Shown here: positions 1 through 64,000 of the stretch, piece after piece
How the letters are laid out: each line of letters begins with the position of its first letter
Numbering within the stretch: the stretch's first letter is position 1
Origin: Polyangiaceae bacterium
GTDB taxonomy: Bacteria > Myxococcota_A > Polyangia > Polyangiales > Polyangiaceae
NCBI GenBank assembly: GCA_050287085.1
Contig: JBNKBE010000001.1
Coordinates: 1 to 64,000 of the forward strand
Reading direction: 5' to 3'
DNA: 64,000 nt
Program-made: the position numbers and the translations under genes
The notes under the pieces: generated by a model
Seen by the model: only the letters and a program-made list of their open reading frames with translations
Told to the model about the DNA's origin: nothing
Databases searched by the model: none

Positions 1-173
1 CCAAGGAGCCGGCGCGACGTCACCGGTTGAAGCAGCTCTAGAACCGAGCCCCAAAGCCGCCGCAGCATCGTGTTGCCCCTCAGGGGAGGGGCTTCCCGAT
101 GCTGCTACTCTGGCCTGCTTTGGATGGGCTCTCTAGTAGCTGCTGGAGCACCGATCCTTTTTTGGCTCAGTTC

Positions 174-1496
174 TCAGCCGGAGATCAATCCGGTCACGCT
201 GGCTGCCGCCGACGCTGAGCCTTGCAGCGACGTGGTGGCATCCCCGAGCACGGAGCCGACTTCACCCAGAGCCCCAAGGCCACACGTTGCGCCCGCGATG
301 ACCCCAAGGCTAGCATCGCCGTCTACGACCGCGCTCAGCGCGCCGTCAACAGCTCCCTTGGCGTCCGCGGTTAGATCAGCGCCTGCGCTGAGCACGAGCT
401 CGATCTTGCCCACCTTGGCAACCAATTTGGCGTAAGCATCTGCAAAAGCCTCGATTTTCGCTTCGAGCGCCAGGCGGGCTTCAGCATCGAGGTCAGCCTT
501 CAGCCCATAGTCCACCGTTAGCTTGGGCGGTGTGCACTCAGCGCTGAAAGAGGCCTCGGCCTTGGCCGACGCTTTGCATTCCGCCGATACCTCGGGCGGC
601 TCAAAGTCACCTTTGCACTCGCCTTCGCACTTGACGCTCGCGTTGGCCTTGGCTTCACACTTCAGCTTGCCTTGGCATTCTGCCCCACCGGGATCGTAGG
701 TGCATTCGCCTTTGCACATGCCTTGGCATTCAAGCCCTCCGCTCAGCTCACAGCTGCCTCGGCACTCGCCTTCACACTTGGCGCCGCCATTGAGCTTGCA
801 CGTGCCGCCGCCGCTGGCGCCGTCGCCGTTGGCGACGAACTCGCCATTGCAATCCGCCTCAGCCTCTACAACACACTCGCCGGTGCAGCTGCCTTCACAC
901 TTGGCGCCGGCTTCCAGCTCGCAAGAGCCCTCGCAGGTGCCACTGCAAGCAAACGAGGGCGCGGTACCCGTGCACTTGACCTCGCCGTCGCAGGATACCA
1001 TGGCGTCCGCCTCGGCCACGCACTCACCCTTGCACTCAACCGCAAGCTTTCCAGGATCGGCTTTTACATCGCACTTGGCCGCCGCCTGAATTGAAGCCTG
1101 CGCGTTGACCTCGCACTTGGGCTCTTCGTACTTGAGCGAAAGCTTGCCGTCGATCTGCGACTTGATGCTCGCGTCGAACTCAGCTTTGATCGCGGCTGAT
1201 AGCTCTGCCGGAGTAGCCCCAGCTTTTACCTCGGCGCCAATGCCACGCGCCATCTCCTTGAGTACGCCGCTGATGTCCGCTTCCAGAACTTGCGCCTGGG
1301 CGTTGAAGTTCACGACTGAGCGAAAGAAGGCGTCCGCCGCAACAATGCCGGACACGCTGCCGTTGGCCTCCAACACGCCCTTGCACTCAAGACCACACTG
1401 GTCCGCCAGGGCGCCAATTGGATTGTTATCGTCACCACAAGCTGCAAGGGCCGGCATAACTGCCAGAAATGCTAGCGAAGAAAGTAGTTTTCTCAT
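174..1496 (-). CDS. Cys-rich lipoprotein with mirror-symmetric Cys ladder (paralog A)
   Basis: ATG at 1496 preceded by GAGGAG RBS; signal peptide with lipobox LAAC; 30 Cys; paralog of 1523..2905. Confidence 0.9.
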   Translation of the reverse strand: MRKLLSSLAFLAVMPALAACGDDNNPIGALADQCGLECKGVLEANGSVSGIVAADAFFRSVVNFNAQAQVLEADISGVLKEMARGIGAEVKAGATPAELSAAIKAEFDASIKSQIDGKLSLKYEEPKCEVNAQASIQAAAKCDVKADPGKLAVECKGECVAEADAMVSCDGEVKCTGTAPSFACSGTCEGSCELEAGAKCEGSCTGECVVEAEADCNGEFVANGDGASGGGTCKLNGGAKCEGECRGSCELSGGLECQGMCKGECTYDPGGAECQGKLKCEAKANASVKCEGECKGDFEPPEVSAECKASAKAEASFSAECTPPKLTVDYGLKADLDAEARLALEAKIEAFADAYAKLVAKVGKIELVLSAGADLTADAKGAVDGALSAVVDGDASLGVIAGATCGLGALGEVGSVLGDATTSLQGSASAAASVTGLISG

Positions 1497-1522
1497 GTTG
1501 TATTTCTCCTCTTGCTTCCTGT

Positions 1523-2905
1523 TCACTTGCCAACCACGGCGGTGAGCTTGCCTGCCGTTTCGATACTACCCTTGACTTTGCCCAGCGCGGCGGTGGCTTT
1601 CTTGCCCGCTTCGGGCAGCTCGGCCAGCGCACACCCCAGCTTGAAACCGGCCTTGAGATCGGCGTTGGCTTTGAGCTCGGGCACCGCGCCCGTGACGGCC
1701 TCTACCGCCGCTTTGGGTAGGTCCGCGGCGGCAGTGGCGATGCCCTTGAGGTTGGCCACCTTGGCGACCAGCTCACCATAGGCACGAGCAAACGCGTCCA
1801 CCTTGGCGCCAAACTCAGCCTGGAAGTCCGCGTCGCCCATCAAGTCCGCCTTGAGCTCGTAGCTCACGTCCAGACGTGGAGGCGTACACTCCGCACTGAA
1901 CTCTGCTTCGGCCTTGGCCGTAGCTTCGCATTGTGCTGAGACCTCTGGGGGGGTCACTTCCCCCTTGCACTCGCCCTCACACTTGACGCTGGCATTGCCG
2001 GAGGCAGTGCAAGAAGCCTGGCCGTTGCACTCCGCCATGGGCGCCGTGTAGGTGCACTCACCCTTGCACTTCCCCTGGCATTCGAGCCCACCGGTCAACT
2101 CACAGCTGCCGGAGCAGGTGCCTTCGCACTTGGCCCCAGCGCGCACGCTGCACGTGCCGCCGCCGCTGGCCCCATCCTCGGTGCTGGCGTGAAACTCACC
2201 GTCGCATTCCGCTTCGGTCTCCACGGTGCAAGTGCCTTTGCACTCTCCTTCGCACTTGGCGCCCGCTTCCAGTTCGCAGCTACCCTCACAGGTGCCTTCG
2301 CAAGCGAAACTTGGAGCGGTGCCCGTGCACTTGAGCTCGCCTTCGCACGCCACCATGGCGTCCACGTCGGCTACACACTCCCCCTTGCACTCAACGCTGG
2401 CTTCCCCGCCCTTGACGCTAGCGTCACATTTGGCCGACGCCTCCACCGCCGCCTTGGCAGTGACGGAGCATTTGGGCTCCTCGTAGTCGATCTTGAGCCC
2501 ACCTTCGAGGTTGGCTGTGATGTCCGCCTCGAACTTCGCCTTGATGTTGTCGATGGTCGCGTCGACATTGGCGTCGACCTCTGCGCCCAGGATCCCGGCG
2601 ATTTGATCGACGCTGAGCTTGATGCTCGCGTCGAGCTCAGCGGCTTTGCTTTCCAAGGTGACCACCGCGGAGAAAAAGGCGTCGATACTCGCTTCCCCGG
2701 AAATCGAGACGTCACCGTTCGCCACCGTGCCGCAGGTGAAGCCACACTGCTCCAGCAGGTCCCCAAGCTGGGCCTTCTCGTCCGCGGATGGTAGCGACTG
2801 TCCGGCAGAGGCCGTCTGCGAAGACGCTGGGCTCTGCTCACTGCACCCCGTGGCTAGCACGAGGGCGGCAACCGAGGTCGCCATGCCTCCAAGTAGTTTT
2901 CTCAT
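1523..2905 (-). CDS. Cys-rich lipoprotein with mirror-symmetric Cys ladder (paralog B)
   Basis: AGGAG RBS; MRKLL signal with ATGC lipobox; CxxxCxxxC repeats; collinear with paralog A. Confidence 0.9.
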   Translation of the reverse strand: MRKLLGGMATSVAALVLATGCSEQSPASSQTASAGQSLPSADEKAQLGDLLEQCGFTCGTVANGDVSISGEASIDAFFSAVVTLESKAAELDASIKLSVDQIAGILGAEVDANVDATIDNIKAKFEADITANLEGGLKIDYEEPKCSVTAKAAVEASAKCDASVKGGEASVECKGECVADVDAMVACEGELKCTGTAPSFACEGTCEGSCELEAGAKCEGECKGTCTVETEAECDGEFHASTEDGASGGGTCSVRAGAKCEGTCSGSCELTGGLECQGKCKGECTYTAPMAECNGQASCTASGNASVKCEGECKGEVTPPEVSAQCEATAKAEAEFSAECTPPRLDVSYELKADLMGDADFQAEFGAKVDAFARAYGELVAKVANLKGIATAAADLPKAAVEAVTGAVPELKANADLKAGFKLGCALAELPEAGKKATAALGKVKGSIETAGKLTAVVGK

Positions 2906-3191
2906 CTGAAAAGCACTCCTTAATGATTGATTTGCCCTGCAGCCGATAGTCCAACGTTTCGAAGGCGATGCCCCCTCTTTCGCCGGCTCGCAAGGCTGCG
3001 CGAGTCTAGGTGTAGCGTTTGAGAATTGTCAGGGAAAAACTTTGTCGACGGTCGGGTTACAGCTCTGGCGCATGAGCCACTGCTTCGCAACATGCCCCGG
3101 TCCGCCCGGTGACGGCACAGCGGACGCAGCGCGGAGGTTGGTAAGCCCGGACGGAGACGAACTATGTATTGATGGGCCGGCCCTGCGTGGA

Positions 3192-3257
3192 TGCCTGGGA
3201 ACGTGTAGGTGCCTGTGAACGTGTAGGTGCCTGTGAACGTGTAGGTGCCTGGGAACG
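3192..3257. repeat. Intergenic 18-bp tandem repeat (TGCCTG[G/T]GAACGTGTAGG, ~3.6 copies)
   Basis: Read directly from sequence. Confidence 0.9.
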
Positions 3258-3446
3258 AAACGGAGGTGGCTCCGCTTACGTCCCTTCGAGTGAAGGCCTT
3301 CCCTGCCGGCCGCCCCTCGCGCCGCCGAATCGCGAGCCATGCCAAGCTTTCAACTGACGTCAAGAACCCCAAGATAGGCTGCGCTAAGGCACAACTCATA
3401 CCAGTTTGGAAGCCGGGGGGCCAAGCGCCAAGAAGAGCGGCTCCTC

Positions 3447-4772
3447 CTAGCGATATCGAGGCGTCAATTGCACCTCGGCCCCTTCCGGAATCGGCAAGTC
3501 GATCGCGATCTCCGAACGAGGACTGCTGAGCTCGACGTCCGAAACGCTGACATTGCTGTCACACACGAACCGGCAATTGTCGCACTCGGTGCACAGCCGA
3601 ACGGCCAACCCTGGTGAACAGGCCACCGCAACCCGGCGGGCACCGTCCCACGTCACCGGGAGCCACAGAACGGCCGCAGAGCTGGTCTCAACGGGGCGGG
3701 ACGTCGGAGCCAAAGCCAAGGTGAGCTGGCGGTCTACGTTCAACGCCTCGTTTCGATCTGCACAGATCTGCGAAGACGACAGGACCTGGGGCCTGGCGTC
3801 CGCGGTCGTGAAGTGCTGACCAGCCGGAAGCAGCTGAATCACCGACCCCAGCCGCCCGCCCTGCGGTGGAGGCGGTGCAGAGTCCAGGGTACAGCCACGC
3901 ACGGCATCGCTCCCATCGCGGGTGGCACGCCAGAACGTGGCCTCGTCGTCAGTCCGAACCCGAAAGGCCGCGCCATCACAGGTGTTCACCCGCTCAGAAG
4001 CACACTCCCAGATGTAGAGACAGGCGCTCTCAGGACGTCCGTCGGCCATGGCCTGCGACCAGATTTCTGCGAGCTCTTGTCCGAGCACCCGCGCCACGGC
4101 CTCTTCGACGGCCGCTACTTCATCTCTGGGTGTCAAGGTCCGATACAAGGACAAGAAGCGTGCAACGCCGTAACGGCGCACCACAAAAGCGACAAAGCGT
4201 GCCGCAGCCCGGTAGTAGAACTCCCACGTGGTGGCTCCCTCCGCATACCAACCGGCTGACGAGAAAAGCTGCTCGTAGCCAAGCCCGGAGCGGCCCGGAT
4301 CTCGGATGCCACAGGATAACGCCACCGCAATTCCCTCCTCGAGTGCGCGATGGCTATCCCCCAACTGCGCTAGAAACGCATGCGTCAGCTCGTGACGGTT
4401 GAGCCATTGCCGCGAGAAGACCCCGCGTCCGCGCTGAAAACACGCGGACGCATCGTTGCTACAACCGCTCCATTTGCGAAAGGACGCCCTGTTAGTGAAC
4501 TTGGTGTAAACGGTGTGGGGCGCCGGGAGCGAAAAAAAGTCGGACAAGGCGAGGTAATACGCTTCGAGGGGCTCCGTCGGCGTCGCACACGCGGCCAACT
4601 CCTCAGCGCTCACCCGCAGCTCAAAATGCGGCGACGCGACACTCTCCGTCGGCTGAACCAGAGTGGATTCCGAATTGCAGCCGCTTGTGGCACAAGCCGA
4701 CGCGGCGCAGGCCGCGAGCGACGTGCATACGACTCGACAGGCGCGTTGCACGACGCGCCGCGGGCCCGACAT
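3447..4772 (-). CDS. Putative exported zinc metallopeptidase (gluzincin/peptidase MA-like), probable lipoprotein
   Basis: HELTH followed by LEEGIA third-ligand motif; N-terminal hydrophobic/Cys segment (TSGC); ATG overlaps lon stop (TAATG). Confidence 0.65.
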   Translation of the reverse strand: MSGPRRVVQRACRVVCTSLAACAASACATSGCNSESTLVQPTESVASPHFELRVSAEELAACATPTEPLEAYYLALSDFFSLPAPHTVYTKFTNRASFRKWSGCSNDASACFQRGRGVFSRQWLNRHELTHAFLAQLGDSHRALEEGIAVALSCGIRDPGRSGLGYEQLFSSAGWYAEGATTWEFYYRAAARFVAFVVRRYGVARFLSLYRTLTPRDEVAAVEEAVARVLGQELAEIWSQAMADGRPESACLYIWECASERVNTCDGAAFRVRTDDEATFWRATRDGSDAVRGCTLDSAPPPPQGGRLGSVIQLLPAGQHFTTADARPQVLSSSQICADRNEALNVDRQLTLALAPTSRPVETSSAAVLWLPVTWDGARRVAVACSPGLAVRLCTECDNCRFVCDSNVSVSDVELSSPRSEIAIDLPIPEGAEVQLTPRYR

Positions 4773-7240
4773 TAGCCCGCTGCCCGCGCGCGAATGAGAT
4801 GATCGCGATGGGGCCCCCGCGCCGGCAAGCACAGCTCCAAGACCTCCTCGAAACGGGACACGAAATGGGCCCGCATCCCGCGACGAATGGCCAACGGCAA
4901 GCGCTCGTACTCCGCGGTATTTCCTGCCGGCAGGATCACGTTGCGAACCCCAGCACGCTTCGCGGCTATCAGCTTTTCCTTGATCCCGCCCACCGGCATC
5001 ACGAGGCCACTCAGATTGAGCTCCCCGGTCATGGCAAAGGCCGGCCGCGGGGCAACGCCGTACATCAAGCTAAACAGAGCGGTTGCCATGGTTATGCCCG
5101 CAGAGGGTCCGTCCTTGGGAACCGCACCCGCCGGGACGTGAAGGTGCACCTGACGGGTTTCCAGAAACTGTTGCCCAGCGCCCCCTTGGCACAATGCGCG
5201 TACATAGGTGTAAGCAATCTCGCTCGACTCGATCATGACGCTTCCCAGCTGCCCGGTTTGTTTGAAACTCGGTGTCTGAGCAGGCACTGCTTGGGCTTCA
5301 ACGAATAGCGTATCCCCCCCCATGCTCGTCCACGCAAGGCCGGTAACGACCCCGATGCGCGGGGCCATCAACATATCCTCGTTGGTGAACACACGCGGAC
5401 CGAGCAGGCCTTCAACATCCCCGACATCGATGCGCAGCGGCTTCTTCCGACGCTGCACGATCTTGACCGCGCATTTTCGCACGATTTTCTTGATCTGATT
5501 CTCGAGGCTGCGCAGCCCCGCTTCTCGCGCGTAGCCGTCCACCAGCTCCCTCAGCGCGGCGCGGGAAATGGACAACTGGGAGCGCTTGAGGTTGAGCCGC
5601 TTGAGCGTCTTGGGCACCAGGTAGCGGCGGGCGATCTCCAACTTTTCCTCGAGGATATACCCGCTGAGTGAGATGACTTCCATGCGATCGAGCAGCGCCG
5701 GCGGCACCGTGTCCAGCTGATTGGCAGTGCATACGAATAGCACTTTGGACAGATCGAAACGCACGTCCAAATAGTGATCGAGAAACTCGTGGTTCTGCTC
5801 CGGGTCCAGCACCTCCAACAGAGCAGACGCCGGATCCCCCTGGAAGCTCGCCCCGATCTTGTCGATTTCGTCCAACATGATGACCGGGTTCTGCGTGCCC
5901 GTCGCGCGCAGAGCCTGAAGAAACTTGCCGGGGAGCGCACCGATATAGGTTCGGCGATGCCCCTTTATCTCGGCTTCGTCACGCATGCCGCCTAGAGAGA
6001 AGCGAAAGAACTCACGCCCGAGACAGTTGGCGATCGAACGCCCCACCGACGTCTTCCCCACCCCCGGTGGCCCTACGAGGCAGATGATCGAACCCCCAAA
6101 ATCTCCGCGGAGCAAACCTTCCGCCACAAACTCCACGATCCGTTCTTTGACGTCGGTCAACCCAAAGTGATCGCGATCCAAACTTGCGTTGACTTCCTTG
6201 AGGTTTACGCGACGTTCGGAACATTGACCCCACGGCAAGATGGTAAGCCAGTCGAGATAGGTACGCGTGAGGTTGTACTCGGTGCTGCTCGGTTCAATCG
6301 TACGCAGCTTGTTGAGTTCGTCCTGAATGCGGGTTTCCGCCTCCTTGGTCAAGGAACGACTCTCGAGTCGGGCCACGAACTCCTCAACCTCGGCTTCTTT
6401 GCCCTCTTTTTCGATGCCGAGTTCATGTTTGATCGCCTTGAGCTGCTCTCGCAGGAAGAACTCGCGCTGCTGATCGTTGATACGATCCTCGATCCGTTCA
6501 CGGATCTTGGTCTGGAGTCGTGAGATCTCCAGCTCGTCCTTGAGCAGCCCGAGCACTTTCTCCAGACGTCGTCGCACGTCCAACGTCTCCAGCACTTCTT
6601 GCAGGAGGGGTCCGGCCGCGCTCGTCAGAAACGCCGCCATGTCGGCGAGTGGCCCTGGCTCTTCGAGATTGCCCTCGCTCAGCAACAAGCTCAACTGCTC
6701 CTTGTACAGCGGGTTGAGGGCAACCAGATCTTTGATCAGGTTGATGACAGCCAAGGTATAGGCCTTGAGCTCGTCCCCGGGGGCGGCCTTCTCCTCGAGG
6801 TACTCAACCTCACACACCATATGCGGCGCGCGTTTGACCACGCGCACGATCCGCATTCGGTCGAGCGCGCTGAGCACTGCCGTCATCTCGTCGTCTTCGG
6901 ACATCGACAGATTGGTGATTTGCGCCACGACCCCCACCTCGTAGGTGTCGCCGTCGACCAGACGTGCCGCGTGCGGCAGCCCGTCGTATTCGTATTCGCC
7001 TTCCGGTTCCCGCTCGAGGACCAAACCCACCAACCCGTGACCACGCTGCTTGGCATGCCGCATCAGGGCCTGAAGCTCGGGCGTCTCGAGCTCGACGGGG
7101 ATCATCACTTTGGGGAAGACGGGTCGAACCGGAAGCGCCAGGATCGGGAGACGGTCCGGGTAGACCTCGCGGGCGACGATGATGCTGGTACTCGCCGCGC
7201 CATCGCGGACATCGTCGTCATCGGAATAGGGCCGTGCCAT
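4772..7240 (-). CDS. lon: ATP-dependent protease La (Lon)
   Basis: LON N-domain, Walker A GPPGVGKTS, RRTYIGALPG, LDEIDK, catalytic PKDGPSAG and KEK. Confidence 0.97.
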   Translation of the reverse strand: MARPYSDDDDVRDGAASTSIIVAREVYPDRLPILALPVRPVFPKVMIPVELETPELQALMRHAKQRGHGLVGLVLEREPEGEYEYDGLPHAARLVDGDTYEVGVVAQITNLSMSEDDEMTAVLSALDRMRIVRVVKRAPHMVCEVEYLEEKAAPGDELKAYTLAVINLIKDLVALNPLYKEQLSLLLSEGNLEEPGPLADMAAFLTSAAGPLLQEVLETLDVRRRLEKVLGLLKDELEISRLQTKIRERIEDRINDQQREFFLREQLKAIKHELGIEKEGKEAEVEEFVARLESRSLTKEAETRIQDELNKLRTIEPSSTEYNLTRTYLDWLTILPWGQCSERRVNLKEVNASLDRDHFGLTDVKERIVEFVAEGLLRGDFGGSIICLVGPPGVGKTSVGRSIANCLGREFFRFSLGGMRDEAEIKGHRRTYIGALPGKFLQALRATGTQNPVIMLDEIDKIGASFQGDPASALLEVLDPEQNHEFLDHYLDVRFDLSKVLFVCTANQLDTVPPALLDRMEVISLSGYILEEKLEIARRYLVPKTLKRLNLKRSQLSISRAALRELVDGYAREAGLRSLENQIKKIVRKCAVKIVQRRKKPLRIDVGDVEGLLGPRVFTNEDMLMAPRIGVVTGLAWTSMGGDTLFVEAQAVPAQTPSFKQTGQLGSVMIESSEIAYTYVRALCQGGAGQQFLETRQVHLHVPAGAVPKDGPSAGITMATALFSLMYGVAPRPAFAMTGELNLSGLVMPVGGIKEKLIAAKRAGVRNVILPAGNTAEYERLPLAIRRGMRAHFVSRFEEVLELCLPARGPHRDHLIRARAAG

Positions 7241-7333
7241 GGCGTTATCTTAGCTAGGGCAGCGCCCCCGGTGAGTCAAAACCGGGCTGAGCAAAAGTTC
7301 GGGCGGACGACTCGCCTCCTGGTTGCGGCCGAC

Positions 7334-7924
7334 TCAATCCGGCGAAACGCGGCTGCCGGGCCGCGAAGAGAGCGGAGGAAACTCGGCGCACAACGCCTCG
7401 GCGTTCTCCCGCTGGGCCGAAAACTCTCCCAATTTCTCAGACTGGTCGTCGAAACGCGCGGCCGCGGCGTCCAGCGCTTCGCTTTCCACCGCTGAGAGCT
7501 TTGCGGTCAAAGGAAAGAGCTGGTCCTCCTCAGTGCGCATGTGCGCGCTCATGGAAGCGATGAATTCCCGCAAGTTGGCGAGCAGGTGCGAACGTTCAGC
7601 ACCGTCGAGGCTGCTTTCGGAGCGCATGGCTTCCTGGCTCAGAACCCGCATCAGATAGCGCTCGGTTCGATGCTCGCGCCGAGCGTCCGCGAGCGGCCCC
7701 TCGGGCCAAGCCTCACCATGTGAGGCCAGCGCCGGCAAGAGCACGGTCTCTTCCTTCTCGGCGTGATGATTGTCAGCGAAGTTGACAAAGAACTCGCTGA
7801 AACGCTGCAGCGTCGCAGCCTCGAGGGGAGCGCCGTGTTCGACTCCATGAATGAAGCGCTCGAGCGCCCAGAGCACGCGAAACATGAGGTGATGCTCTTT
7901 GTATAGTTGGCGTGCCGCGTTCAT
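7334..7924 (-). CDS. Hemerythrin (HHE) domain protein
   Basis: EH, HHAEKEE..LLP, EH and HMRTEEDQLFP motifs. Confidence 0.85.
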   Translation of the reverse strand: MNAARQLYKEHHLMFRVLWALERFIHGVEHGAPLEAATLQRFSEFFVNFADNHHAEKEETVLLPALASHGEAWPEGPLADARREHRTERYLMRVLSQEAMRSESSLDGAERSHLLANLREFIASMSAHMRTEEDQLFPLTAKLSAVESEALDAAAARFDDQSEKLGEFSAQRENAEALCAEFPPLSSRPGSRVSPD

Positions 7925-8297
7925 GCTCTTCTCCCGGTTGAACTACAAATTGGAAACTGCGCCTGATGATACAAGCCCGAGGCTTTCAAGAGGAACGCAA
8001 ACACTGCAGAAAGCAAGACGCGCGCCAGGGTGAAGGAAGCGGTAGGACTCTATCATTGCGCAACAGTTGCGTAGTGACCATTCGAACCGGCGGCCCTTGC
8101 GCCCACAGCAACAGCTGGCGCGGAAGGTTTCACCCATTATCTCCGCAGAAGCTGCACAGCGGAGCAGGAACCGGAAACACTGCCGCAACCTTGTTCCGGC
8201 ACAACCTCCGGGGTTAGATCCCTGTTTGGTCCCCAACGCCGGGCGAGTCCCACAACTTGCCTGGCTCATCCTTGATTCCGGAGAACCCGTAAACGCC

Positions 8298-9605
8298 ATG
8301 AGAAAATTCCTTATCCCCGTTCTTGCGTCCACCACAACCGTACTGCTGAGCAGCCCCAGCTTTGCCCAGGTGAAGCTTGAAGCCAGTGCCTCGGCGGAGG
8401 GGGAGGCGAGCCCCAAGGCCGATGCTGAAGCCACGACGAACGCCGAGACAGATGCCGTGGTGGAAGAAAGCGTCACCATGGAAGAAAGTGCGCCAGCGCC
8501 GACCGATGACGCCGCGGGCGAGAGTCAGGGCCTGGACTTCTCCGCCTTCGTAGACGGCTCGCTGGTCCTACAAACCGCGCGGATGGGAACGGGAGTGCCC
8601 CCCCATCGGGCCTACGCAGGGGCCCTGGTCACCGGAGCTGGGACAACCAGTGCCAACGGCTTTTCCCTCAATTGGGTGGGGCTGAACGTCGGCTATGATG
8701 CAGGCGCTATCGGCGCCACGATCAGCCTGCGCGCCGGGACGGCCATGCCCGTCTACAATGCTAGCTCGGGCCATTCGCTCTACGGCATCGACAATATTAC
8801 CCAGGGCTATCTGACCTATCGCCCCACCCACAAGCTAGAGCTGGACTTCGGGCAGTTTGGTACGATCTACGGAGCCGAGGTCGCTGAGAGCTGGATGAAC
8901 CTCAACTACACCCGCGGCGGCCTGTACTTCGCCATGCAGCCGTTCTGGCACACTGGGCTGCGCGCCAGCTACGCCGCCTCCGACTCCATCACCGTCAAAG
9001 GGTTGCTCGTCAATGGTGTCAACTCGATCAGCGAAGCCGAACCGGACGGCGGGGGCGCGGTGGACCCGGTTTTCTACCCCACTATCGGTGCCCAGGTCGC
9101 TTACGCTTCCGACAAGTTGGACATCTTCGGCGGCGGGCTCTACGGCACCGAGACGGACGCTGATTCCTTCAATGTATTCCTGGATCTGGTGGCCGTACTC
9201 AAGCTCGATCCGCTCACCGTCATCCTCAACGCCGACTACAACGTGGACCAGCACGACGGAGTCGACAGCACGTCCTTCTACGGCGTGAGTCTGGCCGCGG
9301 GTTATACGCTGAGTCCTATGCTGGGGCTGGCAGGTCGAATCGAGCACCTTGTGGACGCTGACAACACCCTCTACGGCGTCCTTGATCCCAATGCCATCGT
9401 CCAGCCGACCTTGCTCGCCGAGTCCATCAGCGCCACCACGCTGACGGCCACCGTCGACGTCAAACCCCTGGAAAACGACAACTTCGTGCTCCGCTGGGAC
9501 AACCGCTATGAGATCGGCAGCCACGATATCTACGCTGACACCAAAGGTGCGCCCACCGACAGCTGGTTTGCCACGGTGATCGGCTTGGTCGTGCAGGGTG
9601 GCTGA
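8298..9605 (+). CDS. Outer-membrane beta-barrel putative porin (DUF1597-like)
   Basis: Sec signal ending SFA-Q; DFGQFGTIYGAEV, NLNYTRG, PFWHTGLR motifs; amphipathic C-terminal strand. Confidence 0.75.
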   Translation: MRKFLIPVLASTTTVLLSSPSFAQVKLEASASAEGEASPKADAEATTNAETDAVVEESVTMEESAPAPTDDAAGESQGLDFSAFVDGSLVLQTARMGTGVPPHRAYAGALVTGAGTTSANGFSLNWVGLNVGYDAGAIGATISLRAGTAMPVYNASSGHSLYGIDNITQGYLTYRPTHKLELDFGQFGTIYGAEVAESWMNLNYTRGGLYFAMQPFWHTGLRASYAASDSITVKGLLVNGVNSISEAEPDGGGAVDPVFYPTIGAQVAYASDKLDIFGGGLYGTETDADSFNVFLDLVAVLKLDPLTVILNADYNVDQHDGVDSTSFYGVSLAAGYTLSPMLGLAGRIEHLVDADNTLYGVLDPNAIVQPTLLAESISATTLTATVDVKPLENDNFVLRWDNRYEIGSHDIYADTKGAPTDSWFATVIGLVVQGG

Positions 9606-9663
9606 GAGACCCGCGGCGAGCACGAAAGGCCCCACGGCCTAGCCCCCAGATACCGACGCTAGA

Positions 9664-10767
9664 CTACTCCGCCGACTCCACATCCGAGTCGGCGGAGGCG
9701 GCGCCACCGGTTGCAGGCTGCATGCGGGCCGCGCGCAAGGCCTCGGGCTCAGCGCCATGGGTGAACTCCACCAGGACCCGCGTCGCGTAGCTGCCCGCTG
9801 GCAGGAAGAAGGTAAGCTCCGCGCTGCCCGCACCGAGTTCTCTAAACGCGAGATCCTCCAGCGGCACTACGAGGTCCCGTCGCGTCCCTGGCGCCAGGCG
9901 CCCCAGGCGGAGCAGGTCTTCGTCCCCCAACCCCGCTTCAGCGTACACCTCGCGCTCAAGCTCAGCGGCGCGGTCTTGCGCTGCCCGCATCTTGGGGCCG
10001 GTGATGGGACCGGTGAGCACGAGATCCCCAGCCGCAAAACGCAGCTGCTCCGCCTCGAGCTCCTCCACCACGAAATAGCTACCGGTCCCCTTGAGGCGGA
10101 CAACCTCGCCGCAGATCAGTCGATCCAGGCCAAGGGCGATGCGCGCTCGGGCGTATCGATTGAACAGTTCAGCTTGAATGACGCTCGGGTAGAGCTTGTT
10201 TTCGAATCGACGACGACGATCGATACGACCCGAGCGCAACCACTCGATCGCTCGCGACCAATTCTGGCCCTCATGCCCGAAACGCTGTTGCCCATAGAAG
10301 TTGAATAGCCCGCGTTCCTGCAGGCGCGCAGACAGCGCGGGGGCGGCGCTCGCACGCTCGACGTCGCGCAGCCTCAGAGTGAACTGGTTGCCCTTGAGAT
10401 GCCCAGTGCGCAGCTTGTTGTCGTGCAGCGTGGCCTCGAGCACCTCGTAACCATCGGGCAGTTCCCACTCCGCTACGGGCGTACTACCGTGTTCGAGAAA
10501 GCTCACCCATTGCGAGGTGATGGCGTGCTTGTCCTTCATGCCGGCGTAACCGATATCGCGAGGCCGAAGCCCTGCGGCGCGGGCTATCACTCGGACCAAC
10601 TCATCGGTGGTAGCGCCGCGCTTCTGAAGCCGCACCAAGCGGTGCTGCCCCGCACCTGAGAACGGATAGAGCGGCACCTCATCGACGCGAAAGTCGTCCC
10701 GCTCCGTGCCCAGGCTTCCGCCAATGGGGGCCAAATCCTGAGTGCATACGGGCAAAAGAGGGTGCAT
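9664..10767 (-). CDS. truD: tRNA pseudouridine(13) synthase TruD
   Basis: DFRVDE, YAGMKDKHAITSQW, GHLKGNQF, NFYGQQRFG, LPAGSYAT; start codon uncertain. Confidence 0.92.
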   Translation of the reverse strand: MHPLLPVCTQDLAPIGGSLGTERDDFRVDEVPLYPFSGAGQHRLVRLQKRGATTDELVRVIARAAGLRPRDIGYAGMKDKHAITSQWVSFLEHGSTPVAEWELPDGYEVLEATLHDNKLRTGHLKGNQFTLRLRDVERASAAPALSARLQERGLFNFYGQQRFGHEGQNWSRAIEWLRSGRIDRRRRFENKLYPSVIQAELFNRYARARIALGLDRLICGEVVRLKGTGSYFVVEELEAEQLRFAAGDLVLTGPITGPKMRAAQDRAAELEREVYAEAGLGDEDLLRLGRLAPGTRRDLVVPLEDLAFRELGAGSAELTFFLPAGSYATRVLVEFTHGAEPEALRAARMQPATGGAASADSDVESAE

Positions 10768-10865
10768 CTTGGGGGCGGCTATAGCGCAAATCTCCGGCTG
10801 GAACACGCTCGGCAGCGCCCGCGAGAGGCCAAGGCCGCCCGCGGGCTGAGTCAGCCGCGTCCCTC

Positions 10866-10928
10866 ACCCGCTCGGCCAGCACCCCGCTCGGCCAGCACCC
10901 CGCTCGGCCAGCACCCCGCTCGGCCAGC
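10866..10928. repeat. Intergenic 16-bp tandem repeat (CCCCGCTCGGCCAGCA, ~4 copies) just past the mutH stop
   Basis: Read directly from sequence. Confidence 0.9.
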
Positions 10929-10934
10929 GCGCCC

Positions 10935-11618
10935 CTACGTCGAGGACAACCCGAACTGTTGAGCAACAATCTCGGCCGTGAAGTTCGTTCGCAAGTAGAA
11001 CCCACGGGGTAATACCTCGATGCGCAGCCCGTCGGCGCTGATGGCGCGGCGGCGCACCGCCCCATCAGCCGCCTTGGGACGGACTTGGAGCACCGCCCCA
11101 AGGCGTCCGGTCACCGACTCCCACTCCCCGCGACCGATCAACCCCGCGAGTTCTTCCCAATCCCAGCGCAAGGCAGACTCCTGCGCGGGCGTTGGGCTCC
11201 ACAAGAAGCCACACCCCACCTGGCGCTCTCCGATGGGGGTATCACGCTCCGCCATGACCGGTACCCACAACACGCGTCGCAGCTTGTTGTAGACTCGGGA
11301 GTCCACCCATTCCGTATCCCCCACTTCAAGCAGCGGAATGGTGCATACAAATGTGGTTTCGAGGGGCCTACCATGACGCGTGAGCGGAATCGTCTTGAGC
11401 TCGATACCGAGACCGACGAAGTCTGGCTCTGACCGGCTCTGTGCGGAGGCTCCCAACAGTTGCTCCATGAGCCCTCCGGCCCAGCCCTTAGCCCGTCGCA
11501 TCTCAGTGGGCACGGGCCGACGTGCCAACTGCGCAAGCGCTGCCAGGGTGCGTCCTTCAAGGTGCCGAACACGGCGCAGCAACTCAGCTTCGGAGGAGGG
11601 GGGTGTCGCGTGGAACAA
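10935..11618 (-). CDS. mutH: DNA mismatch repair endonuclease MutH
   Basis: KGW, LLGASA, PDF, ELKTIP, PLETTFVC, KLRRVLWVP, LWSP, DWEEL, LQVRPKAA, LPRGFYL all match E. coli MutH blocks in order and length. Confidence 0.9.
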   Translation of the reverse strand: MFHATPPSSEAELLRRVRHLEGRTLAALAQLARRPVPTEMRRAKGWAGGLMEQLLGASAQSRSEPDFVGLGIELKTIPLTRHGRPLETTFVCTIPLLEVGDTEWVDSRVYNKLRRVLWVPVMAERDTPIGERQVGCGFLWSPTPAQESALRWDWEELAGLIGRGEWESVTGRLGAVLQVRPKAADGAVRRRAISADGLRIEVLPRGFYLRTNFTAEIVAQQFGLSST

Positions 11619-11776
11619 TCGCTACGGGCTCCGGCTCAAGATTTTCTGGTAGCGCATGCCACGGCGCAACGCTAGAGCCGATAGCCACTTACCCCGGCGC
11701 TGCAGGCGATCGCGAACCGACCCAAACCAGCGTCATTGGGCCACGTTCCCGAACCTATGTTTTGATCCACCCCTCC

Positions 11777-13525
11777 ATGACCCCGTCGCCCGAGCAGACA
11801 CGATTGTATCCCCCAGAGATCGTGCGCCCGGCGCTCTTGCCCGAGGAGCGCCGCGCTCCTTCATACACGTTGCGCTTGGTGGCAGCCCTCTGTGGTGCGC
11901 TGCTTGCCTCCGTGTTGAGCGGCTGCAACCAAACGTCCGCGGCTCAGGACGACGTCGCGCGGCGTCCCCAGATCGGGGCACCCGTGTCCACACCCCGGGA
12001 AGTCACCTCAGCGCACCCCGCACAAGCGCTCCCCGCGACGCTTCCCCAAGGGGGTGTCGCCCGCCAGCATGCCGCGCTCGAAGCGGCACAAGCGGATGCT
12101 GGCTCGGCTCTACTCGCCCAAGAAAGCGCCTCCGCCCCGAAGCCCGCGCCACGAGCTCTTCCCCACGACGGAGCACGCGTCTACGCCAAGACCCGCAACG
12201 TCTGGGTGCGCGAGCGCCCGAGTCATGACTCGCAGTGGATTGGCTTCTTGTGGTTTGGGGACTCCGCTCGACTGAAGAACCTGCGCCCGCTACCGGGCCG
12301 CGGCTGCTCCGAGGGTTGGTACGCCGTCGAGCCGCGCGGCTATGTATGCGTAGACGGTGAACGGTCAACGCTGGACGCCGATGACCCCGTGCTGCAGGCC
12401 CTATTCCCACTGGGTCCGAATCCGGAAGTCGCCTTGCCCCACCCACACTACGGCGAGAGCCGTGGTGCTCCCCGCTATCGGACCTTGCCGACCCCAGAAG
12501 CACAATCCTTCCGGGAGCGCGATCTGAAAGCCCATATGGCCGCCCTCCGCTCGGCCCGAAACGGCGAGCCGCCCGCCGAGTCGCTCCAGGGCGTCGACGT
12601 CAGCTTCGTTCAGAACACGCTCGCGCTTCCCTCGTTACCGCGGACGCTCCAAATGGACCACAAGTGGCTACGCCCAACCTCGACGGTCGCTTGGACCCGT
12701 GAAGTCTCCTGGGGTGAACGCATGTGGCTTCTGACGGAAGATCTGACTTGGGTTCCCAAAGATCGGGTGGTCCCCTACCCAGCGGTGATGTTTCACGGCG
12801 TTCATCTGAGCGATGAGGTCAGGCTTCCGCTTGCGTTCTTTCGGGGCAAGAGCCGCCCACGCTACGAACTTCACGAAGGCGAGCTACGCGAAAAGGGGCA
12901 CTACCCACGACTCGGCCACGTTCAGCTAACGGGTCAGCGCATCGAGCAGGATGACCGGGTCATGCTGGAGACGACCGACGGGGGGTGGGTTGCAAGCGAC
13001 GACGCGGTTGTCGTCGAAGCACGCCCGAAAACCCCTTGGGGCACGCCCCTCGCGGGTCCAGAAGATGCACAGGCTGGCACGGGCCTGCGCCGCTGGCTGG
13101 ATGTAAGCCTCCTTGGGGGCTATCTGGTCGCCTACGAAGGCCACAAGCCCATGTTTGCGACGATGATCTCGCCGGGCCGAGGCGGCGCCCCCCACGGGAA
13201 TATCCCGACGTTGAAGACGGCGTCGACTCCAACCGGGCGCTTCAAGATCACTGGCAAGTTCGTCACCTCCGCGATGATATCACCGACGAAAATGGTGCAC
13301 TCGGCTGTCCCCTATGCCCAGAACTTCAGCGGCCCCTATTCCCTGCACTCAGCCTATTGGCACAACGATTGGGGGGAACCGAAGAGCGGGGGTTGCATCA
13401 ACCTTGCCCCCATAGACGCCAAGTGGCTCTTCGACTTCACCGAGCCCGCCTTGCCACCGGGGTGGCACGGCGTTCGCTGGCTACCAAAACACGAGGCCGC
13501 CACCACCCTGATCGTACGACGGTAG
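11777..13525 (+). CDS. L,D-transpeptidase (YkuD family), exported
   Basis: C-terminal TPTGRFKITGK, VPYAQNF, LHSAYWH..SGGCINL; LSGC lipobox-like segment; start uncertain. Confidence 0.8.
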   Translation: MTPSPEQTRLYPPEIVRPALLPEERRAPSYTLRLVAALCGALLASVLSGCNQTSAAQDDVARRPQIGAPVSTPREVTSAHPAQALPATLPQGGVARQHAALEAAQADAGSALLAQESASAPKPAPRALPHDGARVYAKTRNVWVRERPSHDSQWIGFLWFGDSARLKNLRPLPGRGCSEGWYAVEPRGYVCVDGERSTLDADDPVLQALFPLGPNPEVALPHPHYGESRGAPRYRTLPTPEAQSFRERDLKAHMAALRSARNGEPPAESLQGVDVSFVQNTLALPSLPRTLQMDHKWLRPTSTVAWTREVSWGERMWLLTEDLTWVPKDRVVPYPAVMFHGVHLSDEVRLPLAFFRGKSRPRYELHEGELREKGHYPRLGHVQLTGQRIEQDDRVMLETTDGGWVASDDAVVVEARPKTPWGTPLAGPEDAQAGTGLRRWLDVSLLGGYLVAYEGHKPMFATMISPGRGGAPHGNIPTLKTASTPTGRFKITGKFVTSAMISPTKMVHSAVPYAQNFSGPYSLHSAYWHNDWGEPKSGGCINLAPIDAKWLFDFTEPALPPGWHGVRWLPKHEAATTLIVRR

Positions 13526-13540
13526 GACCCCCGCGGGCCA

Positions 13541-13581
13541 GGATACCTGCGGTGAGGATACCCTGCGGTGAGAATACCCTG
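13541..13581. repeat. Imperfect ~16-bp tandem repeat (GATACCCTGCGGTGAG, ~2.5 copies) between convergent genes
   Basis: Read directly from sequence. Confidence 0.7.
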
Positions 13582-13633
13582 GCGCTGCCGCATGCGCCTT
13601 GAGCCGGCGCCCGCAAACCACACTCGGGGCTTC

Positions 13634-13939
13634 TTAGAAGCCTAGCTCTTTCTTGCGAGCTTCCGCGGTGGGCAGCGGTTCTTGGGTTTCATTTATCACG
13701 GGTAGACTCTTGCTGCGCTCAGCATTGAGAGCAATCCACTCCTCTTGCTCTTCGGGCAACTGAGTTTCGTCGTAGATTGCTTCAACCGGGCACTCCGGCA
13801 CACACGCGCCGCAGTCGATACACTCGTCTGGGTCGATGTAGAGCATGTCCTCGTCGGCGTGAAAACAATCCACGGGGCACACGTCCACGCAATCAGTAAA
13901 GCGGCAGCGTTGGCAATTCGAGGTAACTACAAAGGCCAT
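13634..13939 (-). CDS. fdxA: Ferredoxin, FdxA/Azotobacter FdI-like dicluster type
   Basis: AFVVTSNCQRCRFTDCVDVCPVDCF..IDPDECIDCGACVPECPVEAI. Confidence 0.9.
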   Translation of the reverse strand: MAFVVTSNCQRCRFTDCVDVCPVDCFHADEDMLYIDPDECIDCGACVPECPVEAIYDETQLPEEQEEWIALNAERSKSLPVINETQEPLPTAEARKKELGF

Positions 13940-14167
13940 GGTCGAGCGTCTTTTTCTTGATCTAGAAATTGCGGCGCGCAACGGGCGCACCCGGCGGGGT
14001 CATAATACACGGTCCGGCTAGGGGCAACCGCGCCGTCGCTGACTCCGAGCGTCGAAGCGGGGCCGCGCGAACACGCGGCCAAAGATACTCGGGGCCCGCG
14101 AAGGGGAACGTCAGTCGCGAGCCGGGCGAGGACGCCGCGCGGCGGGGCGCTTCCCATTGGCGGGCCT

Positions 14168-17100
14168 TCAGGGTTCGTACCCGAGATTGGGAGCGAGCCA
14201 ACGCTCCACCTCGGCCACGGACAGCCCCTTGCGCGCCGCATAGTCTTGGATCTGATCGCGTCCGAGTAGCCCAACGTTGAAGTAGCGGGCTTCGGGGTGG
14301 GCGAAGTATACGCCGCTGACCGTAGCGCCGGGCACCATCGAAAAGTTCTCGGTGAGCGACGTCCCGATTTTCTCGCCCTCCAACAATTCGAAAAGGGTCT
14401 TCTTTTCGGTGTGGTCCGGGCACGCAGGGTACCCAAACGCCGGACGGATCCCGCGATATCGCTCCTGAATCAGACTCTCGAGGTCGAGCCCGTCGGACTG
14501 CTCGTACCCCCACTCACGGCGCACGCGGCGATGCAGAAGCTCCGCAAAAGCCTCTGCTAGGCGGTCCGCCAGCACCTTGACCATGATCGCATTGTAGTCG
14601 TCGTGCTTGCGCTCGTAGTGAGCGGCGAGCTCGTCCGCACCGAGACCTGCGGTCACTATGAACGCCCCCAGGGCATCGCGCTGGTTGCCCGCGCGCGGCG
14701 CTACGAAGTCGGATAGACAGAGGCGACTCGAGTCGCCGCGTTCTCGCTGCTGACGCAGGAAGTGAAGCCGCGTGAGCTCTTGGGAGCATTCCGCATCCGT
14801 GTACAGAGCCACGTCGTCTCCGTCCGAACGCGCTGGCCAGAAGCCATACACCGCGCTCGCTTGCAAGGACTGGTCGCGCTCAATCTGGTCCAGAAGCGCT
14901 GTAGCGTTGGCAAATAGGTCGCGAGCTGCCGGACCGTAGTCCGCATGTTCGAGCACTTTCGGGTAGCGTCCGGGCATGTCCCAGGCGCTGAAGAGATACG
15001 TCCAATCGATGTAGGGCCTGATCTCCGAAAGGGAAAAGCGCTCCAAGCGTTGAACGCCGAACGTCGATGGCACCGCAGGCGCCTCGGAGAAATCGGGCTT
15101 GGCCGCTCGCTCGCGGGCGTCGGAAATCGATAACAACGTCGCTTCTCCCCCGCCAGCGTGTAGTTGGCGCAAGCGCTCCTGCTGGACGACATTGTCAGCC
15201 GCAAATTCACGCTTCGCCTCGCGGTCTAGCAACTTGGCAACCACCCCGACCACGCGGGAGGCATCCACCACGTGCACCACGGGTTCGTCGTAGGCCGGAG
15301 CGATCTTGACCGCAGTGTGACGGCGACTCGTCGTCGCGCCTCCGATCAGCAGCGACTGCTCGAACCCTTGTCGCTTCAGTTCGCGCGCCACGTGCACCAT
15401 CTCGTCCAAACTCGGCGTAATAAGCCCGGACAACCCGATGATATGCGCGTCGTGCTCTATGGCCGCGTCGAGAATCTTCTGAGCGGGCACCATGACCCCG
15501 AGATCGATGACCTCGTAGTTGTTGCAGCGCAACACGACGCCTACGATATTCTTGCCGATATCGTGCACGTCACCTTTGACCGTCGCCATGATGACTCGGC
15601 CCCGGCGAGCATTGGCGGCTTCGGTTCCACCGTCCATGAACGGCTCGAGATAAGCCACGGCCCTCTTCATGACGCGAGCGCTCTTGACGACCTGTGGCAG
15701 GAACATCTTGCCGGCGCCGAAGAGCTCACCCACAACCCCCATGCCATCCATGAGCGGCCCCTCAATCACCTTGAGGGGTTGCCCAAGCTTCTGACGAGCT
15801 TCTTCTGCGTCCGCTTCGATGTAGTCGGTAACCCCTTTGACCAACGCGTGCTTGATGCGCTCCGCTACGTCGGAGTCTCGCCAGGAGAGGTCCTCGACCT
15901 GCTGCGTGCCCGACCCTTTGAAGCGCTCGGCAAGCTCCACCATGCGCTCGGTTGCGTCGGGACGCCGATTGAAGAGGACGTCCTCGACGCACTCGAGGAG
16001 CTCTTTGGGGATCTCCTCGTAGACCTCGAGCTGACCGGCATTGACAATCCCCATGTCCATCCCCGCCTTGATGGCGTGATAGAGAAACGCTGAGTGGAAC
16101 GCCTGCCGAACGCGTTCATTCCCTCGAAAGGAGAACGACAAGTTGCTGACCCCACCGCTCACCTTGGCACCCGGCAGCTCAGCCTTGATCCGCTTGATGG
16201 CTTCGATGAATTCGACGGCGTAGTTGTTGTGCTCCTCGATGCCAGTCGCGACCGCGAAGATATTTGGATCGAATATGATGTCGTTGGGCTCAAACCCAAC
16301 CTGCTCGGTGAGGATCCGATAGGCACGCCGGCAGATTTCGACCTTGCGCTCGCACGTGTCCGCCTGACCTTGCTCGTCGAAGGCCATCACCACCACCGCA
16401 GTGCCATACTGCAAGCACTTTCGGGCCTGCTCGATGAAGGGCTGCTCTCCCTCCTTCATGCTGATGGAATTGACGATGGCTTTGCCCTGAACACACTTGA
16501 GTCCCGCTTCGATAACGCTCCACTTGGAGCTGTCGACCATGATCGGAACGCGAGCTATTTCCGGCTCGGTGGCAACCATGTTGAGAAAGCGAGTCATCGC
16601 CGCCTCCCCGTCGAGCATGCCTTCGTCCATGTTGACATCGATGACGTTGGCGCCGCTCCTGACCTGTTGCGCCGCGACGTCGATGGCTTCGTCGTACTTA
16701 TCCTCCTTGATGAGACGAGCAAAGCGACGGCTTCCGGTCACGTTCGTGCGCTCGCCGATCATGGTGAAGCTCGTGCCGCTACGGATCTCATAGGGCTCAA
16801 GCCCACTCAAGCGCGTGCTGTCGTGAACGACGGTGGGCGGGGTGCGCGGCTCGATGTCCCGAACGCGGTCGTGAATACAGCCAATATGCTGCGGCGACGT
16901 CCCGCAACAACCACCGACGAAGTTAACTAGGCCGCTGGTTGCGAACTCGTGCAGCAGCTCACCGGTCTGTGCCGGTGTCTCGTCGTATTCACCAAACGCG
17001 TTGGGCAGGCCCGCGTTCGGGTATGAGCTCACCAGAGCATCAGCCATACTGCTGAGCGCTGCCAGATGGGGTCGCATGTCCTTGGCGCCCAACGCGCAGT

Positions 17101-17842
17101 TCATGCCGACGCTCATCGGATGAGCGTGGGCGACCGAGTTCCAGAACGCCTCCACGGTTTGACCCGAGAGGGTGCGACCGCTCCTATCGGTGATGGTTAC
17201 GCTGATCATTACAGGCAGTCGCTTGCCCTGCTCGGCAAACACCTGTTCTACCGCATGCAGTGCGGCTTTGCTGTTGAGCGTGTCGAAGATCGTCTCAACC
17301 AGAAGGATATCCGTCCCTCCTTCGATCAACCCTCGCACCTGCTCCGCATAGGCTTCACGCGCCTGATCGTAGGTCAAGTTGCGAAAAGCCGTGTCGTTCA
17401 CGTCGGGAGACAAGCTCAGGCTACGGTTCATGGGACCGATCGCTCCCGCTACGAAACGGGGCTTGTCCGGCGTCTTCTCCGACCACCGATCCGCAGCCTG
17501 GCGGGCCAGCTGCGCGGCGCGGACATTGAGCTCGTAAACCGCCGATTCGAGGCTGTAATCCGCCTGGGCGATACGCGTCGCCGCAAACGTATTGGTCTCG
17601 ATGATATCAGCGCCTACCGCAAGGTAGCTATCGTGCACCGCACTGATAACGTCGGGCCGCGTGAGGACGAGAACCTCATTGTTGCCCTTCAGCTCGATGT
17701 GGCTGCTCTGGAACAGCTCTCCTCGAAAGTCTGCCTCCGTCAACCCATGCTTCTGCACTTCGGTGCCCATAGCGCCGTCCAGAACCAGGATTCGCTTACT
17801 CGCCAGACGCTCGATCTCTAGCTGCTTTTCCGCCTTCTGCAT
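14168..17842 (-). CDS. metH: Cobalamin-dependent methionine synthase
   Basis: [35 protein letters not shown]12 motif, [12 protein letters not shown] activation domain. Confidence 0.98.
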
Positions 17843-18040
17843 GCTCGCCTCACTCCGACTCAATACACCGTCGGTAAAACCCGCTGAGCAGTAGAGCACC
17901 CGGTTCGGAAACACAAGGCGCCGCGAAGGCCGGACGATCGGTGTAGGCCCATGGCAGGCCCAGCCCCGGCCGCTCGACGGCCACCACAGCGCTCAGCGCC
18001 GAGACTCGCGGGCTGTCACTCCAGGACGCTCCGGCCCAAC

Positions 18041-18119
18041 CGCTTCAGCCCAGCACCGCGCTTCAGCCCAGCACCGCGCTTCAGCCCAGCACCGCGCTTC
18101 AGCCCAGCACCGCGCTTCA
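18041..18119. repeat. Perfect 18-bp tandem repeat (CGCTTCAGCCCAGCACCG x4.4) abutting the thioesterase stop, upstream of metH
   Basis: Read directly from sequence. Confidence 0.95.
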
Positions 18120-18518
18120 ACTCAATACCGCGAGCCGCAGTCGGCCAGTCGCAACCAGGCGCTCATCCGCGTCGACGATCCGAGCCTCCCAAAGCTGCGT
18201 ACTGCGGCCGCAGTGAATAGGCGCCGCGTGACACGTCAGCGCACCTCCACCCACGGGCCGAAGAAAGCTCGTGTGGTTCTCCATCCCCGCCACCTTGCGC
18301 TCCGGACCGGCGGCAAGGGACGCGCCAAGAGAGCACGCGGTTTCCACGGCGGCCGCATAGACTCCACCATTGACCAAGCCCCAAGGTTGAAGGTGGCGCT
18401 CATCGACATCCCAGCTGAGCTGTACGTTCTCAGCGGTTGCCAGCAGCAGACGAAATCCAAGCGTCTTTCCCAAGCCTGCGTCAAAGAGCGCCGGCAGTAG
18501 CGGGGTATCCATGGGCAT
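18117..18518 (-). CDS. PaaI-family hotdog thioesterase
   Basis: [32 protein letters not shown]. Confidence 0.88.
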
Positions 18519-18622
18519 CGCGCCAGCATCCTATCGCACCGCTGCTGGAGCGCAACCAAGCGGCTGGAGTTGTCGGGCGGGCAGGGCGTGCGAGCCGCAA
18601 CCGACAAGCGCGAAGAAAGCGG

Positions 18623-18651
18623 TTGACAGGACCTTCACCGGGCCGCAATTA
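18623..18651 (+). promoter_or_regulatory. Possible sigma70 promoter for the grxD fusion (TTGACA-17-CAATTA), near-leaderless
   Basis: Perfect -35 hexamer; weak -10; no clear RBS before ATG 18658. Confidence 0.35.
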
Positions 18652-18657
18652 GCTCAC

Positions 18658-19572
18658 ATGGCGGACGTTCGAGCGCGGATTCAGCAGCAGATTGAGGCGG
18701 CCCCCGTAGTGCTGTTCATGAAGGGAGACCGACGCTCTCCTCAATGTGGCTTCAGCGCGACGGTGGTATCCATCCTCGACGATCTGTTAGACAGCTACGA
18801 GACGTGTAACGTCCTGGCCGATCCTGAGCTGAGGCAAGGCATCAAAGACTTCTCGGATTGGCCGACGATACCGCAGCTCTACGTCCGCGGTGAGTTCGTC
18901 GGAGGCTGTGACATCGTCAAAGAGATGTTCGAAAACGGAGAGCTCGAGCAAGCCCTGGGTCTCGACCCGAGCGCCGTGACCGCTCCGTCCATCACCGTCA
19001 CCGCTCCAGCCCGTGACGCACTGCTTGCGGCGGTCGACGGCGGCGATGAGTATGTGCATCTAGAGATCGACGGCCAGTACAATCACGGCCTTTCGATCGC
19101 ACCGCGCAAGAGCAGTGACCTCGAAGTCAAGAGCGGTGAGCTGGTTGTACTTCTCGATCGCGGTAGCGCGCGCCGAGCTGAAGGCGTGGTCATCGACTAT
19201 GTCGACTCCCCCAGTGGGCAAGCGTTCAAGATAACCAACCCGAACGAACCCAAAGGCGTGCAATCGCTTTCCGTGGGCGAACTGGCCACACTCCTCGAGC
19301 AGGGCGCACCCAAGCTCTACGACGTACGAACCCCCGAAGAGCGCGCGGTTGCCAAGCTCGAGGCTGCAAGGCTGCTTGACCGAGCCGCGCAAGACGAAAT
19401 CTTCATGCTGCCCAAGGACACGCCGCTGTATTTCATGTGCCACCATGGCGTGCGAAGCCGGCAAGCTGCGGAGTTCTTCAACAAGCAGGGTTATAGCGAG
19501 GTATTCAACGTCGAAGGTGGCATCGACGCCTGGTCTCGCGACGTTGATCCTGACGTGCCTCGCTACGACTGA
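18658..19572 (+). CDS. grxD: Monothiol glutaredoxin (Grx4) fused to IscA/HesB-like and rhodanese domains
   Basis: [24 protein letters not shown]; middle ITVT..IDY..FKITNPN; C-terminal DVRT, CHHGVRS, GGIDAW. Confidence 0.9.
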
Positions 19573-19805
19573 CGCTGTCTGACGCCCTGCCGGCGTGCTG
19601 CGACTGAGGCCTGAGCCGGCTCGGCCGCGCGTTTAGGAGCCACAGGCGAAACGGGCGTTGCAGTCGAAGCTCCGTCTCGCGGGGAACAACCCATCGACGA
19701 CAAGCTGGAGCCGCACGCGCAAAGGCAAAAAGCAGGGCGAGACCCGCGACGACCGGAGCATCCCGGCCTCCATCACCAGGCGCGGAGGCAAACGCTCTGC
19801 CGACC

Positions 19806-20057
19806 CTAGGGCACCGTAGTCACGAGGCGATCGACCGCGTGAAGCGGTGCCGCGTCACCGACCATGAGGTGACGAATCGCTCGGTAGACCAGGCGCTGAC
19901 TCTGCACGCGATTCTTTCCCTCAAAGAGGGAGGAAATCACCTCGATTGAGTAGTGGCCACCACTCCCCGTCACGTCGACTGTGCCGCCCGGAATATGCTG
20001 TTGGATCGCTGTGCGAATCGCTTCAGCCAAGGCGGCATCGGGATCACCTGGAAGCAT
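19806..20057 (-). CDS. BolA/IbaG family protein
   Basis: GGHYSIEVISSLFEGKNRVQSQRLVY..LHAV. Confidence 0.88.
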   Translation of the reverse strand: MLPGDPDAALAEAIRTAIQQHIPGGTVDVTGSGGHYSIEVISSLFEGKNRVQSQRLVYRAIRHLMVGDAAPLHAVDRLVTTVP

Positions 20058-20177
20058 CTTTCTCCCATAGCCGATCTCAAGCAACTTCTCCAGTCTGAGG
20101 GACCGGCCAACAAGTTGTCGTCCCCTACGTCACACAATATCGCCCCAAGTTGGACCAGCTCGGAGGGCCTTCGCAGT

Positions 20178-21239
20178 TCACCTCGGCAGCAGGCGCCCCT
20201 CAGACCGAGTACGGCCCGCCAACCCCCGGTGGAGCACCAGCTCACTGCCGGCTTGCCGCCCCGCCAAGTAGGTTTCGTCCAGTGTACGACGCCCATAAGA
20301 GATCAACTGAGTGCGCGGGTGGCGGGCGCTGAAGAACGCCTGAAGCTTGGGATCCCCTCGCCATACGAGCCCTTCACGTTGAACCTCTGCCTGTTGCCCG
20401 CGTAGCTTCTTGTAGAAGCCATTCATCACCCCAGCATAGAAACGGCGTCGATCTCGGTTGCCACGGATGCCATGGCTCAGTCGGTGGCTACGCCACAGGC
20501 TCTCAGCTGAGCGTTCGAGGAAGTGATACACGTATTCGGCCAGCTCCACGTTCTCTTCGGAGCCGCAGATCTCGAGCAAGCTACCCTGGCGCGCCTCGCG
20601 GACGCGCCATACCGCTAGCCAGAGCACTTCAACGAAGAAGAACTCAGCCAGGATTGCGCCGACTATTCGCTCATGCTCCGGAACTCGACCTGAGGGCACC
20701 CCTAGGTGACGGACGACGTAGTGGGAGCGCTCGCGCAACGCCTCCTGGGATAGATTGTGCTTGAGCATCAATCGCTGCGCGGCCGCCATCGCGGCCTCAG
20801 CCTCGTTGGCGTTCTCGCTCTGGGCTAACGATAGAAGGCGCATGACCTTGCCCAAAACCCCCGTCGTGGGCTGACGCTCCGTAGCATCAACCGACGCCGT
20901 AGCGCGTGGGTCGATACCTCGCTCCTGGCAAACTCCGACGAATGCGACACCATGAGCCGGCTCTTCAAGTCGCAACACCTCCACCACGAACTGATGAGCC
21001 ATCTCATGTCTGAGCACCTCCACCACAAAGGGCCACGCTCGTTCGATGAGCATGGACTGGCTGACGCGGATTTCGCGGGGCTCGGCACAATACGCGCCCA
21101 GCTCTCGCACCGAATCCTGAGCGCGAAGCGGCGGCTTGTTCAGAAGATTGCCAAACAGCTCCTCATTTGCGCTGTCGTATTCCTGCCCAAGCGCACTCAA
21201 CGCCAAGTTGATCAAGTCCGACGGAGCAGCACTCGTCAC
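20178..21239 (-). CDS. SprT-like HExxH domain plus DUF2786 protein
   Basis: VLRHEMAHQ..AHGVAF; KVMRLLSLAQSENANEAEAAMAAAQRLMLKHNL. Confidence 0.8.
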   Translation of the reverse strand: MTSAAPSDLINLALSALGQEYDSANEELFGNLLNKPPLRAQDSVRELGAYCAEPREIRVSQSMLIERAWPFVVEVLRHEMAHQFVVEVLRLEEPAHGVAFVGVCQERGIDPRATASVDATERQPTTGVLGKVMRLLSLAQSENANEAEAAMAAAQRLMLKHNLSQEALRERSHYVVRHLGVPSGRVPEHERIVGAILAEFFFVEVLWLAVWRVREARQGSLLEICGSEENVELAEYVYHFLERSAESLWRSHRLSHGIRGNRDRRRFYAGVMNGFYKKLRGQQAEVQREGLVWRGDPKLQAFFSARHPRTQLISYGRRTLDETYLAGRQAGSELVLHRGLAGRTRSEGRLLPR

Positions 21240-21507
21240 TGCGCCCCCCCCCGCAGCTCAATACCCCGCTCCTCTCCGGAAATGCGGCGCTGAGGGCCAC
21301 CTTGCAAGCGGCAAAACGAGCGGTCGGCAACCGTGGCAGGCGAAGCGATAGCGTACCCAATACTCACACCGAAAGGATATCCGACGGAGCGCCGAAAAGG
21401 AAACCCTCCCTCTGCCTCGGACTGGCTCCAAGCGCCCGACGACGCCGACCTCGACTCGCGGAGTGCTTGAATCGAACCCAACGATGACTGTAGAGCGCCA
21501 ATAACCC

Positions 21508-22800
21508 ATGGCACAACGCTACCGTCGCCGCGCGAAACACAAGGCCCCGTCGCCTCTTGGAGCTTTCGAACCAGTGGGTATCACGCAGTTGGTCGCCGGC
21601 GGCGACGGATTCGGCCGTCTCCGGGACGGCACCGCGTGCTTCGTCGCAGGAGCTTTCACGGGGGACGTCGTCGTGCCGCAGCAACTCGAACGCCGGTCGT
21701 CGCTTGCCCACTGTGGTGGCTTCGAGCTACTGGTCCGCTCCCCCGCCCGCGTGACCGCCGCTTGCCCGCACGTTGGGCCCTGCGGTGGATGCAATTGGCT
21801 AGAGCTCGCTTACGATGAGCAGCTCAGAGCCAAAGTGGACATCCTCCACACAGCTCTGCTCCGCCTGGCCAAGGTGCCATGGCCCATCGAAAAGCTCACC
21901 ATCTGTCCAAGCCCGCAGCGGACGGAGTATCGCTCGCGCGCCAGATTGCAGATCGATGATGCTATGCGGCTTTGCCTCTTGGGACGGAAGAGTCACCGTG
22001 CCGTTCCTATCGATCACTGCCTCGTGCTGACGCCAGCACTCCAGGAAGCGATGCGTGCGCTTCAGAACGTGCTCTCCAACTGCGGCGACGCCTTCATCGG
22101 ACTGAAACAAGTCGAGCTACGATGCCTCGACGCCGCGCCTTCTCTCGAGGTATTCGGTCATCGTCTTTCAAAGCATGCTCGACAGTTACTGCAACGGGAA
22201 GGCTTCTTCCTAGGTGTTGAGGGTGAGCAACGCCACCAGGTTGTGAACGTCGGCGGTGGGACACTGCAGCTAGCCACCGACAGCTTTTCACAAGTTAACA
22301 GCGACATCAATTCCAGGCTCATAGCGGAGGTATGCGCAGGCGCCGCCAAGCACGGCGTGCGCACGTTTCTAGACCTGTGCTGCGGAGCCGGCAACTTCGC
22401 ACTACCACTTCTTAGAGCCGGCCTTTCCGGACTCGGCGTGGACGCGGCAGAGTCGTCCCTCGCGGGGGCCCGAGCGCAGGCGGCCCGCGAAAACCTTGTC
22501 GCCGGAACATTCGCTCAGGAGGACCTGATGTCTGCGCTCGAACGACTGCAAGCCGAAGGCGCAAGCTACGACTTGGTAGTCGCGGACCCGCCCCGACGCG
22601 GTCTAGGCCCCGCAGCGACGATACGCCTTGCGCGGGTCGCCGCAAAACACGTCTTCCTTTGCTACTGTGATCCGGCAACGTTCGCGCGCGATCTCGCGAT
22701 TCTGATAGGCGAAGGCTTCGAGCTGCGGTCCGTGCGAGCGTGGGATATGTTCCCTCAAACCCATCATTTCGAGTCTAGCGCGTGGCTCACGCGGAGCTGA
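21508..22800 (+). CDS. TrmA/RlmD-family RNA (uracil-5)-methyltransferase
   Basis: CPH..CGGC 4Fe-4S motif, SFSQVN, LDLCCGAGNF, DPPRRG, YCDPATFARD, DMFPQTHHFE. Confidence 0.9.
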   Translation: MAQRYRRRAKHKAPSPLGAFEPVGITQLVAGGDGFGRLRDGTACFVAGAFTGDVVVPQQLERRSSLAHCGGFELLVRSPARVTAACPHVGPCGGCNWLELAYDEQLRAKVDILHTALLRLAKVPWPIEKLTICPSPQRTEYRSRARLQIDDAMRLCLLGRKSHRAVPIDHCLVLTPALQEAMRALQNVLSNCGDAFIGLKQVELRCLDAAPSLEVFGHRLSKHARQLLQREGFFLGVEGEQRHQVVNVGGGTLQLATDSFSQVNSDINSRLIAEVCAGAAKHGVRTFLDLCCGAGNFALPLLRAGLSGLGVDAAESSLAGARAQAARENLVAGTFAQEDLMSALERLQAEGASYDLVVADPPRRGLGPAATIRLARVAAKHVFLCYCDPATFARDLAILIGEGFELRSVRAWDMFPQTHHFESSAWLTRS

Positions 22801-23011
22801 AGTCGACGCCAACGGCTCGCGGTCTTGCCCCCCAATCAGAGCTTCGAAGTCTCGACGCCGTCCTGGTCGCCCCCCCGCACGAAAGCGGGCGGCGACCGCT
22901 CCTCCGTTTGGTAGAGCGGCAACAACATGCCCCCGACCACCACCTCCGGCAGCAGCGGGACGCGGACGCTCATTGGGACTCCGCGACTTGCGCCCGCGCC
23001 CCGGTTGGTTC

Positions 23012-23122
23012 CTAGTGCCCGTCGTGGCCGGCCTCAGTACCCCGGTTCCCCTCCACCTGCAATACGTGGAGGCCTACGAGTACAAACGACAGAAAGGGTG
23101 CGAAAGCTAGAAATGCGACCAT
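23012..23122 (-). CDS. Candidate 36-aa small hydrophobic peptide (MVAFLAFAPFLSFVLVGLHVLQVEGNRGTEAGHDGH), or structured RNA
   Basis: ATG..TAG read manually (shorter than any ORF-track entry); 8 nt downstream of a TTGACA-17-AACACT promoter-like element. Confidence 0.35.
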   Translation of the reverse strand: MVAFLAFAPFLSFVLVGLHVLQVEGNRGTEAGHDGH

Positions 23123-23130
23123 CAAACGAG

Positions 23131-23159
23131 AGTGTTTCCGCGAAGGCGGCTCATGTCAA
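23131..23159 (-). promoter_or_regulatory. Sigma70-like promoter TTGACA-N17-AACACT
   Basis: Perfect -35 (23159-23154), 17-nt spacer, -10 retaining A2, A4, T6. Confidence 0.45.
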
Positions 23160-23177
23160 TAGTCACCGCCTGGAGAG

Positions 23178-23723
23178 CTAGATAGCGCTCAGCAGCCATC
23201 GGAAGCGTCGCGCGCGAGATTCAGCGCGACGATCGGGGCTACACCCCTGCCCGGAGCCGTAGGCAGCAAATACGCGAGCCAAATGACTCTCCGAAGGTCC
23301 GACGGCACCGCAATAACGCGACACCGCCAGGAGCACCCGGATCGTGGCTCGAGCGCAGCGCCGTGTGGCTTGCAAGTCGGCCCCCGCTAGTGTTTCCCAT
23401 TCCTCTTTCGGTACTAGCCGGCTCGCATGCAGCTGTCCCATGCAGCGTGCTTTCCCCCGGTCCTGTTTCCATCTGCTCTTCCCAAGAACGTGAACCTCGT
23501 ACGCGAACTTGGTTTCCCCGTACCAGACCGTGGCTGTCGCAGCGGCGAGAGCCCGAACGTCCAAGTGTTTTGGACCAACAGCTCTCGCTTCAGTGACAAT
23601 CGCTTCTGCGATTGTTTCGAGCCTGGCTCGATACTGCTCGTGAGTCTCGGGGTTTTTGCCTGGCGGATACCAGGGCGCCTGCAGTTGCAGCAGCGCTGCA
23701 AGTAAGAGTTGTGTTAAGCTCAT
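23178..23723 (-). CDS. Exported lysozyme-like / lytic-transglycosylase-like hypothetical protein
   Basis: GAGGTG RBS; hydrophobic N-terminus; WYGETKF, DRGKARCMGQL and AAYGSG resemble SLT motifs ES.F, GLMQ and AAYNAG. Confidence 0.55.
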   Translation of the reverse strand: MSLTQLLLAALLQLQAPWYPPGKNPETHEQYRARLETIAEAIVTEARAVGPKHLDVRALAAATATVWYGETKFAYEVHVLGKSRWKQDRGKARCMGQLHASRLVPKEEWETLAGADLQATRRCARATIRVLLAVSRYCGAVGPSESHLARVFAAYGSGQGCSPDRRAESRARRFRWLLSAI

Positions 23724-24220
23724 ATAGACACCTCAGCTAGAGCGACGAAGCTTCAGAATGACTGGTCCGCGCACGAAGTAGGTTGGCGCAGGACACTTGA
23801 TTCGGATCTACGCAGCTTCACAAAGACGGTTAAGGTCGACACGACCACGACGTCTCGACGAACGACGGGCTGGGCAGCGATTGTTGGCGGACTGTGTGTA
23901 TTCAAACGGGTCCCGCGTCTATCGCGGTGTCGCTTGTCCAATACGCTCCGACGTCGCTGCGTGGACGTTGTACAGCCATCGCGCGCAGGAGATCAATTCG
24001 CTGAGGGCTTGTGGCCTCCCGGGCCAAGCAGAAATGTTCAGCGCAGAAAGGCCGGAACCATGCCGTTCTGCGAACTTGCGTCCCTTCACCTTGCGCAGAC
24101 CGGCCGGCGAACAGGTAAGCCGGGTCGCATCCGGTTTTCGCTACCACTGTAGCTCCCAGCACAGCGACGGCTTGATTTGAGCCAAACAGGGAGGCGCCCC
24201 GTCTGCAAATGGTCCACCCA

Positions 24221-25588
24221 CTACACGCCAGCTGCTTTGAGCAAAACGCTTTGATTGACCGCTGGCAATTGGGAACGCGTCATTTCTCGGGAAACCACCA
24301 TGACGCGGTCTCGCCCTGCGGCCTTGGCCTGATACAGAGCACGATCCGCCGGCAGCACGAAAGCCTCCAGTTGCGGCTGCACTTTGAGCGCATCATGCGC
24401 CCACAAGCATCCCCCCACGCTGATCGTAACGCGACGAACCGAACCGTGCTCTTCGAACTCCAGCCCGCTGACTGCCATTCGCAAACGTTCACCCATATCC
24501 ACGAGCTCTTGCTCCGTGGTTCCAGGCAAGAGGATGATAAACTCTTCTCCACCGTAGCGGCCGACAACGTCTGTCACCCGCGTCGACTCACGAAGAGCAG
24601 TCGAGACCCCTCGCAACACTCGGTCTCCAAAGGGATGACCCAATTCGTCGTTCAAGCGCTTGAAGTGATCGATGTCCAGCATCAACACGCCGAAGTCCCT
24701 GCGGTCGCGTCGGGCCCGTTCGGCCTCGACCTCGAGACAACGCGTTACCTCGCGACGATTGTGAAGCCCCGTCAGGCAATCCACCGTCGCAACTCGGGCG
24801 AGATGTGCGCGTTCCTGCTTGAGACGCACGTGGTGCTCGATCCGGGCGAGCAACTCTTCCACGTAAAACGGGCGGCGGACGAAGTCATCCAGGCCAAAGC
24901 GAAAAGCGTTCCCGAGGTGACGGCGCGCAGACGCGGTCGTCAGCCCCAGCGTCGCCATGAGCGCATGCCCCTGAGAATACTGAAGTTGCTCCAGGATTTT
25001 GAAGGACGCCTGACCGCTGAAGTGGAGGTCCAAGAGCAGTAGGTCGCAATGCTCGTGCGCGAGCGCGTCGACCAAAGGTTGAACCTCCGAGAAGAGTCGA
25101 TAGGCGTAGCCATGGGTTCGCAGAATGGCACCCAAGTTCTGACGGGCCTCGTCGTTGCCCTCCAGGGCGAAAATGATCGTGTCACGGTTGACCTCAACCT
25201 GACGCAGCACCTCGACAACCACCGACCGGAGCGCCCCCGTTGGGAATGGCTTGTGAAAGTACTCGATAGCCCCGAGTTCCAGCAAGCGATGTCGCTCCAC
25301 GTCAGAAGGTTGCCCAGAGATCATGACGACTGGAATTCGCGCCGTCTGATCGCTGCTCTTCAGAATGCGAACCACTTGGTCCCCACTCAGGACCGGCATG
25401 TTGATGTCCAGCGTAACCAGGTCCGGCCGACAAGCAGCGATGCGGGTCAAGGCCTCTGCTCCGTTTTCTGCCTGAACCGTGACGACGTCGAGATCGCACA
25501 ACTCCTCTGTGATGATACGACGCTGCACGGGACTGTCGTCCACCACCAGTACGAGCGGGCGCGACCGCGGGCTATCAGATGAGTCCAT
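24221..25588 (-). CDS. REC-REC-GGDEF diguanylate cyclase (PleD-like)
   Basis: VLVVDD/LDINMP receiver, second receiver, DCLTGLHNRR, DIDHFK, RxxD I-site (RVTD), GGEEF. Confidence 0.92.
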   Translation of the reverse strand: MDSSDSPRSRPLVLVVDDSPVQRRIITEELCDLDVVTVQAENGAEALTRIAACRPDLVTLDINMPVLSGDQVVRILKSSDQTARIPVVMISGQPSDVERHRLLELGAIEYFHKPFPTGALRSVVVEVLRQVEVNRDTIIFALEGNDEARQNLGAILRTHGYAYRLFSEVQPLVDALAHEHCDLLLLDLHFSGQASFKILEQLQYSQGHALMATLGLTTASARRHLGNAFRFGLDDFVRRPFYVEELLARIEHHVRLKQERAHLARVATVDCLTGLHNRREVTRCLEVEAERARRDRRDFGVLMLDIDHFKRLNDELGHPFGDRVLRGVSTALRESTRVTDVVGRYGGEEFIILLPGTTEQELVDMGERLRMAVSGLEFEEHGSVRRVTISVGGCLWAHDALKVQPQLEAFVLPADRALYQAKAAGRDRVMVVSREMTRSQLPAVNQSVLLKAAGV

Positions 25589-25705
25589 GGGGCTTAACCG
25601 CGTGGAACGGACGAATCCCCAGCCCCTTGAGCGTTGGCCGCCATCAGTTCCCGGACAAGCTGTGCAAGAGTCGGATTGTAGCTTACACTCACTCTCACAT
25701 TACAG

Positions 25706-26329
25706 ATGAGCAATTCCCCCCTTTCCGACTTCGATGCTGCGGCCATTTGGGACACCTGGCTGGGTCCCTTGGACTCGATGGGTACCGCGCAGCCTGCCTT
25801 TCGCGCGCGCTGGTTCAAGAAAGACCCCGACTTTGACGAGGCGCTCCGCGAGCGTTTTGGCGCGCTCCTGGAGGCCGCGCTCAGCGCTCCAACCCCCGTA
25901 CTCCCAAGCAGTGATCGTATCTTGGTGGCGCACGTCCTGCTGCGAGACCAACTGAGCCGAAATATCCTCCGTGGTTCGGGTCGGATGTACGCCGGAGACG
26001 CGCAAGCACTGGCCCTGTGCGAGGACGCCGTGCACGCGGGACGAGACGCCGGCCTAGCCTTCGACGCTCGCCGCTTTCTCTACATGCCGCTCATGCACTC
26101 CGAAAGCCTCGAAGCTCAAGAGCGCTGTGTCACACTATTTGCACAGCTCGTCCAAGAGCAATCCGAAGCGCGACTGCGAGAGTCAGCTCAGGCGAGCCTC
26201 GATTTCGCCCGCCAGCACCAGGCGATAGTCGCGCGCTTCGGCCGCTTCCCGCACCGCAACGCACTCCTCAATCGGGCCTCGACGCCGGAAGAAGTGGCGT
26301 TCTTGCAGGAACCTGGCTCCTCCTTCTAG
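25706..26329 (+). CDS. DUF924 family protein
   Basis: WFKKDPDFD, DQLSRN, FLYMPLMHSE, FGRFPHRN. Confidence 0.9.
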   Translation: MSNSPLSDFDAAAIWDTWLGPLDSMGTAQPAFRARWFKKDPDFDEALRERFGALLEAALSAPTPVLPSSDRILVAHVLLRDQLSRNILRGSGRMYAGDAQALALCEDAVHAGRDAGLAFDARRFLYMPLMHSESLEAQERCVTLFAQLVQEQSEARLRESAQASLDFARQHQAIVARFGRFPHRNALLNRASTPEEVAFLQEPGSSF

Positions 26330-26333
26330 CGCC

Positions 26334-27686
26334 ATGCCGGGCACTACTGGACTGGAGATCCGCGCGCTGGGCCTACCGCGTTCGGCTAGCGCTCGCCGTC
26401 CGCTCGCCGCTGACGAGCCGGTGGGCAGTGTTCACTGGGTGAACTTTCGATGGCTTCGGAATCTCCGCTGGGTCGCGGTCGTGGGACAAACGCTGACCGT
26501 CCTCACGGTCAGGTTCTTACTCGACGTCAAGCTTGAGCTTACGTACCTGTTGGCAGTCATCGGCTTCGAGTTCTTGCTCAACGGGGCAGCACTCTATCGC
26601 GAGCGCAGACAATGGGAACTCGGGGAACTGGAGCTCGCCTCTTGGGTCGCGCTCGACCTGGCAGCCTTCGCAGCCCTATTGTTTGCGACAGGGGGCCCCG
26701 AGAACCCATTCAGCTTCTTTTTCGTGGTGCACGTGGCGATGGCGGCGCTGACGTTGAGCCCTCCTCTAGCATGGGGTCTTGTCGCGCTGTCAGTCGCGAC
26801 GTACGGAAGCCTATTGGTGTGGCGGCTCCCTTTCCCGGTGCGGGAGGATGCAGTCCTCTTGCGGCACGGTTCCTGGACCGCATACGCTCTTGGCGCCAGC
26901 TGTGTCGTCTACTTCGTCTTGCGCGCCCGCGCCGCTCTGGCCAAACGCGAACAACTGCTGGCCGAGCAGCGCGAGCTCCGCCTGCAAGCAGAACGACTCT
27001 CTTCGCTCGGAACGCTCGCCGCTGGCGCCGCCCACGAACTCGCCAACCCGTTGGGTACCATCGCGGTAGTCTCCAAAGAGCTCGAACACGAGCTTCGGAC
27101 GAGTGACAACGCTGCCGCGCTGCAGGACATGCGGATCGTGCGCAGTCAGGTGGAACGCTGCCGCAAGATCCTGGCGCGCATGGCCCATACCGCTGGAGAG
27201 GCCCCGGGCGAAGCGGACGCCTGGATCGGCCTGAAAGCACTCCTGAAACACACCCTCGACGACTTGCCAGCGCCGGAGCGCGTTGTGCTCTCCATCACAG
27301 AGCGCGCGGGCAGCTGCGAGGTACGATGTCCGCGCGAAGCCGTGGCCCAAACCTTGCGAGTCCTGGTCGACAACGGGTTGGACGCCTCCGGTCCTGGTGC
27401 CAATGTCCGCGTCAGCGCCTCGTTCGATGAGGCTGAACTCGCCATTTGTGTACTCGATGAGGGCTTCGGTATGCCACCGGAGGTGCTGGGGCACGCTTTT
27501 GACCCATTTTTCACGACCAAGCCGACAGGCAAAGGCATGGGACTTGGGTTGTTTCTAGCAAGAAACGTCGCGGTCCGCCTGGGAGGTACCCTGGAACTAC
27601 GGTCGCGTGCGGGCGCCGGAACGGTAGCGGAACTGCGTATCCCGGCAGCTCGAGTTCGCTCGGCTCAAGACGCAAACGAGAGCTGA
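26334..27686 (+). CDS. regB: RegB/PrrB/ActS-type redox sensor histidine kinase
   Basis: LRWVAVVGQ, GGPENPF quinone-site motif, AAHELANPL H-box, ERC redox Cys, PFFTTK..GMGLGL; true start may be downstream (e.g. GTG ~26420). Confidence 0.85.
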   Translation: MPGTTGLEIRALGLPRSASARRPLAADEPVGSVHWVNFRWLRNLRWVAVVGQTLTVLTVRFLLDVKLELTYLLAVIGFEFLLNGAALYRERRQWELGELELASWVALDLAAFAALLFATGGPENPFSFFFVVHVAMAALTLSPPLAWGLVALSVATYGSLLVWRLPFPVREDAVLLRHGSWTAYALGASCVVYFVLRARAALAKREQLLAEQRELRLQAERLSSLGTLAAGAAHELANPLGTIAVVSKELEHELRTSDNAAALQDMRIVRSQVERCRKILARMAHTAGEAPGEADAWIGLKALLKHTLDDLPAPERVVLSITERAGSCEVRCPREAVAQTLRVLVDNGLDASGPGANVRVSASFDEAELAICVLDEGFGMPPEVLGHAFDPFFTTKPTGKGMGLGLFLARNVAVRLGGTLELRSRAGAGTVAELRIPAARVRSAQDANES

Positions 27687-27849
27687 CTCGACTCGCGCCC
27701 AGCAGTGCATTGTTCCGAGTTCGCACACCACAATGCCGCTGACATCCGCGGAGCGGGTGCCAGCCGGCCCCCTCCGTCAGCGCAACGACCTGTATCAGGC
27801 CAGTGGTTGAAATGTCGGTGAAGACTGACCTACAACCCATCCAACGCGC

Positions 27850-28413
27850 ATGACCGAACGATTCCGAGGACAGTCGGTACTGGTAGTGGATGACGATGAG
27901 TTGCTCCGACAACAACTTGCTCGAGCCTTTGAACGGCGCGGACTCGACGTTCGCGTCGCCGACAGCTTTGCCGAGGCGGTCCGGCAGCTTGAGCAGGAAA
28001 CCCCTGAGCTCGCCGTAGTGGATCAGAAGATGCCCGACGGCTCGGGACTCAAGCTCGTTGAACTCATCCACGCAGCGGATCCCACCACGCGCATCGTGAT
28101 ACTGACCGGCTACGGAAGCATCGCAACCGCGATCGATGCCGTACGGTTGGGCGCCACCTACTACCTCCAGAAACCGGCTGATGCCGACGAAATCTTGGAG
28201 GCGTTCCGGCGAGATTCCCCTTCAACCGACAACCCTGAAGAAGGTTCGCCTCAGTCCTTCGTGCAAGCGCCCAGCTTGGCCCGCGCCGAGTGGGAACACA
28301 TCAATCGCGTGCTCAGCGACGCCGAGGGCAACATCTCGGAAGCAGCACGACGCCTGGGGATCCATCGCCGCTCACTGCAACGCAAACTGCACAAGTATCC
28401 TCCAAAGAACTAG
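27850..28413 (+). CDS. regA: RegA/PrrA/ActR-type response regulator
   Basis: LTGYGSIATAIDAVRLGA..YLQKP; EWEHINRVL..NISEAARRLGIHRRSLQRKL. Confidence 0.92.
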   Translation: MTERFRGQSVLVVDDDELLRQQLARAFERRGLDVRVADSFAEAVRQLEQETPELAVVDQKMPDGSGLKLVELIHAADPTTRIVILTGYGSIATAIDAVRLGATYYLQKPADADEILEAFRRDSPSTDNPEEGSPQSFVQAPSLARAEWEHINRVLSDAEGNISEAARRLGIHRRSLQRKLHKYPPKN

Positions 28414-28457
28414 TCAATGCGCCAGGCTCGACCACGCACGCGCCCCAAGAAGACGTC

Positions 28458-29222
28458 ATGTTAGCGGTCCTATCCCCAGCCAAAAAGCTCGACTTCACCC
28501 CTGCGGGACCCGGCATACCGATCACGGAGCCCGAACACCGCAGGGATACTCAACAATTGCTGCGGATAACCCAGCAACTGACGCCACAGGATATCGGTCG
28601 CCTGATGAAGCTGAGTCCGACCCTGTCCGAGCTCAACTATCAGCGCTTCCAAGAGCTTGCACTAGCACGAGGCAAGAGCCGGGTGACCAAGCAGGCCGCT
28701 TTGGCTTTCAATGGCGATACGTACGTCGGCTTCGACGCGCCCACGTTGTCCACCGACGACCTGCTCTACGCACAAGAACACGTCCGGATTTTGTCTGGCC
28801 TGTACGGCGTCTTGCGGCCCCTGGATCGAATCCGGCCCTACCGCTTGGAGATGGGCACTGCGCTGCAGACTCCGCGAGGGCGCAGTCTCTACGAATTTTG
28901 GGGGAATACCCTGGCCCGGCGTTTGGACCGCGCGGCGGCCCAATGCGAACCCGCCCTCATCGTCAATCTCGCAAGTATCGAGTACTTCAAGGCCGCCATG
29001 CCATACCTGAAGACGCCGGTTCTGAACTGTATCTTCAAAGAAAGGCGAGAGACAGGGACCCAAGTGATCGGCTTCTGTGCAAAGCGCGCTCGTGGCATGA
29101 TGGCGCGTTACCTCGTCGAGACGCGCGCCAGCGAACCCAACGCTTTGAAAGACTTCCGTTCGAGCGGCTATCGCTTCATCAAGAGCGAATCGACCAACGA
29201 CTCCTTCGTATTCCATCGCTGA
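28458..29222 (+). CDS. yaaA: Peroxide stress protein YaaA (UPF0246)
   Basis: LSPAKKLD, ILSGLYGVLRPLD..YRLEMG, NLASIEY, AKRARG. Confidence 0.92.
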   Translation: MLAVLSPAKKLDFTPAGPGIPITEPEHRRDTQQLLRITQQLTPQDIGRLMKLSPTLSELNYQRFQELALARGKSRVTKQAALAFNGDTYVGFDAPTLSTDDLLYAQEHVRILSGLYGVLRPLDRIRPYRLEMGTALQTPRGRSLYEFWGNTLARRLDRAAAQCEPALIVNLASIEYFKAAMPYLKTPVLNCIFKERRETGTQVIGFCAKRARGMMARYLVETRASEPNALKDFRSSGYRFIKSESTNDSFVFHR

Positions 29223-29259
29223 GCCGTTTTGATGCCTGCCGTCGAGCCCGTCCAATCAC

Positions 29260-30069
29260 GTGTCGTCACCTGACCGCCACACCGTCCTGGTGGAGTTCCG
29301 CTACCCCGGGGCCCCCTTTCATGGCCTTCAGCCCCAGCCCGGTCAGACAACCGCGGGGGGCACGTTGATGGATCTCGTCGCCGAAGTCCTGGTTCACCCC
29401 CCCAAGGGCCTCAGCTTCGCCGCCCGCACCGACCGCTACGTCTCAGCCCTCCAGAACTACGCCACGTTCTGGGTCCGAGGCGAAAGCCAACTCGAACCCA
29501 AACTCGCGTCGCTCGTGGGGCGCTCCCGCAGCGGCTTGTGCGTACTATCGGCGCAGGTCGTGCCCCGAAGCGTCAACGCGCGCAATAGCCCCGTCTCCAA
29601 ACACTACCGCTACGTGATACGCGACGGCGTCCCACCTTACGTAGCCCAGAACGCGGCTGGAAACCAGAGCGGACAGGCGTGGGAGATCGTGCCCCGACTC
29701 GACATTGCCTTGATGGCAAGAGCAACCCAGGTATTGCTCGGCACTCACGACTTTGGCGCCTTTCGGGTCAAGGCGTGCTCGGCAAAGACGACCACCCGCC
29801 GACTGGATGCATTCTCCGTATCTCGACAGAATGAGGAGATCGTCTTCGAAGTCCAAGGCAATGGCTTCCTGCGGCGCATGGTACGGCGACTCGTGGGCAC
29901 GGTGGCGGAAGTCGGAGCGGGCTTGCGCCCAGTGGAATCCATCTCCGAACTCCTGTCGCCGGGCAGCGACTGCGACGCCGGCATGTCTGCGCCCGGGCAC
30001 GGCCTGTGTCTCGTAGCGGTGGAGCTCCCCCTCCCCGGTGACATGTCTGCAGCCGCCGACATGCTCTGA
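29260..30069 (+). CDS. truA: TruA-family tRNA pseudouridine synthase (divergent)
   Basis: FHGLQPQP, RTD catalytic motif, YRY, GTHDFGAF, GFLRRMVR..VG, APGHGLCL. Confidence 0.8.
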   Translation: MSSPDRHTVLVEFRYPGAPFHGLQPQPGQTTAGGTLMDLVAEVLVHPPKGLSFAARTDRYVSALQNYATFWVRGESQLEPKLASLVGRSRSGLCVLSAQVVPRSVNARNSPVSKHYRYVIRDGVPPYVAQNAAGNQSGQAWEIVPRLDIALMARATQVLLGTHDFGAFRVKACSAKTTTRRLDAFSVSRQNEEIVFEVQGNGFLRRMVRRLVGTVAEVGAGLRPVESISELLSPGSDCDAGMSAPGHGLCLVAVELPLPGDMSAAADML

Positions 30070-30080
30070 AGCGGCGCAAG

Positions 30081-31085
30081 TCAGCGCGGTCGAAACAGAA
30101 TCCATAACGCCCAGGCGGTAAGTCCGAAGGGCACTAGGTAAGCCGTCACCTTCAAAGGCAAAGGTGTCCGCTCCCACCACGAGTCCAGCTGAGCCGCGCC
30201 AGAAAGCGGGGTCGGCTCGCCACTAGCCCAAGGACCGGGAGGCGCAATGAAAGGCAACGAATCCCCATCCGGGCGAGTTTGAAGTGACGAGTCGACCGCC
30301 GTCGCGGGCGCAACCCGCTCTGAAATCGGCAGACTGGCGGTGACCGCGAGTTCCAGGGGGTCGCGGCGCAGGTTCACCCCAGACGATCCGGGAGCCGGCA
30401 CCGCAGGGCGTCTCGTCGACTCCGGCAAGGCCGTATCGTCCGGGAGGGGCAACACGACGGCCCCAAACGTTTCCACCGAAGTGAGGGCAGCCGTAACCGG
30501 CTGCCCATGGCTGCCGGGATAGTCATCGCGCTGAGCGCATAGGGTGCGGACCCTAGCGCCATGCGCCGCCCCTGAGCCGACAGCGCCGCTCGATGCACAA
30601 GCTCGACCCCCTGGCCCCGGTTGCGCCCCCTGAAGTAGTAGTGTCTCACGCGAAGCAACCGATCGCTCAGCCGCCGCAGGGGCGAGGCCATGCCCCTCCC
30701 GGCTCATGCCCGAAAACGGCGGGGGCGAAGGGCCCCCCGGTGAGGGCGACGGCGCCGGCAAGACCCCCTCGCCGTCTCCGAGCCTCAGGTAGCGGAGCAC
30801 CGCGTCCCCCAGTCTTAGCTCGCTTCCCGGTGGAACACGCGCCCAGCCGACGAGCGAAGGCGTCGAGTTAATCCAGATGGGACGTTCTGGATGGAGCCCT
30901 GCAACGTAGAGCTCGGCGCCGTCGAAGTAGAGAAACGCGTGAAAAGGCTCGACTCCAGGCGCATCGAGTTGCCAGGCCGCGTGCCGGCCTAGCGAAACAG
31001 GCCCCCGGCTTCTTCCCAGCTCGAAGGCGCCCACGGTCTGTGGAGATATGCCCACCGCGATCTCAAGCTTCCAACGCTCTCCCAT
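30081..31085 (-). CDS. FHA-like domain protein with Pro-rich linker and C-terminal TM helix
   Basis: VSLGR..GVEPFHAFLY..ELRLGDAVL; C-terminal hydrophobic segment; start uncertain. Confidence 0.65.
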   Translation of the reverse strand: MGERWKLEIAVGISPQTVGAFELGRSRGPVSLGRHAAWQLDAPGVEPFHAFLYFDGAELYVAGLHPERPIWINSTPSLVGWARVPPGSELRLGDAVLRYLRLGDGEGVLPAPSPSPGGPSPPPFSGMSREGHGLAPAAAERSVASRETLLLQGAQPGPGGRACASSGAVGSGAAHGARVRTLCAQRDDYPGSHGQPVTAALTSVETFGAVVLPLPDDTALPESTRRPAVPAPGSSGVNLRRDPLELAVTASLPISERVAPATAVDSSLQTRPDGDSLPFIAPPGPWASGEPTPLSGAAQLDSWWERTPLPLKVTAYLVPFGLTAWALWILFRPR

Positions 31086-31366
31086 ATGCGGCTGCAACAT
31101 ACCAGGATGGATACCACCACCCAAGGTCACATCTTGACTCCTCTCTTGCCACAACCCCACGACGGTTTCATCCCGGAGCAACGCTGGCGAAAGTCCTGGA
31201 CGAGAAACAGGCAAGAAACTTTGTAGCGCGCCGCCTTTCCAAGCGGTCTCGAACTTTTTGCGACGCCTGGCACCGCGGCGCGAACGCGTGGATCAGCGCC
31301 CCTTGTTTGCGCAGCGGAGGTTTACAACCGCCCGAGAGGTCCCATAGTACCCCGCAAGGTGGAGTG

Positions 31367-31627
31367 ATGGAGGACCCTCAATACGGCGGAGGCATTCCGC
31401 ATCGAGCACTGGTGCCCCAAGCGGGTCAGAGCAGAGATAGCTTGCTCGAATACAAGGCAGAGCTCCTGTGGCGCCTTCTGCTCAAGCGGCGCGGCGTCAG
31501 AACCGTCGGAGTCGACCGAACAGCGCTAGAGGGCCCTTGTCTCATCGTGATGGCAGAGTCGAGCATCGCAAACCACGTGCCACGTCAGTTCGCGGGCGTG
31601 CCTGTGCGTTTTGAGGCCATCGCTTAG
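31367..31627 (+). CDS. Small hypothetical protein (86 aa)
   Basis: GGTGGAG RBS; globular-looking GVRTVGV..LIVM..VPRQFAGVPVRFE; fills the gap between minus-strand genes. Confidence 0.45.
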   Translation: MEDPQYGGGIPHRALVPQAGQSRDSLLEYKAELLWRLLLKRRGVRTVGVDRTALEGPCLIVMAESSIANHVPRQFAGVPVRFEAIA

Positions 31628-31653
31628 CGTCCCCCGCCGCTCGAGGCTCAGGG

Positions 31654-33015
31654 CTAACAACCCTCTTCTGGCTCCGCATCGCCCATTTCGTGTTCTGCGT
31701 TGCGAGATTGCATCAACTGGAAAACGGCAACCCGAGCTGCCTCCAGCACCAAGCGCAATGGGGCTCCGCTGGCCTGCGCTAGCTCGCGACAACTTTCGAA
31801 CTCGGGCTTGCCGTGGAATTCAGGACTCCCCGGAGCTCCGCTTAGCTTGACTCGCACCGAACCGTAGGGCGTGTCGACGAGCAGAGCCTCTCGGGGCAAA
31901 GCGTATCGCCCACAGGCTGACCACCGCACCCCAATGCTGCTGCTTTCGCGCAAGAGCAGCGAACTCAATCGAGCGCGATCCCCTGAGGGGCCCAAACATG
32001 AGAGGAGCCAACCGGGGCGCCCCTTCTTGCCCGTAATTGGCTCCGCCCAGGCGTCTAGCGCGCCTCCTTGCAGCAACTGCTCGATGACGTGAGCCACCAC
32101 TTCGCCCGTCATATCATCGACGTTACATTGCACCAACACCAGCGCTTCGCTCCCGGACTCTGCTACGGACTCCCCCAACACCAAGCGCAGGAGATTGGGC
32201 CGCGTTGACAGCACCCGCGAGCCCGCGCCATAGCCCACAACCTGCGGCGCCATTTCCGGCCAGGACGCAAAGCGAGTCGCCACCGTGGCAACGATCGCAG
32301 CGCCCGTGGGTGTCACCGTCTCCCCGCGCACCGAGCTCCCATAGGTCGGCACGCCCCGTAGCGCCAGCAACGTGGCAGGTGCGGGCAAGGGAAGAGTGCC
32401 GTGCTGGCACTCGACGACCCCGTTCCCAATGGGCAGCGGAGCGCATACGACTTGACTCCCCAGGTAGAGCAGTCCGTGGGCGACTAGGACCACGTCGAGG
32501 ATCGAATCAACAGCGCCGACCTCATGAAAATGCACGCGTTCGACGTCGACTCGATGCACCTGCGCTTCCGCCTCGGCCAACCGTCGAAAGATCTGCTGGG
32601 CAAGCCCTCGCGTGTCTCGCGGTAGCGGACTCATCTCGATCAGACGACGAATCGCAGCGTAGTCGCGCGGGGGCTGAGCCGACTCGGCAATGGCGAAACG
32701 CGCCGCCCCGATTGCACCGGCCATGCCGCGCTGGAACTCGATGGCCACACCCGACAAGGCCAGCGCCTGCACCGCCGCTTCGAAGGTCTGACGCGGCACT
32801 CCGAGATCGTAGAGAGCCGCCACGAGCATGTCGCCGGCTACCCCGGTCGGCGCATCGATGAATAAGGTGCCTCCCCGCCCGGGCTCCAGAACTAGGGGTT
32901 CGCACGTTGCGGGGACGTGAATGAAGCCATAGTCCCTAGCCTTTGACGATGATGCGCTGCTGGCCCCCGCATCGTCGCGCTGATGACGACGCGCAGCGCG
33001 ACTACGAGGCAGCAT
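31654..33015 (-). CDS. larC: Nickel-pincer cofactor biosynthesis protein LarC
   Basis: GVAGDMLVAAL, AEAQVH, HFHEVGAVDSILD, HGTLPLPAPAT, TPTGAA, NVDDMTGE, KKGRPG, KPEFE. Confidence 0.92.
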   Translation of the reverse strand: MLPRSRAARRHQRDDAGASSASSSKARDYGFIHVPATCEPLVLEPGRGGTLFIDAPTGVAGDMLVAALYDLGVPRQTFEAAVQALALSGVAIEFQRGMAGAIGAARFAIAESAQPPRDYAAIRRLIEMSPLPRDTRGLAQQIFRRLAEAEAQVHRVDVERVHFHEVGAVDSILDVVLVAHGLLYLGSQVVCAPLPIGNGVVECQHGTLPLPAPATLLALRGVPTYGSSVRGETVTPTGAAIVATVATRFASWPEMAPQVVGYGAGSRVLSTRPNLLRLVLGESVAESGSEALVLVQCNVDDMTGEVVAHVIEQLLQGGALDAWAEPITGKKGRPGWLLSCLGPSGDRARLSSLLLRESSSIGVRWSACGRYALPREALLVDTPYGSVRVKLSGAPGSPEFHGKPEFESCRELAQASGAPLRLVLEAARVAVFQLMQSRNAEHEMGDAEPEEGC

Positions 33016-33778
33016 GGGTGTCCTCTCTTCGGCCGCAACCCAGAATGCGCAGGGCTGCCATCGCAGCGCCATACCCGTTGTCGATGTTCACACACGTCAA
33101 GCCGGCTGCACATGACGTAAGCATCCCCGCAAGTGCGGCAAAACCGCCGCTCCCGACTCCATACCCGACGGACGTTGGCACGGCGATAACGGGCGCAGCC
33201 ACCAGTCCGCCGATAACGCTCGCCAGCGCACCCTCCATCCCCGCCACGACAATGATGATCCGAGCACGACGCAAACGCTCTAGCTCCGCCAGCAGACGGT
33301 GCAGCCCAGCTACGCCGCAGTCGACTACAACCTCGGCGGCCACACCTGCGACGGCAAGAGTACAGCGGGCTTCCTCGACGACGGGCTGATCGGACGTACC
33401 CGCGCTGACGATCAATACCGAGACCTCCGCCGACTCTGGAAGCGGCTTGGCAATCATACCCACCCGAGCCACGGGTTGGTATTCGATGGGCAGCCCAAGT
33501 TGTTGCACCGCACTGGCCTTGTCGGGTGACAGTCGCGTGATCAGCAGCGGCTGTCCGCGCGCAGCCACCGACTCGCCGATAGCCTTGATCTGTTCCGGTG
33601 TCTTTCCTTGACCAAAGACGACCTCCGGCATGCCCTGTCTCAGTTCGCGATGATGATCGACACGCGCAAACCCTAGATCATCAAAGGGCAAGCGAACGAG
33701 GGCCTCCTCGGCCTCCTCGAGAGATACAGCACCACGCCTCACGCGGAGCAACAGCTCACGCACCTGCTCAGGGCTCAT
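33002..33778 (-). CDS. larB: Nickel-pincer cofactor biosynthesis protein LarB
   Basis: ARVDHHR..PEVVFGQGKT, AGTSD, DCGVAGLHRL, AGMEGAL, PTSVGYG, VNIDNGYGA. Confidence 0.93.
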   Translation of the reverse strand: MSPEQVRELLLRVRRGAVSLEEAEEALVRLPFDDLGFARVDHHRELRQGMPEVVFGQGKTPEQIKAIGESVAARGQPLLITRLSPDKASAVQQLGLPIEYQPVARVGMIAKPLPESAEVSVLIVSAGTSDQPVVEEARCTLAVAGVAAEVVVDCGVAGLHRLLAELERLRRARIIIVVAGMEGALASVIGGLVAAPVIAVPTSVGYGVGSGGFAALAGMLTSCAAGLTCVNIDNGYGAAMAALRILGCGRREDTHAAS

Positions 33779-33943
33779 GGCCCTCGCTCTAGCCTGCGCG
33801 CGCCCGGAGAGCAACTCGAGTCCTGTCGAGGCCCGCACTCCGAAGGTAGAGCCCACCCCACCCGGGCCCAGCCGGCCTCCGCCCCGAGTTCGCTGTAGTC
33901 GCGGGCCTTGGCAGCCGCCGCTAATCGTGCTCATCTTTCCGCC

Positions 33944-34522
33944 ATGCCGCTCGCGTCACTACCTCTGATCGGTTTCGCGATCGGTGCCATGATGACCCTC
34001 GCGGCGACCCGAGGCGGCCGCGAGCGCGGGGCCGACATGGACGCACCATTCCGACTGGTTCTGCTGCTCAGTCTTCTGGTCCACACCCCCGCGGCGACCT
34101 GCCTGCTCGTCTACCACACCGACTGGTGCTTATCTTTTGCGTTTCCCAGCGACGACCTGCCTCGTCTCGCCATTCCGCTGGCGATGTTTGCCAACCTGAT
34201 CTCGCTCCCCCTTGGCTTCCTCGCCGCTGAGCGCTCGGCTCGCTCGGGCGGCACTCAGGGGGTCCTTGTGCGCGCGGGCATCGCCCTGGGTGCGGTGACT
34301 TTGCTCAGCGCGCTGTTTTGGACCGAGCTGGGGACAGACGCGAGCTACACGCAATTTCACAACGGATTCGGGACCCAGAACCTCTCTGGGAGCGTCCTCG
34401 GCTACACGCTGATTTGGATGGTCGTGATGCTGCTCGCAGGAACGCTCTACACTCACCACTCGATTCGCGCGTGCACCCTGCCTCCATACAACCGCGCCTC
34501 CCCGCCAAACGTTACCCCCTAA
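33944..34522 (+). CDS. Hypothetical multi-pass membrane protein
   Basis: About 5 hydrophobic segments; directly upstream of pmbA. Confidence 0.7.
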   Translation: MPLASLPLIGFAIGAMMTLAATRGGRERGADMDAPFRLVLLLSLLVHTPAATCLLVYHTDWCLSFAFPSDDLPRLAIPLAMFANLISLPLGFLAAERSARSGGTQGVLVRAGIALGAVTLLSALFWTELGTDASYTQFHNGFGTQNLSGSVLGYTLIWMVVMLLAGTLYTHHSIRACTLPPYNRASPPNVTP

Positions 34523-34535
34523 GCGAAGCGAAGAA

Positions 34536-35897
34536 ATGACGGATACAGACCTCAAAGCATTGTCCCACCTCGCTGGCCGTTTGGTCGAGCAGTCTCTTTC
34601 TAGGGGCGTTTCTGTGGCCGAGGCTTCCGCACGCCAAGGGTGGGAGTTGAGCACGCGTGTCCGTCTTGGCAAGGTGGAGCTCCTATCGGAAGCGGGACAT
34701 AGCTCGGTGTCCCTCCGCGTCATGCGCGAGGGCCGCGTGGCGACGACCGCTACCAGCGACACGTCCGAAGCCGGCCTCAATCGAGCGGTCGAAGACGTCC
34801 TCGAACTGCTCGAAGTCACGGAACCGGACGCCTTCGCTGGACCCGCCGACGAACCCCCGGCGAAGTTCGAGCCGGACTCCTTGGAGCTCTTTGACCCCTC
34901 GCTCGATCAACTCGATGCGGCTCGCGCCGTCGAACTCGCTCAAGAACTGGAGCGCGCAGCACTCGACTCCGATCCACGCCTGAGCCTGAGTGAAGGAGCG
35001 AGTGTCGCACGGGTAACGGGCGCGTCGGCGCTGGTTCTGTCGACCGGATTTAGCTCGACTCAACGGGGGTCCTACGTCTCCCTGAGCGCCGCACCGGTTG
35101 CGGTCGACGAAAAGGGCAAGCGTCATCGTGGTTCCTACTACAGCGCCCGACGTCACTATGAGGACCTGGCCACGCCCGCCGCAGTGGGCGCGGAAGCTGC
35201 GCGGCGCGCGCTGCGTCAGCTCGGGACGCGCAAGACCCAATCGACGCAGGTTCCGGTCATCTTCGAATACGGTGTGGCTCGCTCTCTCTTGGGCGCCCTT
35301 GCCGGCGGCATTTCAGGTGGAGCGCTGTGGCGCAAGAGCAGCTACCTGCTCGATCGTCTCAACACCCAGGTCGCGAGCCCACACGTCACGCTCCGTGACG
35401 ATCCGCTGCAGCGCCGTGGACCCAGCTCTCGCGCGTTCGACGGCGAAGGACTCGCCAGCCGACAGCAGACAGTGGTCGAGAACGGCGTGCTCAAGACGTA
35501 CCTACTCGATAGCTACAGCGGTCGCAAACTGGGCATGCCCTCTACCCACAGCGCAAGTCGAACCGGCGCAAGCGTAAGCGCAGGCGCGACCAACTTGATC
35601 TTGACTCCGGGCACCATGACGCTCGACGAGCTGATCCGCGACACACACCGCGGGCTCTTGGTGACGGATCTCATGGGCTTTGGCTACAACGCCATCACCG
35701 GTGACTTCTCGCGTGGCGCCACAGGCCTCTGGATCGAAAACGGGGAGCTGGCTTACCCCGTGAGTGAACTCACACTGTCCGGCAATCTGGACGATATGCT
35801 AAAATCGATCGATGCCATTGCCAATGACGTCCACGACGAGTCCTCGATTCAAACGCCGTCATTTCGCATTGCCCGCATGACCGTCGGTGGTGAATAG
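34536..35897 (+). CDS. pmbA: TldD/PmbA family protein (PmbA/TldE type)
   Basis: RAFDGEG, NGVLKTYLLD, NAITGDFSRGA..GLWIENGE, TPSFRI..MTVGG; no HExxxH. Confidence 0.88.
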   Translation: MTDTDLKALSHLAGRLVEQSLSRGVSVAEASARQGWELSTRVRLGKVELLSEAGHSSVSLRVMREGRVATTATSDTSEAGLNRAVEDVLELLEVTEPDAFAGPADEPPAKFEPDSLELFDPSLDQLDAARAVELAQELERAALDSDPRLSLSEGASVARVTGASALVLSTGFSSTQRGSYVSLSAAPVAVDEKGKRHRGSYYSARRHYEDLATPAAVGAEAARRALRQLGTRKTQSTQVPVIFEYGVARSLLGALAGGISGGALWRKSSYLLDRLNTQVASPHVTLRDDPLQRRGPSSRAFDGEGLASRQQTVVENGVLKTYLLDSYSGRKLGMPSTHSASRTGASVSAGATNLILTPGTMTLDELIRDTHRGLLVTDLMGFGYNAITGDFSRGATGLWIENGELAYPVSELTLSGNLDDMLKSIDAIANDVHDESSIQTPSFRIARMTVGGE

Positions 35898-35906
35898 CAC
35901 CAAAGA

Positions 35907-36482
35907 CTACTGAGCCGAGAGCACAGCTTGAAGCGAATCCCTGTCGTTGGCGACACGCTCTGCGCCACGGGGCAAACGTCCACTGCCACCGACTACGACG
36001 ACCCGCGACTTGGGCAGCTCCGAGGCAAGCGCACGACAGACTTCCGCCACAGGCAGTGCTCCAAGACGGTCTTCGGAAATCACAACAAGCTCCGGAGCCC
36101 GCCTGCCGGCAGCAATGAGCAACGTTGCGACATCGCCGACTGCGGCATTTGACGCCCCGGCGGTGCCTCGTAGCCAGCGCTGCTGCGACGCCGTCAACAG
36201 CAACACAGCTGTAGGTCCGGCCGAAAGCGAGCGCTCTTCCATACCGCACGTCTCCAGAAACGTGACGACCGCTTGCGGCTCAAAGCGGAGATGCCGTCCG
36301 GGGGTTCTGAAATGTTGGATCAATCCCTCGGTCACCCAATTGTGGACTGTCTTCTGTTCGACCCCACACAACTCTGCCACAGCGCGAGCTGTGAGCGGTC
36401 GTGCACCATCCGTCTTGCCTGCTGCCTCTTTGAGGCGGCGCAGTGCGGCAGAGCTCGTCGATGACTTACTTTGTTCGTTCAC
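35907..36482 (-). CDS. Excisionase/BldC-like HTH protein with degenerate receiver-like C-domain
   Basis: LTARAVAELCGVEQKTVHNW..RTPGRHLRF; C-terminal PELVVIS..PKSRVVVV. Confidence 0.75.
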   Translation of the reverse strand: MNEQSKSSTSSAALRRLKEAAGKTDGARPLTARAVAELCGVEQKTVHNWVTEGLIQHFRTPGRHLRFEPQAVVTFLETCGMEERSLSAGPTAVLLLTASQQRWLRGTAGASNAAVGDVATLLIAAGRRAPELVVISEDRLGALPVAEVCRALASELPKSRVVVVGGSGRLPRGAERVANDRDSLQAVLSAQ

Positions 36483-36551
36483 TTTGGAATCTCGATATTC
36501 GTATTGTAGAGGCCATCATGGTGAAGCCATAGCGTTCACCTTGACGTGAGT

Positions 36552-36572
36552 TATGCTGCATCAAGCAGCATA
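36552..36572. promoter_or_regulatory. Perfect inverted repeat TATGCTGC-N5-GCAGCATA (operator or terminator)
   Basis: Read directly; lies between the LTD-gene stop and the HTH-gene start. Confidence 0.5.
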
Positions 36573-36590
36573 GAGACCATGTCGCAGGCG

Positions 36591-37982
36591 CTAGCGACCT
36601 TGATTTGGGCCTGCCGGGGACGCACCGGGCGCTGCGTGATAGACGAATCCATTTGGATCCGTGTCCGGCGTTTCGGGGGAACGCCTAGCAACGCTCACGC
36701 CGGACAGTGCTTTGATGGGAGGGAAAGCCGACCACACAGTGCCGGTTTCGTCCGAGAGCTTTAGCCGTTCGCCGGAGTTAGACAACCCTGTTCCACCTAG
36801 ACGCGGGACGGTCATCAGGTGCTTGTTCTCATCCGGTACAAGGCGAGGCTCGAGGTGAACCGAGAAGTCCTCAGGAGCGATCACGACATACTCTCCCGGA
36901 TCCAGAACACGACTGGAAAGCTCCACATCGGCGACTTCGTCGCCGAGCCGCCAGCCGCCGAGATCTACCGCTGACGAACCGTCATTATAAAGCTCGACCC
37001 ATTCTTGCTGCGGCTCGGGCCCAAGGGGGTTTGCAAGAACCTCGTTGATTATGACATGCGGCCGTCTGTCGCCCGTCACGACAGTGGGTTCCGCTGCGCG
37101 CACCTGGCCGTCGCCCGTGTAGGCCTGTACCGAGAGCTGCAGCTGCTCGCGCGGCGCTAGACCGCGCAACACCCAAACGGCCCCTTGCTGAAGCTCAAAC
37201 GCCCCACGCATTCGACCGGCGAGCGTCCAGAAGGCGTCAGACTGGACGAGCGCCCAGAGGCGATCGTCCTCGACATGAACACACTCGTCCAAGAGCATAG
37301 ACTCCCCGGCGCCACAAGTGCGCGCAGGCGACGTGAGCGCCGACTCGGCCACCCCAGACAGCTTGGTCGGTTCGATCCAACGCTCCTGAAAGACTCTGGG
37401 CAGTCGCACTGTGGCGCCAGGTCTCGCCGAGAACCCAAGACAGCTCGATTCACCAGGGACGACAAAACACTCCAACGCACCATCGCAGAGCGATTTCCAA
37501 TCTACGCCTGAAGCACAGAACACAGCGAAGCGCCCCGGCGCGCCGCGGGGCCAACGGCGACGCAATACGCGTGATTCAGGATGAGCGCCAATCTGAAGAG
37601 GAAACAATCCGTGCCCCGGAACGCTCAATACATAGCTGTCAGGCTCTAGCAGCTGCCCCGCCGCGAGCTGCCCATCGGGCATGGCGACAAGCGGGAGCAA
37701 ACGGGCTTCCAGGTTACGCGAGAGGCTCTCGTTGTCGATACGGCTTCGTTCGTAGGCCGACAGGTCCCCCCTCACGAGCCGCACCGGGCCGAACACGTCG
37801 CTTTGCGGGGGTGAGAACTCCACCACGGGGGGCACCTCGCAGGGAACTTCGGGTGTGCATGCCACCCCGCTCACCAAGATGCTCAGCGCGGGCACTTCGG
37901 CGGTACGCCCCGCTTCGCGCAAGTCGTCGGCGCAAGCGCCGAAAGCCAGACACAAACAACCGACCAGCCAAGACCGCTCCAT
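36591..37982 (-). CDS. Lamin-tail-domain lipoprotein
   Basis: FGAC lipobox; C-terminal VIINEVLANP..EWVELYN..LSNSGE..ASPA. Confidence 0.8.
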   Translation of the reverse strand: MERSWLVGCLCLAFGACADDLREAGRTAEVPALSILVSGVACTPEVPCEVPPVVEFSPPQSDVFGPVRLVRGDLSAYERSRIDNESLSRNLEARLLPLVAMPDGQLAAGQLLEPDSYVLSVPGHGLFPLQIGAHPESRVLRRRWPRGAPGRFAVFCASGVDWKSLCDGALECFVVPGESSCLGFSARPGATVRLPRVFQERWIEPTKLSGVAESALTSPARTCGAGESMLLDECVHVEDDRLWALVQSDAFWTLAGRMRGAFELQQGAVWVLRGLAPREQLQLSVQAYTGDGQVRAAEPTVVTGDRRPHVIINEVLANPLGPEPQQEWVELYNDGSSAVDLGGWRLGDEVADVELSSRVLDPGEYVVIAPEDFSVHLEPRLVPDENKHLMTVPRLGGTGLSNSGERLKLSDETGTVWSAFPPIKALSGVSVARRSPETPDTDPNGFVYHAAPGASPAGPNQGR

Positions 37983-38132
37983 TCAGGCGATTCGATCTCC
38001 GACGAGTCGAGTTGCTGAAAACGACAGTCTCCGTCACCACAGCCGCCGCGGCGGTCTTTGGGGCTCCGGGGGGCGAGGCGAGCTGCTCGCTTTCCTTTGC
38101 AACGTCCCCGCGCCTCGCGCTAGCGTCTCCGA

Positions 38133-38354
38133 GTGGACGCACAGGCGCTTGTTGAACTGCGACGCACGCTGAACTGGTCAACCCTCCAGCTTGCCCGTGC
38201 TTTATCCGTCGCGCAGCGCCTGGTTCTCCAATGGGAAGCGGGCGAGCGCTTCACCACCAAACGCCATCACCAAGGCCTCTGTGCGCTGCGCGACGCGCAC
38301 GACAAGTCGACCCCCGCGGCCTCCCCAAGGGCAAGTGCTTCCGGCGAGGACTAG
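38133..38354 (+). CDS. Small XRE-type helix-turn-helix protein
   Basis: LRRTLNWSTLQLARALSV..VLQWEAGERF; GTG start. Confidence 0.6.
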   Translation: MDAQALVELRRTLNWSTLQLARALSVAQRLVLQWEAGERFTTKRHHQGLCALRDAHDKSTPAASPRASASGED

Positions 38355-38475
38355 CCCAGGGACAGCCCAGGGGAGGGGCCGGGCCTGCGGAGGCCGCAAC
38401 GACCTCCGCCCCGCTTGAGCAAAGCCGTGGAGCTCCACGCCGTCTGCTCGTAGCGCTCGACGGCACCGCAACGGC

Positions 38476-40953
38476 TCAGCCTTCTGCCGGGGACGCGAGC
38501 GCATCATCCGGCTCGCCCCCCTCCAGCGTGTCGTCGGTCGCTGTCCCTTCGGTCGCCGTCGCCAGGCCCCCAGCCAGCGGGACTCCGATGGCATCACCAT
38601 CGCTTGCATCCGTCGTCGAGCTCTCCCCCCTCGGAGCGAGTGGTTCGAGCGTTCCGTCCTGAAGATCGTCGCCAAGCCCAACGTCAGATGAAGGAGCGTC
38701 AAAATCCTCAACCGCCACGCTTTCCTGGAAGAGGTCCTCCCGACTGGCGCGCACGTCGCTAGCGCTCTCGTCGTCGGCGCTCTCGTCACTGGCGCTCGCG
38801 TCGTCGGCGCCCGCGTCGGATTCCGGCGGGGTCTCAACGGCGTCGGCGCTCACGTCGCTGGCGCTCACGTCGCTGGCGCTCGCGTCGTCGGCGCCCTCGT
38901 CGGATCCCGGCGGGGCCTCCACTTCGTCGGCGCCCTCGGCGTTGGCGCTCGCGTCGGATCCCGGCGGGGCCTCCACTTCGTCGGCGCTCACGTCGCTGGC
39001 GCTCGCGTCGTCGGCGCCCTCATCGCTGGCGCCCTCGTCTCCCTCCGCAATGGCTTCGCCTCCATCACCTGTTGGCAGCGGCGCACCCACTTCCGCTTCA
39101 AAGGTTTCCCGCGACTCCTTGGTGAGCTCGGTAAACTCCTTGAGCGAGGGAAGCTCTTTCAGCGATTCCAGGCTGAACAATTCGAGAAAGACCTCCGTCG
39201 TACCGTACAAGACGGGGCGCCCGGCTTCATCCTTCTTGCCCAAAACCTTCAGCAGATCTCGTTCCAACAGCCCCTTGATCACTTGCCCGGAATCAACACC
39301 CCGAATGTCATCGACTTCGGGACGCGTGATCGGCTGACGGTAGGCAATAATCGCAAGGGTCTCCAGCTGTGGCCGCGACAGTCGCACGGGACGCATCGCC
39401 AACATGCGCTGAACATACTCCGCATACTCCGGGTTGGAGCGCATCGACCACCCACCAGCGCTCTCGACCAGAATGATGCCGCGCCCAGCATACTCCTGCA
39501 GAAGTTCGTCGAACAGCTCACGAGTTCGCTTCTTATCAAGCCGCGCCGCGCGTCCCAGCTCCCGCAGTGTCAGAGCCTTGTCGGAGGTAAACAACACGGC
39601 CTCAAGCAATCCCTTGAGGAATCGCCGATCCGCGTCTTCGTCACTGCGGCCGCTGTCGTCACCGCCAGCGTCGTCTTCACCACTCGCCTCCTCGTCGCGG
39701 CCAGCGGCGTCTTCGCCACTCGCCTCCTCGTCGCGGCCAGCGTCGTCTTCACCACTCGCCTCCTCGTCGCGGGCAGCGGCGTCTTCACCCTCGTCGCGGC
39801 CAGCGGCGTCTTCGCCACTCGGAGTCGCTTGCGGAGCCGCGTCTTCGTTGGGCCCGGTCGCGTCGTGTCGCGCAGGCTCGGTGGGCGCTTCAGACGCTGA
39901 GACCTCGTCACTCCCTTGCGACGCGTCGGAACTCTTGCCCTTGCGGGCACGCCTTCCCTTCTTTCTAGCTCCTGCTTGGGCTCGCGCGGGTGCGTCCGCT
40001 TGTGCAAGGGACGCAGAGGAGTTCGAGCTGCTCGCATCTGGACCTATCCCCCCCGCGTCGAGTGATTGGGTAGCTTCCGCTTCTGGCGGCTCGCCCCCCG
40101 CGCGGTTACGGGACTTACTTCGCTCGCGACGCGCCGGTTTCTTCTTCCGAGGTGCCGTAGGCACCGCGAACGGGGAGTCCACGAAGCTCAGCTCGGCGTC
40201 TGCCGTCGCCATTTCTGAGGACACGCCTTCACGGGCTGCAACCCTAGAGCGAATAGCGTCCAGCGATACAACCGCTGCAGGCTCCGCTGCAGCCGACGCA
40301 GGTGCGGACTCAATCGTGCGTCGCAAAACCGCGGGCTTACGACGCTGCGGTCCCCCCTTTGCCTCCTTCGGGTTACTCGACCCCGCGGCGCGACGCGTCT
40401 GCGGGGCCCGCTTCTTGGTCGCCCCATTCATGGGGGGCCCGCTCTCCTTCTGGGACGGCGCGTCCACATCCGGCGGCGCGTCCACATCCGGCGGCGCGTC
40501 CACATCCGGCGGCGCGTCCACATCCGGTGGCGCTTCGCCCAGCGCTGGGCCACCGGAACGCGCAGCCCGCCGCATCACCCGCTCAGACGCCTGCGCCCCC
40601 CGCGCCTTCGGCTTTCCACGCCCCGTCTTCGCCTTGACATCAGCGCTGACGGTCGCAGTATCAGGGCCCGTCGCTGCATCGCTGATGACACCGGCACGCT
40701 TGGGTTTCGCTGCGCGCCTTCGAGTCGCGGCGGTGTCCCCCGACGCCTCTGCCTGGGGTTCTACCGCAGTCGCTTGCTTGCCCGCAGTCGCTTGCTTGCC
40801 CGCAGTCGCTTGCTTGCCCGCAGTCGCTTGCTTGCCCGCAGTCGCTTGCTTGCCCGCGACGGCGGGACTCCCGGTCGCACCCCTCGCTGGCTCAGTGCGC
40901 TTAGCCTTCGCCGACCGACTACTCTTCTTCTTGCTCTGAGCCATCTCGTTCAC
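38476..40953 (-). CDS. scpB: SMC-Scp complex subunit ScpB with very long low-complexity N- and C-extensions
   Basis: LEAVLF, LETLAIIAYRQPITRPEVDDIRGV, GRPVLYGTT..FLELF core at ~39130-39632; start 40953 or 40944. Confidence 0.88.
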   Translation of the reverse strand: MNEMAQSKKKSSRSAKAKRTEPARGATGSPAVAGKQATAGKQATAGKQATAGKQATAGKQATAVEPQAEASGDTAATRRRAAKPKRAGVISDAATGPDTATVSADVKAKTGRGKPKARGAQASERVMRRAARSGGPALGEAPPDVDAPPDVDAPPDVDAPPDVDAPSQKESGPPMNGATKKRAPQTRRAAGSSNPKEAKGGPQRRKPAVLRRTIESAPASAAAEPAAVVSLDAIRSRVAAREGVSSEMATADAELSFVDSPFAVPTAPRKKKPARRERSKSRNRAGGEPPEAEATQSLDAGGIGPDASSSNSSASLAQADAPARAQAGARKKGRRARKGKSSDASQGSDEVSASEAPTEPARHDATGPNEDAAPQATPSGEDAAGRDEGEDAAARDEEASGEDDAGRDEEASGEDAAGRDEEASGEDDAGGDDSGRSDEDADRRFLKGLLEAVLFTSDKALTLRELGRAARLDKKRTRELFDELLQEYAGRGIILVESAGGWSMRSNPEYAEYVQRMLAMRPVRLSRPQLETLAIIAYRQPITRPEVDDIRGVDSGQVIKGLLERDLLKVLGKKDEAGRPVLYGTTEVFLELFSLESLKELPSLKEFTELTKESRETFEAEVGAPLPTGDGGEAIAEGDEGASDEGADDASASDVSADEVEAPPGSDASANAEGADEVEAPPGSDEGADDASASDVSASDVSADAVETPPESDAGADDASASDESADDESASDVRASREDLFQESVAVEDFDAPSSDVGLGDDLQDGTLEPLAPRGESSTTDASDGDAIGVPLAGGLATATEGTATDDTLEGGEPDDALASPAEG
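40457..40533. repeat. In-frame 18-bp repeat x4 (APPDVD) in scpB
   Basis: GGCGCGTCCACATCCGGC tandem copies. Confidence 0.95.
40764..40857. repeat. In-frame 18-bp repeat x5 (AGKQAT) in scpB
   Basis: CCGCAGTCGCTTGCTTGC tandem copies. Confidence 0.95.
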
Positions 40954-42118
40954 TCGATACGATAGTGTCGTCCAGCTCTGGCGTGGACATCGCCTTCGCT
41001 TGTTGCGGCAAGGGGTCGCCTTCTTCTCCTACCTCCGACCGGACGTGCGCCTCGGTCGCTAGCGATGCAGGGGCTATTCGCTTAGCACCGGCCACCCTCG
41101 CCTCACCCTGCGCTCGGGCCGCCGCCAGCTCTACAGCACGGAAGCTCGCCCGCTGCACCTGCTGCTGCGCCTGCGCCAAGGGGTCGGGTGCGGGCTCCGC
41201 TCTCGCAGGCGGCGGTGAGGGAAAGGACTCTTCCATCTCGGCGCCCTGATGCAAGTCAAGCTCGCCGTCGAGGGTACGACCTGCCCGCACGCTTCGGCCC
41301 GCCGCGAGCACATCCTCGCCACTATCATCGTCCCCGACTGCGTCGAAGTCATCAGCCCCCACGGCAAGCTCGACGTAGATTGGCTCCAGGGGTCCCGCCT
41401 GGCTGATGTTGGTCATGCGCAACTTGGTCATCTCGAGCAAGGCCAAGAAGGTAACGATCATCTCCGCCCGCGAGACGTCCTTGTCGAAGAGCTCCTCGAA
41501 ACGAAGCCTAGGAACCCGCTGCAAGCGATCGCTGATCTCGCCGATCTTCTCACTGATCGTGATCCGCTCGAAGTCGATCTGATGATCCTGGCTGATCTTG
41601 GCACGCGTCAGGACCGCCTCGAAGGCATCCACCAACTTGAAAAGCGACAGCGGAGCGAGCGGGGGAGGTTCGATAGTCGCGTCGTTTGGCGCCCCTCTGG
41701 GAAAGATGTCTCGGCCGAGCACATCGCGACTGCCGAGCTGCTCTGCGGCATCTTTGTACTTCTGATACTCCAGCAAACGCCGAACCAACTCGGCTCGAGG
41801 ATCTTGTTCCTCCTCCAGCGTCTCTTCGTCTTCCTCCTGCTGGTTCGGATCCTGCGGCAGCAGCATGCGCGACTTGATGTATGCAAGGGTCGCTGCCATC
41901 ACCAGGTATTCAGCAGCCAGGTCAATGCTGAGCTGCTCCATCGCGCGCAAGTACTCGTTGTACTTCCTCGAGACAAAGCCGATCGGGATATCCAGAACGT
42001 CGAGCTCGTGCTTCTTGATCAGGTGCAACAGCAGATCGAGTGGGCCGTCGAAACTCGGCAACGTAACGCGGTACGCGTTGGCCCCAGCTTCCGCTACTTC
42101 GCCGTCCAACGCGCGCAC
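40919..42118 (-). CDS. scpA: Segregation and condensation protein ScpA with C-terminal extension
   Basis: FDGPLDLLLHLI, AAEYLVMAATL..KSRMLLP, LLEYQKYK, TFLALLEM. Confidence 0.93.
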   Translation of the reverse strand: MRALDGEVAEAGANAYRVTLPSFDGPLDLLLHLIKKHELDVLDIPIGFVSRKYNEYLRAMEQLSIDLAAEYLVMAATLAYIKSRMLLPQDPNQQEEDEETLEEEQDPRAELVRRLLEYQKYKDAAEQLGSRDVLGRDIFPRGAPNDATIEPPPLAPLSLFKLVDAFEAVLTRAKISQDHQIDFERITISEKIGEISDRLQRVPRLRFEELFDKDVSRAEMIVTFLALLEMTKLRMTNISQAGPLEPIYVELAVGADDFDAVGDDDSGEDVLAAGRSVRAGRTLDGELDLHQGAEMEESFPSPPPARAEPAPDPLAQAQQQVQRASFRAVELAAARAQGEARVAGAKRIAPASLATEAHVRSEVGEEGDPLPQQAKAMSTPELDDTIVSSERDGSEQEEE

Positions 42119-42174
42119 CTCGGCCTCCCGACCATCGGGTGCGCCCGTCGAACCTGCATTGGTGCCCTTCTGAC

Positions 42175-42822
42175 TCAGCTTGAAACTCCAAACGCCAGCG
42201 TCAACGCACGGCTCACGACCTGCACGGGCCAGGTAAACAGCACGTCACGGAGCGGCTGAAAGGAGAGCACCACCATGATGATGATGAACGAGAACGGAGC
42301 GACGGATGCTTTGAGATCGTCGAAAGAGCGCGGCAGGAGGTGACTGCCGTCCAGCGGCGGCAATGGCAACAGATTGAAGACGAAGAGGGCTACGTTGATG
42401 ACGAAGAACGTCTTGAGCAGTTCCAATACTCCACCGTCGAGGGCCGCCGGAGTGAAGCGGTCGAGACCGACGAGCAGAGCCAAACTGACGCTCGCGAGCA
42501 ACAGGTTTGACAGCGGCCCCGCCAGTGCCACGAGCCCCCCCCCGACGCGCATGCTGACCTTGCGCGTCATGCGCGCCGGCACGAACTGAACCGGTTTGGC
42601 CCAACCGATGAGTGCACCGCCGTACACCAGCGTCGCGACCAAGGGCACGATCAAGGTCCCCAACACATCGTAGTGAGCGAGGGGCGAGAGCGTGAGCCGT
42701 CCCTGGCGCCGCGGTGTATCGTCTCCCAGACGGTCGGCGGCGAGCGCATGCGCAAACTCATGCACCGCTAGAGAAAGCAGCATGGGGATCAGATTGAGGG
42801 CGATGAGACGAAGCTGATGCAC
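42175..42822 (-). CDS. Site-2 protease family (M50) membrane metalloprotease
   Basis: HEFAH, LGDDTP..GRLTL, GWAKPV, AGPLSN, FNLLPLPPLDG; GTG start inferred. Confidence 0.9.
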   Translation of the reverse strand: MHQLRLIALNLIPMLLSLAVHEFAHALAADRLGDDTPRRQGRLTLSPLAHYDVLGTLIVPLVATLVYGGALIGWAKPVQFVPARMTRKVSMRVGGGLVALAGPLSNLLLASVSLALLVGLDRFTPAALDGGVLELLKTFFVINVALFVFNLLPLPPLDGSHLLPRSFDDLKASVAPFSFIIIMVVLSFQPLRDVLFTWPVQVVSRALTLAFGVSS

Positions 42823-43046
42823 GGATGTTCTTACCAGGGAGCGCACTCTCAAGCCGACGACCCGGGGCGGGGGGCGACGGGGACAGGAGCGAGGCCGGGA
42901 ACCTAGTCCGATCCGATCGCGCGCGTCACCGCCAACAATCCTCCGCCTGGTGACAAATGGCTTCGACCCGGAAGCAGCCGCAGGATGGCCCCCAAAACTG
43001 CACACGTTATCCACACTGGCAAGCGTCGCGCACTGCAACGGGAGCG

Positions 43047-43784
43047 CTACGGCCCTTGACCCATGACGCGGACCAATCCCTCCCCAGCCAACGCCAGCAC
43101 GGCAAGCACGACAAGAGCGCGCAAGGGCGCGAGCGCCGGCTGAATAAACGCCGGAGCCGCGGCGCGGGCGATGAGGCCCCCGCAGATCTCCCACACCGCG
43201 GCTGCCACCAGCATCGGCGCTCCCAAGCCCACCGCCATTTGTATGGCTGCAACGAGCTGCACTGCGGCTCCCCGTAGCAGGGAAACGCCGTTGCCTGGCT
43301 CCAGGGAGCCCAATGCCGAGACCAGACGTTCAGGCCCGCCCAAGGCTAGAAACGAGGCGGCAGCGAGCAGCCCAAAGAGCCCCCCCAAGGCCGGACTATC
43401 CGACTGCAGCAAGGTAAAACGCGTGCTGCTACCCCCACGCAAATCACTGACCAAAGCGCCCGCATCCGTTGCCGCCCACAGCAGAGCAGCGCTAGCAATC
43501 GCAGTCGGCAACCCGAGAGCAAGGTCCTGAGCTAAGAGCCAGTACACGCCGAGCCTTTCCTCGGCACCCGTCGCTGTGAGCAACGGAGCCATCAGCCAAC
43601 CAAGCCCAAGTGCCAATGTGACTCGCGCCGCCACCGGCAACACGCGAGCCCCGAAGGCCGGGACGATCAAGACTGCTGGCAACGAGCGCGCCGTTCCTCG
43701 GGCCAGCGCCAGCAGATTGAGCTGCTCGCGGCTAGCCCAGGTGGATAGGAAGTCGAACCAGGGTTGAGCTGAGGTCACAGGCAT
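43047..43784 (-). CDS. FliR/SctT-like type III export-gate membrane protein (orphan)
   Basis: AR..P..IVPAFG..LPVAARV..LALGL, AGALVSDLRG, FLALGG, LGAP..GLIARAAP pattern; 245 aa hydrophobic. Confidence 0.7.
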   Translation of the reverse strand: MPVTSAQPWFDFLSTWASREQLNLLALARGTARSLPAVLIVPAFGARVLPVAARVTLALGLGWLMAPLLTATGAEERLGVYWLLAQDLALGLPTAIASAALLWAATDAGALVSDLRGGSSTRFTLLQSDSPALGGLFGLLAAASFLALGGPERLVSALGSLEPGNGVSLLRGAAVQLVAAIQMAVGLGAPMLVAAAVWEICGGLIARAAAPAFIQPALAPLRALVVLAVLALAGEGLVRVMGQGP

Positions 43785-44009
43785 GCCGAAGGAGGGCGCC
43801 GCCAGCCTTCAAGAGTCGCCCTCACCGGCAGAATGCCCGAGCCGAAGTGCGGCCACCAGCTCAACCCGGGCGTCTTCCGAGGCAGGCCGCCCGTCCGAAC
43901 GCCGCCCCGCGACCGCACGCTCTGGACGGGATTGCCCCCAACGCCTATTGCCGGTTGCCCGCGAAGGTTGCCGCCCTGCGCCGACGCCGGCGATGAGTTG
44001 AGACTTACC

Positions 44010-44840
44010 ATGCCGCTAAACCTTGAGAGTGTGGGAAAGCCCACGCAGCAGCACCGTTTCGAATTCGATTGGCAGACCCTGGCGCTCTACGCGCTCGGCA
44101 TCGGTGCCAGCGAGAATGAGCTGGACTACCTTTACGAAAAGCGGGGGCCGAAAGCCTACCCTACCTTCGCAATGGTGCCGAACTACCCGGTGATGAGCGA
44201 GCTCTTGGAGCTGAGTGGAGGCTCCTACGACAACCTGCTTCACGGCGCTCAGAAGGTCACCGTCCACGCCCCCCTTCCGAGCCATGGTGAATTGACCACC
44301 GTCGGACGCATTGACGGCATCTACGACGTTCGAGTGCTCGCCCAAGTCACACTCGTCACCGAGACGCACCTTGCGGGCGAGTTGATCTACTCGACCGAGT
44401 GGCAAATGTATTTCCGCGGAGAGGGGGGATTCGGCGGTTCGCGGCGACCCAAGGCCGCTCAACCCAAGACGCCTACTAGAGAGCCCGACTTCACGCTGAA
44501 CGAGTCGATTCCAAAGACCCAAGCGTTGCTCTACCGATTGTCGGGGGACCCCAACCCACTCCATGTCGATCCCGATGTGGCACGCGCAGCTGGCTTTGAA
44601 CAGGGGCCCATCCTGCACGGCCTATGCACCTTCGGCTACGCATGCCGCGCCATCGCTCGCGGCGCCGCCAATGGCAACGCGGCTCGCATTCGATCATTCT
44701 CGGCTGAATTCAAGAAGCCGGTGTGGCCGGGGGACGAATTGTCCACCCGCGGCTTCGTCGAAAGCGAACAGGTCGTAGTGGAGTGCCTGGCCAGCGGTCG
44801 CAAGGATGCGGTACTGCTGGGCTCAGCTGAACTTGGCTAG
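44010..44840 (+). CDS. MaoC-like double-hotdog enoyl-CoA hydratase
   Basis: LYALGIGA, LLHGAQ, GEGGFGG, LYRLSGDPNPLHVDP..PILHGLCTFG. Confidence 0.9.
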   Translation: MPLNLESVGKPTQQHRFEFDWQTLALYALGIGASENELDYLYEKRGPKAYPTFAMVPNYPVMSELLELSGGSYDNLLHGAQKVTVHAPLPSHGELTTVGRIDGIYDVRVLAQVTLVTETHLAGELIYSTEWQMYFRGEGGFGGSRRPKAAQPKTPTREPDFTLNESIPKTQALLYRLSGDPNPLHVDPDVARAAGFEQGPILHGLCTFGYACRAIARGAANGNAARIRSFSAEFKKPVWPGDELSTRGFVESEQVVVECLASGRKDAVLLGSAELG

Positions 44841-45988
44841 CCGCCCCCGCTCAAGACGGAACGCAGAATAGTCAGCCGCTGGGTACGATCAATCGAGACG
44901 GCGGCTCGCTGCTCGTCTTTTGCGTCGACGGGATAGGAGAATGGATCATCGCCAGCGGCAGCGATCCGACGCCCGCTTCTTCCCACCAGCCACGTTCCCG
45001 GACGACCTCCGAGAGGGAGGCGCAACTCAAAAGCGTTGAAAGGCATGTCCTTCAGCTTGTGGGCTCCCGGGGCTCGACGCAGGGTAGCTTCCACGTCCTT
45101 GGCCGCGCCTTCGTCGGCCGCTTCGGCCACCCAAATGGAATAGTGCTTGCCACCGTGCTCATAGAAGCCGAGCGCCCCCGAGCCAGCCCCTTGGATACCC
45201 AGAGAATCCCGCACGAATGCGCGTACCCCAAGCGGAACGCGCTGCTCCGCGGGCAACAGCCGCGCGGGCAGCGGCAGTTGTGCTTCACCGCGCATCTGCT
45301 CGCTGATTCTCTTTGCCAGAACCGGCACAACAGCATTCGCGGCCGCCCTGAGCCGATCCGGAGGTAGACGTTCGTCGCTGAAGGCCAGCTCAACCACGTT
45401 CGGCCCGCGACGCACATAAGCAACCCCAGCACCGACGGCGCCCTGTCCGGTCAGCTCCAGGTGCTCGGTGGTCAGTTCCCGAGGGCCGCTCTCGCCCAAG
45501 ACCCGGTGCGTGAAGAAGGCATAGGCGCCGCCATCGCTAGCGTAGGTGGAAACGGTGACGTCAATGACCCCCGAGCCCGACGACTGACGATAGCGGACGC
45601 TCGCCACCCGCCCGAGTCCATAGCTCTTGTACAACTCACATTCGCCGTTGAAGAGCTCCACGCAAACCGCATCAAGTGGGTGCGTCGCATTCTCTCCATA
45701 AACTCGAGCTTGATCGTTCGGATCGATGCAGTACTCGTTCAAGGTCTGGGGCAATAGACCGCGTAGAACTGGATCCGCCAGGGGAGCGTGCCGTTCAGCA
45801 CACAGGTCTGCTGACGTCGGCAACGACTCCGCAGGCGGCGCCTCACCTTTGGGCTCTTCGTCTCGACAGCCAAACCCCATGCCGCCCGCCAGCAAGACCC
45901 AGCCAAGCCGCCAGCTAGCCAAGGCGCGACCGCCCACATCTCGGGGACGAGGGCTCCGAAACGCCCCCCAACTACCTTTGGTTTGCAT
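44837..45988 (-). CDS. Hypothetical lipoprotein (DUF6599-like)
   Basis: GFGC lipobox; LFNGECELYKSYG and GAYAFFT motifs; start may be GTG 45937. Confidence 0.65.
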   Translation of the reverse strand: MQTKGSWGAFRSPRPRDVGGRALASWRLGWVLLAGGMGFGCRDEEPKGEAPPAESLPTSADLCAERHAPLADPVLRGLLPQTLNEYCIDPNDQARVYGENATHPLDAVCVELFNGECELYKSYGLGRVASVRYRQSSGSGVIDVTVSTYASDGGAYAFFTHRVLGESGPRELTTEHLELTGQGAVGAGVAYVRRGPNVVELAFSDERLPPDRLRAAANAVVPVLAKRISEQMRGEAQLPLPARLLPAEQRVPLGVRAFVRDSLGIQGAGSGALGFYEHGGKHYSIWVAEAADEGAAKDVEATLRRAPGAHKLKDMPFNAFELRLPLGGRPGTWLVGRSGRRIAAAGDDPFSYPVDAKDEQRAAVSIDRTQRLTILRSVLSGGG

Positions 45989-46175
45989 GCCCCTGCACCC
46001 TAGCAACACGGCTCGGGCGGCCTCCAGCATCGACGCATTTACCGGCCCATGGCTCGCAGGTCTGGGGCTACCGCGACTGCGCAATTGTTGCATAGTACCG
46101 CAACCAGGTGCGAGTCGGCGTTCCGGGTCTGAACTTCAACTACCTATAACAACTGGATATTTTCCGTGGCCACCC

Positions 46176-46191
46176 TGGCACTCGACTTGCA
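46176..46191 (+). promoter_or_regulatory. Sigma54 (-24/-12) promoter TGGCAC-TCGAC-TTGCA upstream of the minor pilin operon
   Basis: Exact match to TGGCAC-N5-TTGCW. Confidence 0.7.
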
Positions 46192-46204
46192 GCAGGAGTC
46201 TGCA

Positions 46205-46822
46205 ATGGCTTGTGTGCCGAACAAACAACAACGACGCGGCTTCACCCTCGTCGAGCTCATGGTCGTCGTCGTGTTGATCACGGTGATGAGTGCATTGAGC
46301 ATCCCCACCATCCGGCGCCAGCTGAGAGACCAGCGAACGCGAGAAGCCGCAGCACAAACCGCCGCGCTGTATCGCAACGCCAAACTGCAGGCGATGGCAC
46401 GCGGCGTCGCCGTCAATGTGCGCTTCAATGCAACAGGTCGTGGCTCCTACGTAGTGATGGTGGCACTGAGGCGAGCCGCCACGGCCGCCACCCCGCCGGT
46501 AGGAGCAGAGACGTGTACGGTCCCCAATTGGAACGGTGTGGCAAACACCGACTACCGCGTCGACGCGGACCTATACGGCACTTCGAAAGAAGACGTATTT
46601 CTTCGAATGGTGGACGAAAGCGCCACAGCTGTCGGAACGCTCGACGTCTGTGTGACCCCCATGGGGCGCACGTTCTTTCGTACCAACTTCGGAAACCCGT
46701 TCGTTCCTCTGACCGCCATTCATCGAGCGCGCATATTCCGCTCCGCCAATGGCACAACAGTCGAGGGTCTCGAACGCGGAGTACTGATCATGCCAAGTGG
46801 CATGGCGAGGACGGTACTGTGA
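46205..46822 (+). CDS. Type IV minor pilin, FimT/FimU-like
   Basis: RRG|FTLVELMVVVVLI prepilin site; AKLQAMARG. Confidence 0.85.
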   Translation: MACVPNKQQRRGFTLVELMVVVVLITVMSALSIPTIRRQLRDQRTREAAAQTAALYRNAKLQAMARGVAVNVRFNATGRGSYVVMVALRRAATAATPPVGAETCTVPNWNGVANTDYRVDADLYGTSKEDVFLRMVDESATAVGTLDVCVTPMGRTFFRTNFGNPFVPLTAIHRARIFRSANGTTVEGLERGVLIMPSGMARTVL

Positions 46823-47439
46823 AAGCGCGCGAACGTACCCTGGGCAGCCATCGAGGCTACACCGCCGTCGAGCTACTGATGGCCGTGGGTGTTTTTATGA
46901 TCGGGGTTGTGGGTATCGTCTCGATGCAGCGAGTCGCTATCGCCACCAATCAAGAATCGAAGAGCCTACAGCTCGCATCGCGTATCGCTGAGTCTTGGTT
47001 GGACGAGCTCACCGCCGAGTCCGCACAGTGGAACGACACGGGCGACTTCAACGAGACCGACTGGCTAATCAATGTCGGTCCCCAGGGCAGCGCAGCAGCG
47101 TGGTTTCGACCGGCCTACGTAGGAGCCCGAAACTGGGGAGCGGGCTTCAACGCCTTGGGCGATCCGGTTACCGAAGTAAACCTGGCTGCTGAAGCGCACT
47201 TCTGCACTCACCTGCGGCTTACCTGGCTAGAAGGGCAAGCGCGTACAGTCGCGGGTAACGGTCTCATCCGAGCTGAAGTGCGCGTCTTCTGGCGTCGCTC
47301 AGGCAACTCGGGCACGGTGCTGGCTCCGCTTGCCCACATCTGCAGCATCACCCCCAATACGTTTGCTGCAAGCGGCGGCGAAGAGCGCTACCACGTGATT
47401 AACCTGAGCACCACGTTGCGACAACACCAGGCGCTATGA
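46819..47439 (+). CDS. Type IV minor pilin, PilV-like
   Basis: GTGA overlap with previous gene; RG|YTAVELLMAVGVFMIGVVGI..Q. Confidence 0.8.
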   Translation: MKARERTLGSHRGYTAVELLMAVGVFMIGVVGIVSMQRVAIATNQESKSLQLASRIAESWLDELTAESAQWNDTGDFNETDWLINVGPQGSAAAWFRPAYVGARNWGAGFNALGDPVTEVNLAAEAHFCTHLRLTWLEGQARTVAGNGLIRAEVRVFWRRSGNSGTVLAPLAHICSITPNTFAASGGEERYHVINLSTTLRQHQAL

Positions 47440-48737
47440 TGACGAAACGCCACGCTGCCCGCCCCAAGTTCGCACCTGGAAGGGACACATCCCGACAGTC
47501 GCGAGTTGGCATTCACGGCTTCACGCTGATCGAGCTACTCGTCACCATGACGGGTGCCATCATCGTCTCGATCACGTTGTTTACGCTGGCGCGTTTCACA
47601 ACGAAAGTGCACCAAGGGGAATCCCACGTTGCGACTGCGACTCTCGGCAATATCATCGGCTTCGAGCGACTGCGTGCGGACATCGCCCGCGCTGGCAATA
47701 TGGCCTCTCCCCATGTGCGACGCGACCCATTCATATGTGGCGAGCCAGTAGCCGGAGGCTGGCCAAACCAGCTGGGGGCCATGACGTCCATTCGCGTGGA
47801 GCAGACGCCCTTGACTCAGTTGCCCGATCTCTTCGCCGGCAATGGCCTAGCACCCCAAGAACTCACCCTCGCTGGTAACTTCTTGACGAGCTCAAGCTTC
47901 GCGGTCGCCGTCATCAATCACGTGGGTACCAGCTATCAAGTCGTGTTGCAGCAAAACCAGCGGGCCCTGGCGGACGTTGGGTACTTTGCCGGAGGAGCGG
48001 ATCGGGCTGCAGTGCTGTCCTCCGTATTTCCCGCTGGGCGCGCCGTCCGAATCGTCGACGAAACAGGAAAGCATCATTACGCAACAATCCGAGGTGTGAG
48101 CGTTGTAGCGGCACCTACGGTCGTGCTTGAAGATAGCAAGCCCGCGTTGCAAGAAACCGGTGGCGCACTCGGTTGTGGTATCGACATGGGGAGCACGGGT
48201 CTCGTCCGCACCGAGATTAACCCGGTGCAATTCATCCGCTATAGAATTGGCGACCTGCGAGGCGTTGCGCGCTTCGCGCCCGTCTATGCTGGCGGCCCAG
48301 GCCCCGACTACGAAGCCGACCGCACGGAGCTCATTCGAGAAGAGCTCGACGTCGACGGCGCGCCCATCGCTGGCACTCAGGAGTTGATCGCAGAATACGC
48401 GGTCGACTTACATTTCGGGCTTACCGTGGCGCCCACGACGGAAACCTCCTTGCAGTACATTGGGCGCAACGCGTTGGCGGGCTGGGTCGGCGATCCCACG
48501 GCCGCTGGCGGGATTTCGGCCGGACAAGGGCCACAGCTCGTGCGTGCGGTCAATGCAGCGTTCAGCGTGCGCTCCTTCGATGCGGATCGACTCAGCGACA
48601 TCCCCCGTCCCAACGACTCCGTTCGCTATCGCATCGGATTGGCCACCGACGGGAGTGGGGGGCCTCCTTTCGCTCGCGTCATCACGTCCCAGGCCCGCAT
48701 CTCAATTCCCAATCACGAACGCCAGAACTGGCAGTAG
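47436..48737 (+). CDS. Type IV minor pilin, PilW-like
   Basis: ATGA overlap; G|FTLIELLV; LRADIARAG; ELIAEYAVDLHF. Confidence 0.82.
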   Translation: MMTKRHAARPKFAPGRDTSRQSRVGIHGFTLIELLVTMTGAIIVSITLFTLARFTTKVHQGESHVATATLGNIIGFERLRADIARAGNMASPHVRRDPFICGEPVAGGWPNQLGAMTSIRVEQTPLTQLPDLFAGNGLAPQELTLAGNFLTSSSFAVAVINHVGTSYQVVLQQNQRALADVGYFAGGADRAAVLSSVFPAGRAVRIVDETGKHHYATIRGVSVVAAPTVVLEDSKPALQETGGALGCGIDMGSTGLVRTEINPVQFIRYRIGDLRGVARFAPVYAGGPGPDYEADRTELIREELDVDGAPIAGTQELIAEYAVDLHFGLTVAPTTETSLQYIGRNALAGWVGDPTAAGGISAGQGPQLVRAVNAAFSVRSFDADRLSDIPRPNDSVRYRIGLATDGSGGPPFARVITSQARISIPNHERQNWQ

Positions 48738-48741
48738 CAGC

Positions 48742-49455
48742 ATGAAAAGCAGTCCAGCCCTCTTCCCAGCGTGCCGCAGTCAGCGGCTCCATGAGGCCAC
48801 CAAGCTCGCCCGCGCTCTCCGTCGCAAGCGTCGTCAACGAGGCTCGGCACTCTTTCTCGTGGTGATGGTGACCACGCTTCTGACAGCAGTCGGGCTCTAT
48901 TCGATGAACAATGCGAGCCTCGCTGAACGTGCTGTCGGCAACAACGCACAAGGAATGAAGGCGGTTTATCAGGCCGAGTTTGCCGCTCGGACGTTCGCGT
49001 CAGTCCTGAACAATCGGGCCGCCGTATACGCGGCAAAGGCGCGCGATGGCTCGCAGACAAACTGTCGTTCAACCTATGCCGCCTATGTTTACAACGCCAC
49101 GCTGACAGCGGGACAACGAAAGATTCCGACGCACTGCTTTTCTCAAGAGACCTCCGAGCTCTTCGGAGGGCTGCAGTTTGCGGCCAACGTGGGTAGCTTC
49201 GCCGATTTGCCGGGAGATCTGAGCGAAGACGGCTCTTTGGAGTCGGCCTACTTCGTCGAGATAACCGACGTGTACGAAGCGGGGATCCCAATCGCCGGAC
49301 ACAACCTCAACAGTAAGCTCAAGTACTACCGCTTCACACTGGCAGCGGAAGCACAGGTGCGTCCGATTCTTCCCGCTGATGCAGATCCCATTGCAGCGTT
49401 GAACGCATCATCGGTCCAACGCGTCCGCGGCCAAGGCGTATTCGGCCCATTCTAG
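48742..49455 (+). CDS. Type IV minor pilin, PilX-like
   Basis: RQRG|SALFLVVMV (no Glu5), AVYQAE; position before pilY1. Confidence 0.75.
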   Translation: MKSSPALFPACRSQRLHEATKLARALRRKRRQRGSALFLVVMVTTLLTAVGLYSMNNASLAERAVGNNAQGMKAVYQAEFAARTFASVLNNRAAVYAAKARDGSQTNCRSTYAAYVYNATLTAGQRKIPTHCFSQETSELFGGLQFAANVGSFADLPGDLSEDGSLESAYFVEITDVYEAGIPIAGHNLNSKLKYYRFTLAAEAQVRPILPADADPIAALNASSVQRVRGQGVFGPF

Positions 49456-49466
49456 TGAGAACGACC

Positions 49467-52400
49467 ATGAAGCATTCGAAAACGACTCGCCCCGCACTGC
49501 TACTTCCCTGCGCCCTGCTCACCGGAGTCGCCACGCTCACGGCCTCATCAGCGCGAGCGCAAACCGATATCGAGAAGCCCCTTCCCAACGTTCTGCTGCT
49601 AGTAGACACCTCGGGCTCAATGGAGTTCACGACCAACGCCAATGTTCACCCGATATGCAACCCTGGTAACCCGAGTGCAACCAACGAGAAATCTCGCTGG
49701 ATCGATCTCGTGGAAGTCATGACGGGGTCGTTTCGTGACTACAGTTGCTTCGCCCAAGACCGATCGAGCGTGGGTTTCAAGACTGAGTTCGCCATCAATG
49801 GTCTGACGCCCTACGATTTTGGCTACATCAACCCCTATCACCGGCCCCTTAGCGGTGACTGTCTCGTGGGCCCCGGAGTGTTGCCCCCCTCTTCCGACCC
49901 GTTCTCTTATCCGGCGAAGGGAATCAACACCTTCTCTTTCTCAGCCCCCAACGTCGTAAGCCGTCCCGGGGACTTGACCACCTTCTCGGGCTGTGCCGCC
50001 TTCTCACAAGCTCAGGACGGACTGCTGGACATCTTCAAGGACAAGGTGCGCTTCGGATTGATGACGTTTGACACGCACGTCAGCGCGGGCACCGGCTTGG
50101 TGGGCAGCAACGCCGATTGGGCCAACGGCATGTCCGGTGCCTGGAGCTACTACGGAGGGCTATCCCCGGTCACCGGTCGCCCCGCAGGCTGCGAGACAAT
50201 GCAGACGCAGGAGGTCGGCGCGCGCAACGCAGCCGCTCCGCCATGGGAGGGCCGCATGGTAGCGTTTGGCAGCCCCAATGCCACAGGCCCCGAGCTAGAG
50301 CAGCGCAACGGCTACATTCAAGATGTCCTGCTTGCGACCCGCCCCTACGGAGCCACGCCGATTGCAGGCTTGCTCGACGACGCCCGGCGTTTTCTCTGGC
50401 AAGACGATACGCCCGACCCACTTTCGACGGGCACCCCTGTCGACGACTTTGGTCCCAAAGACGATCCGCAGACGCGCGCCGCCAACTGCCGTCGCAATAT
50501 CATCGTATTGCTCAGCGACGGCGAACCCAATTTGGACCTTCGACCACACTGTGAAGACACCGCGGCGGGGGGCGTTTGCCCCTACCAACGCCCCGAAGAC
50601 ATCGCCTACGCGCTACGACACAACCCGCTCAACGATCCGGATCAATACGTCGAGGTTGTGGTGATCGGCTTTGCCCTCGCCCGTGTGTCGCCCGGCGGCG
50701 GCCCCGAGATTGGCTGCGAGCAGCTCGACGCGTCCGCTTGCGCTACCTACCCCGACGATCGAGCTGTGCAAGCGTGCTGCACACTGAACAAGATTGCCGC
50801 TGCCGGAGGCTCGGCCATGTCCGATGGCAGCGCACGCAAGGCCTATTTCCCACAGACACGGCAAGAGCTACGCAGAACCTTCTCGGCCATCTTGAGCGAT
50901 CTGACCAATTCGTTGACCACTCGCACATCGACCGTGTTCAGCACCGTGTCAACGACCAGCATCGGGCGAGTGGAGCAATACGCCTCGGGCTTCGTGCCCG
51001 TCGCGGAAGAGCCGTGGCGCGGCAAGCTAACGAGAACACGCATCGAGTGCGAGAACGGGACCCCGGTTGAGCGCGCGGTCGATCGCACCGCCGGTGACGA
51101 CTTCGCCGCCAACGTCAACTCGGCCGCACCTACGACGAGAAAGTTCTTCACATTCATTCCAACGGATGTAGCAACCAAGGCGCGAGAAACGCTCCGTCCC
51201 AACGGAAGCGACGCGGACGGCCTGGGTGCCAAAACGGGCGACACCACGACGGGGCTGTCCCCCACCGCATTGGTAGACGCGGTCTCGGCAGAGCTGATGG
51301 AAGCATCCGGGTCCGACTGCGCAACGGGCACAACGTTGGGGTGCAAGCAAGCAGTGCTTGGCTGGACGGTAGGGCTGACCAATAGCGAGGGCGAGAGTCG
51401 GTGCTCAAACCCGGGTGCCGCAGACTGCAGCCTGCTCGGCGCCGTCTACCATTCTACGCCTCAGCTGGTACCAGGTAAACCGGACGCTGGAATTCGCGAC
51501 GAATCATACGAGGCCTTTGCTACCATGCAGGCCCGGGCGGAGCGGCCAAGCGTGCTCTACACCTCGACCATCGACGGCATGTTGCACGCATTCAAGACCG
51601 GGCCTCATACCCCGGGCGGCACAGGCGAAGTCAACACACTTGCTAACAACGAGCTCTGGTCCTTCTTGCCCCCAGCCGTACTCCCACTGCTGCCCGTGCA
51701 ATACCCCAACACGCCGGCGACACTGCTCGACGGAACCCCCGTGATCGCAGATGTGCCCAAGGAGGGAACTGCCTTCACGCGCTCGGGCTCGGCGCCCTCC
51801 GCCACAGCTACCTGGGCGACCGTGCTGGTACAAGGCTTTGGCAATGGTCAGATCGATGGGGGGTATTTCGCCCTCGACGTCACCCTCCCCGACACTCCGG
51901 CAGACGGCACCCTAGGCGCTGGGGGACCGAAGCTCTTATGGCAGCTAACGCGGGACGCTGCGAACAACCGCCTCTTCGGCAACGGCGGCACCCCGCTTGT
52001 CACCAACGTATACGCCAGGCCCCAAGGCTCGCTCGAAACGAAGCAAATTGCGGTAGCAGTACTGCCAGGAGGTGAACTCGGTTCGCGCTCCGGCACTGCC
52101 GTCGGACCTGGCCCCTTCCTATCTCCGCTCTCAATCGACCCCGCGTTTCAACCGGGCAACGTAAGCAGCTACACGGGCTCGGTCGAGGCGCGAACCTTGA
52201 CGATCGTCCGACTCGACACCGGGGAAATCTTGCGGACCTTCCGCTCGGAAGCCCCCACCAATGCCATCAGCGCTAGCGTCACCACGATCGTCGATATCCC
52301 AGCGCCGCTTTCGGGTGTACCCGCTGCCTTCCCCGGCAGCCCGGGTACGTCGGCCGATCGCATCTTTGTGGGGGACGCTGAAGGACGGGTGTGGCGTGTC

Positions 52401-53204
52401 GATGTCTCCAATAAGGATCCCGCGGCGTGGACGATGAAGGTATTTGCCGATGCCTACGTTGGCATTTCCGACCCGCAGAAGCGCCAACCGATTCAGACGG
52501 CGCCCGTGCTGAGCATCGACGACTTGGGTCGTGTGACGCTGGCGGTCGCTACTGGCGATCAGGGTATTCAGACCGTGGGCACAGACATGCTCAATCGCGT
52601 CATATCCGTCACGGAAGTCCAGGACGACACCCACGCTTTCCGGACGCAATACAACTGGATCCAGTCGCTTGGATGCGCTGGAACCTGCGGCGTCGATCAA
52701 TACATCGGGGAACGCGTCACGGGGCCCCTGACGCTCTTCGGTGGCACCTTGTACTTTGCAACGAGTAGCCCGGGGCAAGCGTCGACATCCACTTGCAACG
52801 TTGGTACGTCGCGGATCTGGGGTGTGCACTACACGCGCAACGCCGATGAGGCGGCAGCAAACCCCACAATCGACCCATTCAATGGTCCGGCAGGTCAGCT
52901 ACCGTCGGCTTCGACCCCGCTACCCAAGGCGCTACCGCCCGAAGACGGCATCATTTTCGGCGTGGGGATCCAACAACAACCCACCTGCGCATCCGTTTCA
53001 GAGACATTTAGCGGTGACCCATACCTAGGCGGCTACGGCACTCATCATACGTTTACAGACGTGACCCCTGGAAGCTTTCAACTCGTCTACCAAGTAGGTG
53101 GCGTGACCGCAGCAACCGAAAGCAAAGTCACGACAAACGCGGTAACGCTTCAACCGCCCAAGACGCCGGTCTTCTTCAACTCATGGTCGCGGGTTTACGA
53201 ATGA
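49467..53204 (+). CDS. pilY1: PilY1/PilC-like pilus tip adhesin with N-terminal vWA domain
   Basis: Signal peptide; PNVLLLVDTSGSM MIDAS, GATPIA, LLSDGEP; LGAVYHSTP, DGMLHAF, ELWSFLPP, LDGTP, YFALDVT, VGDAEGRVWRVD propeller motifs. Confidence 0.87.
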   Translation: MKHSKTTRPALLLPCALLTGVATLTASSARAQTDIEKPLPNVLLLVDTSGSMEFTTNANVHPICNPGNPSATNEKSRWIDLVEVMTGSFRDYSCFAQDRSSVGFKTEFAINGLTPYDFGYINPYHRPLSGDCLVGPGVLPPSSDPFSYPAKGINTFSFSAPNVVSRPGDLTTFSGCAAFSQAQDGLLDIFKDKVRFGLMTFDTHVSAGTGLVGSNADWANGMSGAWSYYGGLSPVTGRPAGCETMQTQEVGARNAAAPPWEGRMVAFGSPNATGPELEQRNGYIQDVLLATRPYGATPIAGLLDDARRFLWQDDTPDPLSTGTPVDDFGPKDDPQTRAANCRRNIIVLLSDGEPNLDLRPHCEDTAAGGVCPYQRPEDIAYALRHNPLNDPDQYVEVVVIGFALARVSPGGGPEIGCEQLDASACATYPDDRAVQACCTLNKIAAAGGSAMSDGSARKAYFPQTRQELRRTFSAILSDLTNSLTTRTSTVFSTVSTTSIGRVEQYASGFVPVAEEPWRGKLTRTRIECENGTPVERAVDRTAGDDFAANVNSAAPTTRKFFTFIPTDVATKARETLRPNGSDADGLGAKTGDTTTGLSPTALVDAVSAELMEASGSDCATGTTLGCKQAVLGWTVGLTNSEGESRCSNPGAADCSLLGAVYHSTPQLVPGKPDAGIRDESYEAFATMQARAERPSVLYTSTIDGMLHAFKTGPHTPGGTGEVNTLANNELWSFLPPAVLPLLPVQYPNTPATLLDGTPVIADVPKEGTAFTRSGSAPSATATWATVLVQGFGNGQIDGGYFALDVTLPDTPADGTLGAGGPKLLWQLTRDAANNRLFGNGGTPLVTNVYARPQGSLETKQIAVAVLPGGELGSRSGTAVGPGPFLSPLSIDPAFQPGNVSSYTGSVEARTLTIVRLDTGEILRTFRSEAPTNAISASVTTIVDIPAPLSGVPAAFPGSPGTSADRIFVGDAEGRVWRVDVSNKDPAAWTMKVFADAYVGISDPQKRQPIQTAPVLSIDDLGRVTLAVATGDQGIQTVGTDMLNRVISVTEVQDDTHAFRTQYNWIQSLGCAGTCGVDQYIGERVTGPLTLFGGTLYFATSSPGQASTSTCNVGTSRIWGVHYTRNADEAAANPTIDPFNGPAGQLPSASTPLPKALPPEDGIIFGVGIQQQPTCASVSETFSGDPYLGGYGTHHTFTDVTPGSFQLVYQVGGVTAATESKVTTNAVTLQPPKTPVFFNSWSRVYE

Positions 53205-53707
53205 ACAGGTTCTGGTTGGCGGCGTGGCTCACCGCGGTCGGCATGACCGCGTGCGACCAGGACACATCCCAGCAGCTCGAACGCCGGGCGAAGGACCTGC
53301 GCGGTGCCGATCGCATCCACTCCGATGAGCCACGCCCCGGACGCGAGAAGGTGTTTGCGTTGGATGTTCCCCCCGAGCTCAAGGTGACGGCCCGATTTGC
53401 CGACCGCGCTCAACTCAGCGCGCGTCTGCCCCTGGCGGACGTCAGCGCCTTGATTCAGGAACAGCTCACGAGCGGGCCACCACACCTAGAAGGAAACAGC
53501 CTGGTCTTCTCCGCGGCGCGCTTCAAGAATGACTCAGACAAGCGACAGTATCGCATCGTTGTCACGGAGCGCCTCGGACGCTGCGACGTGCTGCTGGCCG
53601 ACGAAACGCCCCCTCCTGTCACCCAGGGTCTGAGCAATGAGGAGCGCTGGCAGCGCGCCGGACGCAATCCCGACGGTACCCAGAAGAACCGCCTGCAGAT
53701 CTACTAG
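53201..53707 (+). CDS. Hypothetical lipoprotein translationally coupled to pilY1
   Basis: ATGA overlap; MNRFWLAAWLTAVGMTAC lipobox. Confidence 0.75.
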   Translation: MNRFWLAAWLTAVGMTACDQDTSQQLERRAKDLRGADRIHSDEPRPGREKVFALDVPPELKVTARFADRAQLSARLPLADVSALIQEQLTSGPPHLEGNSLVFSAARFKNDSDKRQYRIVVTERLGRCDVLLADETPPPVTQGLSNEERWQRAGRNPDGTQKNRLQIY

Positions 53708-53846
53708 GCAGCCTGCTGACCGAAACACAGCCCCCAATAGACAACAGGCGACTCCCTGAGCCGCCTGTTGTTTCAGAACGTCCACCTCGAGGACGTCAGA
53801 AGCCCGATGACCCGCGCCGTGGCCGGCACCGGGCTTCTTGCCGATA

Positions 53847-54992
53847 CTACATGCCCGCGCCGCCCGCTTCGACAGCGCCAGCCGCGCCGCCTTCACCAGC
53901 CGCGCCGCCTTCACCTGCTGCGCCGCCTTCACCAGCCGCGCCGCCCGCGCCAGCCGCGCCGCCCGCGCCAGCTGCGCCGCCTTCACCTGCTGCGCCGCCT
54001 GCGCCAGCTGCGCCGCCTGCGCCACCCGCGCCGCCTGCTCCGCCTGCGCCGCCATTGGGGTCAACCAGCGGCGTCAACGCAACCGGCGCGCCGTTTGCGT
54101 CAACCCACTGCAAGTTGCTGATGCAAAACTCGTAGGGAGCGGAAGTCTCGGTAGCATTGTCCGCCTGGAAGATGAGCGTCCTGATCTTCGATGTATCGAA
54201 GACCGTGTCCTTGGGTGGATCCCCCTCGTTCCACCCGGGTTGGCTGAACTCGCTGAACATCGCCGTCACCGTCTCATCTTTGGTGGAGGCTTTGGGCGCG
54301 CTGCCACCGCGTACAAACGGGTGCTTCTCGAAGTCGTAGGTGCCGTCGCTCACGGTGCCAATTTGGACGCGAACGGCGCGTGCGTACTTGCCAGCAGCGT
54401 CCAAGGTGCAGCTTTCAACGTCGAACTTCACGCCGGCAACCCCTGCCGCGTCCGCATCAAATGCCACGTCCCCCGCCGCCATCTGCGCGCCGAGCAGGGC
54501 GCCCCAATTGGCATAGGTCATGTCGCTCGCGTCCGCGGCCACGCCGTAGAGACACACCTTGCCGGCCTCTGGGGACTCAGCGCAGCGTGTTGTTGCCGGA
54601 TCACCCGCGCCAAAAGTAGCCGTAACCCCGGTGTCGGCACCAAAGGCCGAAGCGTCCACGCTAACGACGTCTTCGCCCGTGTCGGCGCACGACGCGTGAG
54701 TGTATGGGCTGGTGCACGCGGGTGCGGGCGGCGCGCCCGCGGCTCCGCCACCAGCGCTGCCTGCCGTATTGCCCGTGCCCCCGGAGTTGGTGCCCGCAAT
54801 CGGAGCACCGCCGCTGGCGCCGCCGAGATTTGCCCCGCCGCTTGCCCCGGCGGCAGCCCCACCCGCGCCTCCGCCGTTGTTGTTATTCGGGGTGTTGCCG
54901 TCATCGCTGCAGCCGCTGAAGACAAGCGAGGCCGCCAATGCGCCGGTGGCGAGCACCGTCAGTTTTCCAAACCCAATTTCAACACTTTTCAT
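53847..54992 (-). CDS. Gly/Ala-rich lipoprotein with a central carbohydrate-binding-like (CBM11/CIA30-like) beta-sandwich
   Basis: GGAGGA RBS; FSGC lipobox; WGALLG..FDA..GVKF, FSEFSQPGW, FDTSKI..FQ..YEFCISNL; 18-bp GGAAG(E/A) repeats at the C-terminus. Confidence 0.7.
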   Translation of the reverse strand: MKSVEIGFGKLTVLATGALAASLVFSGCSDDGNTPNNNNGGGAGGAAAGASGGANLGGASGGAPIAGTNSGGTGNTAGSAGGGAAGAPPAPACTSPYTHASCADTGEDVVSVDASAFGADTGVTATFGAGDPATTRCAESPEAGKVCLYGVAADASDMTYANWGALLGAQMAAGDVAFDADAAGVAGVKFDVESCTLDAAGKYARAVRVQIGTVSDGTYDFEKHPFVRGGSAPKASTKDETVTAMFSEFSQPGWNEGDPPKDTVFDTSKIRTLIFQADNATETSAPYEFCISNLQWVDANGAPVALTPLVDPNGGAGGAGGAGGAGGAAGAGGAAGEGGAAGAGGAAGAGGAAGEGGAAGEGGAAGEGGAAGAVEAGGAGM

Positions 54993-55143
54993 GATTAAGT
55001 TATCCTCCGAATAGCCCACGATCTGCCGGAGCCGCTGAATGCGGAACGTTAGCACGATGGCTGAAGTGCTGGATGCACCACCGTCGGGCGCCGAGCTGCT
55101 TCGGCCACGGAGCTTGTTTACGCAACGCTAGCCCGGAAGCGTC

Positions 55144-55734
55144 TCACACGCGCTCGAAACAGAGACAAAAATTGTTGGCGGGCATGGCGATCCGCTGTCG
55201 CAGTACAAAACCGCTCCGCTCCGCCTCAGCGCGAACATCCCCTAGATCGCGCACGCCCCATTCTGGGTTCCGGCCGATCAACCATTGCTCGAATTGCTCA
55301 TTGCTGGGCGCCGTATGCAGGCCATCGATGCGATAGGGACCGTAGGTCACGAGCGGCGCGCCCGATACCAACACGCGGGCGGCCCCCGAGAACAAGCCGT
55401 GGCAGGCGGCCCACGGCGCAATATGCAACATATTGGCGCAGAAAAGCGCATCAAAGCGAGCCGCGGGCCACTCTCCGCAGACGTCGAGCCGGAGCGGCTC
55501 CGCTATGTTGGGCAACCCGGCCTCTAGACTCCACTCCCGGATGCTCGCCAGGGCTTCCTCGGTCGGATCCGACGGTTGCCAGCGCCAACCCGGCTCCTGG
55601 GCAGCCATAAAGACCGCGTGCTGACCACTGCCGGAGGCAACCTCCAGAACTTGCCCTCGGGCAGGAAAGACCTGGCGCAGGACTTCAAGAATGGGTTCGC
55701 GGTTTCGCTCGGTCGCGGGCGCGTGCTGACGCAT
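55144..55734 (-). CDS. DUF938 family SAM-dependent methyltransferase
   Basis: APATERNREPIL, VLEVASGSGQHA, WQPSD, NMLHI, YGPY, MPANN. Confidence 0.9.
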   Translation of the reverse strand: MRQHAPATERNREPILEVLRQVFPARGQVLEVASGSGQHAVFMAAQEPGWRWQPSDPTEEALASIREWSLEAGLPNIAEPLRLDVCGEWPAARFDALFCANMLHIAPWAACHGLFSGAARVLVSGAPLVTYGPYRIDGLHTAPSNEQFEQWLIGRNPEWGVRDLGDVRAEAERSGFVLRQRIAMPANNFCLCFERV

Positions 55735-55838
55735 TCAAACACGATAGCAGACCCCCATTGAACGCAAGCACCCGATCTCAATGTTCCCCCGCTCCGGCAC
55801 CCCCTTCTCCCTTGTACTGCCCCCCGAGCCGGGACGCC

Positions 55839-58800
55839 CTAGAACTCGCGGCAATCGCCGTAGGCGCTCTCGCTCCGGAAAGGATGGGGCCGCGCTTGTT
55901 TGAATACGAGTCGTCGGCGGGGCTCATCAACCAGCTTGAACTCGCTCTCGATGGCAAACCACGGGTCACGGCGCTCTGGGTCCAGCTTCGGGCGAAACCA
56001 GTTGTGAAAGGTCTGCAGCGCACACGCAAGCGCCTCGACCTCATCAAAGCTGAGTACGTGCTCGCCGTGTTGCAACAGCGCGGGCAGCAGAGAGCTGCTT
56101 GATTCGTAGAGGATCCGCGGAGTGCGACGCCATTGGTACAGCAGTTGCTCCGTAGTAACACCCGGCGCCGGATTGGTGACGCTAGCCTCCCCGGCCTGCA
56201 CATTGACGTAGTAGATGTCGCCGCGAATCGGATCGAGGACGTTGCGACTGACCCCTACGCCATTGGCCGCCTCCGAGAGAAACGCGCCGTGAATGAGCAC
56301 CCCCATGGCAACACTGGTATTGTCGACGCCACCATAGACGCGCTCATCAAACGCGCGCGGGTTCCACAAGCTCGCCCACACCGTTCGCAACGCATCGTCC
56401 ACGCGGCGCCCGTTGTCCCCCACTTGCGCGCTGGTTGACGTGTAGAGTCCTGCTCCGTTGAAGGTCGGCAGATCTTCGGTATTGCTACTGCTGCGGAAAC
56501 GGACGCGTGCCTCGCCGAAGTGCTCGGCCACCGCCTGTTCTAAAGACGAGAGCAACTCGGCGTCGACGGGATGCTTCAGGATGCGCTCCTGGAGCAGCAA
56601 GAGCTGCTCCGCCCGCGCCAGCGGATCGCTTCCAAAGGCCGCGTCCGACTCGAGCTCCCGGAGCAAAGCTTCTGCGCCGCTGGTGCGGAAGTGCTCCAAA
56701 TAGTGAACAACCGGCACCGCAAGCGGCGACGCCGGCAAGTCCGGAAGCCCAAAGTGCACGCACTCTGCCGGCACCTTATTCACCCGCAGCAACTCCGCCA
56801 TCTGAGCGGCTTTGGCGCCGACGGCGGGCAAACTCGTCAGGTCATGCTCGCTGAGCTCCACCACACCACGCACCGTTGTATCAAGGGGAGGAACAAAGGA
56901 CGCCTGCGTTGGTCGCACCTGCTGCCAATACGCCGTCGCCGCCTCGGGTGTTGTGCGCTCGACCCTTAGCTCCGCGGAGGCAACCTCCAAGCGAACAAGC
57001 TCCCCGATGTGCTCCTGCAGCATCTCGCGAGCGTCGCGCAGCGCGGCATTGGGCGTTCCGCGGTTCATCGACAATACGTTGACGTGAGCCAGTGGCGTCT
57101 GAAAAGCCTCAGTCACGAGTCCGCCGACGAAGGGGATGTCGTTCGGCACATCGTCGGTGAGGAGAATGATGTCTGGCCCTAGCGACGCAGCGGAAAGCTC
57201 GGACGCGGGCACGAAGCGCAGCGTGCCGTACGCAACGCCCTCGGTCAGCGGCTGGTAGGTAACCCCAACAAAAGGGGCGTTCGGTGCCACGATCGGCGCC
57301 TGAGCCCCTTGCCCTTGGAGCTGCGCCACCTGTGCGTCATCTTGGGGGCGTAGCACCCAGCGCGTGGGGTCCAGGGTATGGGGCAGCACCGACCAATAAG
57401 CTCTCACCATTTGGTCCCCGTTGATCTTATCGCCGAAGGCGTATTCCACGGCGGAGATGTCGGCCCCCCCATGAAGAGACAAGGTACCCAGCAGGAAACG
57501 GCGCGCATCCTCGGTCTCGAAGTACTCCTGCTCTGAGAACGCATACCACCCCCGGGTAAATTCCGCATTTTGCTGAGGGTCACAGCGATCGAGAGGCGGC
57601 TCGCGATAGATCTGCTCACGGATGAATGTGTAGTGAAGGGGCCAAGCCGCAGAACTGAGAAGATGCACCGCGCCCGGTGCAGCCTGGTCAAGCACGAACT
57701 TCACAGCGTCAATGCCTACGTCGGATTCACCTGCAGACAACGCCGAGAAATCGGAGGGCGTGCGCAAGTACCGAACGCGATCCCCTACGTCTCGAGAGCG
57801 AAGGGGCTCACATCGGTTTTTCTTCTGCAAGGTTTCGTTGGTGCAATAAACCCATTGCGGCTCGCCGTCGGTCGGGCGGGCGAGAAAGGTGCCTTTCGGC
57901 CAGCGCATGAAGTCCACGCGGTCGACCGAGGCGCCATCGCTCTCAAACAGTGTCGCAACACCTTCAAAAGCCGGGCTCTTGTCCAAGGATTGTAGACTCG
58001 CTTCCGGCACCGTCACCAGCGCACGCTCCCCCGGCTGCAGTTCACCCTCAGGCAGCGTCAGCTGCCCCCCCTCGGAGAGCAGCGGCCAGGCTTGGTCGGG
58101 AGCCAGGGACCGCAGTGTGAGCGCATACTCAGACAAGTCCACCGCCTTTTTGCCGGCGTTGTAGAGCTCGATGCGCGCCGGAGCGCTGCGCAGCGCAAGT
58201 TCGTTGAGCACCAAGTGTCGCGGGCGGGGGGGGTATTGCGCGGGCCAGTCAAAGGGCTCGAAAACAGCATCCGGAGGAGAGTCCAAAGGTTCCGGCGGCA
58301 GACAAGCGGGCCCATTCTTTCGCCCCGGCGAAGCGTAGCGACAGCGCAGCCAGCCCCCGTCCGACTCAAAACGCGCCCAACTTGCATTGGGCAAAAGCGC
58401 CCCAAAGCTCGTTTCATCGACGCGTGTTGATCCGTGATAGAGCAACACGCGGTCGCCCTTGGAACTCAGCTTGAAAGGAAGATGGCGCGGGCCCTGCTCC
58501 GGCTGCGAGTCAGCGAAAAGCACAATCGCTCCGCCCGGTGCTAGCGTTCTGTCGGGCAAGCTGCGACGCGCTCCGAGGCCGTCACCCAGCGCGTAGCCAG
58601 CGAGCGCAATCGAGGCCTCCCCATAGTTGGTCAGCTCGATCCAATCTTCCGCCTCTCCCCACTCGTCGATCCACGCCCCCTCGTTGTCGGCCATCAGTTC
58701 GCTCAGCCTAAGCGCAGTGGCCAGGCCGCCGTCAGCGAGCCCTCCGTCCGGAGGGGTGGACGCGTCGTTGTGCCACTGTGAGCCAGGTGCGTTGCACGCG

Positions 58801-58868
58801 ACTGCACCCGCGCCCAAGAGCGAGACGCCCGCCACGCTTAGAGTGGCTATAAAATCACGCAATTTCAT
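55839..58868 (-). CDS. Exported lamin-tail-domain protein with phospho-His swivel and PEP/pyruvate-binding (PPDK N-type ATP-grasp) domains
   Basis: AVAC lipobox; two LTD-like modules (LSELMADN..DWIELTN; LNEL..IELYN); TPLAHVNVLS..RGTPNA; VGAKAA, RSSSNTED..GAGLYTS, VWASLWN.RA, KQARP. Confidence 0.82.
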   Translation of the reverse strand: MKLRDFIATLSVAGVSLLGAGAVACNAPGSQWHNDASTPPDGGLADGGLATALRLSELMADNEGAWIDEWGEAEDWIELTNYGEASIALAGYALGDGLGARRSLPDRTLAPGGAIVLFADSQPEQGPRHLPFKLSSKGDRVLLYHGSTRVDETSFGALLPNASWARFESDGGWLRCRYASPGRKNGPACLPPEPLDSPPDAVFEPFDWPAQYPPRPRHLVLNELALRSAPARIELYNAGKKAVDLSEYALTLRSLAPDQAWPLLSEGGQLTLPEGELQPGERALVTVPEASLQSLDKSPAFEGVATLFESDGASVDRVDFMRWPKGTFLARPTDGEPQWVYCTNETLQKKNRCEPLRSRDVGDRVRYLRTPSDFSALSAGESDVGIDAVKFVLDQAAPGAVHLLSSAAWPLHYTFIREQIYREPPLDRCDPQQNAEFTRGWYAFSEQEYFETEDARRFLLGTLSLHGGADISAVEYAFGDKINGDQMVRAYWSVLPHTLDPTRWVLRPQDDAQVAQLQGQGAQAPIVAPNAPFVGVTYQPLTEGVAYGTLRFVPASELSAASLGPDIILLTDDVPNDIPFVGGLVTEAFQTPLAHVNVLSMNRGTPNAALRDAREMLQEHIGELVRLEVASAELRVERTTPEAATAYWQQVRPTQASFVPPLDTTVRGVVELSEHDLTSLPAVGAKAAQMAELLRVNKVPAECVHFGLPDLPASPLAVPVVHYLEHFRTSGAEALLRELESDAAFGSDPLARAEQLLLLQERILKHPVDAELLSSLEQAVAEHFGEARVRFRSSSNTEDLPTFNGAGLYTSTSAQVGDNGRRVDDALRTVWASLWNPRAFDERVYGGVDNTSVAMGVLIHGAFLSEAANGVGVSRNVLDPIRGDIYYVNVQAGEASVTNPAPGVTTEQLLYQWRRTPRILYESSSSLLPALLQHGEHVLSFDEVEALACALQTFHNWFRPKLDPERRDPWFAIESEFKLVDEPRRRLVFKQARPHPFRSESAYGDCREF

Positions 58869-59059
58869 CGATTTATCGGGTCCAAGGACCTCGCCCGAGC
58901 CGCGCCATGCGAGCACTTCGTCAAGACGCCAAGGACAACTGGGTACAAGAGCCGTGCCAGCTTGAGCCGAAACTCCCGCGCCCGTGGGTCACAGGCCTTT
59001 GGGCGCGGACGCATCAGCCTCGACAGGCCCCGCCCGACGGCCCTGGGCTCGGAGCCACA

Positions 59060-59461
59060 TCAGCGGCGGTATTCGAGCGAGCGCAGGAAGGCCAACAAGG
59101 CGGCAAGCTGTTCCGGCGCGTTCAACAGGTCCGAAGCCGGCGGCATGGCAGGACTCTTGCCTACCGCAGCGCCTCCGCCGGTGATGACGCGGCGCAGCAT
59201 GTCGTCGCTCTGCCCCACGAGAAAAGCCGCCGCCGCGATGTCACGGGGGGGTGGCTGAAAGCTACGAGCCGCCGGTCCGTCGCCCCGCCCCCGTGGTCCG
59301 TGACAGGTCGCGCAACGCTGCTCGTAGATCCGTGCTCCAAGCGCGAGATCTGCGCGCTCGGTGAGCCCTGAGCCCACGCCTCGTGACCCCTCATCCGGCG
59401 CCGGTTCCAACTTGGAACAACCAAGGGACGCGCCGAGCGCCAGCAATGTGACCCCAAGCAC
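59060..59461 (-). CDS. Monoheme cytochrome c lipoprotein
   Basis: SLGC lipobox; CATCH; GRGDGP; MPP axial Met; start uncertain. Confidence 0.8.
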   Translation of the reverse strand: MLGVTLLALGASLGCSKLEPAPDEGSRGVGSGLTERADLALGARIYEQRCATCHGPRGRGDGPAARSFQPPPRDIAAAAFLVGQSDDMLRRVITGGGAAVGKSPAMPPASDLLNAPEQLAALLAFLRSLEYRR

Positions 59462-59470
59462 CCTGTGGCT

Positions 59471-59512
59471 CCAAGCATCCAACGGTGCCCCAAGCACCCA
59501 ACGGTGCCCCAA
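59471..59512. repeat. 19-bp tandem duplication (CCAAGCAYCCAACGGTGCC x2.2)
   Basis: Read directly from sequence. Confidence 0.8.
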
Positions 59513-59611
59513 TGGACCTCGACTCAGCTGTTGTTCACTCGCAGCGAGCGCCACCGCTACGCGATAACGCAAGTGAACATCAAAACGCAAGTCCCCAATG
59601 ATGATGGGCTT

Positions 59612-59629
59612 ATGACAAAATCCTGACAG
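59612..59629 (-). promoter_or_regulatory. Pho-box/OmpR-type direct repeat CTGTCAG-GATT-TTGTCAT
   Basis: Two TGTCA units at 11-bp period in a divergent intergenic region. Confidence 0.45.
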
Positions 59630-59645
59630 ACGATCGGCTAGTTAC

Positions 59646-60545
59646 ATGGCCATGCATCGCACGCTTTCGTCGGCGCAAACCCGACCCGACCTCGTCAAAA
59701 ACATCCCCTTCATCTTGGTTCACCTAGCGCCGCTAGGCCTGTTCTGGACCGGGGCTAAGCCCATCGATTGGGCGGTCTGCGCTGGGCTCTACGTCCTGCG
59801 CATGTTCTTCATCACTGGGGCCTACCACAGGTACTTCGCTCACCGAAGCTACAAGATGGGTCGCGTGATGCAGTTTCTGATGGCATTCGGCGGCGGCACT
59901 GCTGCCCAGAAGGGTGCGCTCTGGTGGGCCTCCCATCACCGCATGCACCACAAGTTTTCGGATAGTGAGCGCGACGTTCATTCACCCAAGGACGGCCTGC
60001 TATGGTCCCAGGTCGGCTGGATCATGTGCAACGAATACGATGACACCGAGTGGACCTGGATTCGCGACTTCGCGAAATACCCGGAGTTGGTTTGGCTCAA
60101 TAAGCATCACGCCGTCCCTCCGATCCTGCTGGGCGTAGCCACCTACCTGGTTGGTGGCTGGAGCATGCTTCTATGCGGCTTCTTCTTGTCTACGGTGCTG
60201 CTCTATCACGGCACGTTTTCGATCAACTCGGCCATGCACCTATTTGGGAAACGTCGCTACGCGACCAAAGACACGAGCCGCAACACGCTCCTATTCGCCC
60301 TCATCACTCTGGGTGAGGGGTGGCACAACAACCACCACTACTATCAGTCCTCAACCAACCAGGGTTTCTTCTGGTGGGAGATCGACATCACCTACTACGT
60401 CCTCAAGGTGCTCAGTTGGGTGGGTCTGACCTCCGACCTGCGAAAGCCGCCAGCTCACGTTCTGACCAGCAATCTCGTCAAGGACAATCCAGATATCGGC
60501 ATGGGGGAGGCCCCGCTGGGCGTTCCCGAGCCCGCAATGAAGTAG
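59646..60545 (+). CDS. Acyl-CoA (delta-9) fatty acid desaturase
   Basis: His boxes HRYFAH, HRMHH, HNNHH; GEGW; WWEID. Confidence 0.92.
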   Translation: MAMHRTLSSAQTRPDLVKNIPFILVHLAPLGLFWTGAKPIDWAVCAGLYVLRMFFITGAYHRYFAHRSYKMGRVMQFLMAFGGGTAAQKGALWWASHHRMHHKFSDSERDVHSPKDGLLWSQVGWIMCNEYDDTEWTWIRDFAKYPELVWLNKHHAVPPILLGVATYLVGGWSMLLCGFFLSTVLLYHGTFSINSAMHLFGKRRYATKDTSRNTLLFALITLGEGWHNNHHYYQSSTNQGFFWWEIDITYYVLKVLSWVGLTSDLRKPPAHVLTSNLVKDNPDIGMGEAPLGVPEPAMK

Positions 60546-60612
60546 CCTGGGGCCAGGCCCCAGTTATCGTCTTGGTCCTGCGGAGCCCGCGCGTGCTAGG
60601 CTCCCGCAGCTC

Positions 60613-61971
60613 ATGACAGCGGACGATGAAATCGATGTCTCGGAGCTCGCTGCGGCCCCGCCGGGCCGCACTGAGCTGTCCACACGGCTTGGAGCATCGT
60701 CCGCTGAAGTCACCCGGCTCCGGGTCGCGGTGGTCGAGGGCCCCGACGCAGGACTCAGCGTCGAAAGCACCCACGGCCGCCTGAGTATTGGCACCCACGC
60801 CAGCAACGATCTCACGCTGACGGACCGGAGTGTCTCACGCTTTCATTGTGAGCTGGAGCTCGACCGACAGGGTGCCTGGGTCCGCGATCTGGAGAGCACC
60901 AACGGCACCGAGCTCGACGGGGTCCGCCTGGGCCGAGGCGGAGTGCGCGAGAGCAGCTGGCTGCGCCTGGGCAGAAGCACCCTGCAATTGCACTTCGCTG
61001 AGCCGCTCTCGCTGCCGCTATCTGAATGCTCTAGCTTCGGTAGCCTGGTGGGCAGCTCCCCTGCAATGCGGCGCGTCTTTGCTCTGCTGCAGCGCGCCGC
61101 CGAGAGCGACGCGACTGTGCTCATTCACGGCGAAACAGGCACCGGCAAGGAAGGAGCCGCCGAAGCTATCCACCAACAAGGTGCTCGCTCACGGGCCCCG
61201 TTCGTAGTGGTCGACTGCAGCGCGCTCCCAGCCAACTTGCTGGAGGCTGAGCTATTTGGGCACGAGGCGGGCGCGTACACCGGAGCCCTCAAAAAACGGC
61301 TCGGTGCCTTCCAGCAGGCCAGCGGCGGCACCATCTTCCTTGATGAACTAGGAGAGCTCCCGCTGGAGCTGCAGCCCAAGCTGCTTCGCGTCCTCGAGGA
61401 GCGCAAGGTCCGCCCATTGGGTTCCGATCACTATCGCCCTGTCGACGTACGGGTGCTCGCCGCAACCCACCGCGATTTGCGGCAGCTGGTGAATCAGGGC
61501 AGCTTTCGCGCCGACCTCTACTACCGCCTGGCCGTGGTGCTGGTGACGTTGCCCGCCTTGCGTGAACGCCCAGAAGACATCCCTCTGCTGGCCAAGCATC
61601 TCGCCGAGTCCCTAGTTTCCGATCCCGCCGTGCGAACCAAGGTGCTCGACGACACCTTCTACCGGCGCCTCGAACGGGCAAGCTGGCCAGGCAATGTTCG
61701 CGAGCTTCGAAACTACGTGGAGCGCTGCCTCGTCATGCAGCAGGTGGTGCCGCTGCAGTCACAGAGCGAAACCCCGGCACCAAACAGCAGCCACGATCAC
61801 CTATCGTTTGGGCAGGCAAAGGCATTGGTGGTCGAGGAGTTCGAGCGCAATTACCTGCGACGCCTGCTGGAACGAAGCAACGGTAACCTATCACAGGCTG
61901 CGCGCACGGCCAATCTCGACCGTCCCCATCTATACAAGCTGCTCAACCGCTACGGGCTGCGAAACCGATGA
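60613..61971 (+). CDS. FHA-domain sigma54 enhancer-binding protein
   Basis: VSRFH..DLESTNGT FHA; GETGTGKE, GAYTGA, FLDE, WPGNVREL; Fis HTH. Confidence 0.93.
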   Translation: MTADDEIDVSELAAAPPGRTELSTRLGASSAEVTRLRVAVVEGPDAGLSVESTHGRLSIGTHASNDLTLTDRSVSRFHCELELDRQGAWVRDLESTNGTELDGVRLGRGGVRESSWLRLGRSTLQLHFAEPLSLPLSECSSFGSLVGSSPAMRRVFALLQRAAESDATVLIHGETGTGKEGAAEAIHQQGARSRAPFVVVDCSALPANLLEAELFGHEAGAYTGALKKRLGAFQQASGGTIFLDELGELPLELQPKLLRVLEERKVRPLGSDHYRPVDVRVLAATHRDLRQLVNQGSFRADLYYRLAVVLVTLPALRERPEDIPLLAKHLAESLVSDPAVRTKVLDDTFYRRLERASWPGNVRELRNYVERCLVMQQVVPLQSQSETPAPNSSHDHLSFGQAKALVVEEFERNYLRRLLERSNGNLSQAARTANLDRPHLYKLLNRYGLRNR

Positions 61972-63044
61972 GTGAGGTGTTGCTGAGCCCGGGCAGCACG
62001 GTGGCTGGCTTTCGAATCGTGCGACCGCTTCATCTGGCCGCGCGTAGCCAGGTGTATCTGGCGCGCCCAGCAGCAGAGGGACCCCTGGCCGCCCTCAAAC
62101 TGCTGGTCGGTCGAGGCGCAAGCGGCTTACCAGAAGAGCAAGACGCCGCGCTCCGGGAGGCCAGTGCGTGCAAAGCCGTCGAAAGTGATCACGTCGCACG
62201 TTTCTTGGCTATGGGTCCGACGCCTTTCGGTCCGTTTATCGCGACCGAGTTTGTTCCTGGCCTTACGCTCGATGAGCTCGTCCGAAGCCTAGCTCGACGG
62301 GGACGTGGACTTCGCTTGGCAGACGCCCTGACTGTGATCCGAGGCATGGCGCTGGGACTGTCAGCCGCTCACTCAGCGCCCAACGCCGACGGCGGGATCG
62401 GGATCGTGCATCGGGATCTATCGCCACACAACGTGATGCTTGGCCCCGAGGGCGAGGTCAAGCTCATCGACTTTGGACTCGCCAAGGTTCGCTCGAGCGC
62501 CAGTCGCAGCACCTCTCCGGGCACGGTGAAGGGAAGCTTGCGTTACCTCGCTCCGGAGCAGTGTACGAACGCAGCCCTCAGCCCCGCCACCGATCTATTC
62601 GCGCTCGGAATCATCCTCTTCGAATTGTCGACGGGAACGCGGTGGATGCGCGAGCGCGACGATATGCGCGCCCTTGAGCTCATGGTCGCAGGCGAACGAC
62701 CGCTCCCTTCGCAGCGGCGGGCCCCTTACCCCGAGTCCCTGGAAAAAGTTGTGTTGCAGCTGCTGGACGCGTCCCCCCGACGTCGCCTCGGTCCAGCTTC
62801 GAAGCTTGTCGAAACGCTCGAGTCGTTGGCTAGCGCGGAGGGCCTGCCGCTGTCGCCCGCGGCGCTAGGACAACTCGTGACACGCCATCTACCGCCCCCG
62901 ACCGCCAACGCGGAGCTAGCCGAACAGGCACGTCCGAAAGAGCCCCTCCCCGCAGCTCCAGCCGAAGCGTCTTCCGGCGCGACCGAACGACTTCCCTCGG
63001 AACGGCACCCCCCGGGATGGCGGCGCTCGGGATGGCGACACTGA
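61968..63044 (+). CDS. Hanks-type Ser/Thr protein kinase
   Basis: AALK, HRDLSPHN, DFG, YLAPEQ, DLFALG; Gly-loop degenerate; ATGA overlap with the EBP gene. Confidence 0.88.
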   Translation: MSEVLLSPGSTVAGFRIVRPLHLAARSQVYLARPAAEGPLAALKLLVGRGASGLPEEQDAALREASACKAVESDHVARFLAMGPTPFGPFIATEFVPGLTLDELVRSLARRGRGLRLADALTVIRGMALGLSAAHSAPNADGGIGIVHRDLSPHNVMLGPEGEVKLIDFGLAKVRSSASRSTSPGTVKGSLRYLAPEQCTNAALSPATDLFALGIILFELSTGTRWMRERDDMRALELMVAGERPLPSQRRAPYPESLEKVVLQLLDASPRRRLGPASKLVETLESLASAEGLPLSPAALGQLVTRHLPPPTANAELAEQARPKEPLPAAPAEASSGATERLPSERHPPGWRRSGWRH

Positions 63045-63086
63045 GCGCGTCCCGAGTCGCCTATTCTCCCGCTGGGATGCCTTAGC

Positions 63087-63290
63087 GACGGCGAAGCGGC
63101 CGCACCGGAATCGGCGTCATCACCGGACGCCCCAGCAGGGGCAGCCCAGGAGTGCCGGAACGCAGCAATGGCACCGCAGGTGACCCCATGAACGCTGCGA
63201 CGAAACACCGCTCGACCATATTCATGAAGGGGCCGAAGCAGTTCAGTATGGGACGCAGGACGCCGCCAGCCGACTCCTGTTTCCCGCCGA
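63087..63290 (-). ncRNA. Candidate structured small RNA (~200 nt)
   Basis: Nested stems with G-U pairs on the minus strand; TTGACA at 63325-63320 about 35 nt upstream; no known family recognised. Confidence 0.3.
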
Positions 63291-63427
63291 GTTCGTCAAA
63301 GTTGCCGCGCATGCGTAATTGTCAAGCATAAACCGTACCATCCGCCCGTTGACCACCGGCAAAGCCCAAATCTGGACTTTCTTCGCCGACTGTGCTCGGG
63401 AAGTGTGACATCCCTGTCGCACCCTCG

Positions 63428-64000
63428 TCAGTGTTTGCCACGCGACTCCCCTTCGGAGCGCGGTTCGAGTTTCACATCGTGGGCGTTGGGCCCCAGAAGG
63501 GACCCGCACATTGTCTTGCACAGGACCTCGTCGTCGCCGCACTTGCACCGCCCCGCCGCCTTCTGCTCCAGCTTCTCGCGCATGGCCTCCTGCGAGAAGC
63601 GAGCGAGCCGTTCAACCCGAGAGAAGTCCCAGCCGCGAGTGATCTGCTTGGGCGTGCGAGGATCCGTCGGCGCGGCATCAGGCTCAGCGCAACAGCGGAA
63701 GCCTAGGTAGTAGTAGTAGAAGCCCTCGTCGTGGGTGTAGATCTTCGGCCGACATTGGTTGCGCACTCCCTTATACCAGGGCCCGCCGGTGGTGACGCTG
63801 TCGTACTTGGCGCGAGATGCAGGGGCTGTTGTCTCACTGGCCGCTACCTCATCGTTGTTGCCCGGCAGGTCATGCACCCCGTACTCGCTCACGCACTCCG
63901 GCTGTTGCCCACTGCGAACGCCTTGCCATAGGCGCGCCAGTTCCGTGGGATCGCGCCTGGCAATCTTGTTCATGTTGGGGCTGTCCCACTCGCGATCCCC
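63428..64000 (-). CDS. FGE-sulfatase/SUMF1-family domain protein (3' part only; runs off the window end)
   Basis: CVSEYGVHDLPGNNDE, TGGPW, LGFRCC; frame open to position 64000. Confidence 0.8.
   Translation of the reverse strand, partial: GDREWDSPNMNKIARRDPTELARLWQGVRSGQQPECVSEYGVHDLPGNNDEVAASETTAPASRAKYDSVTTGGPWYKGVRNQCRPKIYTHDEGFYYYYLGFRCCAEPDAAPTDPRTPKQITRGWDFSRVERLARFSQEAMREKLEQKAAGRCKCGDDEVLCKTMCGSLLGPNAHDVKLEPRSEGESRGKH

Follow-up and report, generated by a model that had tools for sequence, protein, structure and literature searches.

Two adjacent genes of a Polyangiaceae bacterium encode paralogous lipoproteins, A and B, in which 26 cysteines are spaced as a mirror image about a central loop. 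They lie in a window of 64,000 nt (GCA_050287085.1, contig JBNKBE010000001.1, positions 1 to 64,000 of the forward strand) and belong to a large family without a name (659 and 1766 homologs). On balance, the observations as a whole are best explained by a length-tunable twin stalk of the outer membrane.

Mirror cysteine spacing in the gene pair

The start codon of gene B (ATG at 1496) lies 26 nt past the stop of gene A and is preceded by a GAGGAG ribosome site; the two proteins are 53% identical. Each contains 30 Cys residues, 26 of them within the core. The features of the pair and its surroundings are as follows.

1523..2905, minus strand: gene A, lipoprotein of the mirror-Cys family, 460 aa (ORF, profile HMM matches)
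174..1496, minus strand: gene B, lipoprotein, 440 aa counted from the ATG at 1496
2843..2905, minus strand: signal peptide and lipobox of A (Cys21; +2 Ser), read from sequence
1437..1496, minus strand: signal peptide and lipobox of B (Cys20; +2 Gly), read from sequence
1886..2470, minus strand: 26-Cys mirror ladder of A, Cys146-Cys340, read from sequence
534..1115, minus strand: 26-Cys mirror ladder of B, Cys128-Cys321, read from sequence; each mirror pair sums to 449
within 534..1115, minus strand: neck helices 132-142 and 305-317 and beta strands 153-299 of B, in the AlphaFold2 model
2153..2203, minus strand: tip loop of A, 17 aa; both arms lack the Cys that form the innermost pair in close homologs
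801..848, minus strand: tip loop of B, 16 aa; Phe220 and Gly229 replace a Cys pair found in many homologs
2732..2746, minus strand: CxxxC of A (Cys54, Cys58); Cys54 in the predicted dimer interface, Cys58 not among the listed interface residues
1383..1397, minus strand: CxxxC of B (Cys34, Cys38); Cys34 in the predicted dimer interface, Cys38 not among the listed interface residues
1631..1633, minus strand: Cys425 of A, last helix; putative partner of Cys58, closing the base
282..284, minus strand: Cys405 of B, last helix; putative partner of Cys38, invariant in alignment A1
3003..3032, minus strand: weak sigma-70-like promoter match upstream of A (1 found against 0.3 ± 0.6 in shuffles)
3447..4832, minus strand: 461-aa protein with an HExxH motif, upstream of A; weak Peptidase_MA_2 match (E 0.31)

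In both cores the gaps between successive Cys residues read 13-12-3-9-5-8-3-3-7-3-3-7-[17 in A, 16 in B]-7-3-3-7-3-3-8-5-9-3-12-13. The palindromic spacing claimed for both paralogs in the original prediction is therefore present, at nt 1886-2470 and 534-1115, and the central loop is, as that prediction held, the sole indel within the core of the A/B alignment. The chance that a random ordering of the same gaps would be palindromic is 3.6e-10, and the other mirrors of at least six gaps in the genome are periodic or near-periodic repeats only (652 ORFs with at least 12 Cys). The further statement that the residues between the cysteines are not palindromic has to be corrected, as these are partly mirrored as well: identical non-Cys mirror pairs number 15 of 76 and 18 of 76 in the two proteins, against 9.0 ± 2.7 and 8.1 ± 2.6 in shuffles, with Gly-Gly making up five of them in each protein. 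A DNA palindrome was rejected as the cause of the mirror, as none of the seven short inverted-repeat pairs joins arm to arm. Assembly duplication was rejected as the source of the pair, A and B being only 53% identical and tandem pairs occurring at 29 of 71 loci.

Both N-termini have the basic start, hydrophobic stretch and lipobox Cys characteristic of bacterial lipoproteins. The lipobox column of A holds Cys in 126 of 139 aligned homologs (13 lack it), and lipobox-like sequence is found in 132 of 160 homologs with a Met start. The available text of one study identifies Lys at +2 as an inner-membrane signal in M. xanthus (PMC3222651); this residue is absent from A and B and present in 2 of the 132 lipobox-like homologs, with the proviso that the +2 rule comes from another class. 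From these sequences we infer an outer-membrane location for A and B.

Codon-usage scores placed A at the 94.5th and B at the 75.7th percentile of 3962 crude genes; the 15-gene reference contained wrong matches and mobile genes came out on top, so these scores give no estimate of abundance.

Distribution of the family and evolution of the ladder

The family is almost exclusive to the class Polyangia, which contains 49 of the 50 other positive genomes, and is close to core in it. Homologs occur in the culturable species Enhygromyxa salina, Nannocystis exedens and Plesiocystis pacifica. Its presence is near-core in the taxonomic family of the window (24 of 28 genomes) and in the order; in one genus of the same order it is absent from all 18 sampled genomes. 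The ESM Atlas clusters with homologs consist of Myxococcota hypothetical proteins only. A literature search of main texts, few of them from subscription journals, found no description of the family, and a member may still appear in a proteomics table. One copy is present at 42 of 71 loci and a tandem pair at the other 29; A and B of the window are each other's sister sequence, and the family has produced tandem pairs repeatedly. A search of the window's own genome with both family profiles gave no additional gene beyond A and B. Three proteins of 829-832 aa are natural fusions with two whole units per chain, and a second subfamily has a C-terminal tail of alternating Val and Ser/Ala.

Core statistics were drawn from the 314 of 374 sequences with a complete core (60 partial ones were dropped), clustered into 227 non-redundant cores. 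The Cys count is even in 223 of these and odd in 4; perfect mirrors number 155 and fall into 41 patterns of 22-44 Cys. The mirror thus holds in most cores but is not absolute: at least one pair of outer mirrored gaps is unequal in 55 of 227, and three or more are in 15. Symmetric insertion, proposed as a check on homologs, is borne out in the main, spacer changes mostly striking both arms together. Where a mirrored gap departs from its mode, the same new value appears in both arms in 20 of 39, 25 of 35, 8 of 27, 38 of 51 and 3 of 19 sequences, with respective shuffle means of 0.8, 2.2, 0.3, 6.1 and 0.3 in a sample whose kin are not independent; the last of these, gap 2, changes mostly on a single arm. 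Across the family, arms are 77 to 133 residues long, and 18 of the 38 adjacent pairs combine paralogs of unequal arm length.

Cysteine spacings are even except at proline kinks. In perfect mirrors 3280 of 3920 spacings are even, and Pro lies inside 599 of the 640 odd ones versus 23 of 1216 long even ones; the central residue of the CxxxC units is Gly in 96% of 2859. In two subfamilies, non-Cys positions of the two arms show elevated covariation at even offsets up to about 8-10 from the mirror diagonal, with z reaching 6.3 and 6.0, and a flat signal farther out. Exact mirror positions show no excess of opposite charges (ratio 0.93, compared with 1.67 at offset -2). The top covarying pair of B is Phe220-Gly229, the rest of the plain mutual information in alignment A1 being mostly noise. 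The Cys count equals 2 mod 4 in 138 of 227 cores. Taken together, the even counts, mirrored spacing, indels in both arms and even spacings favour nested cross-strand disulfides over metal sites, and a hairpin with nested disulfides is, from these patterns, very probable.

Predicted fold, dimer and genomic neighbourhood

In the AlphaFold2 model of B, helices 52-85, 96-114, 338-392 and 397-439 flank a beta-rich core (pLDDT 86, pTM 0.78). These helices and the symmetric indels support the earlier picture of a lipobox-bearing hairpin zipped by nested cysteines, with a helical base formed by both termini; the pairing of Cys i with Cys 27-i is itself something we infer. Of 139 aligned sequences, 138 and 139 keep the two cysteines that would close the base of A, Cys58 and Cys425. 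The ladder may not be straight but coiled or folded, because modelled alone it reaches lower confidence (pLDDT 67, pTM 0.46) and the strands of the model are not perfectly mirror-matched. Sequence searches of the PDB gave no match for B at E<=1 and four weak, unrelated matches for profile A4. For the whole model, Foldseek against the PDB returned nothing at E<=0.001, and the VIA wide fold search found generic helix bundles (best Z 11.6). A fold search of a viral structure library had no matches; the ladder model, of middling confidence, reached Z 2.8 at best in the fold search and had no Foldseek match. The predicted shape is therefore without a match in the solved structures searched, an absence that is no proof of a new fold.

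Prediction of the A+B complex gave an ipSAE of 0.77, compared with 0.00 for the best of three controls. In a benchmark, 116 of 157 solved pairs and 2 of 215 mismatched ones attained the score mark; these figures are rough with our own alignments. The runs agreed in at least 93% of contacts with partner pLDDT of at least 81, and the interface comprises 87 residues, 78 of which correspond between the two proteins. The predicted arrangement is a pseudo-two-fold dimer with interface patches that recur each 14-16 residues and a single spare Cys at the interface; this Cys is missing from 4 of 139 homologs, and one subfamily has a single N-terminal Cys. A dimer is likely on these models, and A-A, B-B and A-B forms are all plausible; the complex score does not separate hetero- from homodimers, since even close cousins pass it. 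The A+B assembly first proposed is thus upheld as predicted binding, in the form of a pseudo-symmetric dimer rather than an obligate two-component system, which is not supported, given the single copy at 42 of 71 loci and the sister relationship of A and B among repeatedly arisen pairs.

Gene order around the family genes is old and conserved in both subfamilies, and the HExxH-protein gene is retained upstream in the six closest loci. A VKOR-DsbA fusion gene adjoins a family gene at 9 of 103 loci (two probably from the same genome) in Polyangiaceae and Nannocystaceae; the VKOR gene of the window's genome lies on a different contig. Thioredoxin-like lipoprotein genes are near family genes in 8 and 11 loci, an L,D-transpeptidase-domain gene is close by at 6 loci, and an Mrp/NUBPL Fe-S carrier gene at 15 of 103. 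A narrow CxxxCxxC-type motif scan of the ORFs at 103 loci found no radical-SAM gene.

A proposed twin stalk, its rivals and known systems

In the explanation that we prefer, each gene would give an outer-membrane lipoprotein that forms a single nested hairpin. Its N- and C-terminal thirds would pack into a four-helix base, closed in B by a putative Cys38-Cys405 bond. Above the base, two short helices would make up a neck leading into an antiparallel beta-ribbon of two strands. The ribbon would be strongly twisted, with kinks at two proline segments and 13 putative rungs across it; Gly would lie between the rungs on their face and acidic or polar residues over the other. Two subunits would stand side by side about a two-fold axis, in contact through the neck, helix 1, a conserved GNASISG-type motif and, on the ribbon, a patch in each turn, and could be joined covalently by the spare Cys (A54/B34). 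Sec/Lol export and oxidation by VKOR-DsbA-type catalysts would yield a rigid, protease- and force-resistant twin stalk, its length set through matched indels in both arms. It would most likely be displayed on the cell surface, where it might serve as a structural spacer or as an adhesive, cation-bridged element; this surface role is a guess to which we give even chances.

The same fold and dimer could instead face the periplasm, as outer-membrane lipoproteins mostly do, and form a strut or ruler from the outer membrane to the peptidoglycan or inner membrane that shapes the Polyangia envelope. Near-core occurrence in the order and in the taxonomic family (24 of 28 genomes), the conserved gene order of both subfamilies and the L,D-transpeptidase-domain genes at 6 loci would suit such a strut. 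However, arms of 77 to 133 residues, unequal in 18 of 38 adjacent pairs, are odd for a fixed ruler, Pfam and NCBIfam searches found no peptidoglycan-binding domain, and one genus of the order lacks these genes in all 18 genomes sampled; we consider a periplasmic strut unlikely. The dimer might also be a building block, coiling as a beta-solenoid or polymerizing into filaments or a coat, bactofilin-like outside the cytoplasm. The bactofilin Pfam model matches the ladder (B 31.7 bits, over the cut-off of 27.9; A 26.3, under it), and both the 14-16 residue interval of the interface patches and the alternating tail of the second subfamily would fit; yet no second covariation register was seen at offsets 14-16 (at low power), the periodic contact equally fits a single turn of a twisted ribbon, and the predicted interface is closed on its two-fold axis, leaving such polymers a slim prospect.

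The two-component pore-forming or membrane-penetrating assembly of the original prediction draws on the tandem genes, the amphipathic alternation of neck and ladder, and a helical-bundle match to a ClyA pore chain (Z 9.3, rmsd 4.6, 154 aligned). That match ties with spectrin repeats and CorA, within the range of generic bundles, and a pore sits badly with ladder net charges of -21/-18 (family median -19, 1.5% aromatic), with single copies at 42 of 71 loci and with pairs that have arisen repeatedly; it is very improbable. We give equally little credence to a metal-binding or -storing protein with nested sites like those of metallothionein or the DnaJ zinc finger, or to a target of radical-SAM modification. 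Abundant Cys and acidic residues, a mirror spacing also expected from nested metal sites, precomputed PF27846 labels on many homologs and the Mrp/NUBPL genes would agree with it; against it stand export as a lipoprotein with oxidase genes adjoining, gain and loss of Cys one per arm, counts that are not multiples of 4 in 142 of 227 cores, CxxC in 14 of 5977 gaps, and TIGR04114, which is without a match in A or B and under cut-off in homologs.

Among known systems, theta-defensins, protegrin, tachyplesin and gomesin are cystine-ladder beta-hairpin peptides and share with the family an antiparallel strand pair, even spacings and nested cross-strand disulfides (putative in the family). These peptides are short, cationic and free, with 2-3 rungs, whereas the family has 11-22 rungs over about 170-270 residues and is acidic (194-195 residues and net -18/-21 in the ladders of A and B), with a helical base, a lipid anchor and a predicted dimer. 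The DnaJ Cys-rich zinc finger is likewise a hairpin with nested, mirror-related Cys motifs; it is cytoplasmic and binds zinc through CxxCxGxG, in contrast to the exported family with its CxGxC units and Cys added one per arm rather than in fours. Flagellin/FlgL and H. pylori BabA resemble the family in topology only, with packed N- and C-terminal helices and a projecting inserted beta region; they are the top Foldseek rows, all non-significant (E 0.02-0.5, TM 0.12-0.18, rmsd 19-25 Å), have no Cys ladder and, in flagellins, no Sec lipoprotein signal. A and B gave no flagellin Pfam match, and the flagellin Foldseek row has E 0.02 and TM 0.18.

The PF27846/TIGR04114 tSAM_targ_Cxxx repeat, a name that presumably implies a radical-SAM gene nearby, and bactofilin (PF04519) share CxxxCxxxC words and alternating small and polar residues with Gly; their matches are short and local to the ladder, cover neither base nor mirror, and such automatic labels fall on 14-32% of Atlas cluster members, under half. 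TIGR04114 gave no match in A or B at E<=1 and 17.3 and 13.4 bits in two of five homologs scanned (cut-off 20 bits), and one of three homologs matched by PF04519 passed its cut-off. Bactofilins are cytoplasmic without an export signal, while A and B have a signal peptide and lipobox. Bactofilins also form a parallel right-handed beta-helix; the covariation of the family is antiparallel about the mirror, and no bactofilin is among the listed ladder fold-search rows, which is no proof against such a fold. TraA and MYXO-CTERM surface proteins are, in the available text of the sources, Cys-rich envelope proteins of the same phylum (PMC11980579, PMC3325183, PMC12045341). They are described there as having tandem local Cys repeats and a C-terminal sorting tag of a Cys motif, hydrophobic helix and Arg-rich tail (PMC11980579), as against the N-terminal lipobox and one global mirror of the family; A and B have no such tail and no Pfam/NCBIfam match to it.

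On present evidence the novelty lies in the protein architecture and not in a new biological process. Known cystine ladders have few rungs against the putative 11-22 here. Changing in length by matched indels, the family offers a natural test of how two arms co-evolve and might serve as a scaffold for stiff linkers of defined length. Fourteen nested bonds needing the right order of oxidation, often beside an oxidase gene, would be a sharp test case for VKOR-DsbA folding. In a more speculative and doubtful extension, the proteins would form a class-defining Polyangia surface structure: covalent twin needles of a new fold, tuned in length by matched insertions, with mixtures of paralog homo- and heterodimers as a coat or an adhesion and recognition code, a role met by different proteins in other myxobacteria. 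Little work has addressed the envelope of this class of soil myxobacteria, and the family, being almost exclusive to Polyangia and close to core there, is a candidate class-specific envelope component.

Cysteine mirror of the gene pair and its family

Two lipoprotein genes, here A and B, lie in tandem 26 nt apart, and their products are 53% identical.

1523-2905, minus strand: gene A, lipoprotein of 460 aa with a lipobox and 30 Cys
174-1496, minus strand: gene B, lipoprotein of 440 aa with a lipobox and 30 Cys

The contig terminates 173 nt downstream of B, and gene context is seen from the other side only. A non-coding 15-nt unit is repeated four times in tandem upstream of gene A (3196-3255). 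The original prediction described 26 core Cys whose spacing reads as a palindrome, and in both proteins the spacing is exactly as given there, the tip loop at the center being the sole core indel between A and B. The probability of a palindrome under random ordering of the same gaps is 3.6e-10, and other long Cys mirrors among 652 Cys-rich ORFs of the same genome are periodic or near-periodic repeats. No DNA inverted repeat joining the two arms was found. The further claim that only the spacing is palindromic needs a small correction: the non-Cys residues are mirrored somewhat above chance (15/76 and 18/76 mirrored pairs, against about 9 and 8 in shuffles).

Homologs of B numbered 659 among 7999 scored candidates, with 447 representatives after 50% clustering. 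The profile of a second subfamily gave 1766 matches among 8000 and aligns end-to-end with the profile of the main subfamily, which holds A and B, at a probability of 100. The named loci belong to Polyangiaceae, Nannocystaceae, Enhygromyxa, Plesiocystis, Sandaracinaceae and related bins. Matches occur in 51 of 401 genomes of the phylum, including 24/28 Polyangiaceae; beyond this family there are 17 more in the order and 8 more in the class, some of them partial (the class is taken to be Polyangia from record titles), and the sole match outside the class, in one genome, is a CxGxC stretch only. One genus within the order gave no match in any of 18 sampled genomes. Homologs carry database names such as 'hypothetical', 'keratin associated' and 'modification target Cys-rich repeat', and Pfam and NCBIfam matches are short and local. 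Among the known systems tested for membership, only 'lipoprotein' clearly applied; each of the others failed or gave no clear answer. The literature examined, within its limited coverage, held no description of such a family. The mirror-Cys lipoprotein family is real and architecturally new.

Elsewhere in the genome, a 364-aa protein (contig C5, 175137-176231, minus strand; the same as L104:3138-4232, minus strand) has 35 Cys in near-mirror spacing about an 8-residue loop, lacks the central Gly of the family's Cys spacers, and has a MYXO-CTERM-like C-terminus of Cys, hydrophobic stretch and Arg-rich tail. It is matched by neither the family profiles nor NCBIfam and may represent an independent second family of mirror-Cys surface proteins. 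The top of the codon-usage list is occupied by ORFs at C24:52000-95000, C6:267081 and C13:9430, which by eye we take to be tail-sheath-, tail-tube- or capsid-like, from a prophage or contractile system.

Evidence for a proposed hairpin with nested disulfides

The core was complete in 314 of 374 sequences, and 227 remained at 80% identity. The number of Cys is even (22-44) in 223/227. Perfect mirrors account for 155 of these cores, in 41 patterns; a further 13 deviate at the tip only, 40 in one or two mirrored gaps and 15 in three or more, while four have an odd count. Symmetric indels, expected of homologs under the original prediction, were largely borne out: both arms mostly change together at gaps 4, 5, 6 and 9, but not at gap 2. 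Departing spacers at those four gaps take the same new length on both arms far above shuffles; kin inflate these counts, but as many as 41 distinct patterns could not stem from a single event. Cys pairs are likewise gained or lost jointly on both arms; the innermost pair of close homologs is missing from both arms in A and B, and its columns are the top covarying pair.

Disulfides that bridge the two strands on the same face of a beta-ribbon need even spacings, and 3280/3920 Cys spacings in the perfect mirrors are even; 599/640 odd spacings are proline kinks. The middle residue of CxxxC is Gly in 96%, and the ladder face opposite the Cys is polar and acidic. In two subfamilies, non-Cys residues of the two arms covary more strongly at even offsets close to the mirror diagonal, and no second register was seen. 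Against the hairpin, opposite charges showed no excess at exact mirror positions, and about a quarter of cores contain bulges. In six Nannocystales-type loci (L016, L021, L022, L036, L047 and L075) the tip is asymmetric and carries an additional local Cys pair (gaps 2-4-10); it may be a specialized tip.

Predicted structure and subunit pairing

An AlphaFold2 model of B, from an alignment of 114 sequences, reached a pLDDT of 86 and a pTM of 0.78, against 67 and 0.46 for the ladder modeled alone.

B residues 52-85 and 96-114: base helices (AlphaFold2)
B residues 132-142 and 305-317: neck helices (AlphaFold2)
B residues 153-299: ladder strands (AlphaFold2)
B residues 338-392 and 397-439: C-terminal helices (AlphaFold2)

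We estimate a fully extended arm at roughly 20 nm, an upper bound that kinks and coiling would shorten. Fold searches with the models returned generic helix bundles or nothing. The layout of nested helices with an insert resembles that of flagellin, and the core would work as a cystine-ladder hairpin does, several-fold larger. Second-subfamily members (L085:3911-5200 and others in alignment A4) have an extra Cys pair between the two N-terminal base helices and a long alternating Val/Ser-Ala run at the C-terminus.

The A+B complex prediction scored 0.77, the best of three controls 0.00; that mark was reached by 116/157 solved complexes and 2/215 mismatched pairs, figures that apply to A+B only approximately. 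Contact agreement between runs was at least 93% and partner pLDDT at least 81. Hetero- and homodimers are indistinguishable in this test, and PDB searches found no complex resembling A+B. The predicted interface is pseudo-two-fold (78/87 residues equivalent), with conservation a little above that of the remaining residues (0.58 vs 0.53). It comprises a conserved motif at B 43-52, helix 1, which meets the neck helix of the partner, and patches of the ladder recurring every 14-16 residues. Outside ladder and lipobox, 146/206 main-subfamily members with a usable anchor have two N-terminal Cys, none between and one C-terminal; three Cys leave one spare. As the first Cys of the N-terminal CxxxC (A54, B34) falls within the predicted interface, and A58/B38 and A425/B405 are not listed there, we infer from the model that the latter may form an intra-chain base bond and the former an inter-chain bond between subunits. 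Three proteins, which share 49-56% identity with one another, each contain two complete units in a single chain, in keeping with a dimeric unit.

The two paralogs had also been read as a two-component assembly. A single copy is present in 42/71 loci, an upper bound given that some contigs are short, and two to four in 29/71. In a tree built from tandem copies alone, A groups with B as its sister (support 0.968); many of the pairs arose by local duplication, and a few lineages keep separate first-gene and second-gene clades. Both members of 20/38 adjacent pairs share an arm pattern. These observations make an obligate two-component system unlikely.

Genomic context, location and proposed role

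No single conserved operon surrounds the family genes at 103 loci. A VKOR-DsbA fusion adjoins a family gene in nine of these, in two families (a raw count including kin, two loci being probably the same genome); the window's genome has one VKOR, located elsewhere. Common to both subfamilies is a gene order with thioredoxin-like lipoprotein genes, another Cys-rich lipoprotein, Mrp and an S1 protein (raw, kin included). One Cys-rich lipoprotein lies directly upstream of a family gene (L063:766-2115, plus strand); its Myxo_Cys_RPT match is weak and under the cut-off, and relatives of its gene occur at 12 loci. A secreted protein with an HExxH motif, single-copy in the genome (3447-4832, minus strand), has counterparts upstream of family genes in L001, L002, L003, L005, L012 and L019. 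An ordinary BBP2/OmpL-like porin (8067-9605, plus strand) and an equally ordinary hemerythrin-domain protein (7334-7924, minus strand) lie near the Lon protease gene.

In M. xanthus, inner-membrane lipoproteins are marked by Lys at +2 (PMC3222651). This residue is absent from A, B and 130/132 homologs, which points to the outer membrane, provided the rule carries over.

A and B would be exported, lipidated and oxidized, and two subunits would together make up a foot of helices on the outer membrane, from which two disulfide-stitched ribbons extend side by side. A metal store is less likely, as Cys counts of 2 mod 4 in 138/227 cores disfavor four-Cys metal sites; a pore, also raised in the original prediction, and a polymer of dimers are less likely as well. 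The lack of a catalytic motif, the few aromatics, the acidic face and the variable tips and lengths are best fitted by a putative mechanical role, with a periplasmic strut as the main rival and a surface spacer or adhesive stalk as the leading form.
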